This document shows, in pieces, positions 1 to 64,000 of a DNA stretch of 64,000 bases (position 1 is the stretch's first letter; the number at the start of each line of letters is the position of its first letter). The stretch is taken from NCBI GenBank assembly GCA_964252035.1, contig OZ176204.1. One strand, written 5' to 3'. A model generated the notes under the pieces. It was not told the DNA's origin and did not search any database. It worked only from the letters and a program-made list of their open reading frames with translations. The translations under genes and the position numbers were made by a program. This DNA is from Podarcis erhardii. Lineage: Eukaryota.

Positions 1-1655
1 TGCAGTCATCTACCCATGCAGATTTGAGCTGGCAACCTCCACCTTTGCCATACTGCATGATCTTGGACAGAAAACTAACCCAGAGAGCCAAACTTGAACA
101 TTAAGCCTAGTTCAGGAATATGGTATCACATAATTGGAGCCTACATCCATGTATTTTAGTAAGTAAAATGGATATTAACTCTAGGAATCTCCCTTCCAAA
201 CCTGGGTAGCACTGTCCCTGGAACATTTCGCTCCTCAGGGGATTGTGCATATTTTTTGCATATCTTTACAAGCCAATCTTTTTATTCCTAGATTTTTTTT
301 AAAAATGATCTAAACCTACAATAGATTTGGATTCTGCATAATGCAAGATCATAGAAAGAAGATTAATAAGGAATGGAAGTTGTATGTAGAGAAAACTCTT
401 CCTGCCTACTGTTGCTTTGATAGCTTTTGCTTATTTCATGGGTAAGAAAGATGACAGTTCAACTCTTTCTGAAAATGTCCTTGCAATGATTCAACTTTTG
501 TTCCAGGGTTGGCTATTCTGAGCCTTAGAATGATGCTTCAAGGGGACCTTAACCCATTAAATCATTCTATCTGAAAGCCAAAACCGCACCCTCCAACTGC
601 TGAATAAATAGATTCTCATGACAGAATAATTCATCTCCAGTCATGAAAACATCAACTTTAAACGACAGCTTGTAGAGACCCTGTGCTTGTTAGGGGCAGA
701 TCAGGAGCCCAGATGCTGCTGGGATGTAAACTCATGAAGGGAAGATTAATTTATCTGTCATCCTCAGCTTTGACAGTTGTTGTAAATCTGATTTTAGCTT
801 TTTGCTGCAATTGGTAGTGGAGGTTGGTGGGAACCTTTTTGGATTTGTGAAGAATTATGCTAAGCTAAGAAAATATAGTTAAGACTTTGAAACTTCAGAC
901 TTATGAACGGCCAGATATTTAGTAGTATTGGGCTTTTTAAAAAGCATAGTTGAGTAGGAAATGCTCACCACAGTACGACAGATTCCCCCCTCCAGTGTGT
1001 GTCTGGCACCCCTGAAAAGATCATCCCTATCAGATGGTTTGCTTACCTTGCCAGCTAGGAGCTTGGCACCAAAGACAAAGGAATTCAAATGTCGCCTCCC
1101 CCCCCCCTTCCACAATGACTGTACTGCCACAAGGACTGTATGTTTCATCCTGCTGCCCAGATGCCTCATTATTCTTTGCATGAAAATGCATTGATATATG
1201 TTCAAGATCTAATGGTTTTTGTTCTTCAAATCATAACTAATTGGAATTGTTCTACAGAATTGTTGCTAAACCAGTCACAAAAGTTACAGATATTGGCTCG
1301 GGAAAATGAATTGACCGGGACAGGTTGGGTATGCTAATATGAGGAGAGACTTCCATTGCTGGGTGTATTTATTGTATATCCCTCCAGCATTCAATTCCTG
1401 CAGGGCTGTGGAGACAAATAAGTCAGTGCCAATATTATCCTTTACCTAGCTGTACTGCAATATTTGGTTTGTTTCCCAAGCTTAAGGCTTGTTTTTGCAG
1501 GGGTGTAATTATTGGAGTTATACCTGTTTTGTTGGGTTGCAGATCAGTCAAAGTTGGAGCTGCACATAAGGAGCAGAGGCGGTTTTCCTTCCATGGAAGA
1601 CAAAGGTGTGGTGGGGATGGAAAAGAATTTGTAGGTTCTGGTGTGCCTAACAGTA

Positions 1656-1884
1656 CAGTGGTACCTTGGGTTAAGAACTTATTTCGTTCTGGAGGCCCGT
1701 TCTTAACCTGAAACTGTTCTTAACCTGAGGTACCACCTTAGCTAATGGGGCCTCCTGCTGCCACCACACTGCTGCCGCCACGCGATTTCTGTTCTCATCC
1801 TGAAGCAAAGTTCTTAACCCGAGGTACTCTTTCTGGGTTAGCGGAATCTGTAACCTGAAGCGTCTGTAACCCGAGGTACCACTG
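1656..1884. mobile_element. Tc1/mariner (Tigger/pogo-like) MITE
   Basis: TIRs cagtggtacct(t/c)gggtta ... taacccgaggtaccactg, flanked by TA at 1654-1655 and 1885-1886; related copies at 6364 and 40993. Confidence 0.85.
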
Positions 1885-2519
1885 TACCTCCAATGGTGCA
1901 TGGAATGGAGTTCAACAAATGCCTCCTCAAAAATCTACCATTCATCAGAGAGAGTTTCTTTTCCCTTCTCAGTTACTGTTTGCTCTGGCCCAGCCTCCCT
2001 TACATTGAAAATGCCCACATTTCCTTCCATTTGGAACTGAGGATCGGTGCAAAGAGCTTCTCTCTGTGAACCAGCAGAGAGTGGTTGATGTAGGTAATTT
2101 TCTTTCCACGGATGGGGGTGGCTTAATACTTTTCAGTTCTGCCCCCTTTTCTACCCTTATAGTTCTGGCAGCTGTTTTGTGTGATGCCATGCATCCACAG
2201 CAGCCATTCTGTGATAGGAAATTAAAAATGTTCCACACTGGCCCCAAATAGCTGGCAACTCCTGGGATAGACAATTTTTTAAAGCACTATTTGTATGTGA
2301 GGACTTGGAAGAATTAAAGTGTTCTGATAGGGTTGGCTCAGCAGTGTGTGGAAGTGGATCATCTTGCTTGGGAGGAATGAGTTTGAATAGGGTTCCCTTT
2401 GGTTATAAGACACAACCTGGGAGAGAATGGAAACACACCTTTTGTTTCTTACATATTTAATTTTGCTGCAAACTCTCAGGGCACAGGCTGCATTGTTTAT
2501 TTCTTTTTAATGGGGAATG

Positions 2520-2580
2520 CTGTGCAACTGTCTGTGAGCCCCAGGGATAAGGGTGGTCTATAAATCTGTAAAAAATAAAT
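2520..2580 (+). mobile_element. L2-type LINE 3' tail relic
   Basis: tgtgagccccagggataagggtggtctataaatctgtaaaaaataaat resembles the squamate L2 3' end; recognised from memory, diverged. Confidence 0.4.
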
Positions 2581-3010
2581 GTGTGCATATACAACCTTGG
2601 TGAGATGCAACGTGTTTCATGTCTTTAATTGGCATTCTCTTCTGTGAAAATGAGCTATATATTGTTTTTATCAATCTATGGTTTTAGTAATAAACAGTAT
2701 TCATTTTTTGTAGCAGACCATTCACGATTATCACTTGCAGTGCATGCAGTTATACTTAGAAAAGTGTTTCATATGCAACTGTTTTTTATTTGTATGTTTA
2801 GCTATGCAGATTGTCATTTGCAGGTGCATTACAGTTAGGTTTGCACACATGGTTCTACTGCCTTGGATAAGGAGGCAAGACTCCAGAATACTTCAGAGTG
2901 TTGAAATGGTGCTAAACTCCCTTATCTGCTTGTTCTCACCTCAAAAAGGAACTAGAGCAAGAGGGCAGGGGTTCTAATGTCACACAGGCTTCACTTTAAA
3001 TCTCGTAAAC

Positions 3011-3118
3011 TAGAGATGGGGAACTTGTTGAATTCCAGCTCCCATCAGCCCCAGCCACCATGGCCAATGGTCAGGGATGGTTGAAGCTGTAGTTCAGCAA
3101 CATCTGGAGGGTCACTGA
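3011..3118. mobile_element. Palindromic hAT-like MITE, right end cut by the YR retrotransposon
   Basis: agagatggggaac...ctcccatcagccccagcc...ggtcagggatgg...gtagttcagcaacatctggagggtcac matches a common lizard MITE; the right TIR is replaced by the YR element terminus. Confidence 0.55.
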
Positions 3119-3217
3119 TTGCGTGGACAGGTGGAGTCCCCAGATCCCGAGTGGTCCCCCCCGTCATGTGGAATAACGACTCTAGACAACGTGCTATGGG
3201 ATTAAATTGGCCACAAC

Positions 3218-3223
3218 TTTATT
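3218..3223 (-). terminator. Polyadenylation signal of the YR retrotransposon
   Basis: tttatt on + = AATAAA on minus (context AATAAAGTTGTGGCC), about 345 nt after the SGNH stop and about 100 nt before the element end. Confidence 0.55.
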
Positions 3224-3567
3224 AAATTTCAAATGTGGGTAGACCTTGGCTCAGGCATTGGGCGTTCTCCCTCCCTAGTCCCCAGCCGGGGACCTAGGGA
3301 GCATCAGGGTTATCCAGTGTGTGTGGGGGGGATGGGCCGGCTCTGGAGAACATATGTTCAAGCAGAGATAGCCGCCCCCATTACGCCGCCACAGGGGAGA
3401 GCAATGACGACCTTTCGGCGTACGGCCAAAGCCTCCCTTCAAAAACCCCTTTAACGGGGAACCCTGGTATCACCGCCGCAAAGAGGAAGATGGACTAAAG
3501 GATTCCGCCCAAGGCCTGATACCGCCACCCGAGACCGCAAAGATTGCAGTCTCGCCGCCAAGACTAC

Positions 3568-4146
3568 CTACATCTGAAAATCCCCTTTGCCATCCTCCAA
3601 CCAGTCAATCAGGCCATGCCTGATGTCGCTCAGCCAACGCTCGTTACCACGGTCCGATAGGTGCACGCCATCGGGCCGAAATAGCTCCTTCATGTAGACT
3701 TTAATGTTGGGGTGTTTTGCGACCCGACCTCCAATGCGAGTGATTGCAGAGCGCACTGCCCTATTGATTTTTTCAATGGTGTAATTAAGTCTAGTGGGTT
3801 TGATGTTGCCACGCCAATGCAAGCGTGGCAGAAGTTCGGACCAGAAAATTGTGATGTTGGGGTGAGCGGCATGTACGCTTTCCAGGTCCGTGATCGCTGT
3901 TTTAATCAGAATTATGCTTTTTTGCACGATCAAGTCATTTTCGCCAAGGTGGAGCACAACCGCGTTTGGCGGATGGTGGAACGCAAGTTCGTGACACAAC
4001 CGAGGGAGCAGGGCATCCCATCGCATTCCACGTTGGCCGAACCAGGAAATGGAGATCTTTGGCTGCAGACCCAGATGTTCTCCGCCTGGACCAGTAGTGG
4101 CATGGATGGCCGCCCAATGCACTATGCTGTGGCCGAAGATCCACAC
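3568..4146 (-). CDS. SGNH/GDSL-family hydrolase of the YR retrotransposon (no ATG; track start is GTG)
   Basis: All four SGNH blocks in order: IFGHS (Ser), GQRG (Gly), LHLGEND (Asn), DGVH (Asp/His); uninterrupted 192 codons. Confidence 0.88.
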   Translation of the reverse strand: MWIFGHSIVHWAAIHATTGPGGEHLGLQPKISISWFGQRGMRWDALLPRLCHELAFHHPPNAVVLHLGENDLIVQKSIILIKTAITDLESVHAAHPNITIFWSELLPRLHWRGNIKPTRLNYTIEKINRAVRSAITRIGGRVAKHPNIKVYMKELFRPDGVHLSDRGNERWLSDIRHGLIDWLEDGKGDFQM

Positions 4147-4176
4147 ACGTTTGGGGGTTGAGCCTGAAAGAAAGGA

Positions 4177-5085
4177 TTATATGGTATCTGTCAGTGTCTG
4201 CTGGTTGTTTCGAATATAGCCTTTGAAGGCAGCTGAACGCCACCGCCCCATTGTTTTTATGTGTTCTGCCGGGAGGCCGCTTGCAGCTGCCAAGGTTGCT
4301 GCACCAATACGAAATGAATGCCCAGAGAATTGTGCCGGGTCGCCTCCACAAGCATGGATGGCCTTACGCAATATTGAGACAAATTGGCAACGGGTCATGG
4401 GGCGGCCTGATGCATGAATGAGGAGGGGGCCTGGTCCCGGAGGACGTACCTTCAGGAATTTCCGTGTGTCCGCGACAGGGCATGGTCCAGTGTGTGGGGA
4501 GGAGGCTAGACTTAGCGTGGAACCCCTACCTAGTTGATCGGTTTTGGAGGCTTGGATTTTGACTTGTATCATGCGTCTGTCAAGGTTGATATCAGCCAGA
4601 GACAAGCCCCTGCGATGAGGTGACAATGTGCCCCCTATGCACTCCCCGATACGGAGTGCACCAAAGAAGGCCAGGGAGAAGGCTGCCCTGAAGAGCCTGA
4701 CCTCATAGTTGGACCAGCAAATTCTGGGGAGCGCATCCCAGATCAGCTGGAGGATTTCTATGGTTACTGGCCTCCTCTTATCTGGAATGGGCGGGTGGGA
4801 GCGACGCCACCCTGCAATAAGCTTCCTTACGTGGAAAGTGTTACAGGGGTCTGGGAGCCAAAAACAGTTGCTTAAGTAGGAGATAGCGGCCTTGTGCAGG
4901 CTGATGGTTTTAAGGGCCATGCCCCTACGCTTTAGGTGAACCAAATATTTTAGAACATCAGACTCCTTAGCTGTACGCCTGCGACGTAAGCCAAACTTAT
5001 CTCTGAACCCCTCGAATTGGGACCATGCTCTGGTGTAGGACCGCAGCGTTGATGGTGCAAGGGTGCTCAGAACTCCTGCTGTCAC
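4177..5085 (-). CDS. Tyrosine recombinase (integrase) of the retrotransposon
   Basis: Full catalytic set R (ALRIGE), K (SKTDQ), HxxR (GHSFRIG), W (GRW), Y (GYIR); N-terminal LAPSTLRSY typical of DIRS YRs; GTG start overlaps the RT-RH TGA (GTGA at 5085-5082). Confidence 0.92.
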   Translation of the reverse strand: MTAGVLSTLAPSTLRSYTRAWSQFEGFRDKFGLRRRRTAKESDVLKYLVHLKRRGMALKTISLHKAAISYLSNCFWLPDPCNTFHVRKLIAGWRRSHPPIPDKRRPVTIEILQLIWDALPRICWSNYEVRLFRAAFSLAFFGALRIGECIGGTLSPHRRGLSLADINLDRRMIQVKIQASKTDQLGRGSTLSLASSPHTGPCPVADTRKFLKVRPPGPGPLLIHASGRPMTRCQFVSILRKAIHACGGDPAQFSGHSFRIGAATLAAASGLPAEHIKTMGRWRSAAFKGYIRNNQQTLTDTI

Positions 5086-6074
5086 TTCTCCCGTCCAATT
5101 TCCCAGAGGTCCTCCAGAAAGGCTTCTGGGAGTTGATCGGCCTCGGGTGCTAGGTCGCGAAAGCGCTCCATCTGAAAGCGAGACAGGGCATCTGCGATGT
5201 CGTTATTGAGGCCCGGGATGAACCACGCAGAAAAGGAGATGTTACTTTTCAGACATTCCAGCACGAAGAGATGGAGCACGCGAATTACCCTGTTGGATTT
5301 TGCGGATTGCTTCGCAATGATTCTTACCACCGCCTGGTTGTCCGACCAGAAGCACACCCTGGTGTCCTTGAGGAGGTGCCCCCAAACACGGAGAGCCACT
5401 AGGATTGGGAAGAACTCAAGGAAAATTACATCACGTGTAATGCCCTCCTCGTGCCAAGATGTCGGCCAAGGCTGCGTGCACCAGTGACCCCTGAAGTAGA
5501 CGCCGAAGCCAAAGCAACCAGAGGCGTCAGAGTGCACCTGTAGCTGTTCCTTCGGCAGCAGCCAATCTTGCCAGAAGGACACCCCATTGTAACTTTCCAG
5601 GAAGGTTAGCCATATTTTGAGGTCTTCCCTTATGGTGTGGGTGACCCTGATGTGGTGATGGGGGGCAACACCGCCAGCCGTGAGACAGGCTAGGCGTGCG
5701 CAAAAGGCGCGACCGGGCGAGATAACCCTGCATGCAAAGTTGAGGTGTCCTAAGAGTGTCTGGACCTGACGCAACGTGGTCTTTTTCTGGGCCATCATGT
5801 TGGTTATCAATTCCCTCAACGTGGCGAGTTTGGCCAGGGGCAGGCGAGAGGTTTGGCTGACAGAATCCAGTTCAATACCCAGATATGAGATGACGGTGGT
5901 TGGACCTTCGGTCTTGTCCGCTGCCAACGGGATGCCCAATTCAGCTGCCAGCTGAATGAAGCATGCCAGCGCCCTAGCGCACGCGTCTGAGCCCGCTGGC
6001 TGGACGAAAAAGTAGTCATCTAGGTAATGGGTAATGCGGTGGGACCCTGACCTGCGTTTCATGGCCCATTCCAC
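5082..6074 (-). CDS. Reverse transcriptase (C-terminal half) plus RNase H, 5'-truncated
   Basis: YLDD motif, KTEGP..YLGIELDS, LGHLNFACRVI, RNase H DAS...E...SDN...NDIADALSR; homology (FSTFVEW) stops at about 6087 against non-coding sequence. Confidence 0.85.
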   Translation of the reverse strand: MEWAMKRRSGSHRITHYLDDYFFVQPAGSDACARALACFIQLAAELGIPLAADKTEGPTTVISYLGIELDSVSQTSRLPLAKLATLRELITNMMAQKKTTLRQVQTLLGHLNFACRVISPGRAFCARLACLTAGGVAPHHHIRVTHTIREDLKIWLTFLESYNGVSFWQDWLLPKEQLQVHSDASGCFGFGVYFRGHWCTQPWPTSWHEEGITRDVIFLEFFPILVALRVWGHLLKDTRVCFWSDNQAVVRIIAKQSAKSNRVIRVLHLFVLECLKSNISFSAWFIPGLNNDIADALSRFQMERFRDLAPEADQLPEAFLEDLWEIGREK

Positions 6075-6363
6075 GAATGTGCTGAAGCCAAGTGAGGATT
6101 AACAATTAAGATCCACCCTCTATTGTGTGGGCAGGTAATCCCTCCCCTTACCTGGCCTGGTTTCCCTGGCAACGCTTTCCCCAGGTGGGATTGGACAACT
6201 CACTGGGGTAGGCGGGGACCTCCAGGTATCCCACCTGAGGGAAGGCAAAGCCTATGCTGATGGGGCCACTCCAGATCCAGGGCTGCACGCGTCCACGCAA
6301 AAGGCGCCCCCCGTTTTAAGTGGGGAGCGGTCATTCCCTGGCCATGCCCTAAACTGTGATATA

Positions 6364-6572
6364 CAGTGGTACCTCTGGTTACGAACTTAATTCATTCTGG
6401 AGGTCTGTTCTTAAGCTGAAACTGTTCTTATCCGGAGGCGTACTTTCACTAATGGGGCCTCTGGCATGTGATTTCTGTTTGCATCCTGGGGCAAAGTTCG
6501 CAACCAGGAGCAGCGGAGCTCGTAACCTGAAGCATTCATAACCAGAAGCATTCGTAACCAGAGGTACCATTG
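6364..6572. mobile_element. Tc1/mariner (Tigger/pogo-like) MITE
   Basis: TIRs cagtggtacctctggttacgaa ... ttcgtaaccagaggtaccattg; TA on both sides; same family as 1656-1884. Confidence 0.85.
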
Positions 6573-6679
6573 TACTTCCATCAAAGGGTCACAGCATATT
6601 TTCTGCCCTGCTCCCACATTTATTCTACCTGTTTGCTGCTCAGTCAAAATAAATCCCCCATAAGTTACATAAAACAATA

Positions 6680-8600
6680 TAAGATCCAGACCTTTAAAAC
6701 TGTCCAGTCTATCAAATAACTAATAGTACGTAGCTCCTAACATTAGGGGGAAAGCTTGCTTAAACAATAACATTTTAAGAAAGCATCTAAAACGTAATAC
6801 AGAATGAGCTTACTTAACATTGTTTGGGAGGGAGTTTCATAGCTTAGATGCTGATACACTGAGTGCTCTGCTCCTGGTAGGGAGTCAGGAGTGGACACTA
6901 TGTGGCATTGTTAATAGTTCTTTTTCTTTTGATGATTGTTGTGATTGAAAAGGAATATATGGTGCAAGATAGTCCCTCAGGTTGTTCAGGGCATTGTATA
7001 CTAATAACAGAACCTTAAATTTGTCTCAGTGACGTATTAGCAGGTTTTTCAGCATAGGTTACACAGTATATGCTGTTGATAATCTGTATTCTGTCAACAG
7101 ATGAATTGCCACATTCTGTGCTAGCTGAAGCTTCTGGACCAATATTAAAAGCAGTCCTATACAGAGCACATTGTAGTAACCCATTAACAAATTTATCAGT
7201 ACATGAATCACTGTAGCTAAGCTATTTTACCAATCTAAGTTGGTAAAAGACACTCCTAGTCACAGAAGGCACCTGAACCTCAGGCAACAGAGATGAATCT
7301 AGGAACACTTCAGTCTGCTCTTTCAGATGGAGTGCAACCTCATCCAAAACAGGCAACTGGCATGGGAACCTCCTTCTACAAAGAATTCAAGCTCAGTTTA
7401 ATGTCCCTCATCCTGCTCATCGCTGCACCCGGGCACCGGTACAGGGCTTGCTTAGCCACTGCTGATTCAGATGTTATGGAGGACCCCCAAATCTCTAATG
7501 GTCACTCGCAGTGCCTTCTTTTGGTGTTATAGCATTGGAGAGAACAGGGAGCCCTGTGGAAGCCCATATCATAAATGCGAAGGGGCCCAAGGTACACTTT
7601 CTCTAAATGCTACTCTCTGCAGATAGGATTGGAATCACTGAGACACAGGTCACATCCATACTATGCATTTAAAGTATTATTATACTACTCAAAATAATCC
7701 TGGAACAGTAGTTTTAAGCGTGCTGGGAATCAGAACTCTGTGAGGGTTCTCCTAACAACTCCTAGTGCCCTCAACCAACAACAGTTCCCAGGATTCTTTG
7801 GGGAAACCTATGGCTGTTGAAATAGTATAAGAGCGTTTTAAATGTATAGTGTGGATGTGACCACACTGCCACCAATACCCAGTCTACAGAGTTGGTCCAA
7901 GAGGATACCATGTTTGATGGTATCAAGAGCTGCAGGGACATAAAGAAGAAACAAAGTCATACTCCCTTGATCTTACTCTCAATATAGGGTATCATCAGGG
8001 CACCCAAGGCTGATTCAGTTCTAAAACTAGCCTTGAAATCAGACTCAAACTCAGATTCAAACTCAAACTGATTGAGTCAGCTCAATCAGTATAGTCTAAT
8101 AATGCTTGCAGTTGCCCCAACATGACTGTCTCAAGCAATTTCCCTGGAAAGTTAGGCATTTGGAACCAGTGGATCCAGAGTGGGCTTCATATTGGGTCAC
8201 AATTTTATTAACAAGATAATGTAATTGACGGGGGAAGGGCTAAGGTATAGGGCTAGATGCCAATGTAAAATAGATTTCAAGTAATGGAAATGCCCACAAA
8301 AGAGTGGAAGCCCTTTCCTGTAACAGACCATGTGGAGAAGACCATGGCTGGAGAAGATTTTATGTGGAATTGTTTCTTCTTGTGCTAGAACCAATGTAAT
8401 GATCAAGTCTGGAGAAATAGTATCTTTCAAATATTCCCAAGCGAAAGTGTTGAATGCTGACCTGTCCTTACCATTCTCTCCTGTTGATTCCTCGTGCCAC
8501 AGCCATTCATTACCCCTGGGATTTCCCTTTCTGAGTTACATTTTTGCATGGGAGAGGAGCAGAGAAGCTGGGGTAGTGCAGGGGTCAGACCCATGGTTGG
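6680..8600 (-). mobile_element. Degraded L2/CR1-clade LINE, RT region, interrupted by a MITE
   Basis: Minus-strand remnants KPTLDP (~8170), TESALGAL..DQGSMTL..ALDTIKHGILLDQL.RLGIGG (~7870-8020), GLPQGSLFSPML (~7540) and YYNVL.IGL...VQKLQLAQNVA (~7110-7190); many stops and frameshifts; ends approximate. Confidence 0.72.
7648..7862. mobile_element. Palindromic MITE, probably PIF/Harbinger-like
   Basis: TIRs ggtcacatccatactatgcatttaaa / tttaaatgtatagtgtggatgtgacc; GG...CC ends; 3-bp direct repeat aca on both sides. Confidence 0.7.
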
Positions 8601-8634
8601 TCTCATGAAAAAGAAGTCAAATTGCAGTGGGATG

Positions 8635-8711
8635 GAGAGAGAGGGGGGGAGGGAGGGAGAGAGGGGGGGAGAGAGGGAGGGAGAGAGAGAGAAACAGGCA
8701 AAGAGAGAGAC
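8635..8711. repeat. Polypurine (GA/GGGA) low-complexity tract
   Basis: gagagagaggggggagggagggagagagg... seen directly. Confidence 0.85.
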
Positions 8712-11218
8712 AGAAGCAAGAAAGTCAAAGAATCTAGGTACTCCCAACAACATGGGACTGGCCCTGATCCTGTAGCAGCCATTTTGTGATTCGAAGCTAG
8801 ACTGTGCTTACACCCACAACTTTTTCTCTCTCCAAAATTCCAAATGTGCTTTTGGGCCCAAAATGGTTGAAGACATGGGGCAGCATCTATATAGATAAGC
8901 AGATTTCCTTAATTCAGACCATAATCAAAAGAAAAACCTGCGTAACTTGGTAGAGTTTATTTTATTTGTAACAGTTTATTCCACCACATTTTACATGAAA
9001 ACCTCCACTTCTGAATTCTTTTTCATTGCAAAAATTGTTTCTATGATAGATGCAAACTAATAAAAAGATTGGGGGGAAAAAAGGAAAGAGAGCAAGCATC
9101 TTTACATAAAATAATGAAATAAAAGTCTGTGTAGTAACTCTTCTAGGTATTGACTATTTGGAAATAAAGATTTATAAAGGTTGTCTAGAAACACTGTACT
9201 AAAATTTCTTTTAAAGTAATGAATGGTGGAGAGCTAAAGGAAATGAGCTTTCAGCATTGTAAGAAGAATACATATTTGTTTGAGATGTTGGGCATTGACA
9301 AACGGCAGGGTGAGAGGGTTGACCTGAACTGCCAGATCTGATCTTCATGTGAGCAATTGGCTTGCCATGTCTTTTAATTATTCAGTTTTAAATCAAGTTT
9401 TGCTGTAGCCCATTTAAGTGTCAGTTTGGTAGCAAAGCCTGACAACATCAGGGTGCAGGATTCCTTTTGATCAGGATTTACATACAAATCATTCTTGCCT
9501 TGGAATGTGTGGCACTTCAGCTTCTGTGTGTGATAGTCTTTGGGCAGGTCCCTTTAGTTCTTCACCCTCTGTGACCTTTGCTGGTGCTTAGTATTTGTAT
9601 ATGGAAGGTGGCTATTCTGGTAAATATGATGGTGAGCGAGAAGTATTAATTTTCTCCTGCCACTGGTTGCATGCTGTGTTTGCCTAGAAGGAAAATCAAC
9701 CCCTAATCCCGATTTTTTTAAAAAAGAATTATTATTATTTATTTCAGAAAGAAACCAGATGGTTAGAGTATAGACTGAGGGTCACAGATGTACCAGGGAC
9801 TGGATTTTAAGCTGCAAAATCCACACAAAGGATTCTGGCAGTTCACATTTTCTTGGGCTTTCAACAAAGTCTTTGGTAACTTTAAAGACTCTTCTTCCTG
9901 CATGACTAAACCCATTGAAAGTTTAAAGGGAAAGCTGCCTTAACAAGCCTTCACACTAAAACTTTTTAATTTTCTTCAAAATCTGCTCCTAAACCTTTCA
10001 CGTGGTTTGAAAGTTAAACCCCAGGATATAGTTAACTTTCACGAAGGCATTACACAGTGTTCCTGGTGCCTTTGCTGTTGAAGATGCTGTGCAACACAGT
10101 GTACTTTGGGTGAAATGTGGAGCTTGCCATTTTCACTGCCTAGCACTAGTATTAATCTCTTGAGAATATTGCAATTCTGTACATTAATAAGGGTAGAGAT
10201 GGCACACCCTTAAATACTGGTTTCTTAAAATAAAATGACATTTGTTTCTGGAATGTCCTGGACTAGAAATGGTCAGGACAATTGGTCTCCTGAAAGCAAT
10301 CTTCACACTTACCTCTTACCTTATCGAAAGGGTTGCTTTTTCTTTGGAGTGGTGGTGGTTGCTATTGAATTGCTGGTGGACCAAGAACATAAAAAGTCTA
10401 TTTGCACCAAGAGCCCAGGAAATGCTTTCTTTGATGAAAGCCTGAAGTACTGCCGCCCTCAAATCTTAACCTTTTGTTGTTGTTAAATGTTGCTACCTAT
10501 AAAGCTTCCCTCTCCTTATCTGCTTTTTGGAAGTTTTATATTTGTAATATATTTATATTTGTAATATAACACCAATTTATTTACTAAAAGTATACGTTAG
10601 GGATATTAGAGTCCTCAGTTTGTTCCACACTTCTACCTGTTTCCTATAATGGGCAAAGCAGACAATTATATCATGGGATGAAGCTCCTTAGTTTGGGTCC
10701 ATGTGCTCTGTGTGCCCATTCAAAATCATCTGCAGAGATTATGAGGTCTGGAAGCAGTGATTTAAGTCATAAGGTAACAAATTGTTCAGGACCATTCTAT
10801 TCCACTTCAAAAAAATAAAATTGTAAATTAATGATCCTATTTTGATTTTCAAACTTGTTGTGTGTACCTTTATTTTCTCTTATTAATTCTTCCATCTTTT
10901 TGTCATGGATTTGGCTTAAGTCTTTTGTTGCTATAGCTGCAAAGTTTTCTGTTAAAATACTGTTACCATTTTCTTTCACCAGTGAGGAAGACGCCTCTTT
11001 TGAGGGCAGTGCCATCTTGGCTGCGGCATGCATTAGTGTCCTTGTTGAAGTGAGCCTTCTGTCTCTGGACAGGAAGAATTGAATGAGGTCTTTTATTTTC
11101 AACTTTTCTGAATGCTTTTGCGTTCCCCTCTCCTTTCCTCAAGGTTTGGGGATTTTTTCTGGACAGCAGGAGCTTTTGCTCCAAGCTGTTTTTCTGGGCC
11201 TTGGAGCAGAGCTCAGAA

Positions 11219-11406
11219 CATAGTTGTCAACCTTCCTTTTTTTGGCGGGAAATTCCCTTATTCCAGCGCCACTTCCTGCTGCTTCCTGCTGCTATCCTGG
11301 ATTGTTAGATATCCTGTAGACTGCCCTCGGGACAGGTGAGGCTGCTGATCCCATATTTTTGAGGCTGCTGATCCCTTATTTTCAAATCTGAAAGTTGACA
11401 GCTATG
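11219..11406. mobile_element. hAT-superfamily MITE
   Basis: TIRs catagttgtcaac / gttgacagctatg (12 of 13 match); perfect 8-bp TSD gctcagaa (11211-11218, 11407-11414); internal duplication of gaggctgctgatccc. Confidence 0.82.
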
Positions 11407-14400
11407 GCTCAGAATTTAAGTGGCCATGTTCTTACCTTTGTGGCCATGCCCCCTTTGAGTATTTCTGACCATGGGATCTCATCCAGTAGTTCCTTAAACT
11501 TTTTGAAATCAATATCGGTTCAGAATGTATGTCTGACTACGCTCAGTTTTCTGCTGCCTCTGCATCATGAAACTGAAGAGGACATGCGTAGGAACAATTT
11601 ATTTGAACAACAACAACAACAACAACAACACACAAAAAATAGGAGACGGTCTTCTGAACAAAGTGAATTTGCATAGCCACTTCTTAATTCAGTCAAGAAA
11701 CAAACACAGCTTCTAAAATAATTTGCAGAGTATTTTGGAATACTCATGCAGACTTAACGTTTGTCTGCACGAGCCCCATTCAAATGAATGCCTTCCATAG
11801 TCAGACTTTTCAAGAAATTCTGCCATAGATTTCTGTTCACAAGGAACCAAGCACACATAATGCATTGCAAATTTTTAATTGGATTGTTAATGACTCAACA
11901 CATGAAATTCCCCCCCCCCCACGAGAACTAGTCATGGGGAGCCTTCTCTTTCACTGTTACAAAACAGAAGACACCAGGAACTTGACAAGTCCAAGTGTCT
12001 GAGGCCAGGGGACTAATTGATAACAGGCAGGCTGTATCCAAGGTCCTTCAGCAGTAATTGCAAGCAGAATCTGCCTCTCTGATCTCACCAGTGGTATTCA
12101 CCATGCCAAAACCGGCCAGAGTTTGACAGATTGCCTTCCATGCAATAATAACTTAGGCATGTTGCTTTTCTCACATGAGGCCATATGTCCCTCCCACAGG
12201 AGAAAATGAGTTGGGTTTTTTTCTTCAAGAGGCTGCTGTATTATACAAATCATACAATATTGCAAGATGGGGAAATCATCTAGCCAGCCACTTGTGAACA
12301 ATGAGCCACATTCTCTTAACATGGCTGTGAAGAACAACCTGGGATAGAACTATGTAGATAGCAGGAGACTTGATTCTCAATAGTTGGGATCACCAGAGGT
12401 AAGGGGAAATGACAGCTCTTCACCTGAACGGCAGTGGGCAGCAGCAGAGAAAAGCAAATTGGGGTGCAAACAGCTCCCCTTTCCCTGCTGTTGAGCTATT
12501 TCTCACTGATCAGTAATTCTGGTGCTCACATAAGCACTGGGTTCTTGTAGTCACTCCACCTTTTCCTCGCCTCTCAACTGTTTCTGGCTGATGATCTGAG
12601 TAGTGTGAGGGGAATAACAGATGAGGTTTAACCCTTCTCTCCCTGCAATCTTGATGACCACCTTCAAGCTACTATTTTCTTCTTCCTAAGCTATATTGTA
12701 GCAGCATAGGTTGGAATCAAGAGCAGAAGGGAGGGAAGGCTTAAACCTTTGCCTCACCCAGTACCTGGTGGGGAGCAGTTCAGTAGCCCTGCCCCTTTCC
12801 ATTGCTTCTCAGCTGTTCGTATTGATCAGATGAGCAGCGGGGCTTTGCAGCTCATGCTGCACGCCGAGGAGGGGGCAAGGCTGACGGGAGGCAGTAGGGT
12901 CTTGTGGGCTGCATTTAGCCTGTGGTCTGGTGGTTCCCCATCTGTGCTTTAGAAAAGTCTGCACTGGACACAGTGTTATGCCCATATGACAACAATCATA
13001 GTATAATTATTTTATCTAGGACCTAGGAAAAATGGTCACAAATGAGCAGGCAAGCTTTTGAGTTCACCAGAACTCTTCTTTAGGTTGGATACTCCCCTCT
13101 TCCCTAATTCAATAACAGTATTCAAGCTGGAGGGGAGATAGGGTGATAGAAAGCCTGAGCTTGCAGTTTGAGGTAGCTTTAAGATGGAATGGTGAAAGAC
13201 TCATGCAGACACTTAATCAGGTTAGACTGTGCCTGATGCAAAAAGATCTTAGGGTGCAGCAAGGCATGCTGGGTTGAAGGAGCAATGGATATTGTCTTTT
13301 GACATATCAAAGCCAGCTGTTGTTCAGCTCTGTCTCTGGCACTAATTGGAGTACACAAGTCCCCAATAAGACACAGAGCAGAAGCAAAGAGAAACATGCA
13401 GTTTGGCAGAACCTGGGATCGATTTTTTTTAGCTATAATAGTAGCTAAATTTGGTTGTGTTACTAATGGGTATTAGCAAAACAGTACTGTATTTCACTAT
13501 TTTTGCAGGTGTGTGTGATAACACTTTGAATACAATTGGTGTTAATTTCAATCCTTTGGTATGCCTTGTTCCTCCACCAGTGAGATTTGGGGCCTGCTGC
13601 CCTGAACTTTAAGATGTTTGCTTTACCTGAGATTTGTTAGCTTTGATATATATTTGTTTTCTTATCTACTTTCTGGACTAACTTTATTGTTTGTATGGCA
13701 AAAGAGAGAATGTTTGTTCACAGGAATATTTCTCTAAATTAGAATTTTAAAAATTGTGACCGTGGGAGCCTTCCTAAATTGAGGGACCAAATTGAGGTAG
13801 AGAGTTGCAGGTTTTAAATTGTTGTATAATTTACTGCTGAAGATTACCTTTTGAGATTCAAATATGTTTGGGCTTCTGATTCCCTTTGATATAAAAATAT
13901 TTTTAGATATGTACCATACAATATCAGGTTTATCCATGATATCTACTCTCTGTTGAGTACATATAGGTATTTTAGTTTAGTTTGCACATTTGCTCTATTC
14001 CCTTTAATGTTTATGTACTTATTCATCTAGTTTTGTTGATTGATTGGTTGGTTTCTTCTTCTTTTGAGAAGTATTTTGACCCAACTCTGAGGTTACTAAC
14101 AGTTCAGTTTTGTAAAAAGCTGGAGAAGGGCGCTCTTATCTTGGCCCCTGGCATCATCAAAGAACACCATAAGTAGCAGGGTACAGCTCACTCCCTTGGG
14201 CTAGCTATGTAGAACTCTAGGCTGAATAAGATATTTGAAGGCAGACAACACTATTAATACTTTTTTTTTCTTTTGCAAACCGGTGCAACAGCTACAGTAG
14301 GTTGTAGGCTGCTTCGGTTCCTGGCTTGTGAATAATCCTCCCTGCAGAGGGTTATACTGATGCATCACTCACAAAGGAAGGTTAAGCTTGGGTTGTGTCC

Positions 14401-16806
14401 TCTTAAACTCTTAACACATTTCCATGATTGTGGCTCTCTGTGACAGTAACAGATGATATGCGTAAGAAGCAAAACATAGTGTGCATGACCTCTTGCCTTC
14501 CAAATTGTATTTCCCAGCCCAGTTGGTGTTGTAACTTCAAAGTGGAATCATATTATTAGAATTCTCAGATTAGATTTCAATGTGTTAATAATCAGGTCGG
14601 GGGAAGGTAATGGGGAAAGAAGTTTAGTGATTTTCTTTCTTTAGGGTGCAGGAAAACATTTTCATCTAAGTTTTAGAATAGTTTGTTATACACTTTTATT
14701 TTCAACAGACATGCCAAGAAGAAATATAAATCAAGGATTTAAAACATTTTTGGTGGGGTTGTTTTTAATACAAAGACTGCTTTCAGAGAAGTGAAAGCAG
14801 AATGCTATATCCTTTTTCACTGGGGCACGATTTGATTGTTCATTTTCTTTTGCATTAATTTATTGAAGGACACTTGCCTAAATTACTTTCTGTCTCTTGT
14901 GAAAGCCTTTGATCTTGGTGACAGTTTGACTGCATTAGGGAGAGCCTATTGGTTAATCCTTTGCTTAACTTGTCCTTTTTGGCACAGCGAGGGGTCTTTC
15001 CAAAGATAATCTGTCAGCACAGCCTAAATCCTAATCAAACAAGGAAAGAAAGATGCTGGGAGCTGTATTATAACTTGAAGAACTGCACCATGGGATAGTT
15101 TATAGAAAATGCAGGACACTTGGGTGTCCACGTTACATGGAGTTGGCAGCGTCCCCCCCCCCATTTTTTTAAAAAAGCGTAATCAGCCTGGACAGGCTGC
15201 AAGTCATGGCAGAAAAATGATAGGCAGAGAGAGGCTGCTTAACTCTTTCCCCTACTATTTATTTTTCCTCTTGCAGAACTGCTTTTTCCATCTGGGTGAG
15301 AGAGATATATTGCTCTCTAAGGATGGAAAAGCAGTTTAAGGGTAGTTAAAGCTGAAACAGCAGCAAAGGGAAAGGTTGAGCAACGACTCAGTAGTGCTAA
15401 GCTAAACCATGGCTTAGTGCAAACACATGGATGCCCAGAGGGAAGGATGCAGCAGCTTGGTTCCTCCTCCTGTGCTGCTGCTGCGTAAGCTATGGTTTGA
15501 ATGTGTAAGCTGAATCTGGGCTTCCGGTTCGTTTCATACCAGGCAAATTGTAACTAAGGTTTATTTTTATTTGCTTATGGTTTGATTGGAGCAAGACAAA
15601 CCAGAAGCCTGGGTTTGGACAACATGGCAAACTATGGTTTAGCAACAGGACCAAGGGAGGGGCAAAGTGGCTGCACAGGAACCAGCATGCAATTTCATAC
15701 TAAACCATGGACTCCATGGTTTGGGTTCACGTCTCTGTTGCTGTTCTTCCTCTACCCCAGAACTTTCCAAACTATGTGTCACACTGTATAGGTGTGTCAC
15801 GTGAATGCTCCCCATAATCCTCCTGGGGCTGGAAAGGGGTTAGTTTAACCTCTGGTTTGCGAGTAAAACTAAATTACTGTGTTGCGAAATGATGCAGAAC
15901 TGAATTACCGTGTCGTGAAATTATGCATGTCTAAAAAGTGTGCAACTAACATGAAAAGTTTGGAAAGTCCTGCTCTACCCCAATTCCTTGTGTCATGAAG
16001 TATCTTGAAAGTATGTTGGTGTGAAAATGAGATACTTGTTGGCCTTGTTGGATACTTGTTGGATACCTGCTGTATAACTGTTGGATACTTGTTATTTTTC
16101 AAGATAGCAAAGAATTGTGAACCCAACCTTGGTTGTTGCCATGAATAAAAGTTCATGGATTTGCCCCTTTGTGGATTTCATTCTATAGCTATAGTGGAAA
16201 AGGCCTTTAATCTTTTTCATAAACTTTGGTTTTGTAGGTACAGTATTAAGTAATATATATCAAGTATATTTGTATTTTTTGAACTGGAGGAATGTGAAAT
16301 CAGAAGTTTATTTTCACCAAAGCCTGTCATTATTATGCCATGGTGGTCTAAAATAATTTTGAGGCATTTTGCCCAAATGTAAATGTGATATTTCTGTTTT
16401 CAGATTATCTTTTTGAGAAGAGCGGGGCTTTTTGTATGTGTGTGTAGTTAATGAGAAAATGCAGGTAAATCTGAAGATACATTAACTCTCCCATCTTCAT
16501 CAGTTAAAATATGGATGCAATGCAAATGGATGTAAAATTTTCTTACATTTAAGTAGTATGAAGACATTAAAATCCTTTGGAACATTTTTCCATTTTCATT
16601 TCACTAAAGCACATCATGGTGTTATTTATACAGCTCAACGTGCTGAACTGTGATACAAGTTGTTAAAGTGCTTGTGCATACAAAAGACAACTACTACATT
16701 TTCCTCAACTGATTAGGTTTAGCACAGAAGTGATGCAATTCCTCTTGAAATAATTGATAATCCCTTTCTTGGAATTTGATATGGAGTATCAGGACATCCA
16801 AACCCT

Positions 16807-16874
16807 TCTCTCTCTCTCTCTCTCTCTCTCTCGTGTGTGTGTGTGTGTGAGCGTGCGTGCCCACACACACACAC
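16807..16874. repeat. Compound microsatellite (CT)n(GT)n..(CA)n
   Basis: Seen directly. Confidence 0.9.
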
Positions 16875-19800
16875 CTGGATCAAATTGTGGCTCTGCCTGA
16901 TTGACAATCAAATCCAGTTTTTAAATAAAAAACAGATATATTAGATGTGCATATAAATTTATTGTGTCATCTTGTCTGGCCATTAGAAAGCTTGCTGATG
17001 TGTTTTTGGAGCAGTGCTTGTATTAGAACATTCTGAGGGGCTGCCCAATCTCCCATCTTGTGCTCTTTGGCTTACTGAGAGGCAGTAGCCAAGCTTTATT
17101 GTTGAAGGTCGCTAGCGTTTTCACTTCCACATCAATGAGCTTTCTCTTGTTCGCTTAGTTGCAAATGATCTGCAGTGCTAAGGAAACAGAAACCAATGAA
17201 ACTGATGAGACATAATAAAGTTTCTCTTAAACTTCTAATAGCAGAGGCAGACTTCCCTCCTTACCACCCCACCCCCCAAAATAAAATAAGAGGCACACTT
17301 CTCATTTATACCTCAAAATACTTAGTTTTAGCCTGTGAAAGAATAAACTTGCACTCAGAGGAGCCTACTCCTAGATTTTTGCATGAGTTCCCTTCCTGGC
17401 CAACCTTCTCCAAGGCAGGTAATTTTGTTGCTCCCCTGCATCAGGAGTATGGTAGATAGATAGGATCGTTCAATCAGATGTGAGGCAGGCATGTGGCCAG
17501 AATTACTTGTGCCTGTGGAGGCAAGAAGGAAACACCAGAGCAGTCAGTCATGCAGTGACTGAGTGGGTAGCCTCCTCTGTGGGTGGGCATATTGGACTCA
17601 CAGACGCCTTTATTTGTATTTTTTTTTATTGTGCCATGCAAGCAATTCTCCCATAGCAAACAGTTCAGAATGACTGCCTTAAACACATCAGCTAGATTTT
17701 GGAAAGGGGGAATGATAATATCATGACTATAATAATGTTGGTAGCAATAAAACTGAGTAGTGTGCTGGTATATTTATTTTCAGGACATAAAAATGCAGGG
17801 ATTTTTGTGCGTGTGTGTTTCCCCATTGGTGGTTTTACTGTTTCACACTGAAAAATATTTGTAAAATATTTTCTAACATATAATCCTCTTTTGATTTGGC
17901 TCTTAGCTGCTTTTTTTTTCCGTTTGAGAACTACACTTCTAACTGCATAAAATATGACTTTTAGAATCATGCCTCTTGAAGAGTTATTGCAGGGCATTCA
18001 TGGGGGATTTGTAAAATCCTCCTCTGTATTCACCATTCTCTGTGAAGCATAGGGTGTAATTCAGAGAGCTGTTACTTGGACTGTTGCAAAGTGTATGGTT
18101 TTGTTTCAAATTATTTGTTTGGACAATGTCAATAAAACTCTGGTGGCCAATGTGAGGCTTCAGTAACAGAAGTGCAAAAAGCTACGCTTTAGGTTGACCA
18201 GAGGGTACTTGTGATTGGTTGATGTACATGATGAAGGGATGAATTCATGTTGTAGTAGTGGGTCTTTCAGTCTTGTAAATTCTCATTCGTAATTCTGAGG
18301 ATTTCGCTCATGTGTTCCAGGATAAGTGACCATGGAACAGTGACCCCAGGGAGTTGACTTTGAGGTACAAACACCATTCACAGACACCTGTGAAAGAATC
18401 AAGATAGTCTGCAGGGATGTGTGGCCAAAGCACTCTGGAATTCTAGACAAGAAACCACAAACATTCCTTTGGTTTTTGGCTATGTGAATAAGCCCTTGGG
18501 TCTCTTCTGCATGCTTCAAAAGCTTGGGCTGAGTTTGTAATATTCAGTCCTGTGTCAGAACAGGCAAAGAAAAGACATTTTCTCAAGATTGCACTCAAAG
18601 TCTTATCTCGCCAGTATTCCAAACAGGCCTCACAAATCTGGTTGAAGAAGAAATGCCACAACCTATAGTCTGTAAGCCCCGCAGGAAGATTTTGCTCACA
18701 AGCAGTTCTCACAAGTCCACACGCTGCTTGGAATACATCAATATGAGGACAGAAATGCACCGTGCTTTAAAGAGAAGTCCTGCTCAGAGGGTTACAACAA
18801 CACCTAAGGGGAGAGATACAGTTTAGGGTTGGAGGTCTCATAGAAATGGAGCATTCAGAAGTGGGAGAAAGAGGCCAAAAGGGCAGTGTGAGGAAGCTTC
18901 TTGACACTGGTTGAGTTGCTGTGATATGCTGTAACATTTGGAGGCAATTCTAGCCAAAGATAGTTTGCTACCTGAGGTAAAGAACAACATGACCACCTCC
19001 ATTCTGCAAACAGAGGCCAACTGGACTCAGTTGAATCTAGCTTCAAGACTGGCAGTACAATAGTATCCTCCACAACATTTGAGAGGAGCAGGCTAGCTTA
19101 GGAGCATTGGGTAAGGAATGTGGCACACATAGTTCTGTCATCAAATGCTTTGCTGCTCATTCACCCTTCTGCCCAGTACCTGCTTGCTCACAAAATGCAA
19201 GTATACCTCAGGCCATGTTGCCTGGAGCTGATTAGAGTTGTAGACCATAACATTTGGTAGCTACCAAATTAGCTATCCTGTGGGAGGAGGAGGAGGGTGG
19301 TGATATTATCACATGTCATTGCCCTCAAGGAATAAATATACAGTGATTGTTAGCAATCATTATATAAAAATATTCACATTTTTTATATATTATATAAAAT
19401 AATAATAGGAGAAAATCTCAATATCAGAGAGCATATATGTATGGTGGTGAAACAATGAGGCATGAGGTATGAACTTGCAAAAAACCTTTACACAGCTCTT
19501 TGCCATGTTTAACTTGTTTGAATAGACATTATTGAATGAAGAGAGAATATATTCTTGTAATAGGTAAAGCTTCACAACTGTATCCATTATGCTAGTAATA
19601 ATTGCTGCAGTAGTGTATAGAAAGATTAGTTTTTCTCTGTGAAATACAGTTTGAGAAACTGCATTTCTCAAATAGGAATACACATACCCAGCCCTTAGTG
19701 GTTCAGGGAGTCTGGCGTCAGACTGCATGTGTTGGGCCAAGAAGCAGAGACCAAGAGAGGTATAACCCTGGAATTACAATTTTCCACAAATGTCAGATAC

Positions 19801-20129
19801 AAATGTTTAGATGTTTTTGGAGCAGTCATTCTGTAGAAGTGTGGCTAACAGTTTGGGGAACCCTGAAGTTCAAACTGACCCACTTCCAAAATTGTGTCAG
19901 ATCTGAATATCCATACATCTAGATCAGTTACCAGGTACCTCCTCAGGTGAATCAAAAGTATAGATCAAAATAAAAGAAATGAAACAACAACAAATTATTT
20001 GTACTGCGCCCATCTGGCTGGGTTTCCATCTACACAAGTGCCCAATTCAAATCTTCACTGTACTCTTTTGGGTGCCTGCTGAAAACCTTCCTGTTTAGAT
20101 AAGCTTACTCAGATGCTTCAAAGGTTTGA

Positions 20130-20300
20130 TTTGTGTTAGTATTTTAACTTTTCTATGTTTTAAATCAGGGCTGTAAATTTTTCCTGATCTTATTGTTCTA
20201 TCTTTTGTAAACAGCTTTGAGGTCTGTTTGTTTGTTTTACAATCAAATGGTATATTAATTTTATGAAATAAATAAATAAATAATAAATAAATAAATAAAT
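20130..20300 (+). mobile_element. LINE (L2-like) 3' end with (AAAT)n tail
   Basis: tgtaaacagctttgagg...tttacaatcaaatggtatattaattttatgaaataaataaataaa; (AAAT)n at 20266-20300. Confidence 0.5.
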
Positions 20301-21224
20301 ATTTTATTCTCAAAAGCTCTGGGTGCAAAACATTCATGGAATCCCTTGATGGCCTTTGTTAAGCTTCTTTTTTTGACCTCACTACTGACAAGAATGTTGA
20401 GAGGAGAAGAATTTTAACAATCAATTTGGAGCAAGCTACTTTGATTGCAGGATCCTACATCTCTCTGTGTGTGCGTGCACTAAGGGAACAGGCTGATGAG
20501 TGTTTAGGAAGTTTGTTCTTTTAGTATTAAATTTTATATATTTGTGCAGAAATTAATGTCTTTTTTATATGGTGATTTATTGAGGTTTGGGTTGCAAAAC
20601 GTTCAGAGCACTATTTTCAGGATATAGAAAGCACAAGGTTTCCTTTTGCATAGCAAGTGATAGTATCGAGAGAAAGAAGAAAACTGCTGCCCTGCCATGA
20701 CATTAATTGATCTATAGATAATTATGGGGAAAAGTTCTATAGAAGCTCTTCTAAAGTCAAGAATAATGGTTTTCTTAACAAGTGTGATTTCTTGACCCAG
20801 CAAAGGCTTGTTTATTTGTGTTTCAGGCTTTCTTGTTGTTCAGCCAAGTAAAATGGTTGTCACTCTCTTTTAAACTAGGAAAATTGAACTGGGTTTTACA
20901 GGACTATTGGCTAGCTTAGATATGCCAAGCTGTTTTCTTTAGACACTAGTAGCAGATATGTGCTCCAGAAACAATTCTGACAGTTTTTACTCCCCACGAT
21001 CCATCCCACAAAGTAGTTGCATTGTATTATTGAAATGCCAAAACTCTCTCAATCAACTTGAACACAACTGATGGCATGGGTAATGCTTGAGGGCAGTGGG
21101 ATTGTGCAGTTGCCAAGGTCTAGATCCACAAACTGAGAGCCTGTGCCACTGTTGGTGTCAATTGAAGGCAATTCTGCCCCACTCGAAAAGAGACCCTTTT
21201 GGCTATGGGAACTCTGGAGTATAT

Positions 21225-21634
21225 GTTACAGATAGGTAGCCGTGTTGGTCTGCCATAGTCAAAACAAAAAATTCCTTCCAGTAGCACCTTAAAGACCAAC
21301 TAAGTTAGTTCTAGGTATGAGCTTTCGTGTGCATGCACACTTCTTCAGATACACTGAAACAGAAGTCACCAGACCCTTCTATATAGTGAGAAGGTGGGGA
21401 GGGGTATTACTCAGAAGGGTGGTGGGAATGGGTGATTGGCAGATAGCTTTGATGAGCCTGTTGACGACTCTTAACGACTGCAATAGGTCTTACAGGAAAA
21501 AGCAAGGGGTGAGAAGGTGAAAAATGGCTTTGTCATGTATAATGAGATAAGAATCCAATGTCTTTGTTCAGACCAGGTTTCTCCATGGTTTTAAGTTTGG
21601 TAATAAGTTGCAATTCAGCAGCTTCTCTTTCCAG
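21225..21634 (-). mobile_element. Penelope-like element, 5'-truncated: GIY-YIG endonuclease C-terminus plus 3' pseudo-LTR
   Basis: Minus-strand RLEREAAELQLITKLKTMEKPGLNKDIGFLSHYT*; 12-bp TSD tctggagtatat at 21213-21224 and 21635-21646; terminal sequence shared with three other copies in the window. Confidence 0.9.
21315..21352 (-). ncRNA. Minimal type-I hammerhead ribozyme motif in the Penelope pLTR
   Basis: GUAU-CUGAAGA-A-GUGUGC(AU)GCACAC-GAAA-GC-UC^-AUAC: core CUGANGA and GAAA, stem I GUAU/AUAC, palindromic stem II, AGCU palindromic stem III; same sense as the Penelope ORF. Confidence 0.68.
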
Positions 21635-22210
21635 TCTGGAGTATATATTAAGTTCAGGCAGGGCCAAACTCAATAGAGATTGTGCTCCATCTCTGACCTT
21701 GCCAGCTATGGACTGTGGGAGTGAACTGCTTAAACATTTGCATCTGTGGTACTGAAGTTGAATTTCATTTGGATACATGTTTAATTAGCCAGGATCACTC
21801 TTGCAATTTACTCATTGGCAATTACATGAGCTGCGACTAATTTTGTTGGATCTCCAGGAGATGCAGAAAGCCACATCAGAACTTCCCCTTTGGTCTGTGC
21901 CTACTTTGCTTGCTTTTGCTGAAGGTTTTCAAGATTTTTACAGTAGAAGAAGCTCCCTTTCCCAATTTTACAGTTCGGTCAGTAAGCCTCTAATTCCCTT
22001 CCCACAAGGTCAAGGGCATGTGCTAGGTTCTATAAGTCGTACCCACTGCTCCTGATCTGCTAGCATAGCAGTTTTCTGCTTGGATAGCAGAACTTGCTCC
22101 TCCTCTGAACTGGAGCCCAATCCACCCTTAAAACCTGCTGTAGAAGGTTGGAGGACTTTCTGGAGCAGGTTTTGAGGGCATGAGAGGAGAAGAGAGGAAA
22201 GGAAAATCCC

Positions 22211-22258
22211 ATTTGTGTAAATAGAACTCGACATTTGTGTAAGTAGAACTCGACATTT
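22211..22258. repeat. 22-bp tandem duplication
   Basis: atttgtgtaa(a/g)tagaactcgac twice, then attt. Confidence 0.85.
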
Positions 22259-22879
22259 GGCTACCACTCTGCTTCTTCAAAGTTGCATACTAAACAATTT
22301 ACAGTTCTAGCTTACTATGTGCTCTTAAGGTATTGCTTCTGGAAGAATTGAACATTTTCACTATTGCTTTCATAGTTCACTTAAACACTAGGGTTATCAT
22401 GAGCCCAGACAATTCTGCTTTGCAACCCTCATTCATTTCAACATGGGTTCAGTTACTTGTTTTTACATGTTCTACAAGTAATTTGGTGTACACAGGTGAT
22501 TCTGTGCTTTTGTGTTTCCCAGTAGCTAAGGTGGTAATCACTAGGCCAGCTTCTGGTAGTGTAACAGGAAACCTCAAGTATTTTGAGTAGTAGGTGCCTA
22601 ACTTCGTACAGACGTTAAGTTCTGCCTGATGATGAACTCCATGTAAATTAAAAAATCTGCACACTTCTGCACCAATAAATCTAATCAAATAGGTTATGGT
22701 GTAATTACTGTGTGATGTTGTGAAGCAGTTGGTGTAAGTTGGTTAAAAATTGGGTTAGGTGACTGTGTGAGTAAGAGCTGTGTTAGTGGCACTACTACTT
22801 ACTAGTCATGGAAGTCAGTTTCCTATTTTCAGAGACACTTCCCCTTGATTACCAGATGCTCAAGATGCTCAAGGAGGAT

Positions 22880-23005
22880 GGATATTGCCATTGTGCCCTG
22901 CTTGTGAACTTCCCTAGGGCACAGGGCAGGCCACTGCTGGTTAGACAAAATGCTGAGCTGGATGGATCACTGGCCTGACCTGTCCTGGCAGCTCTTACAT
23001 TCTTA
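22880..23005 (+). mobile_element. Old SINE/LINE 3' tail (CR1/L2-type end)
   Basis: tgccctgcttgtgaacttccctagggca...ggccactg...atgctgagctggatggatcactggcctgacctg...ctcttacattctta; a similar relic lies at ~33600-33705. Confidence 0.45.
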
Positions 23006-23246
23006 CCCTATTGTCTGCAGTGACGGGGAAATCGATCAACCTGGGGCATTGTTTCCAGTAGGTCCTTTTAGGCTAATTTATTATCTTCTTTCCCCCCAAC
23101 CAGCTTTTACTTACCAAATGTTAACTCTTATAGTTGATTGCTAACTCTGGGGCATCAAATCCCCCCACCCACCCTGTTTCCTTGAGTGCAGTATGTGATT
23201 ATCCAACTCACAGAGCTCAAGAAAAAAAAGAGAGGTTTTGTTTTAA

Positions 23247-23567
23247 NNNNNNNNNNNNNNNNNNNNNNNNNNNNNNNNNNNNNNNNNNNNNNNNNNNNNN
23301 NNNNNNNNNNNNNNNNNNNNNNNNNNNNNNNNNNNNNNNNNNNNNNNNNNNNNNNNNNNNNNNNNNNNNNNNNNNNNNNNNNNNNNNNNNNNNNNNNNNN
23401 NNNNNNNNNNNNNNNNNNNNNNNNNNNNNNNNNNNNNNNNNNNNNNNNNNNNNNNNNNNNNNNNNNNNNNNNNNNNNNNNNNNNNNNNNNNNNNNNNNNN
23501 NNNNNNNNNNNNNNNNNNNNNNNNNNNNNNNNNNNNNNNNNNNNNNNNNNNNNNNNNNNNNNNNNNN
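23247..23567. other. N-run (321 bp), assembly gap or masked sequence
   Basis: Seen directly. Confidence 0.98.
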
Positions 23568-24767
23568 CAGGCTTCTTCTCTCTTAACAATTACAGATTTC
23601 CCTTCCTCTGACAGTTACAAATAACACTGATGGTTTCAAGCAGCAAAAATTTATTGACTTGTGCAAGTCCAGAATACGGGGACCTAGAATTTGGGCCTCC
23701 TTGTGCATTATTTTGCACATAACTAGTCAGTCTCCTATTGAGGACTCCCTAGATATAAGATGACTGAACTAGGTGGAACTAAGATCTTATTGCACATCTA
23801 TGATCTCTTTAAAGGTTGAAGATGCAGCCTTTTCTGTAAAGGAATTCAAATTTAAAGTCCCATTATATCCTCCTGGATAAAATTGCTTGCCCTGTGACAG
23901 AAGCTTCTACATTTTCTTTGCTCAAAGCACCCCTTCCACTTTGATTCTTCTTCCAAGGAACCCCTAAAGCAAATTTGCACCCACTATTGTGCTCCTAAAC
24001 ATAGTCTTAACAGGCAGCAGCTCTGCCCAAGACACTTTTCACTGGAGATGCCAGGGACAGAACCTGGGATCCTAAACAAGCCCCAAACCACTATTTTAGT
24101 GCTGCTTGGGGTTTTTTATTGTTTTATTTTGATTTTTTATTTCATAAGCTACTTAGAGGGTCAGGGGCATAATTGGCCACTGAAGAGGGACATGAATCTA
24201 AATAGATGAGCAATTCTACCCATAGGCCTTGTGACTCACTTCTAAGGCACTTGTGGCATTTTCCCCCCCAAACCATTGTTTTTATGTCTTTGATTAATAG
24301 CAAGGGCAGGCCATTGTGGAGAATTTAAAATCATGGACAGGATCCAAAGGATTGTGGGTAGGGTTGTGCTCATGCATAGGCATTTTCCTGCTGCCCCCCC
24401 AGCCTTGGGGAAAAAACCCAATGTTTGGGGGACCTTCTCAAGTAGCACCCCACAAGAGAAGTTGGGCTGTTTTGAGGGAAATTCTGCTTGTCGACTTGTA
24501 TTCTGCAAAAAAACAAAAAACAAACCAACTATGTACACCAATGCCCTATCAGCTTATGCATGTTGGAGAGTGAGGTAGGTTCTGGCTTAATTTATTGTGA
24601 AGAGGTTAATGGTTTCTGTGATTTCAGTACTAATCAGCAGTATATTCTCAAATTTTTGATTATGTAAGCACAGGTGGGGTTTGGTAATGCTTTGTTTTTT
24701 ATGAAACTTTCTATTTTATTTTAATGATTGCAACTTTCTCAGGAAGACCATTACATTATCGAGAAAT

Positions 24768-24880
24768 AAAACAAATTCCTTCCAGTAGCACCTAAAAGAC
24801 CAACTAAGTCAGTTCTTGGTATGAGCTTTCGTGTGCATGCACACTTCTTCAGATACACAGAAGTATTATTACACAGAAGT
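24768..24880 (-). mobile_element. Short Penelope pLTR insertion containing the hammerhead motif
   Basis: Near-identical to part of 21225-21634; 13-bp TSD attatcgagaaat at 24755-24767 and 24881-24893. Confidence 0.87.
24819..24856 (-). ncRNA. Minimal hammerhead ribozyme motif (second intact copy)
   Basis: 38 nt identical to 21315-21352. Confidence 0.65.
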
Positions 24881-25673
24881 ATTATCGAGAAATGTTGCAT
24901 AGTGGTAAAGGAATCAGTCTAGTTTACCATGTGTAGATTGTGTGGAAATACACATTGAGACACAGTCTTCACCAAACAAATGCTCAATCAAGTTAACAAA
25001 TACATAGTGAAAGAAAAAACAAACAAACTCGTAATAAGTAAAGCTCTGTTTTTCAGCAGTGAGAGGTTTAACTATGGTTCTGTAGGCCTTATTGAATGGA
25101 AAGGCTGTGACTTGTGTTCTGTCCCCCCCCCCCCCCCGGCTGGGGATATTAAAATTGTAAGCACACTTCTTATTATGATAATGTGCTGCAACTTTAAACA
25201 TCTCCTAACAAGGGCTAGCCATGCAAGTTCCAAGAGGACACATGAGGCAAGGAGTCAGAGACTCTTTTCAAGGCAAAGACACAATTCGAATTTGTGTACC
25301 AAGCTGATGATTGAGAATGTTTAGTTGATATTAAAATATTTTGCCTGTATTACTGCTTCATAAAGCCCTGTGGAAGGATTAGGCACCCTAACTCTGATAA
25401 ATTTGGATATTAAAAGACTGCCTTAACCCCCTTTTTACAAATGTGCACTTGATTTTAAAAAAAGGCAACAATAGTCAACAGACTGAACCCCCTTGAACTC
25501 TTAGTAGCCAATTGCATTGTCTAAACAGCTCCTGTGTAATGGATGCAGAAGACCATTGCAATCTGGAATATTGTTTAAATACCGTAAAAATCTCTGCTCA
25601 TTTACTCTGTCTGAGCTCTATAGAGAAAAGTGGTGTGGTAAAGCCTGCAATAGCAGGTGGTACCACTTTCATA

Positions 25674-25831
25674 NNNNNNNNNNNNNNNNNNNNNNNNNNN
25701 NNNNNNNNNNNNNNNNNNNNNNNNNNNNNNNNNNNNNNNNNNNNNNNNNNNNNNNNNNNNNNNNNNNNNNNNNNNNNNNNNNNNNNNNNNNNNNNNNNNN
25801 NNNNNNNNNNNNNNNNNNNNNNNNNNNNNNN
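25674..25831. other. N-run (158 bp)
   Basis: Seen directly. Confidence 0.98.
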
Positions 25832-27915
25832 GAGGCAAGCCATTGCTTTTCAGAAAGTGCCGTCAGGGGAAGATTTTTTCTGAGTTACCTGCTGGGTCCA
25901 AGCTCTTTTATGTTGTTGTTGTGACAGGTAGATTTATAAGGCTTGAAATTTGTACAAATCAGTTGTCATTCAGTGCAAGCTGTCAATGTGTCAAACTGTC
26001 ATGCCTGCTGCGAGGGGATGCCTGAGGGGGTGTACAAGGGGGCAACCATGGAGAAAGGAAATGAGTTCAAACAGACCTGAAATGGAGCTCACTTCTCTGG
26101 TTTTTTCTGCCCCTGTAGAGCTGGCATTGATTTTCCTTGATGTTGAGCAACAGCAAACCTTAAATGACATGTTGTTAGCAATCTAAAGTTGCTGTTTATT
26201 GTCTCTTAAATGGCAGCAAATCATGCAGAAGAGAATACTGTGTGTGTGTGTTTTGAATTGTGCTGCATGTTTTAGCAGCATCCTGTTCATGTCACTTTTC
26301 TCTGGCCTGGCTGGTTCCTAACTGGAGACCTGCTGCCTCTGTGTTGATGAGCACCACTTTCCTGTAGCATTTTGCAGACACAGCATGAAAGGGGAAAATG
26401 TTGCTGGCTCCTTTTCTCAGGCAGGTTGATGGCTAATAAACTCAGCACTTCAAAGATACAGAAGCATCAATATCTAACATACCATATGCATGCTTTTTCT
26501 TGACTATAGGTGGCCAGATCAAAATTTTCAGATAATAAAGGGCATCTTGGAGTTGCAGTGTCTGAAATAAGGGTAGCAATTATGCTTCCTTGGGCTGTGG
26601 TAATTTGGACTACAGGACATCTGGTAACCTTAAGAAGGCTTATTATTAATGCAGCCTTTGGCTGCATCATTAATTTCACCCATCAGTTTTTTGCCTCAAT
26701 AGAGAAACATTTCAGTGCATCTTCTGAAGTAGGCCCTTGCCCATGAAAGCTTCTGTCACAATGAATTTGTTATTCTTTTAAGGTACCATGAGACTCTTCA
26801 TTTTGCTGCAACAGACAAATGCAGCTATTTTTAAATTGAGTGTTGATTTATATGCAAAGTTAACAAACAGTACCCTAAAATACATAATTTAGACAGCTAC
26901 TAAATTAATACTGGCCTGCGAGCGATATATGTAACTTAAAACCTATGACTAAGCTGGAAGACAAGCTGATTAGTAACCTTTTATTTACAGAGATGTCTAA
27001 CTAGATTGCAAAAGTCATGGATTTCAAAGTTTGTAGATAGTAACTGAGAATATTGTGCACAGTTTGCTTTCCCCCTCTCCTGGCTCACATATCATTTGTC
27101 CAGGGGGTTTTGCTTTTTGGTGTGTGCCCAATACTGAGTAAATTTATTACTACCTTTAGTTATGGACTAAGTCTCTTGAGCAATGTTGCATTTTAAACAA
27201 GATTGACCTGGCTGCTGTCCTGACTTTGTGTTCTCTTCACATCTGGACCAGTTGTCCAGCCTTTAATTAGTCATGCAATCTTTTTTACTTTTTGGCACAC
27301 TTAGTTTGATCCTTCACTTATCAGGTGATGTTGGGAAGCAACCAGGAAAAAGTAAAACTGGATGGAAACAAAAAAATGGGAAGGTGACATTTGTGCACCA
27401 ATCAGCAAGAAGAGGTAAAAAAAATTAATCAAAGATTTCCATACAGCCATTACCAGCTGGCATTCATGGCCTCTGAGCCGTTGAGCTAAAAAGTCTACAG
27501 AGAGGTACACGGCGCAGCTGAGTTTGTCTTGTAAAAACACAGCTGTCCAAAACATGACAGCTACAGCATTAGCAGGGCCATTAAGAGGTGTAGAACATTT
27601 CCAGGGAAATGATTTGAAAAATGACAATGCTGGCTCCTTGTGCGATATTAATTATACCCTGTGCTCATGGCAAATAAGCTAAAATAGTTGGCAAGAAAGA
27701 CAAAATGAGGTGTCTTGTTTCTGGTAGTCATTCGGATCAGTCATTGTACAAGCTTCTGTATCTTTTTTTTTAAAAAGAGCTAACACTAATGGACAAGAGG
27801 GTGTTTCTTCATTAAGCATTCTTGGTTTGTGCTTGCGCTTTAAAAACTTGTGTTTCTAAGTGCAAAGTGAATCTCCCTGAAGCAATGTGCATGCTTGCTA
27901 TGGGATATATAAGCT

Positions 27916-28045
27916 CTTTCTTTCTTTCTTTCTTTTTAAATAATTTTTATTAAACATTTTCCTTGTTTACAAAAGCACATGCATTGTCTCTTTCTATAGG
28001 TTGTTTTTTCTATAGATCAGTTACATTTGCTGTGAGATGTAAGCT
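27916..28045 (-). mobile_element. Probable L1 3' end relic
   Basis: (CTTT)n, then ttttaaataatttttattaaacattttccttgtttacaaaagc; resembles lizard L1 3' UTR/poly-A in reverse; recognised from memory only. Confidence 0.4.
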
Positions 28046-28684
28046 ATTTCTGAATCTTTCCCCCCATTTCTTTTGGTCTGCCTTGATTGAGCAATGATCA
28101 GTCCAGTCTCCTTACCACAAGTTCAGCATAGAGACTGTGTGCCAACCTCTGCCTCTCCTTGATTGATTTTGACAGTTATGAGTCAATCATGCCACACTCT
28201 ATTTTTGCTGGTTGTTTTAGTAGGATGGGTGGGCAACTTTACCTCTTTTCTTGCAGGTGACACTGAAAGTGTGGTATGAGTTGCTTCTGCCTGTAGCATA
28301 CAAGTGAGTCCTTCAGCTGAGCCATTGGTTTTTTGTTTTGCTCTGTCTTTGCTGCATTGGATAACTAGAGCTTGAACAGACTTTTCCTAGGGGCTCTCAC
28401 ACTGACCAAACCTAATCCCTGCTTTCAAAGAAAATATTAAAATGCACATGAATTTTGCAAACAAAGTTTGGTCTTGTCATATTGTCAAGCAATAGCACCA
28501 TTTTGCATATTGTGTGGTTAGGGAACTTGCTGGCTGAAAAAGTTAGGATTCTGTGTCTTCTCTGCCATGTTGTTTTGTCTCTTAATTGAAAGCTGAGGTT
28601 CTATGAGCCTTTGGTTTTGTGCCAGTGTGAAAGATGTGTAGAATGCAGACATCTGTGTATTTGGGGGTTCATAGTTGATGGCAT

Positions 28685-29054
28685 TTTTGAGTTATGGTGC
28701 TGGAGGAGACTCTTGAGAGTCCCATGGACTGCAAGAAGATCAAACCTATCCATTCTTAAGGAAATCAGCCCTGAGTGCTCACTGGAAGGACAGATCATGA
28801 AGCTGAGGCTCCAATACTTTGGCCACCTCATGAGAAGAGAAGACTCCCTGGAAAAGACCCTGATGTTGGGAAAGATGGAGGGCACAAGGAGAAGGGGACG
28901 ACAGAAGGCCGAGATGGTTGGACAGTGTTCTCGAAGCTACCAGCATGAGTTTGACCAAACTGCGGGAGGCAGTGGAAGACCGAAGTGCCTGGCGTGCTCT
29001 GGTCCAGGGGGTCATGAAGAGTCGGACACGACGAAACAACTAAACAACAACAAC
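28685..29054 (+). mobile_element. RTE-BovB LINE, 5'-truncated 3' end
   Basis: FELWCWRRLLRVPWTARRSNLSILKEISPECSLEGQIMKLRLQYFGHLMRREDSLEKTLMLGK.EG.RRRGRQ; (CAA)n tail; 12-bp TSD agttgatggcat at 28673-28684 and 29055-29066. Confidence 0.93.
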
Positions 29055-29140
29055 AGTTGATGGCATCAGTTTGTTTAGACTGTGGGGGTCTAGTGGGATA
29101 AAAAGTTAGTTGCATAAGCAAAGCTATATTAAAAGACTAT

Positions 29141-29423
29141 GGAGTAAACCCTACACAAATCTGGAGTGGAGTTCCTAAGATGGTTGAATGCCACCTTGCA
29201 TGCCTCCTTCTGGCAACTTCTACAGCCAAGCTGGTGCTAGACATATTGCTGAGAGTGGGGTCTTGTCGTCAGTGCAGCCAAGGACCTCCATACACACTGC
29301 CTAGCCTTGTGCCCTGGGGAGGTCACTTTGGTGCTGCTAATGCTGTGGCTTGCCCTTGACCCTGGAGGCACACTCCATTGTCTCTAGAGACAGACGGATG
29401 CCAACAACAATTAAAACAACAAC
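29141..29423 (+). mobile_element. Interspersed non-LTR-type repeat with (CAA)n tail, family uncertain
   Basis: GC-richer block ending gagacagacggatgccaacaacaa; resembles a lizard repeat I recall but cannot name reliably. Confidence 0.4.
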
Positions 29424-29699
29424 ATTTGGTCATGGTAACAATTGACTACATGGACAGTTTCAAAGGTTTTGGTGAAAACTTGTTGATACAAAAGCAAAAG
29501 AAGCAACTTGTTACTGTTTTCTGAAGGAAAAAAAAATCAAACTCTTCCCAGTTATTCATGCCTTGTATTTGTAAATAGAATAGTATAACAGTGAGGAAAG
29601 TCTGGTACTGTTCAAAGTGCTGGTTATGACCTACAAAGCCCTATATGGCTTGTGTGTGTTTTCAATGGAGAAGTGTTGTGTGGGTGTATAGCAATTATA

Positions 29700-30058
29700 A
29701 AGGTAAAGGTAAAGGGACCCCTGACCATTAGGTCCAGTCGTGACCGACTCTGGGGTTGCAGCGCTCATCTCGCTTTATTGGCCGAGGGAGCCAGCATACA
29801 GCTTCCGGGTCATGTGGCCAGCATGGCTAAGCCACTTCTGGAAAACCAGAGCAGCACATGGAAATGTTGTTTACCTTCCTGCCGGAGCGGTACCTATTTA
29901 TCTACTTGCATTTTGACGTGCTTTCGAGCTGCTAGGCTGGCAGGAGCAGGGACCGAGCAACGGGAGTTCACCCCGTCGCAGGGATTCGAACCGCCGACCG
30001 TCTGATCGGCAAGTCCTAGGCTCTGTGGTTTAACCCACAGTGCCACCCACGTCCCTTT
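29700..30058 (-). mobile_element. Sauria SINE, full length
   Basis: tRNA-related head on minus (gggacgtgggtggcactgtgggttaaacc...ggttcgaatccc), (ACCTTT)n tail, 13-bp TSD tatagcaattata at 29687-29699 and 30059-30071. Confidence 0.93.
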
Positions 30059-33000
30059 TATAGCAATTATAGTGTATGATAAAAATCCTGCTTTTGAAAG
30101 AAAACTGAGGCTACTTCTAATTCCTTTTATTGTCTTTGTCCATGGTTCCTGCTTCTAAATGAGTACACGAAATGCACTGATGCAATTCACACATAATGCT
30201 ATGTACCAAGTGGCCAGGAAGAGCATTTTTGCTGAGTATGCTTTCAGAGAACGTCCACTAGCCTTATGTTGGAACCAGGAATCCAAGTCTACAGTAAAAA
30301 AATGATTTGAAGTTGAATTTTTTGGAAACTATTTGTTTGAAGCCAGGATTCTTGATTTGTACGCAATGCTGAGGTTCTTTGAAACTTGAAGTAAACTTGG
30401 CAGTAGTCTTTCTTCTGGCCACATTGGAGGAGGTAGATGCAGAAGCCTGATAATTCACTTGGGCTTGCTGAGGCTTGTCCCAGGTTTAATGTTACACACA
30501 AACCCAATATCTTGTTTTGGACTGAACTCATAACACTTGGCTTTCTGATGGTGAATTTTATCCTCCTGCTTTTATGCAACAGGGAAGACATTTCAGATTT
30601 CATTTGGTAGGAGTGCAAGACAAGATTCACAGCAAAAGTTCAATAAGCTGGTCTTGGGTATATTGAGATTAAATGGCAAATTCAGTTATTTTCAGATTTT
30701 GTGTAGTCTTTTTTTGTATCTCACATAATAACCAGAGCTATAAGCTATTCCTTAAACACACGGGGGTCTGAAATGTGGGAAATGTGCCCTATAACAAGCC
30801 AAGTATAGTGTATGGGTTTTGCCAAGGGAAAATAATTTTCTTTTGAACTTGGTTTTTGTGGTTTTGTTCCTTGGCATTTGAATGTGAAGTATTCATATTG
30901 TCTCTGTTTGCATGTATATCTGTGTGTAATGGCCTTTTGAGAAACCGTATCTATATTTTGAAATCTCACCTTGGTTCTTCACACCTCTTGCTATGTAAAC
31001 TTGATGTGTGGGTTTTAGTCATGAGTTCAATAAAGGAGAAAGGCAGGTGTAGTCTCCCATATCATTCATTGGTGAATTCTTCTTTTAAGCAAGGTTGGTC
31101 AGGAGTAAAATGAAGATCAAAGTTTGCTGACTGATTTTAATCTGACTGGGAAATTTGGGTGGTTGTATTTCTGCTTTACTTTCTTTTTCTGAAAAAAAGG
31201 GAAATGCTAACTTTGGGATCAATGGGCATAAAATGAAGAAATCCTAGAACCTCCTCATATATACAACTTTTTATCTGACTGTTGTTAACTCATCTCAGGA
31301 CTATATATATATATATGTATATATATAATGAATAACAGATGAAATTATATATGAAGATATTAACAAGGTCCAGGAAAGGAAACCACACCATATACATTAG
31401 CAAATAAATGCCCCATGGGATAAATTCCTATCCAAGTACTACCATCCTTTTAGGGATGGATTACCAAAAGAAGTATGCAAACTTGTGTCTCTGATTATCA
31501 TCATTAGTAGTATTATGCCTGTGTGTTATATGAACTATTAGAGCTCTCCTGATTTACACATCATGAAGTAAATATATTTGCCCATCTCTCCTGCTGTTAC
31601 TATCATAGATGATTATACATAGGCCTTGATTTTTATGGCATATATGAAGAGTAAGCCCATTCTTAGATAGTAGACACAACTGCATCTGCCGTAAAAAATA
31701 TGCATTCCGTGGTCCATTGTTTAATTACTAGCCATAAAAAATGTGTTGTTTTCTTTACTATAATGCTGTTCAACCTGTATATGGCCTCATGACATAGATC
31801 TCCCCATCTAACTGTGGTGGTGAGTTCTCAGATATCTCTCACATTCTTAGAGATTGACCTTGAAAGCATATTAGTACCTAAGTATGGCTGAACCTCTGGA
31901 AAGAAGTCCTGTGTTCAGTTAACTCTCAAGTACCATTTTAGGTGTGCTGGAAAGTTGTGATCGGGGTGGGGGCATATCCTCTTGAAGTCACCATTCTAAA
32001 ACTGTCTCTTAGGAATGCCTGTCATGCCATTTTACTGTTCAAAAAGATCTAAGAAAGCAAAATTGAAAGTCTTCCTGCTGATTTCAGTTTAGAAATGCCC
32101 CAAGACTAAGTTACTGGTGCATGATGTATACGCACAACCAAGGAAGAAAACATATGTTTGTTGTTGTTTCCTTACCACCAGTTGACATAATTTTATGTAT
32201 GAGACTGGTGCATCGGAAAGGAAGGCAATGTTTTAAATTAGACTGATTAAAATGTGTTTCTGGTCCAAGAGTTTTGTTTTCTGGAACATGCAAAAGAGGA
32301 CAGTTGCAGAAAACCACAAATAAAACCCACCTTCCTTACATGTAGGCACACACCCAAGAGAAGGGGACAAAGCCCACCCACTGCTTGTCTGCATGTGCTA
32401 ATTTCTTTAAAGGTATTCAACTGTAAAACCACTCATATTCTAGAAATGAAACTGTTAAAAGTAGAAAGGTCAGTCAAGCTTACAGTCTCAGTTTGTAAGG
32501 AAAAAATGAGATTCAACTTCCTAGATAAAAAGAAAACTCAAGATCTTTCCAGAATGCTGCTTCTGTGTTTGTGTCTACCAGAAATGATGCTCCAATTTGC
32601 TTGGTTGCCCCAGGAAAAACCTTCCAATAGGCTTGTCTTTAGCACTGTTGAGCAATGCTCCCTCCCCCACCCCATAGTCCCAAGATCCAATACATCACTC
32701 TGCTACCTGCGTTGGTCCTGTAGTTAAATTGCTTTATACAAACAACTCTTTGTAATTCCTTCTGTGAAAAACGTTGTGTGCTCTTGGTAAAGAAAGGGGG
32801 AAGAAAGATCTGAAAATAAGAGGTCACAAGCAGGTCAAAATGTTTAGTGGAAAGATCCTGCAAAGTTTCATGCCATTCTGTTTTGAGATTCTAGTTGAGA
32901 TGGTCATTGCTTTATTTTGTTTCTTTTAAGGGTCTTATCAAAATATAGTTTCCTCCCGCCCACCCAGGCAAAAAGCAACACCCCGCTCTACTAAGGTCGG

Positions 33001-33853
33001 CCTGTATCTTTTAAAAGAGACATTTAAATGCTGTAGCTTTTTATCTGATAATCCTTTCTTAAACATATTGAACATGAGAAATAATACTTTATCTTAACTG
33101 CCTAGTGCGGAGAAAATGTCTTAAAATTATAGTGTGTGGCAAATTAGAGACTGCTTTGTTCCCCCCACCCTTTCTAGTGCTGAAACATAAGCTGCCCCCC
33201 CTTTTTTACCTTGTTTATCTTGAAAACACACTTTAATGCCTGTGGTGTTTCTGTTAACCTCCCTGAACTCTTGTGATTTCATTCATGTGATTTGTTGTTG
33301 AATGACCTTTCAAGGATTTCACAAAACATGACCTTTTTCTTGTCAAACATTCAAGGGTTTGTCAAGTGAAGCTGTCAGGGGGGACAATGCTTGTTTTGCT
33401 CATTATAACTAATGTGCTTACAACATCCTTGAAAATGCAAATCATATTTTTCCACATTAGTTTGTGTATTCATTGTTTTGGAAAGAAAGAACTTTCTGAT
33501 ATGTAAAGACATGTAATATGTAACATGCACCATCTTTATTGATTTTTCTAAAAGTTAGAGCCATGGGTGTTCTTTAGATAATTTGGCATGGCTACTAAAT
33601 CATGCTCTTTCTGAGGATTTCCAAGAGCACATGGCTGGTCACTATTGGAAACAGAATGCTGTGTTAGATGCACCTTTGGTTTGAACCAGCAAAGCAGTTT
33701 CATGTAACAGTGACCTAGTTCTCACTGAAGTGGTAAATCTGTGTCTGCACTGTTTCATTTCATAGTGCAGCACATGATGGAATGCTCCCCTATAAAACAA
33801 ATTTTCATGCACTTAGAAATCTAGTGAAGTTGGAAATTTCCCTTCTATGTGCA

Positions 33854-33855
<2 letters not shown>

Positions 33856-33889
<34 letters not shown>
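33856..33889. repeat. (TG)n microsatellite
   Basis: Seen directly. Confidence 0.95.
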
Positions 33890-33892
<3 letters not shown>

Positions 33893-33972
33893 CATGCGCA
33901 CATAACTGTGGATGAGCATTCCAAAGTGGTATTGATCAGATAGATACACATTCGCTGACTTAGTGGGAATTA

Positions 33973-34260
33973 CCATATTTTTCTGTGTATAAGATGCCCC
34001 CATGTATAAGATGACTCCTATTTGTTTTAACCCAAAATTAAGAAATCAGTATTTTAAACATGAAACAGAACACTTTGAGCTTTTTGGGGAAGGTTGCCCA
34101 AAGTTAGGGTTGCGATATTTCAAGAGCCCGAGCCTGCGCTGCCCACACCAGAGCCTGAGCTGGAACTCCTGTGCATTCACCATCTATGTATAAGATGGTC
34201 CCCAATTTCTGACTAATTTTTTAAAGCAAAAAACATTACCATATACATGGAAAAATACGG
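33973..34260. mobile_element. Tc1/mariner (Tc2/pogo-like) MITE
   Basis: TIRs cc(a/g)tatttttc(t/c)(g/a)tgtata ... tatacatggaaaaatacgg; TA on both sides; internal repeats of tataagatg. Confidence 0.75.
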
Positions 34261-34569
34261 TAAGTTTATTCTGCCAATTTTTTGTGTTAAAAAATGTACT
34301 TTCAGTCAAGTCACCATTAACATGAGCAACAAATACAACTTTAAAAAAGTACTTCAGTTTTCTCCAGTTATTGCTAATTTAGTGAAACATTGGGTTACTT
34401 ATGTTGTTTGGGTCAGAACTTAGTGTACAGTTGAGTTGAATCAGTGTAATAAGTTCCACACATTTTCCTCAAACCTTGGATGTTCCCACATGAGTCTTTG
34501 TTCAGTTTACAATAGCCCTGTTTTACTGGATTTCTGTTTTTATCATCGTCGTTCATGATACTGTTTTAT

Positions 34570-34720
34570 GTTGATTTTATTTTATTATTTTTTATTCAAC
34601 TTATACACTGCCCTATACCCGGAGGTCTCAGGGTGGTTCACAACAAGACCACAACATATAAATCAAACCAAAAGCAGTAATCCAATAACAGCCCCCCCCC
34701 CAAAGCCACATTCTAAAAGG
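34570..34720 (-). mobile_element. L2-type LINE 3' end
   Basis: Reverse of gtgaaccaccctgagacctccgggtatagggcagtgtataagttgaataaaaaataat; related tails at ~44100-44175 and ~47680-47742 (+). Confidence 0.6.
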
Positions 34721-36690
34721 GTGTTGGATGTATTGCTTGTATTCCTTGTATAATAGTTTTTAAAGCATTAAGCAATTTAGAAATACTTTATAATAAAATA
34801 AATGAGTTAACCTTGGGGGAGGGAGTTTCTCAGTTGGAGTGCTACCTCAGAAAGGATTTGTTGAGCCTAGAAAGCATGGAGGATAACTTTGGCAAAATTG
34901 TATCTGCCCAGAAGTTTATGGATTGGTTCCCTCACACTGCTACCACTAAACCGAATGTCACTTAAGCTACTTCCAAACCACACGCTCCAAGGATGTTCCG
35001 GCTAGTACAGAATCGAAAGCACTCAAGGTTCAGCCTACGGTTCAGTATTCTGAATGTGTAAATTGAGGGTGACTGATACTGTTTTGGATTATTGCTCGCT
35101 GCAGGAAACTCTCCTGAAGCGCCCATTTATTGTCCCTGGATGAGCTCCCCTCACTAGGAAAACATGGAGATTGCTGATGTTACCATCCAAATGATGGGAA
35201 CACAGAGATGTGTGGCGTGACACCATTTCCCAAATATTTCATAGAAAATATGCTATGTAAGGAGTTGCAACATTATAAAACAGAATTTTAATGTATATTT
35301 GCTATAGTGGGTTTAGTTTTTTGCATTTATTTCAGCATGTGCTCCAATGAAGACTTCATAGTACAGAAAACTTTCTCATAAGGTCTCAATTTGATATTCT
35401 TGACAGACATATTTAGGGCACTTACAATTCTGTCTTGTATGAAGTACTCCTCTTTGAAATAATAAAACCCCTAATATATATATGGCTTTTCAGCTTTAGA
35501 TACAGGGTTTATTATAAATGAGTAACAATAAATCCTCTCTTAAAGCTGATTCAGATGTTAAAGAAGGCAGGAAAGCTGCAGCCACAGTGATTCTCCCTCC
35601 TTCTGCTGTAGCAAGCAAAGTGAGGACATGAAGATTCGGTTCAAAAATGTATTTATCTCAGGTAACCCTTTGTGTGAGGACTTATATCCCATTCTTCCCA
35701 TATAGATCCAAAAGCAAAACCATAAGCCTAAAAGCTAGCAAGCAGCTTCAAAAGACATGGTCGTGCGATTCCAGAATTACTTGCTTTCTTCACTGCATAT
35801 CTCTGCTGCTCTCAACAGCTGCTGAAGAACCAATTATCAATTGCATCTCTACCTCAATTGCTGTTGGCTACTAGGCTCGAGAATACAGCAAGATTTACAT
35901 GTAGCAGATATCTGGAGGTCATTAGTACAGACTCTCTTGAGCAACTTTGCAGATCTTGGTATAATACTGCCATGTATGCAAAATGTCCTTTATTAAACTA
36001 GAATTTTGGGGAAAGCAAGCAGTTGAATGGGAAAGCCATGGCTCCTTCATGTAGCTGCCTTGAATGCATTTTGTGTTTTTGCTGTTCACTTAATGCACAC
36101 AGATGCATGAGGTATTTCAGATTTACAAATTTTGGAAGTATATATATATACACCCACCCACCCCCTAATCTTTGGGTTGGAAAGACTGGAACTATTCAAG
36201 GTTGAAAAGTGTATTCACATAAGTGGGAGCTGTATTTGAAGGCTCTTGAAAAAAGGCACACTTGATTCAATAGGCCTTGCTCAAAAAAATGCCTTCTGGG
36301 ATCCCCCCGCCCCCAAGTGAAAAGTGGTAATTATGCTTTCTATTATGGAAATGTATTCTAGTATTTAAACAGGTCACATTACATAATGGCATGCTTTTGC
36401 TTTCATTAAATCAGTTAGCTTATGGATACATTAATTTGTTTATCTGGAAAAACCTTGGTGAAAGACCGCATGGTCATTTAACACTCTGCTGCTTACTTAC
36501 CAACACCTTTTCTTCATTGCTGAAATTCAGTCAGACAAGTCATGTTATTTCCCCCCAATAACTGAAACTGCCATTTTGCGAGTTATCCTCTCCTTACTAT
36601 TCATTTGAATTGTTGCCCGGTAAAGCACAAATCGCTTGTTAACTAAAGGTTTATAAGTCATAATCACATGCTACTTTTGCCTTCTTCAGG

Positions 36691-36822
36691 TGGCCTATAG
36701 CTCAGTAGTAAAATACATAGTTTGCATGCAAAATTTTCCAGGTTCAACTTCTGCTATCTCCATGTGGTTGGGGAAAAAACCCTGTTTGAATCCCTGGAAG
36801 GCCATATCAGTCATTATAGGCC
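36691..36822 (+). mobile_element. Degraded tRNA-derived SINE
   Basis: A box-like tagctcagtagt and B box-like ggttcaacttc at tRNA spacing. Confidence 0.5.
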
Positions 36823-36990
36823 TGGGACCCCCAACCTGGTGCCCATGGACACCTCCTTGGCACCTGGCAAGGCCCCCAAACCACCAATTTTATTTTCACA
36901 ACTTTTTTTATACTTTCTGTTGGTTTTTTTTGAAGAATGCCTGGTTTTTCATCTGTTTATCCTCAAAAGATGTAAATGATGTGTTTGTTT

Positions 36991-37051
36991 GTGTGTATGT
37001 GTGTGAGAGAGAGAGGGCGCGCGCACGCGCGAGAGAGAGAGAGAGAGAGAG
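36991..37051. repeat. Compound (GT)(GA)(GC)(GA) microsatellite
   Basis: Seen directly. Confidence 0.9.
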
Positions 37052-37811
37052 GTTTCACCAACTTGGGGAACAACCAGTGGCACTCCTTACTTTTTATATT
37101 GTATATATTTGCAAACAAGCCACTGTGTTACACTTTTGAGCAAGATGTGTGGGATTTTTTATAATGGCAAACCTGTAAAGGACATTTCCATAGGCTTTGT
37201 TATGATGCTGTTTGTGAGAGAGATGGTAGCAGTGTAACTAATCCTGATAAAACCCTAAGAAGCAAATTATTGGAAGAATTCTCAGTACTTTCACCATATT
37301 ACAATTCCTAGTTTTCTTTTTGGAGGAAATTAAATTGGTATAGAACCACTTTATGTTGGCAGTGTAGGTGTATTTTCTGTATCCTACCCTTTTGCAATTA
37401 GTTACATGCTACACATTTAAAGCAGTTTTGAAACTTTTGCACTGTCAAGGCTTCTAACCAAGTAATCATTGTTACTGTGAAAGGGTTAGAGAGCCCAGTG
37501 TTTATTTTTAGATGATGGTGGTAAGTCCTGATGGGTATATATATTGCACGTGGCCTGTAGTTGTGTCTTATGTCAACAGTGTGGAAAAGAAAGAGGTTTT
37601 TCTTTTTCTTCCGAGAGCAGTATTGGGTAATACCTTATGCCTAATAAGTACTTTTTGGATCATGCGGATACATTTGAGTCAAGCATGTAAAGTGATAAAC
37701 AACCTGACATATTTTAAAAGTGATGGCTGTAAAATAACCACTGCCATGAGAAATTGCCATGAAATTGCCGCCCAGAGAGTCTGGGAAAACTCAGCCAGAT
37801 GGAGCAGGGAA

Positions 37812-37855
<44 letters not shown>
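37812..37855. repeat. (ATT)n microsatellite
   Basis: Seen directly. Confidence 0.95.
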
Positions 37856-37856
<1 letters not shown>

Positions 37857-39322
37857 ATGGATGTGTTTGTTGAAGTTCAAACAAAGCTGTATCCTCACAA
37901 ATGTTTCTAATAATGTATCATTTTTCATTGGATCCCTTCACCAAATTATCATTTGTTCTCCACCAAAAGACATTTACGTTGGATAATTCTCTTCTTAACC
38001 TTCTAAAACTTGTGCTACAGGCTTTTGTTAAAAAGTAAGTTGCTTATTTCATTGAAATCCATAGTACCACAATGGAATGGGCAGTTGGTTGGATGCATTC
38101 CAGAGTTATCAGGAACCATGAGGAACAAAGTTCTTCAAACCTTTAAAAATATTATTAAACTAAAATTCTCATTTGATAGATTGAAAGAATACGTGCCCCC
38201 ACTGATGCCCCTTTGTTCCCCCCTCCTAGTATTACCTTTTACAGGAGAGATGTCAGCATATGGTTACGATCTCTGTATTTTCTGACCAGATTTGGTTTCT
38301 GCAGAGTTCATGAGAAGATAAATTTTGTCCTAGTAATACTATAGTGACTCATAAATAAATGGTTACCCTTTGGTGCTTACAGTTTTCATTAAAGCGGCCT
38401 GAGCTTTGTTATTGACACCATAGGTTGCCTATTCAGGGAAATGCAGTAAAATTTATCAGTGTGCTTTCTACACCTAATAAATCATCCAAGCAGGGAACCA
38501 TATGGCAGATAAGACCTTGAAAATGTGGCTTCAGCATGTGAACAGTCAAGTTGCTGAAATCTTGAATGATTACAGCCGGTGCATTTTCCTCTGGAATATC
38601 TTACAGTTATTATACATGCCATTCTCTTGTTCACCCTGTCCCCTCTTCCCCCTTTCTTTCTTTCTTTCTCTCCTTTCTTTTTATTTCATTCTTTTGTTTG
38701 TTCTCTTCCTCTTCATTTTTGTTGTTGGAAGAGCTGCTGTTTCTGGAGAGAGAAAAAACACCCTTCTAAAGCCGATAAGACATTTTTATAATGCCTTGCT
38801 GGTAGTAGGAAAGAGGGGCAGGGAGGAGCAGAGACTGATGGGAAAGGATGATATATGTGGCGGCTGTGTCCCAACTCTCCTCTAGCCCATTGTCATTAAT
38901 CATAGCTATTAGGGATTTTCCCCCCCAGAGCTGCCTTGTCTGCACACTGCGTCAGAAAAGCCATTGTGTTCTTTTCATGCCACAACCCAGAGGAAGGGGG
39001 AAAACCATCAGCAATACTCCTCTACTACCACCACCACCTCTGCCAGAATTTCCCTTCTCTAAAGGGGAAACAGAGTTCAGTTGGCCATCTCTGCCAATGG
39101 GTAAGCACTTATCCAGTGGCACAATCACAGACCTCAGGATTTTAAGGCATGTTTGTTCAGTAGTGGCTTTCTTGTATGCTCAGTGTACTGTTAGTGTTTT
39201 TGTCTTTTACTAAAGTGTTATATAAGATTTTCCCATGGCTACTTGCAATCACAGGAACATTGGAAAGGTAGCAGGGCTCTGATTTATAAAGCATTTGCAA
39301 AGCAATGGTTTAAGACCATGTA

Positions 39323-39459
39323 CACGGGGCTTTTTTTCAGCCGGAACTCGTCAGAACTCAGTTCTGGCACCTCTCAGGTGCATGCCATTGCCTTTCTAAG
39401 AGAACAAGGGAGACATTCATAGTGAGTTCCGGAACCTCTTTTTCTAGAAAAACAGCATG
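39323..39459. mobile_element. Short MITE, probably hAT-like
   Basis: ggggctttttttcagccggaactc...gagttccggaacctctttttctagaaaaacagc with an internal ggaactc/gagttcc inverted pair; TSD not clean. Confidence 0.5.
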
Positions 39460-39805
39460 TAGGGTTTGAAATGCACAGGGTTCATTTTTTTGCCAACTGC
39501 TTTTGTACATAGTGCATTGCTTTGTGCAATGTTGTTGTCTAAAGCATGAGTCCATACTGTCTGTACATCCAGGCTGTTGGCAAAGTAGAATGCATCAATG
39601 GTCTCTGCTCCCCTCCCTTCAGTTAGTTTTATGATGTAACACCTTGCTGTGTACACAAAATTATTTCCTCATATATTTTCTGGTGTGTTTTTCAGTATAC
39701 CAGAAGTCTGGAAGGAGAGGGGAGTAGCACTACCCTAGGTCTGCCCTAATAGGAGGTGATCTAATAAAACATTATCTGTGCACAGCTGGGGGCAGCAAGC
39801 ACTTG

Positions 39806-39950
39806 AGAATCATAGAATTGTAGAGTTGGAAGGGACCCTGAGAATCATATAGTCCAGCCCTCTGCAGTGCAGGAATATGCAGCTGTTCCATATGGGGATC
39901 AAAGTTGCAACCTTGGTATTATTAGCACCATGCTCTAACCGACTGAACTC
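39806..39950 (-). mobile_element. tRNA-headed SINE with a CR1-type 3' end
   Basis: Minus strand: tRNA-like head (gagttcagtcggttagagcatggtgctaataat...ggttgcaactttgatcccc) joined to the CR1 end ...cagggtcccttccaactctacaattctatgattct. Confidence 0.65.
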
Positions 39951-40511
39951 TCTAGGAGAACGACATTCTCAATACAAAACGGATTAAAACCATTTCTGCA
40001 GAATGTGCTTTAGACAGAGATGACATGGGAATGACATCATGTGAACTGCACGCCCCAAAGTGTGCCTACATCCAGCGCTGAATGCACATAATCACACAGT
40101 GTGCCCACACCCTAAGTGGCGTGGTTCTGTGGTATATGGGAAAGGAAATAACTATTGCCAGGTGACTATGTGGCACTTGTGTGTGTCTGAATCTCCTAAT
40201 CCTGGGGTGAAAATGAAAAACTCCTTCAATCAAACATTGCTTGGGTTTTAATGAAACAATAAGATTGGTGGATGGGGATGAGTTTAGTCTTCCATGTTGT
40301 AGGAGTCTTAAATATGAGTCTCTGGCCTAGATTCAGCTAATCTGGCATGTTAGCAGAAGCACACCCTCCGTGCCTCCTCCAAATCCCTTCTGGGGTAGTC
40401 AGGAAAAACCCAGGAACAGTGTGTGAGGGGAGAATCCTTTTGTCTGACAAGCAGAAATGCTTGAAATGACAGAAAGATCAGAAGAGTCTGATGCTGAATT
40501 CCTCCCTCTAA

Positions 40512-40555
40512 AATTAAAAGACATCCTAGCACAATTAAAAGACATCCTAGCACAA
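40512..40555. repeat. 21-bp perfect tandem duplication
   Basis: aattaaaagacatcctagcac twice. Confidence 0.9.
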
Positions 40556-40992
40556 CCCACCCGGCACTGCAATTTTTGTGGGGGAAGGCACAAACCCTTC
40601 AAAGTAAATACTATAGAATGAGCAACAAAAGTGCTTGCTCAGCTCCATTCTTTCTTAGTGTTTTCTGAAAATAATGTACATAAAGTTTGTTAAATAAATA
40701 AATAAATAAATAAGATGCAAACATCCGGGTGCCAGGGAGAATAAGCAAAGTGTAGATAAGAAGCAAAGTGTAGATAAACATCATAAGCATCGCAGGTACT
40801 CTGCCTCAAGACTGCAGGCACAAACACCCATGAGAAGTGCCAACTCGACTTCTGAGACTGAGGCTTCAAGAACATGACACCCAACAGAGCTAGCAAAGAG
40901 TGGGTGACAAGAGGTTGGGAGGCCTTGCTTCAGAAAACAATCTCTAAGCGTCCATGAGCCCCTTCTTCCAAGCACCATAAGGAATGCAGATA

Positions 40993-41201
40993 CAGTGGTA
41001 CCTCAGGTTACAGATGCTTCAGGTTACAGACTCTGCTAACCCAGAAATAGTACCTTAGGTTAAGAACTTTGCTTCAGGATGAGAACAGAAATCGCACGAT
41101 GGTGGTGCGGCAGAAGCAGGAGGCCCCATTAGCTAAAATGGTACCTCAGGTTAAGAACGGACCTCCTGAACGAATTAAGTTCTTAACCCGAGGTACCACT
41201 G
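40993..41201. mobile_element. Tc1/mariner (Tigger/pogo-like) MITE, opposite orientation to 1656-1884
   Basis: TIRs cagtggtacctcaggtta ... taacccgaggtaccactg; TA on both sides. Confidence 0.85.
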
Positions 41202-43597
41202 TAACATGAATGGCTGCAAAGTGACCCTCATCCCTTGCTGTTGCAAAGCATTTGTTTTTTGTAACACAAAAACCAATGCAAACATGTTCCCAACGTTGTG
41301 ACTGTAGAAACATTGATACCCCACCAAGACTCAAGATGCCTCCTTGGAGGGGTGGGGTGAAACTTGGAATGTAGATTCTATGTGCAAACCTCCTCCCAAC
41401 CACCAGGCAAGACGGCCGTTGACTGACTGTGGTAACTGTTGTGGTATTATGGTAGCCTTTCTGTGTGGCCCTGGTTTGTTCATATTTACTTGCAAGAAGG
41501 ATTCAACTCCCTCCCTTGGAGTAGGGTGGTTATGTTTTGCTGTTGCCACATACCGATTGAGGCCTTTCCTACATGAGTGCTGTGTTGTTGCGAGTGAAAT
41601 ATCATGTTTGCTAGGTGGCAGTAGAGCTTCCATGGGTGTCATGAGAGTTGATATATATGTTACTACATTACTGCATGCTTCTCCAGACTCTTATGCATTT
41701 GTTGTTGCTGCTGGTCAAGCATTGGCTTGCACCTGTGACAGAGCAGCCAACAGCATAACAGGACCACAGGGTGAGGCTGTAACACAAGCACCTGTGTACG
41801 AGAGACTAGTAAAAGTTAATGTGAGCTAGTGACTTCTGTTAACCTATTTACAAGGTTGCAGTTATTTTATCTTGACTTTTATCGTAATCTGTGTTGAGTG
41901 ATTGCCATTAACTACTCCATACTCAATAATAATGGATTAACTAGAGAATTAGCAATGATTTTGTTTCTGCATCTTGGTTTCCACTTGCATTGAGTGTTTG
42001 CAAGAAATGTTAGTTTCTATGGGTGGTTGAAGGGGAAATGAGGCATTGTGGTTCTTGTAGCTATCACCACCACCACCACCACCACCACCACCGTTGTCAT
42101 TTATAATTTATTTTATATAATGTTTTCTGGCCCAAAGGCTCCCAAAACAGCAAGCAACATAGGAAAACAAAATATAATACAATAAAACCCCCAAAACCAA
42201 TCAGCAAGCAATCACAACAAAGGAAGTCCAGAGAAAAGTCTTCCCAAGCTGGAGGGGAAAGGTGTTCTCACCAACCATACATGCTGCACATTTTGGGTTT
42301 GGGAATAAAGAGAAATGCCTTCTTTTATTTTTATTTTTACAAAAGCTGACTCCCAACTAGAAGAATTTACGGTGCTCTCACTTCCCATTCTACCTATTCA
42401 GCAAGCAAGTAATCCATTTTTCAGCCAATAATATTTATCAGGAAATCTTAGAATAGAGTCCAGTACCCTATTCCATGGTTTCTAGGCAAGTACAGCCATC
42501 TGAAGGTTCAGATAAAAAGGATGTGGCCCTTGCTGTTATGCCACACCAACAGAATGACCCAAAGCAGCCTTTGATAATGATCCATCCTGATGTCAGCTGG
42601 TGTCCTATGTGCTTGCTGGTTGGTCTCCAAGTGTGGTAGAAATGGAAAATATATCCTTAGAGTCCCAGCTTGTTCATGCTGCAAACTACAGTTTAAGAAC
42701 TAAAGAACCATGTAGTTCTCACCCTTTGACTCCTGCCTTTTGCTAAGGTACCGACTTTGTTACCTGAGGAGGAGGGGAGAAGTCAGGAGTTTCTGGTGTT
42801 ATGGGCCCTCTTCATGTCTAACTCAACCCACCACCCACCCTCAGTAGCAAATACAGCTGCTAAATTATCTCTTAAATAATTTGTGCAAATTAAAATCATC
42901 CAATGTGTTGCAATTTTGAATTCCAGGTTTTAGCATTTGAAATTTTAATATTAGCGATACTGAACTGGAGAAAACATAGTCAAATTTCATTCTCAGTTTT
43001 TGTGATTTGCTGTATTCATTGGAAAGAAAAGTGTATTGAACTGTAGTACTACCCAGAATTAAAATTGTCTCAAATAAAAGGGTGACTGAAGCTGAAATTT
43101 GATGGATGATGGACATGCAATGTACTTTATTCCTATCCTTCTTAATGTCTTGGAGAAGCGTGGAGGGGAAAAGCAAAGCTGATGAAGGCTTGATGCATGT
43201 GGAAAAAACTAGGGACATTTATTGAAAGTCCTTCCAGTGGTGTATTAGATACCACTTCCTTTTTCTCTTTGGTAGCCTTGCCTATGATTTTTATTTTCTG
43301 CAAAGTCATACATTTTTAGCTGGGAATGCAGTCTGTGCCAAATGGTTCACCTTGTCTTGAGTAATGAGTATAAACAACTGGTCACTGCACTGACCAATGA
43401 AACTAATAAAGATATATGGCATTGGGTTTGCTTGGGGAGTCACACACACACTCTTAAACTATATGTGACATTTATACCAAAGTAACATGATTCCAAACTC
43501 ATTCGCTCACTGCTTAAGAATTCTGAAGAACAACAACTCTTTTGACTGATGGTTTGCTAAATTTAATATGCTTAGCAAGTGAAATTATTGCCTACTC

Positions 43598-43739
43598 NNN
43601 NNNNNNNNNNNNNNNNNNNNNNNNNNNNNNNNNNNNNNNNNNNNNNNNNNNNNNNNNNNNNNNNNNNNNNNNNNNNNNNNNNNNNNNNNNNNNNNNNNNN
43701 NNNNNNNNNNNNNNNNNNNNNNNNNNNNNNNNNNNNNNN
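43598..43739. other. N-run (142 bp)
   Basis: Seen directly. Confidence 0.98.
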
Positions 43740-44583
43740 CACTGAGATATGCGTGTGGAAATAAATTATGCACAAGGTAAGCTGTTTTGCTATACAGTAC
43801 CCATAATATTAATTAAACTGTAATTTTATCAACAAAGCTTTAATTTAACAAATAAACAGGAATCATCTGTACTGTTCTTTCAAATATACAACTTTGGGAC
43901 TATAATAAAGCACTCAGGAGCACCAGCAATTAATTTTAAAGCAAATAGTGTGACTAGCAACTTTAAAGGGTAATTGTAATTTATTTATTTGGCTAACATT
44001 GAGTATAATTACAGTTATAATGCATTATTATTTTCATACCAGTGTTAGATGTAGATGTATCTTGCATACAATTAAGCAGGCAGGTAGAATAACAACCGTA
44101 TGCCGTTTCTGAACTAATAAGGGGCTCTTGAATTCCTTGAAGGGAAAGGCGGGATATGAACGTAACTAATAATTAAGCTTGCACAATAAAACATAGATAA
44201 AGTGTGTTTGAGCCATACCTTTGTCTTAATGTGTGTTAATTTACTTTATAATAGATATTTGTCAGTTTCTCCCCTTTCATTTGTGGAAAGTCACTAGATG
44301 CCATCTATAATAGGTCTGTAAATTGTCGGTATAGCTGGCTGCAATTGTAACCAGGCCTTGTGTGTTGCAGTATTGCAAATGTTAAAAATAAGTGACTGTG
44401 GCAGTTCTGGCTGGCATTATTTTTAAAAGCTTCTGCTTGTGTTGTTGTTGTTGGTTTTTTTTTTTTTAAAGAGTCTAGAGAAATGGTATTATATGAGAGA
44501 AATACCATTGCAGAAAAAGGAAGCAATTATACTGTGCTGTTTGTTTGTGGCTAACAGAATGCTGAAAAAGCAGATTTGCAAAT

Positions 44584-44715
44584 NNNNNNNNNNNNNNNNN
44601 NNNNNNNNNNNNNNNNNNNNNNNNNNNNNNNNNNNNNNNNNNNNNNNNNNNNNNNNNNNNNNNNNNNNNNNNNNNNNNNNNNNNNNNNNNNNNNNNNNNN
44701 NNNNNNNNNNNNNNN
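44584..44715. other. N-run (132 bp)
   Basis: Seen directly. Confidence 0.98.
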
Positions 44716-46763
44716 GAACTAATTTGCGCTGGATTAGGTTGTTTGTCTCTGCTGCTGACTAACCATGCAGTCTATCAGGGGCCATTTTCAAATATCACTT
44801 TTCAACTGTGCCCTTGAGAGGAGGAATTGATCAGGAATATATAGAACAAAATTACTCCAATAACTTTATAGAAAAAACAATTACGGAATCATATCGATGT
44901 GAATAATTGTGAAAAGAAGAAAATAAATGCAATGAGTTTCCCTATTTTTTATCTTTTCATCACAGTCACATTTTTATGAATTATAGAAACAGTCTTCCTT
45001 TGTCCCTATCAGGAAGATGTTTGCAGTGCTTTGAGGTGAACATTGCGTTATGAAGTCTAACCTGATGTGGACTTTATGGAGCAAGTGATGGAGTTAACAC
45101 ACATTTGCACTGAATGCAAAACTGTTATAATCTCCAGAGTAGAAGGTTTCATTTACAAATGCAAAAAGGCCTGGGGCTGATTCCAACACTAGTTCCTCCA
45201 AACCATGGTTTGTAAATTGGGAGCCAGTCTTTGGAACAAGTCTTCTGACCTCTCTGGAACAATGTCTTTCTCCCTACTTGGCATTAACCATGATTTGATA
45301 TTACATGTACAGGGACACAATCCATATTTTCATCACAAACCAGAGGCTGAAACTGCAGGTTGAAGTGAGTTTGGAAACCAGTGTTTAACACTGGTGAACT
45401 TAAAATGTGAAGCAATGGGTAATGCTGGAAACAGAAGCAGAGGGGAGCAGAACATGAACTCTGAAAGCTGGCCTCCAGTTTTGCAAACCATAGTTTTCAG
45501 GTGCCTACTATTACTTGTGCAGTGACTATGTGGGTGCAGAGATATATTTGAAGTTGTTGTAGCTAAAGAGGTGGGAGTAAATTTAAAACCTCTAATCAAA
45601 GTTTTAAAACTCCATGAGAATTACCATTCCACCTTTTTTAAGGACAGCTGATTTTTCCCCAGTGTCCTAAAAAGCATGGGGTGCCTCTTCAGATACAAAA
45701 GGGTCCCTGCTGTGATACAGTTGGCTTCTACCAGTTGGAAGGCAACTGAAGTAGCAAGAGAAGGAGGCAGAGTTAACATGCTCATCCCTGCTGCTCCCTA
45801 TTTTGTCCACTTAACACTTGAAAGTAACACCTGAAAAAGGGTGTAGTTTAGTACAGATATGCAGATAAGTCCACAGTCTCATTACAGATCTGGTTTCTAC
45901 TGTAAAGATGGTGGGAGCCTGTGCTGTAACTTCCCCCAGGCTGCTTATGAATTTAAAATCTTCTTTAGATCACTGTAGGCAAACCATGAGCTGTAAGCAG
46001 GTTTTGCCCTATGGTTTACAGCTTATGGTTTGTCTGAGAGAGTTAAACCATGAGCCTGGGTTTTTAAAATGCACTAAGCCTTACCAAAACTTAGCGTAGT
46101 ACAGCTATAAAATGACCAGGGAGGAACGAAGTGGATCACAATCTTTACAGAAGTCAGTGTTAGCTTGTTAGTTCTAAGCTATGTTTTGGGTTTAAGTTAC
46201 ATTCAAACAAGGGCAATAAATATATACATAGGTTTAAAGACATACATACAAGGGTGTTGTGTGTGTGGATTTTATAATAGCAAAAAAAGGTTTAATTTTA
46301 TGAAGTGTTCTTGTTTTTGCTGTTGTTGAAGGTTGCAGATTTTTTCTTCCTGTCCTACAAAAAGATTATAGATGATAGAGTAATATGAAGAAGGGAAAAT
46401 CTGGCTTTGCAGCAGATAACCAATCCTGAGGCATTTATAAGATGCTCTAGATTAGCTAGCAAACAAAAAAAGCTATTAAGCACCTATTATTTTAAAGTGG
46501 TGGGTACATTTTTCATCACTTTCCTCTGATGAATTTTCACTTGTGCATCCTGCTGGAGGTAATTAATTGCTTTCAGTTCAGGGGAGTAATAATGCAATAA
46601 ATTATGCTGGTATTTCTTGTCAGAGAAGAATCATATTGCTCCTTCCTTACTAAAGCACTGCTAATAACAATCTAGTCAAAGTCAGATGCTAAAATGGAGT
46701 GTGCAGTGTTAGAAACTGGTTATGTATACAACTCAAGATTGAAACCTAATTAAGATTGCCACA

Positions 46764-46960
46764 GTTACAGATAGGTAGCCGTGTTGGTCTGCCATAGTCA
46801 AAACAAAAAAATTCCTTCCAGTAGCACCTTAAAGACCAACTAAGTCAGTTCTTGGTATGAGCTTTCGTGTGCATGCACACTTCTGCACACGAAAGCTCAT
46901 ACCAAGAACTGACTTAGTTGGTCTTTAAGGTGCTACTGGAAGGAATTTTTTTGTTTTGAC
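46764..46960. mobile_element. Penelope pLTR fold-back (inverted) insertion
   Basis: pLTR 3' end followed by its inverted copy; perfect 79-bp arms (46795-46873, 46884-46962) with a 10-nt loop; 13-bp TSD taagattgccaca at 46751-46763 and 46961-46973. Confidence 0.9.
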
Positions 46961-48960
46961 TAAGATTGCCACATTTCTGTGTCTCTGTGTCACTCTGTTT
47001 CTTTCTCTCTTTAGTGGATAGCCTTCCAGTATATTGAAGGCATGTGTGTGCAGTAAGTAGTCTTTAGCTATGTTAAGACTTTTCTTTACTGGTGTGCCAT
47101 TTTTAACGTTCTAAAACACTGAAACCAGTATCCTTCTAAGCTTCCAAAAGATGGCACCTGCTATATTTGAATTTTTACCTTTGCATTAAATATCATCATA
47201 GATATTCATGTTTATAGCACACATATGCAAGCACTACTTCACATTTCAGACATTCTTGGATGTAAGGCCATATCTTCCTTTGGGCAGCAATATAGGTTGA
47301 AGACACTTTTGTGCATGAATGTCTAATAATTTTAAAAGGGACATGTGAATAAATCTTGTGAATCTCTACTGGAGAAACAATGTGGCCATATTTGGTATGC
47401 TTGCAAGAAATAAAATGTTTCCGTTTCGTTTTCCAGCAGTGACCATTGTGGCCCGACTGTCATGCAGGATCTCCTCAGGCTGAGGAGAGCTGCCTGTCTC
47501 TGCACACTTTACTGGATCTCATATTTTTAATGCTGAATCACTTATTTCTAACACTGTGCAGAGGCAATGTATAAACAAAAGGAAACATGCATAATCCCTA
47601 AACCAAGCTTAGGTTCCATGTGGAGTGTTGGAATATTGCAGTAGCTCTAGCTGCACCCAAACAATCCTAGAGATGGTCCTGTGGACCAGCCCGAGACTTG
47701 CGGGTATAGAGCGGTATACAAATGTAATAAATAATAATTATGTGGGGAGGAAACAGCTGGACTAGGCATAATTTTGTAGTTCCTTCATCTCGACTATATT
47801 TTGCTACCGAGTTTTCAGAGATCTTTGATGTATACACAGTATACAGTGTCTTCATATAGATGTTAGGGCCTTTTCAAAGTGAATTTCTCACATGACATAA
47901 ACCAGAACATACTGGATCTTTTGCCTTGACCAGTGCATTTCAGTAAGAAAAACTATAAACCTTAGACCGGTATGTTGTGTAGATTTATTTGATAGTTACG
48001 TAAATACTATTCTTTGAAAAAGAAGGAAGACATATCCATGAGCACGACAGATTTAATGATTTTACTTTTGGAGATCAAAAGTCAGAAATGCCATGCAATC
48101 TCCAAAAATGAGAAGTGTCTGAAGAACAGTCTTAGCTGGAATAGTAGAAATGTAACGATTCCTTTTTCTCCTGATCAGCACCACAATTGGCAGTTAACTT
48201 TAGATTACATTCATTAATAATCTCACACATTTCCTCCCTAATGCGCCTTCTCTATTCTAATCTCTCACAGTGGAAATTACAGTCTCTTCAGATCTGTTAG
48301 TTCTCCATAACGCTGAAGGGCTTGGCTTGAAACTCTAAGTTTGGTTGTTTGGTTGCCAATGGCTTGATTCTGTTAGCCAAGGCATTCTCTTGACTGACCT
48401 TACCATGGGCATAGAGCCTGTCAAAATGTCACCTCCAATACCATCAGGCCAAAACCCTATCTCAGGCCAGTTGTTGCTAATTGTCAGTCTGTGTCAGTCA
48501 TTCATGCTATTCAAATACCTAGTCATTCTATTCAAATATCTAGTCTTGACAAACTAGATTTTGTCACTTATGACAATGAGTTAAACCCCCTACCTCATCA
48601 CCACCTCCCCATCCTGACACAGGCACCTAGCATAATTGTGCAATTAGAAAAATGTTAGGTTAAATAACATAACTTTTTCCTATTTATACTAATGACAGCT
48701 AATGGTTCTCCCCCCCCCTCATTTTTAAAAAAAGACTCCTTAACTTCTGTATTTTTTTAAAATAACACATTTTCTCCTACACATTTCATTGTTCTTTTTA
48801 ATAGGATCTGCCAGGAAAATTCCTGAGCAAAAGCTCGAGATGTTCAACGTTATTATCTCATTGTCTATCCCTCGTGTTACAGCCTTACTGTGACTTCCTA
48901 ACTAATCAGCTATTTCAACTCTTGTTCCATAAGCTTTATGTCTGAGCATAATTAAATGAG

Positions 48961-49140
48961 NNNNNNNNNNNNNNNNNNNNNNNNNNNNNNNNNNNNNNNN
49001 NNNNNNNNNNNNNNNNNNNNNNNNNNNNNNNNNNNNNNNNNNNNNNNNNNNNNNNNNNNNNNNNNNNNNNNNNNNNNNNNNNNNNNNNNNNNNNNNNNNN
49101 NNNNNNNNNNNNNNNNNNNNNNNNNNNNNNNNNNNNNNNN
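48961..49140. other. N-run (180 bp)
   Basis: Seen directly. Confidence 0.98.
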
Positions 49141-50041
49141 TTAATAATGATAATAAATATGTCAGTCCTTTATTATCTGCTTAGAATTGGTGATGATTTC
49201 TATATTAATGCCACTTCAGTAATAGACCTCTGCTGGCTATTGTTGGCAGAGCTTTGATGGCTTGAGTAACCGGCAATCAGAATTTATAAAATTTATTATA
49301 GTTCAGATTGTATAAGAACATCCACTATATCATATGTGTAATTCTATTAACACCTAACATGCAGCTCATATAAATTACTAGGCTCAAACTGGAGAGGGCT
49401 GAGTAGGAAAATGATGTAAATTTTATAATGTCCATCTTCTAAGATGCTTTATTTTTAATTGAAATTTTGAGTAAACTTGACAGTAGGGTGGCTATTAGGG
49501 TGGCTATAAAATAGGTCAGTGCCATCAAAATAGCTACTTTACCTGTTTCTGGAATACTGATGTAATATGTGTGCCCTGTGATGTTCACTTGTCAACCTCA
49601 TCCTGCCCATTCCTTTTTCTCCCTGACACTGAGGCTGAAAGCAGACATTTCAGTGTTGCCACTGAAAAGACGAGACCCATGTTGTCTCTTCCTCATTAAT
49701 GATGTCTAATAATAAAAGAAGAGTGTTGTGGCATCTTGGTGCTGTTAATTTTCTTTCCCCAACCCTGCTTCATTAAATTTTCTGCTTCCCGGGAAAGGGA
49801 AACTTGGGGTGTTTTTTATACACCCGCCACTCAGTGCAGCACTGATCTATCTTGCCCTCTGCCCGTATATGGGAAATGACCTCAACTAAAGAGAGAGGGT
49901 AAGAATGCACAAGGACACTCTGATGCAATGCTGGAAAGATGCTACATCATGAAACATTGTCATTCTAATGCTGCATTCTGGGAGAACATATAGGCCTGGC
50001 TTACCATCAACAGTAGCTCCTGGTAGTTTCAAGCTATTAAA

Positions 50042-50042
50042 A

Positions 50043-50101
<59 letters not shown>
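50042..50101. repeat. (CA)n(GA)n microsatellite
   Basis: Seen directly. Confidence 0.95.
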
Positions 50102-50103
<2 letters not shown>

Positions 50104-51197
50104 ATTTTTCAAACACCGCCCCCCTATGTATCTCTCTTCCCAAATCTCTGAAATTTTTGTTTGGGGCTAGTTCTACTCAAAACATCCATGTAAACAGAGA
50201 TACAGTGGTTAACCTGCTCTAAAGATAGATAATTCTCCCACATCTCAGCTTAAACATTGTGGAGTTGTGTGATCAGGAAAGTTCCAAAAAATAATCCATC
50301 CCTTTATGCAAAAAGACCACCCTCTAAAGGATATATACAGAGAAATTTTCAAGTTTTATAGTTGTCTTTTAGCAAATTGTCCTCTTGAGAAACAATTAAT
50401 TTTATACCAAGGGAAAGTGCTTCTCATGGGAAAAAATAGATCAAATTATGGAGGAAGTTAGTTGGAGCCCACAATAGATGAAGAGGTGGCCCCGGCCACT
50501 CTAAATGAATCCCACAAACTGTGTCTTAAGGCACTAAAGGACCTTCCCATTGTAATCTGAGCCCCAGGTTGGGTGGTATTCAGTATCAGTCCTACCCAGA
50601 GTAGATCCACTGAAGTTAATAAACATGACTAACTTAGGTTCATTAACTTCACTGGGTGTGCTCTGAATAGGAGTTAGTTTAATGCAATTCACTGTAATTT
50701 TTGAAAATCCATGGATAATAGGAAAACTGTTGTGGAATTGGAGGCAGGCAAATGTTGATATGTCGCTTGTTGTTGATATGTTGATACCTAGAAATATTCT
50801 AGAACTAATGTTCAACAGGGTGTAGAATCAGCAGAGAGCCACATGCAACTTTGTTTGTTTGTCCAGTGTCTATGCCTGCATTTTCAGACAACATTTTAAT
50901 AACTACATTTTTAGGTGTAGTACACCTAAAAAACTTGGAGCATGATTCTTTGCATGTTTGTTTGGACAGCTCACTAAGTCCAATTGGAGTTATTTCCAAG
51001 TAAGTGTGCATAGACTTGCAACCTCAGACATACATCTAAAAGCAATGCTCCTTTAAAGGAGATTTTATGACTGATAGATTTACAGCAGCGGATACTTAAA
51101 ATGCAGTTTGTATTTGTCAAAGCAGTAAGGGCAGGCAGTGTGTTTTCCTACACTCTGCCTTGTAACCACATTTGTTTTTCTGATCCAGTGAATTGAA

Positions 51198-51199
<2 letters not shown>

Positions 51200-51241
<42 letters not shown>
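51200..51241. repeat. (AC)n microsatellite
   Basis: Seen directly. Confidence 0.95.
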
Positions 51242-51244
<3 letters not shown>

Positions 51245-53125
51245 CACAGGGTTGCCAACTGGATTTTTTGGCCCTGTATACTTCATGGGGATTGTGGGTG
51301 TAGGTGTGTCTCTCCTTCACGTGCTTGTTAAAAATATCTTGTTACACCAGTCACCCTGCTAGTTTGTTGCTTGCCTTCATCTGCTACTGTGCCCTTCCAT
51401 CTCTAAGGCTTCAATCTTACACCTACTTAATGAGGCTTGTTCTATTCCACCCAATGGAACCTGAAATGAGACTTACATATAATGATTTTGTATATCACTC
51501 CCCAACACACACACCACCACCACCACACCCTTTAATAGTGGACTTATGAAGAAAAATGAAAATGAGGAGAAAGACTGGCAGAAATTACAGTGGAAAGTGG
51601 AGAGGAAGAGAAAAGGAGAGGAAGTTGAGGAGAAAATACAAAAGGAAGAGGAAATGGGGTGAAAAACAGGATCATGTAGCAGATAGAAAATAGCAAAGTA
51701 AATGGCCAGAAAGCAATGGAAATGGAAATAGACGCCCCAGCTTGAAACAAACAAACCAACAGTCAGAGCAAAGGGTTGGAAGGCACACAAAACAAGGTTT
51801 CCCCTCTGCCTCCGCAATTGAACCAATTGCAGTGGCCAGTCAAGGGAGCCACTACAGGCATACTTGTGCTGCCCCTTTGGTTGGAAGCAGCGGTGGAGCG
51901 TGCTTTAATAACGCCTTGGGCTCATTAGATCCCAGCCTCACAACGCAGCATAGGGCTGGCTTGGGGGTGGCAGCGTGAGCAGTGCCCCCCCCCCAGTGCA
52001 CCTGGGGCAATCACCTTGGTAGCCCCCCCCCATGCCCTTGGTCTGATGTGAGTGTCGGCTGACTTTCTATTTAAATAAATCCCACCTCCCTGCCCAGGCA
52101 CAAAGAAGCATTGGAAGGGACCAGCCTCCTCAAGGAGGAGAAAGTGTACATGAAAAGAGGGAGAAGGGCTGCCTCTGCCTGCTTGCTTCAGGCAGCCATA
52201 CTATTTCATGATTAGGTTTGTGCTGAAAATTGTTTGGTGCTCGGGAGTGGTAGAGTTGGAGGAGTGAAGGTGATCCAGGCAGCTGGAATATCAGTCAAGG
52301 TGCACAGGATGCCAAATGTTATCAGGGCTCATAAATTACATTGGTTTGCAGTATGTAGTACAATAAGACCTGACAATCTTCTTCAGCAATCTAGAATGGC
52401 CTCCCTTCTCCCCACGTTGCTTAACACCCCGCCTGATGAACTCTAAAGCTTGCTCCATTTTGTGGACACTTTTGCTTGGCTTAATAAAAGTACTGCCCTG
52501 CTATGGAATTTACTGATTCAGTGGCCAATTTACTTGGTTTGGTGCGGTTGCATTGAAATAATACTGATTAAAGCAGATAAATGATTTTTGGTAAACTTTC
52601 TGGTGTCCCCATTACCATTTACTATGATCCTCTTATTATTCTACTCTTTTCTCCCTTCCCTGATATTAATATCTAATCTTCATCATAGATTGGGGTGCTT
52701 TGAGGTAGGAAAAGAATCATGTATGCTACTTAAAGTGCCTTGTTGGGAATGTATGTGTTTGTGCACAGTCTTGCATTTATTGCATATACTCTGTAGTGAT
52801 GTCCAGTGATATTTTACAGCTAGCTGTTGTTTTGTAATAGTTGAACCATATATTACTGTGATCAATGTTGTGACCTCAGGGAAATTGCTTATATAATTAC
52901 ATAAAGTTTACAGTTGTAAGACAAGGAAAGGGGAAAATACATCACTGTAAAATATAAATATGTTTAAATTACATTTAGGATTTGGAATAGTTCCTTGCTT
53001 GTGTTTTACAGAGTAATCTGTGATTTAAATCAGGTTTAGTTGTGTGTGTGTTCCCCCCTCCCCAAATTGGGTATTATAAATCATGAGTAGTTGCTGCATA
53101 TATAGTACACAAGAGGGTTTCTTAT

Positions 53126-53257
53126 NNNNNNNNNNNNNNNNNNNNNNNNNNNNNNNNNNNNNNNNNNNNNNNNNNNNNNNNNNNNNNNNNNNNNNNNNNN
53201 NNNNNNNNNNNNNNNNNNNNNNNNNNNNNNNNNNNNNNNNNNNNNNNNNNNNNNNNN
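53126..53257. other. N-run (132 bp)
   Basis: Seen directly. Confidence 0.98.
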
Positions 53258-56200
53258 TTTTATTGCATTTGCCTTTGAGGACTTTGTTGGTTTATTTGTA
53301 TCGGAAGAAAAGGGAAGGCACTAAATTATAATTGCTTTGTAATTAGAGTCCAAGTAAAAGTAGCAAGCAAGTCTGCATAGGATAAGTTAAAGTAGCAAAG
53401 GATGAGTCTCAACAAGATGAGCACTATTAGTACAGTGTCTAAGAGACTGAGGTATGAATCAGGAAGTCTCCCGTTCAAATGTCACCTTTGTCACAAACAC
53501 AAAGCGTCCATGGAAAAGCCACTCTTCTCTCCAACCCCTTCCTTTTCAATATGGAGTGGGTACATTTGGTCTACATTACAGGCTTGCTGGAATACTTATA
53601 ACAAAGTAATGCTCTAAACACTAGAAAACTCACTATACTCGTTGTTGTTGTCATTTAGCATATTGTGCTGTTGAAAATTGCTGTTCCGGTTTTCAGAACA
53701 GAGTTCGGGTGTCTAAATTTATCCTTTTTTTACATGTTCGTCAAATAGGAATCCTCATAAAAACTTCACAGTTTGAGACAGTTATTATCCCTCTTCAAGT
53801 ATTTCAAGCCATGAGGTCATAAATACTAAATATGTGCCTGTGTCACAACTGTCGGATTATGCATGCACAAAATTACTGGGTATAATTTTTTTAGAAAAAG
53901 TAAAAAATAGCAGACCAAAGCCTATACAGATAAACTTCTTGGGAGAAAAGTAATTATTTCTTGGATTAAACGTTTGGCCAGTTCAGTTCATATGCATAGT
54001 CCCTTAAAAAAAAGCACCTCTGACCGAAAACATACACCCTTGCTTAGTTTTAAGTGTAGTTTCCGAGAACCAAACTCTGGGATTGGGCTGGATGATGTTG
54101 ATTAATAGGTGTGTGAGGGTGAAAGACTCCAGGGCCAAGCAGTAGGTCCATCTTGGTGGCATCTGATGTTGATTGGCTTTGTCCTGCGTGGCTGCACTGG
54201 AAGAGTGGACATTAAGATTAAGTGATGCTGTCGTGTCGAGGAGAACTGCACTGCATCATTCTGGGAAGAGACAGCTGTGGTGGTTAATCCTTCATCACCA
54301 AGGGAGCGCTGCCAGCAGAAAGATATACAGTCAAAGATAACCCTCCATAACTTGTGCTAAAGATCAGAAAACTTTGAATTCACATCCATCTGCTTAGTCT
54401 AGGGGTGAAGATGAAAGATAGGTAGAATAGGAAATAAAGCAAATAAAATAAAATAAAATAAAATAATCCCCTGGGATTAATCTTGAGCACTGTACACCGC
54501 ACAAAGAGGGGAAAAGGCAAGAAGATAAAGCTTTCACATGCTGTATCTTAAAGAGATCAGACTCGTTCAGATCAGTTTAGCTTAATTGCCTTTAATGCTC
54601 ATAGTGACTTAATATGTATGTTGCCATTTTCCCTAGGAATAAAACAAGAAAGCTACTCCTTGTATACTGTGGGTCTCTTAATACGCTGCTGATAGGATGA
54701 TACACTAGTATTTGACAACAGAAAACACCTGAGCAAAATTAATCACAAATACCTTAGCTCCCCCCCCCGCCCCTCAAAAACATGTGATTAAATTTCCCTT
54801 TACATATGCATAACTTCGGTGATATGCATAATTTTCCTACCTATCCATGAGAATTACCAGCCCAAAACACGATGAGGATTTTTCATCCCCCCCCCACTTC
54901 CAGTTTTATAAAGCATACCATATTTAAATGGAAAAAAATATCTAAATAAGTGATCTAAATAGAAAAGTTAAAAATATGACAATCGCACTGTATTTTAAAA
55001 TTACATTATATCATTTGTAATATTTTGGATCTCATGAGGAGTGTGCATTGTTACACCAAGAACCAATAAACGTTGTCCAACTCTGTCTAAACCTATTGTA
55101 TTTGGTTTCTGCTTGCCTCCTTCCACTTCTTTCATGAGGGTTCTTTTGCTCAAATCAAAATACTGTACTGAAATAAAATTATGCACAAAACATGAGCAGA
55201 TGCACAATTGTAACAGCCACAACTATAGCTCTCATGGTTTTGTCAGTCTCTTCATTTAATTAGGACAAGTGTGGCAAGAACTTCTGCAGTGTTTGGGGAG
55301 ATGGTGAATTGTTCAGGATTTACTTAGCTGTTTTTGCACAACTTTTTGTGCCACTGAAACATAGACCCTGAAGATATATAATGCAGACCCAAATTATTCA
55401 CTGAATTGTTTTCTGTTCTTACTCCCAAATGACATTTTTTTTACTCCCAAATGGCCTGATACCTCTCTTCTGTGGACTCTCTGGCCATGTCTTGTTGCAG
55501 TTAAGGGTTTTAAGGTTATGCCCTGCATTTGTGTTCTTGGTCTAATGCTGATGTTTGTATTGTTGACTGTTTTGGGTCAACTTGTAGATTCTGACTTCTC
55601 TTGGCCTTTGTACCCTATTCAACAGTTCTGAGCTGTACCTTCCTTTTTTACATTACTCCATTTAGAATGAGTCATTTTGGGCACTCTGCTGCCTGAATCA
55701 CATACTGTCTCGGTAATGTTCACATTACACATAACACTCATTACACATTTGAGAATTATAAACCTGTGTGTGCACGGCATTGTTTGTATGTGTTCATTTA
55801 ACACTGTGCCAAATTTTCATGATTAATGATTTTCAATGAAAATGTCCCTTTTCTTTAGAAGTGGTTGGGGTTGTTTTTGTCAAATTTCCAAGTTTTGAAG
55901 GAAAAAATGGGTTTTGTGTTGAAAATGGCTGCTTTTGGTTTATATGATTGGTGCTCTTCTTTTTTTCACACTTTGATTCCCATTGTGCTTCAAGTTCTTC
56001 ATTAGCATTGCATGCACATATCTTGATATGAATGTTTTCCAAGAGTTTCCTCTAGACAGATGTATTTTACTCCCTTTCTCAGGCCACAGTTTGAGGTGCT
56101 TCAGCTCCCATTTTCCTGCAATTGGTTGTGTATAGATGATGCCAGTGATATATAGCAGTAGCTACCTGATAAACTCTCTATTCCTGGCAGTAACTTTTGT

Positions 56201-56947
56201 AAATGTTATTTGACATTACGCAGCCCATAATGCTCTAGTGTGGAAATATCATGACATCATGGTGGAGTTTGTCACTGACATGTAATTAACAAAAACACAT
56301 GAGCAAAAAATATATATGAAATGATATCATGCAGGCATGCGAAAGATAGGAGTCCCATGGTTAGGGGAGAAGAATTGAGAAGGCTGCATGATTTTTGCAA
56401 AAGTGAACACCAACATCAGAGTGGATGATTAGGTTTTTCTTACTCTTGGTTGTACCAATATGCTTGATATAGTTGTTAGTAACAAATAGTGAAGTTGTCT
56501 CTAATAACCTGCAATGTTTGCAAGACATTAGGATTTCCTTAGAATTGTCAGGAATTGTTAATGGGCTTTTCAGAGTCCCTTATGTTATCTTAATGAATGA
56601 CACGAGAGAATATCTTATGGTTATAATAATATACGTGCCTGGTGGCATTTATTGCCTGGCTTCTTGTCTATTCTTTTGTGAATTCACCAAACACTGTGCT
56701 GCATTTGTGAAATTTCAGCCTAATGTCGCGAAAATACATCTCGCGCCCCCAATAACACACTTAGGCCTGATTTGAATGCTTCATGTTTGAATTTATTTAT
56801 TTACGTTTTCAGTTTATTTACATTTCTAGGTACAGGACTGGTTGCAAAATAAAATTTAAAAAAGCTCTTCAATTTGTTTTCAATGTAAGTAGCTATAACG
56901 TTGGTTATAAAGTATCAAGGTAAACTTCCTATACTTAAATCCCAAAG

Positions 56948-57070
56948 CAGGTGTAAGGAAGCTGTGGTTTCCTAGATGTTGTTCAACTCTCCAACTATTG
57001 GCTATGCTGGCTGGGCTGCTGGGAGTGGGGAAATAACAACTTTGAGAGGGTCACAGATTCTCCACCCATG
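56948..57070. mobile_element. Old palindromic hAT-like MITE (family of 3011-3118)
   Basis: caggtgtaaggaagctgtgg...agatgttgtt ... aacaactttgagagggtcacagattctccacccatg; degenerate inverted ends. Confidence 0.5.
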
Positions 57071-58141
57071 TGGTATGTGTTATTGAAAATGTACTATGCT
57101 CAACTTTTTTGCGTCAATTGAAATAGAAGACTTTAATGTGGTATGTCATAATGAACAGAGCAAACATGATGAGGCTTTAGAATGTGAGGCTGGTACAGGA
57201 GGGGTTAACACACTGACTAATGTGGTAGGTTTACAAGCAATGGCCTTTCTTTGTTCTGTTTTATCATACACATTTATCACGTTCAACCTGGCAACCCAAC
57301 CAAATAGCTGTTTAAGTTGTAAAAATGAATCATAGTGCAATCTCATGAACTGTATATGATATAACCAAGCCTAATAACATTATACAGCAAAACCTGTAAT
57401 CCTTTTTGATGCTATATTCCCTTTTAACATGTATCAATCTTTCCATTATTTTTTCTTTTTAATATGAATCATTTTTTGTGTGTTATGGAATGAAGAGAAA
57501 TTGGCTATTTTCAATACTGCCATACCATTCAAAGTAACAAGGAATATTTGTATTTTTTATTTCTAAAATTAGGCCTCGTTTGCTCTAGAAATAAAGAAGG
57601 AGGCTTAAATAACAAAGATGCAACTATTATTTAAAATGTTTATATATATATCGGAAGGTTAAACCTGATTGTTTGTTTCTAAAGGGGTGTGTGTGTGTAA
57701 AGATTGTCCCCTCTGTCTTGCCCATGCAGAATAGACTTGAATGAAAAAAATATTAGATTTCAGTGAGTTGCGTCAGCGTATTTCAGACTGCTGGGCTATG
57801 CATGTTTTGCAGCTGGTTCTGGTGCATTTGTCAAGTTGTGATTGATGAGCATCATCGCTCTAAAGTGTAAAAGAAAATGTCTTGGCATAGGGGGACATGA
57901 TGAACTGCCGTCTGGCAGGCACTATAGACACGGATGGTCACCGTTTTGCTTTTGCTTTCTTCGTGCCTCCCCCATCTGTGCTGCCCTTGCCAGAATCCAC
58001 AGAAGTCACCAGGAGCAGCTCAACCCAGCCTTTAGCCTTCTGATATCACTTTGGTAGTTGTCAGATCATATGAAGTGTCAAAATTCATAGGGCCTTCTCC
58101 ATGAAAAGATACATTCAGTACAGCTGCTGCATACCTACATA

Positions 58142-58504
58142 NNNNNNNNNNNNNNNNNNNNNNNNNNNNNNNNNNNNNNNNNNNNNNNNNNNNNNNNNNN
58201 NNNNNNNNNNNNNNNNNNNNNNNNNNNNNNNNNNNNNNNNNNNNNNNNNNNNNNNNNNNNNNNNNNNNNNNNNNNNNNNNNNNNNNNNNNNNNNNNNNNN
58301 NNNNNNNNNNNNNNNNNNNNNNNNNNNNNNNNNNNNNNNNNNNNNNNNNNNNNNNNNNNNNNNNNNNNNNNNNNNNNNNNNNNNNNNNNNNNNNNNNNNN
58401 NNNNNNNNNNNNNNNNNNNNNNNNNNNNNNNNNNNNNNNNNNNNNNNNNNNNNNNNNNNNNNNNNNNNNNNNNNNNNNNNNNNNNNNNNNNNNNNNNNNN
58501 NNNN
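58142..58504. other. N-run (363 bp)
   Basis: Seen directly. Confidence 0.98.
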
Positions 58505-59090
58505 ATTATACAGCTGCACAAGCCGCCTTCGGAGGACAGGGACCTGGCTGATAATGGACACATTTTTTGTTGGCAAGAGGAAAATATGTTATGGCAGAAA
58601 AGAGTGCAGATTGATAAATTAATTGGCCTTTTTCACTGTTCCAAGAGCAAACTTGGCCAGCAACAGCAAGGCAGATTAAGTGAATAAATGAAGTGACCCT
58701 CCTTATCCATTCCCTTATCCTTTCATTGTTACACCTGTGCAAAACAAAAGCAACTTGGTGGGCTACCTTGCTCAAATGGCAGAGTTCATGACTCTTCATT
58801 TTAAAGCTTGTATTGTAAAGCTGTTGACTCTTGGTGATTAAGGCAATTATATGAAGCAATTTGTGTTGCACCTTTAAGGTAGGGCATAAGGAACCGATTG
58901 GAAGCTTTGGGAGAGATGCAAATTCTGCCAAGCTTTGGGCTGTTGTACAGAGAATTAGCCTGGGCTTATGAACACATGAAACTCCTTTAATATTGAGTTG
59001 GGCTATTAGTCCATCTAACCCAATATTGTGTGTTACAAATTTGTGCTTCATTATTGAGATACAGGCAGGAATATCTGAACCATTCATGGG

Positions 59091-59122
59091 TTTGTTTGTT
59101 TGTTTGTTTGTTTGTTTGTTTG
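59091..59122. repeat. (TTTG)n microsatellite
   Basis: Seen directly. Confidence 0.95.
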
Positions 59123-60135
59123 AATTGCTATGGTAGGAAAATCTAGAGATCACCACCCATCACTTCTGATTTAAGAGCTATATACTATAATAACTATAAT
59201 TATTTTATACATTACAAGTTCTGAAGAAATTGACAACAGCTTGCTAGAAAAGCAGGTTGTGATGTATCAGTTAATTCCTCACTTGATGGTCCCCCTCCAT
59301 GTCCCATGTCCAGAATCCGTTTCTGGATTGCTGACTCCCCTGCCTTCTGTACCTATCTTAATTCTTTGCCAGGTCTGTTCAGACGTCACAGGTGGATTCT
59401 GTTGTTTTGGCATTGAAGCAGACTGCCTGACCTAGACTTGCCACCCCTCAAAGAGCAGAAGCCCCTGGTGTTATAGTTCTATTAACTTAGTTGCTTTAAT
59501 ATAGAAATTTTCAACCTGGGCACAGAATGTGTTGGGTTCCACGGGAAGACTGAATTTCAAAGACCACAAACAACTGGCTAATTTAAACAGTGTCTGTGTG
59601 TTGCATTTAAACCACAATATTTCAAATGAATCCATGGTGATGTAGAATACTTGCCCAGCTTTGGAGCCTCTTATTAGAAAATCTTCTTACTTAGGTCTCA
59701 TGGCACTCCCTCTAATGCACACTAGAATGTCTGGTGTACCAAGTCACTGTGGAACCACTACATGGTTGGATTGCTGGTGATTAGGAAAGTTGGAGGAGAG
59801 AGCCCTTTCTTTACTTTCCTATTCATCCACTTCTCAATGAGGCTGTTTCCCTCTCACCTTGAGATGTATAAAAAGATGTGGAGAAGTGATGTGTTGGGAG
59901 GGACCTCTTCCAACCTCATAATCCTTCAACGAAGGCACTGCAATATTGAGAAAGGGAAAGAAGAGCCCAACCCCTTAGCACTCCCTCCCTTGCACATTAA
60001 ACTCAATGAGCAGATAATTCCCCAGCATCCTAATACTGCAATCCTGTAGATGTTGACTCAAAAGAAAATGTAACTGAGTTAATTGGGACTTACTCCCAGG
60101 TAAGTAATGATGCCTATTTATTACAGGTTCTATTA

Positions 60136-60306
60136 GTTACAGATAGGTAGCCGTGTTGGTCTGCCATAGTCAAAACAAAACAATTTCCTTCCAGTAGCAC
60201 CTTAAAGACCAACTAAGTCAGTTCTTGGTATGAGCTTTCGTGTGCATGCACACGAAAGCTCATACCAAGAACTGACTTAGTTGGTCTTTAAGGTGCTACT
60301 GGAAGG
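60136..60306. mobile_element. Penelope pLTR fold-back insertion with a loop-less 120-bp perfect palindrome
   Basis: Palindrome 60187-60306 centred on gtgtgca|tgcacac; 12-bp TSD aggttctattag at 60125-60136 and 60304-60315. Confidence 0.9.
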
Positions 60307-61029
60307 TTCTATTAGGATATGTTTTCTGAATAATAATGGCGCTACCTGTCCTGTTGTGCTCAACTTCAGCTCTGGGGATGCAGTCTACTAGGGTGACTTA
60401 AACTGCTTCTATGTGATATTAAAATACTTGATTTCATAATTTTTAGGAAAACAGAGTCACTGCATTTTGATATACAGTATGAATATTAAATTTTAAATTG
60501 GTCTACTTCAAGGAGAGTATCTGTGCTCTGTCTCTTTTACTTAATGAGTCACATCAGTGCAGTCAAATGGACAAGCAAAACTTGCTTGGAGCTAGGATAC
60601 ATGCATTTACTTTGAATAAAGTCTGGCTTTTACCTTACAGATCACTTAAAAGATTTTTCTGCTTTTCCTTGCCCGTTGAGAATATTATTGTTTGAAAACA
60701 GAAAGAAAAACCAGTCTGGATCTTATTTCGATTTTTTTAACAAATACTTTTTAAAAAATCTTCAGGAAGATGCTTGTTGGCAGGACTGGACATGAAAGAT
60801 TGCAGTGATATTAAGGTTCTCAAAAGCTATGGGGGCTACTAGAATAAAGAATAAAACTACATGGATTCTATTTGATGTGGAAATTAATACTGTACCATGT
60901 GGTGTGATACACTATTGGTTCTTCAGAAGTTAAAGTGGAGAAATGGAGTTCAATAAAGGAGGGGACATTTCTTGAAGGAGAGGCACTTTAATTTCTATTT
61001 CAACATGGCTACTGGTCTTTTACCATGTA

Positions 61030-61170
61030 CAGTGGTACCTTGGTAGTCAAACAGTTTGACTCCTGAACAAATTGTCTCCCGAACACCGCAAACCTAGAAA
61101 TGAGTGTTCCAGCTTGCGAATGTTTTTTAGAAGCTGAACCTCCGATGCAGCTTCCATGGCTTTTGATTGA
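61030..61170. mobile_element. Partial Tigger-like MITE (left end only)
   Basis: TA followed by cagtggtaccttgg; right TIR not found. Confidence 0.45.
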
Positions 61171-62969
61171 GTGCAGGAAGTAGAGTTGGTGGGGAGCACA
61201 AATATTAGCCGTATTGTGTCTTATGTGTGGATGGTAATATTTTGCCTATGTAACTTTTTTTTGGAATAGTGAAGCAGTCAGGAGTGGCACTGTCAAGGCA
61301 TGGGCTTATCTGATTTTGAGAGAACCAGGTCCTATTTTAGAATTTTGTGAGATGAGCTTTTAACTACTGCAGGTAAAATCCCCTTTATTTCTGGAATAAG
61401 GTGTAAATTAAGGATCTGCTTCAAGCAATGGCTGGGGTATTACATGCAAAAATCCGCAACTGGACTTACAATCCTTGTTAGATGCCCTTATTTGTTTAAG
61501 TGCTAATTACCATGCTGGGCTGACAGAATCTACGAATAATGGTAAATACTTCATTTTCACATCTATGTTTTTGGAAGTGCAGCCTTAACAGATAGGAGTA
61601 CCTTACAGAGAAATGCACTTTCCACACATGTGATGATTAAATTTGCTGCAGAGCATCCTATTAAGTGAAGGGGGATTAAAATTTTAGATTCTCAGTGCAC
61701 TTTGAGATTTTTAAACTTGGATTTAATAAAGTGTCATAAATATTTACAAGTGGTGAAACCATCGTTTTTGTTTATATTTATGCATGGGAAAAATATCTTT
61801 TAACTGAGTTCCTATTCTAGGATTTGTCAGTTAGATTTAAATGAGCATTATGAAACATAAGTCTGGAACTGTAAATTTCATTTGCTTGATGCTATTTTCT
61901 GTTTATCCTTTTTTATTAGTTCCAGAATTGCACTGTGCTGGAAATACATTGCCACTGTAAACTTTATATATGTTAATTTCAAGCACCACTTAACTGCTGG
62001 CAACTTTCTTTAGGGAGCAAAGTAACTACCAAAAATACAATCTCCTGATATTATCAGGAGAAGCTAGAAGCCTATTTTACAATCCCTATGGTTAGAGAAC
62101 TACATAAGTAGCTCTTTGTGCCCAGCCTGGCATTTGGTGTCCCACCTCCCTCAAAAACAAACAAACAAAACAAAAAACAAAACAACAGCAGCCTACTATG
62201 CTACATTATAAGAAGTGTACTATAAATTAGGGATGCTTGAGAAATTCAGTCTTTGCAAATTACAGTACAAACTGACCAGATCTATACTTCCTGGACTCAT
62301 GTGTAGATTAGAACACAGCTGCCTCTGAGATTTAGCACTTCTCTGAACTGGATGCTTTGAGAATGGTCAAGGGCCACAGATTGCTCACATGAACTTTAGG
62401 GGAGATACCACTCTATCCAGAAAAGGCTAGGCACTATTCTCCAGTAAAACTTCCACCATCAAGCTCTCCATCTGATCTGGATAGTGTTTCAGTTTCAGAC
62501 ATGGAGGAGCATTTAGTCATATACTGTAAGCTCCCATGTCTCATCTTAAGTGGCACAGCCCAAACACAAACTTACCTCCCCACCTGTGAACTAGGCTGAA
62601 AAGGAAGCTTTTCTGTGGCTGGTTCCATTTTGAAGAGGGTGTTTTCTTACAGAAATGAATGGCTAGCTTTTGGGGGTAGATATTAAAAATGTGCTCTTTC
62701 TTGCTTTTCCCCACCAAGGGATCAGAAAAGTAGGTGGTAGGACCACTTAGAGCCCTACTTTTTCTTTTATTTTACTAAGCTAGTGGGTCAAAAGTTGGTT
62801 AGCCTGAGAGATAAGACTCCCTATAAGTGTTCCACTTATAGTGTTCCAAGACAAGGACTTAGGGGTTATTAGGAAAAGAATAGAAAACAAAACTGCCTTT
62901 GTTCTAGTGCTCATATACAAATCTGTGTACATTTCTGTTTGTTCTGATTTTTCTTAAAGAGGATATTGT

Positions 62970-63410
62970 GAGGACAACTAAAGGACAACTAAAATAACCA
63001 GGAGGCTTGCACACCTTTCCTATGAACAAAGGTGCTCTTTAGTATTTCAGACTTTTTAGATTGGAAAATTGTTGGTGGAGATGTGACCAAGCTGTATAAA
63101 ATACATGCATGTACTGTACTGATGAAAGAGGGATATTTTTGTCCCTCTCTCAGTACAGAACTTGGGATCATCCAAGAGAGAACTGTTTGGCAGGAGATTC
63201 AGGGCAGACAAAAGGAAGTACTTATTCACACAGTGAGTCTTTGATTTATGGAATACCCTGCCACAAGAAGTTGATTAGGGCTGTTAGATCAAGTGACTGT
63301 AAAAGCAATTTAGGCAAATTCATGAATAGGTTTATCTATGACTACATCCCACCTCTAGGCTGGCAAACAGTGCTTGACTAGATGAACTTTTTTTCTCATC
63401 CAACAGAGTT
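62970..63410 (+). mobile_element. Degraded CR1 LINE 3' end
   Basis: Remnants of the CR1 RT C-terminus (GDVTKLYKI; GRRFRADKRKYLFTQ..LWNTLPQEV; LGKFM) followed by a diverged 3' UTR. Confidence 0.75.
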
Positions 63411-64000
63411 TTTATATTGTCTAAGGATAAAAGTTATTGGGACTGGGAATCTGTAAAACTTGCTCTTCGTAATCTTAATACGATCCTGGTCTTTATTTAT
63501 TGTTGTCGTACATTAATTTACTTATATCCCAGACTTCCTTCAAGAAGTTCATCACAGATTACATATGGTTGAACATTTCCCAAGTAGAAAGCTTAAAGGT
63601 TCAAACCTGATCAGTTTCAGCAGTAGAACTATACATTATGCTTTCTGAGCATTCTCTTTTATTGATATTAAATAAAAATGTCTCTCCTTTTCTCATGTGA
63701 AAGATTTCCCCTCTCAAGGCCTAGGCCAATGTTGTCCTCTCAACTTGTAAATTGCTTAAATATTGGATTACACCATCTAAATTTGGTATGATATCTGTGT
63801 TCAGGGTTTCTCAATTATACTTATTATATCATACTTTGCAAATTAACTTTTGCATCATATTCTGGAATCTAGGTTTAAAACGGCAAAATACTTTGTCAGG
63901 TGAGCGTCAGAATTTGACTGCCTAGACTTTTCTTGTATGCACTTATAAAGATGGAAATATTAAGAACTTACATGAACAGGTTTTCACTGTGGAAGATCTA

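Follow-up and report, generated by a model that had tools for sequence, protein, structure and literature searches.

On its minus strand, the window, a stretch of 64,000 nucleotides from Podarcis erhardii, carries a copy of a tyrosine recombinase (YR) retrotransposon of the Ngaro type with two working 3' splice sites, one before the YR frame and one before the frame of an SGNH hydrolase. With a probability of roughly four in five, we propose that a single phase-1 donor, located inside gag, is spliced to either of these sites to yield a GagN-YR and a GagN-SGNH protein. A first-pass annotation had noticed both acceptors, and this observation is confirmed.

The features of the window copy are as follows:

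3118..6335, minus strand: internally deleted Ngaro-type YR retrotransposon copy, 97-99% identical (blastn) to the full-length copy L032
6082..6335, minus strand: split direct repeat A1, 98% to A1/A2 of L032
6082..6087, minus strand: junction of the deletion between A1 and the reverse transcriptase (RT), about 4.5 kb lost; short sequence common to both sides
5082..6087, minus strand: 3' part of pol (end of RT, RNase H); its stop TGA overlaps a YR-frame GTG at 5085
5172..5190, minus strand: YR splice acceptor (pyrimidine tract and CAG), within the RNase H codons A-L-S-R-F-Q
4177..5171, minus strand: YR exon, 330 open codons 3' of the acceptor, catalytic motifs ALRIGE, HSFRIGA, GRW and GYIR
4958..4964, minus strand: cryptic donor GGA/GT in YR, joined to the SGNH acceptor by 3-4 reads (position transferred from L033)
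4164..4194, minus strand: SGNH splice acceptor, with a branch-like CTGAC (4194-4190), a pyrimidine tract and CAG
3568..4163, minus strand: SGNH hydrolase exon, 197 open codons, motifs GHS, GEND and DGVH
3118..3527, minus strand: split direct repeat B1, 99% to B1/B2 of L032

The copy thus reads A1, 3' RT/RNase H, YR, SGNH, B1, and is missing gag with its donor, the 5' part of pol, A2 and B2. The A1-to-RT junction is not a splice junction. In many copies (L001, L013-L030, L042-L050), A1 abuts internal points at scattered positions, with a short shared sequence at the join. A deletion in RT (L032 4943-5483) recurs in L013, L014, L015 and L029, so that deleted forms were themselves copied.

The element family is young, and a DNA search of its own genome, in which 40 of 2,268 candidates were scored, gave 95 matches. 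At full length, copies measure about 8.5 kb and are organized as A1, leader, gag, pol, YR, SGNH, B1, A2 and B2, with ORFs of 519 (gag), 580 (pol), 341 (YR) and 202 (SGNH) codons. The ORFs of L032 overlap (gag 2980-4539, pol 4406-6148, YR 6028-7053), and its split repeats are 100% identical over 263 nt for A1/A2 and 99.8% over 409 nt for B1/B2. Pfam matches of the gag, RT, RNase H and YR ORFs fall below the curated cut-offs, as does that of the SGNH exon to PF13472 (E 4.5e-6); among solved structures, PDB 4C1B is the nearest to the SGNH domain (E 6.3e-6), and the closest named protein to the element comes from Podarcis muralis (94%). Pol ends 29 codons past the RNase H motif, and a Pfam scan of the element gave no match to a methyltransferase after RNase H. 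An SGNH ORF lies 3' of YR in all 42 loci of the sister-family set described below. All together, the ORFs, the split repeats, the SGNH domain and the lack of a methyltransferase place the window element and its full-length relatives within the Ngaro-like plan. The Xenopus Ngaro-like elements DIRS-53_XT and DIRS-54_XT also carry gag, RT/RNase H, YR and SGNH in overlapping ORFs, with the A1 ... B1 A2 B2 arrangement, and the function of their SGNH is given as unproven (PMC9210276). The parts of that paper available to us do not address how YR and SGNH are expressed, whereas here the donor, the acceptors, their phase and the use of the acceptors in RNA were identified.

In the literature searched, two questions are open: by what means DIRS-order elements translate their start-less, overlapping YR frame, and which function the Ngaro hydrolase has. 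As stated in the first-pass annotation, the YR frame is open from a TAA (5205-5203), the first start-like codon of SGNH is a GTG (4146), and neither frame has an N-terminal ATG; full-length copies lack one likewise, a point on which the earlier reading could have failed. Its position for the first YR methionine, about residue 53, was wrong: this residue is 95 counted from the stop, or 56 from the GTG at 5085. The late first methionine of YR is found in 11 of the 12 copies with listed frames (residue 95, or 79 in shortened frames), and that of SGNH lies at residue 51 in 11 of 12, the twelfth being frameshifted. The ATG found directly 3' of the YR acceptor belongs to the RNase H frame, not to YR. 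In the sister-family set, an in-frame ATG is present by residue 10 of the YR core in 9 of 40 copies, and several database YRs are annotated from a methionine near the core start; an internal ATG is a real alternative for YR in some families, not in that of the window element.

Both acceptors were found where they had been proposed: the YR acceptor AG is at 5173-5172 and its exon starts at 5171, the SGNH acceptor AG is at 4165-4164 and its exon starts at 4163, both exons are in phase 1, and the branch-point-like CTGAC stands upstream of the SGNH site at 4194-4190. CTTTCAG occurs only twice in the 3,186-nt element strand, at these two acceptors, and YAGs of equal pyrimidine richness number 18 and 10 among the 317 AGs of one full-length copy. 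Judged by sequence alone, both sites are good but not unique, and the case for them therefore rests on conservation and on reads. Within the family, 27 of 34 examined copies have the YR site, which ends in TTTCAG in all 27, and a YAG is kept at the SGNH acceptor in 32 of 33; since these copies are young, this says little on selection.

We compared sister families, using 40 loci picked from lists of 132 and 134 matches plus two loci of the own family; the set forms 21 clusters at 80% DNA identity and is about 50% identical in DNA to the window family in the YR. Of the 40 parsed copies, 39 keep the YR acceptor in phase 1 (in this parse one copy had no pol end, one was unparsed, one was frameshifted, and L096 was adjusted by one codon). 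The RNase H codons that encode it are skewed towards synonyms that favour splicing: Gln is CAG in 21/21 clusters (background 0.60), Arg is CGY in 19/19 (0.31), Ser is TCY in 21/21 (0.53) and Ala is GCY in 18/21 (0.56), in binomial tests with one copy per cluster that count related families as independent and whose p-values ignore relatedness. All 21 clusters have a YR frame without stops between the acceptor and the pol stop, as do 35 of 243 same-frame control windows taken upstream, and a YR-frame stop lies 16-31 nt upstream of the exon start in 39 of 40 copies. The SGNH acceptor of the sister families mostly lies in non-coding spacer 3' of the YR stop. Its YAG is exactly 20 nt before a conserved Trp in 20 of 21 clusters and 14 nt before it in the remaining one, always in phase 1, and a branch-like motif accompanies it in 19 of 21 clusters versus 6.7 in shuffles, with a motif set that was widened after the sequences had been viewed. 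Conservation beyond coding constraint, suggested earlier as a check, is thus found for both acceptors and their phase across 21 families, through synonymous-site skew for YR and through a fixed position, mostly in spacer, for SGNH.

We mapped 4 of 24 listed runs (X22, X20, X5 and X1) to the copy L033, whose YR and SGNH exons begin at 6030 and 7038, respectively. The reads come from another, related organism and are mostly 90-99% alike. In X22, a raw-read run from organism B (about 12% read, 308 reads mapped), sense-strand depth begins at the YR acceptor, where 18 reads carry foreign sequence up to 6027; the same join is present in a contig of X5, a contig run. The foreign 5' sequence matches four places in this genome, and the two inspected are an exon end, with CAG followed by GT. 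The offset of 3 nt (6027 against 6030) arises because CAG is common to the host exon end and the acceptor, and this shared CAG, together with the GT at the exon end, indicates a GT-AG splice exactly onto the YR acceptor, at 5171 in the window. Two joints (3 and 4 reads, 7 together) land on the SGNH acceptor at 7038. Moreover, one X5 contig begins at 7038, the first base of the SGNH exon, and another ends 30 nt past it, as expected at a branch. The 5' sides of both SGNH joints lie inside YR; one is GGA/GT and the other reads AT in the copies of this genome. Both the YR and the SGNH sites work as acceptors in RNA, and with a YAG, a pyrimidine tract, a branch site and RNA use they agree with U2-type 3' splice sites.

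The first-pass annotation had predicted junctions at 5171 and 4163 from a shared donor; reads hit both acceptors, but none comes from a shared donor. Indeed, no read or contig of X22, X20, X5 or X1 joins the element's own gag donor to either acceptor, and the donors observed are a host exon and cryptic YR sites only. Gag coverage is almost nil in X22, X20 and X5. The contigs of X1 (organism A; taken as RNA by guess) cover most of the element and run unbroken across the donor and both acceptors; rare forms drop out of such contigs, which may also hold intronic or DNA sequence, yet the observation weighs against splicing from the gag donor.

The trapped host exon (L051:1417-1534, L052, L053, L054) is part of a tandem gene cluster, and its translation resembles what we take to be an acid lipase exon. 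By eye it ends in phase 1, so that in the trapped RNA it would be read in frame into YR. A 100-kb region of this gene cluster in the present genome contained no copy of the element family that could represent the trapping insertion, with one weak pol-like match (22%).

The shared donor had been placed in a gag or leader exon lost from the window copy. This part of the proposal is borne out by a phase-matched donor inside gag, within the segment deleted here, and not by any read from it to an acceptor. We examined 42 copies (8 without gag, 2 without the anchor), using the gag YW motif to anchor a 63-nt window with 2-7 GT sites. The best of these is a phase-1 CAG/GTR donor, 41-50 nt before this motif, in 30 of 32 copies and in 15 of 17 clusters. 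The donor is kept while the next residue varies (T, S, A, R). Of 368 Gly codons, 24 in all show its codon pattern, and 15 of these 24 are at the donor site. In L032 it follows gag codon 213, and it reads TCAG/GTAGGT in 11 of the 11 family copies with the site. Splicing from this position, 213 codons inside gag, would make the products Gag-fusion proteins.

Such fusions appear among RefSeq models, which are annotations and may be predictions. P0151 (Podarcis muralis LOC114597557), which belongs to the family of the window element (94%), switches from Gag to YR exactly at the donor and acceptor, with 13 of 15 residues matching Gag before the donor and 14 of 15 matching YR after the acceptor. P0153 (P. 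raffonei LOC128413387) has the same switch (12/15 and 10/15 as compared with L068). In P0121 (Zootoca LOC118082278 X2), a Gag-like N-terminus passes into SGNH at most one codon away from the site, and P0154 shares the acceptor and has its donor 16 codons downstream. In two Paroedura models the switch, judged by eye, lies 25 residues ahead of the conserved Trp, which is its place in L032 too. Gag-to-YR and Gag-to-SGNH splicing would explain these odd lizard gene models. Another model, P0122, a Zootoca vomeronasal receptor, ends in an SGNH piece 74% like that of the window element's family, possibly through exon trapping or as a mis-joined model.

Spliced copies were absent from the genome: at 0 of 28 places with the YR exon start does an alignment break off, all continuing through the intron side, and the deletion junctions in 50 loci are scattered, with none at the donor or an acceptor. 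This fits packaging of unspliced RNA only and equally fits an absence of splicing. One could argue that the motifs are chance or coding by-products and that the RNA joins reflect accidental exon trapping without a role for the element, given that the RNA donors are host or cryptic only, that the X1 contigs are unspliced only and that equally pyrimidine-rich YAGs occur elsewhere in the element. We find this hardly credible against the synonymous-site constraint at the YR acceptor, the fixed position of the SGNH acceptor in spacer DNA and the conserved, phase-matched gag donor.

The acceptors could also be real and yet have a main partner other than the gag donor: a non-coding leader exon or an internal promoter would feed them, and translation would begin at internal or near-cognate starts. 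By eye, A1 and the leader contain donor-like sites (L032 589, 703 and 2670), an acceptor stands immediately ahead of the gag ATG, and the 9 of 40 copies with a methionine near the YR core start would be in line with such an arrangement. However, a non-coding leader needs no fixed phase, yet the donor and both acceptors keep phase 1; an ATG falls between the SGNH acceptor and the SGNH core in only 1 of 21 families; and the first methionine in the window family would remove the YR N-terminal domain and the catalytic Ser of SGNH. We consider this explanation unlikely and favour the gag donor. A leader mini-exon (L032 ATG 2631, donor 2670, phase 1, by eye) was set aside for the gag donor. The leader segment L032:2590-2980 further shows, by eye, acceptor-like sites near 2825 and at 2979, directly before the gag frame, besides the donor-like site at 2670, so that gag itself may follow a spliced leader; the segment also carries what we take to be a YY1-like motif. 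Upstream in the 5' leader (L032:1069-2345) are GC-rich tandem repeats of about 170 nt, whose number varies between copies.

Alternatively, ribosomes could reach YR through stop-restart at the pol stop (GTGA) or a frameshift out of pol, and could read through the YR stop to make SGNH; the splice motifs would then be by-products. The window family lends itself to such a reading, as the YR-frame GTG overlaps the pol TGA and YR and SGNH share one frame, with a single TAA (4179-4177) between them in the window copy. Across the 21 families, though, the pol stop is overlapped by ATG in 1, GTG in 5, TTG in 2 and a non-start codon in 13, just 12 have YR and SGNH in one frame, and the reads use both acceptors. 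As a general mechanism, stop-restart and readthrough are largely refuted, and as an account of these motifs we hold them very unlikely. We thus retain splicing from gag as the preferred reading for both enzymes.

A different route is suggested for Pol. Just 3' of the Gag zinc knuckle, CCC-UUU-CGN is found in 28 of 33 copies and 15 of 18 families, with pol in the +1 frame; the +1 frame is open into pol in 24 of the 28 UUU_CGN copies (background 0.55 for TTT and 0.48 for CGN). The window element's family has two UUU_CG sites (L032:4404-4445), with homologous sites in L066-L104. Pol is likely made through a predicted +1 frameshift at CCC-UUU-CGN. In influenza PA-X, a +1 frameshift occurs at UCC UUU CGU (PMC4317690, as far as the text was available), so that both systems have UUU then CG in the zero frame and the next ORF in +1; here, unlike in PA-X, the motif is CCC-UUU-CGN, lies at a retrotransposon gag-pol overlap, and frameshifting is predicted only. 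A third acceptor, for pol, was rejected as a general feature: it is in phase 1 in L032 (4555-4556), but a YAG is found in only 20 of 33 copies.

In full-length copies, the single gag donor would be joined alternatively to the YR or the SGNH acceptor, in frame in both cases, so that 213 Gag codons would be followed by 330 YR or 197 SGNH codons; in L032 the junctions would run from 3646 to 6059 or 7067. Unspliced RNA would yield Gag and, by the predicted +1 frameshift, Gag-Pol, and would be the only form copied back into the genome. The Gag segment upstream of the donor contains 23% Arg and 23% Ser, and this common N-terminus may target both enzymes to the particle of the element or to the nucleus. 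One transcript would thus have four fates: Gag, Gag-Pol, GagN-YR and GagN-SGNH. That this four-product scheme, with one donor, two acceptors and a frameshift, holds for animal Ngaro elements, and that their strong acceptors also trap host exons in frame, seems to us somewhat more probable than its opposite. If so, inserted copies would be efficient exon traps, able to add a tyrosine recombinase in frame to host proteins, and the acceptors would offer host genes a route to capture a recombinase domain. The window copy has lost the donor, so that its acceptors could do no more than capture donors from elsewhere. The proposal gives exact junctions; if it is true, the YR and SGNH proteins are Gag fusions, which changes their annotation and the targets for biochemical expression.

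In retroviruses, unspliced RNA serves as genome and as gag-pol message, and a spliced subgenomic RNA serves the 3' gene, env. The scheme proposed here is alike in combining unspliced RNA with a spliced message for 3' genes, but the donor lies 213 codons inside gag, there are two alternative acceptors, and the products would be Gag fusions of a recombinase and an esterase, with no envelope protein. The term env-like, used in the first-pass annotation, therefore holds as an analogy of a spliced 3' gene and not for the products: SGNH is a lipase-fold esterase without a strongly hydrophobic segment, and a simple scan for a signal peptide or transmembrane anchor found none, with maximal 19-residue hydropathies of 1.24 (SGNH), 1.28 (YR) and 0.36 (Gag N-terminus). 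In Ty1/Copia elements, according to the parts of the report available, conserved alternative splicing produces a subgenomic gag RNA and sets protein ratios (PMC5580714); splicing there yields Gag alone, whereas here it would yield the integrating enzyme and an esterase. The esterase of the ZfL2-1 LINE ORF1p (PDB 4C1B) binds phospholipids and, as proposed here, is attached to an ORF1/Gag-type protein; in the sections available to us, this fusion is encoded in one ORF (PMC3905857), whereas here it would arise by splicing. By analogy, one may speculate on a membrane role for the Ngaro SGNH. In our literature search, whose scope did not extend to the founding Goodwin/Poulter/Butler reviews and Repbase, we found no description of splicing for the YR or SGNH of Ngaro/DIRS elements; the portions available of PMC7192593, PMC9210276, PMC4495291, PMC9341512, PMC8547959 and PMC6681497 do not mention it.

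A large share of the listed YR matches lies on one 30-Mb contig (C19), which is the expectation for a repeat-rich chromosome. Elsewhere in the window, a short repeat family forms perfect inverted repeats of 79 and 60 nt, at 46795-46962 and 60187-60306.
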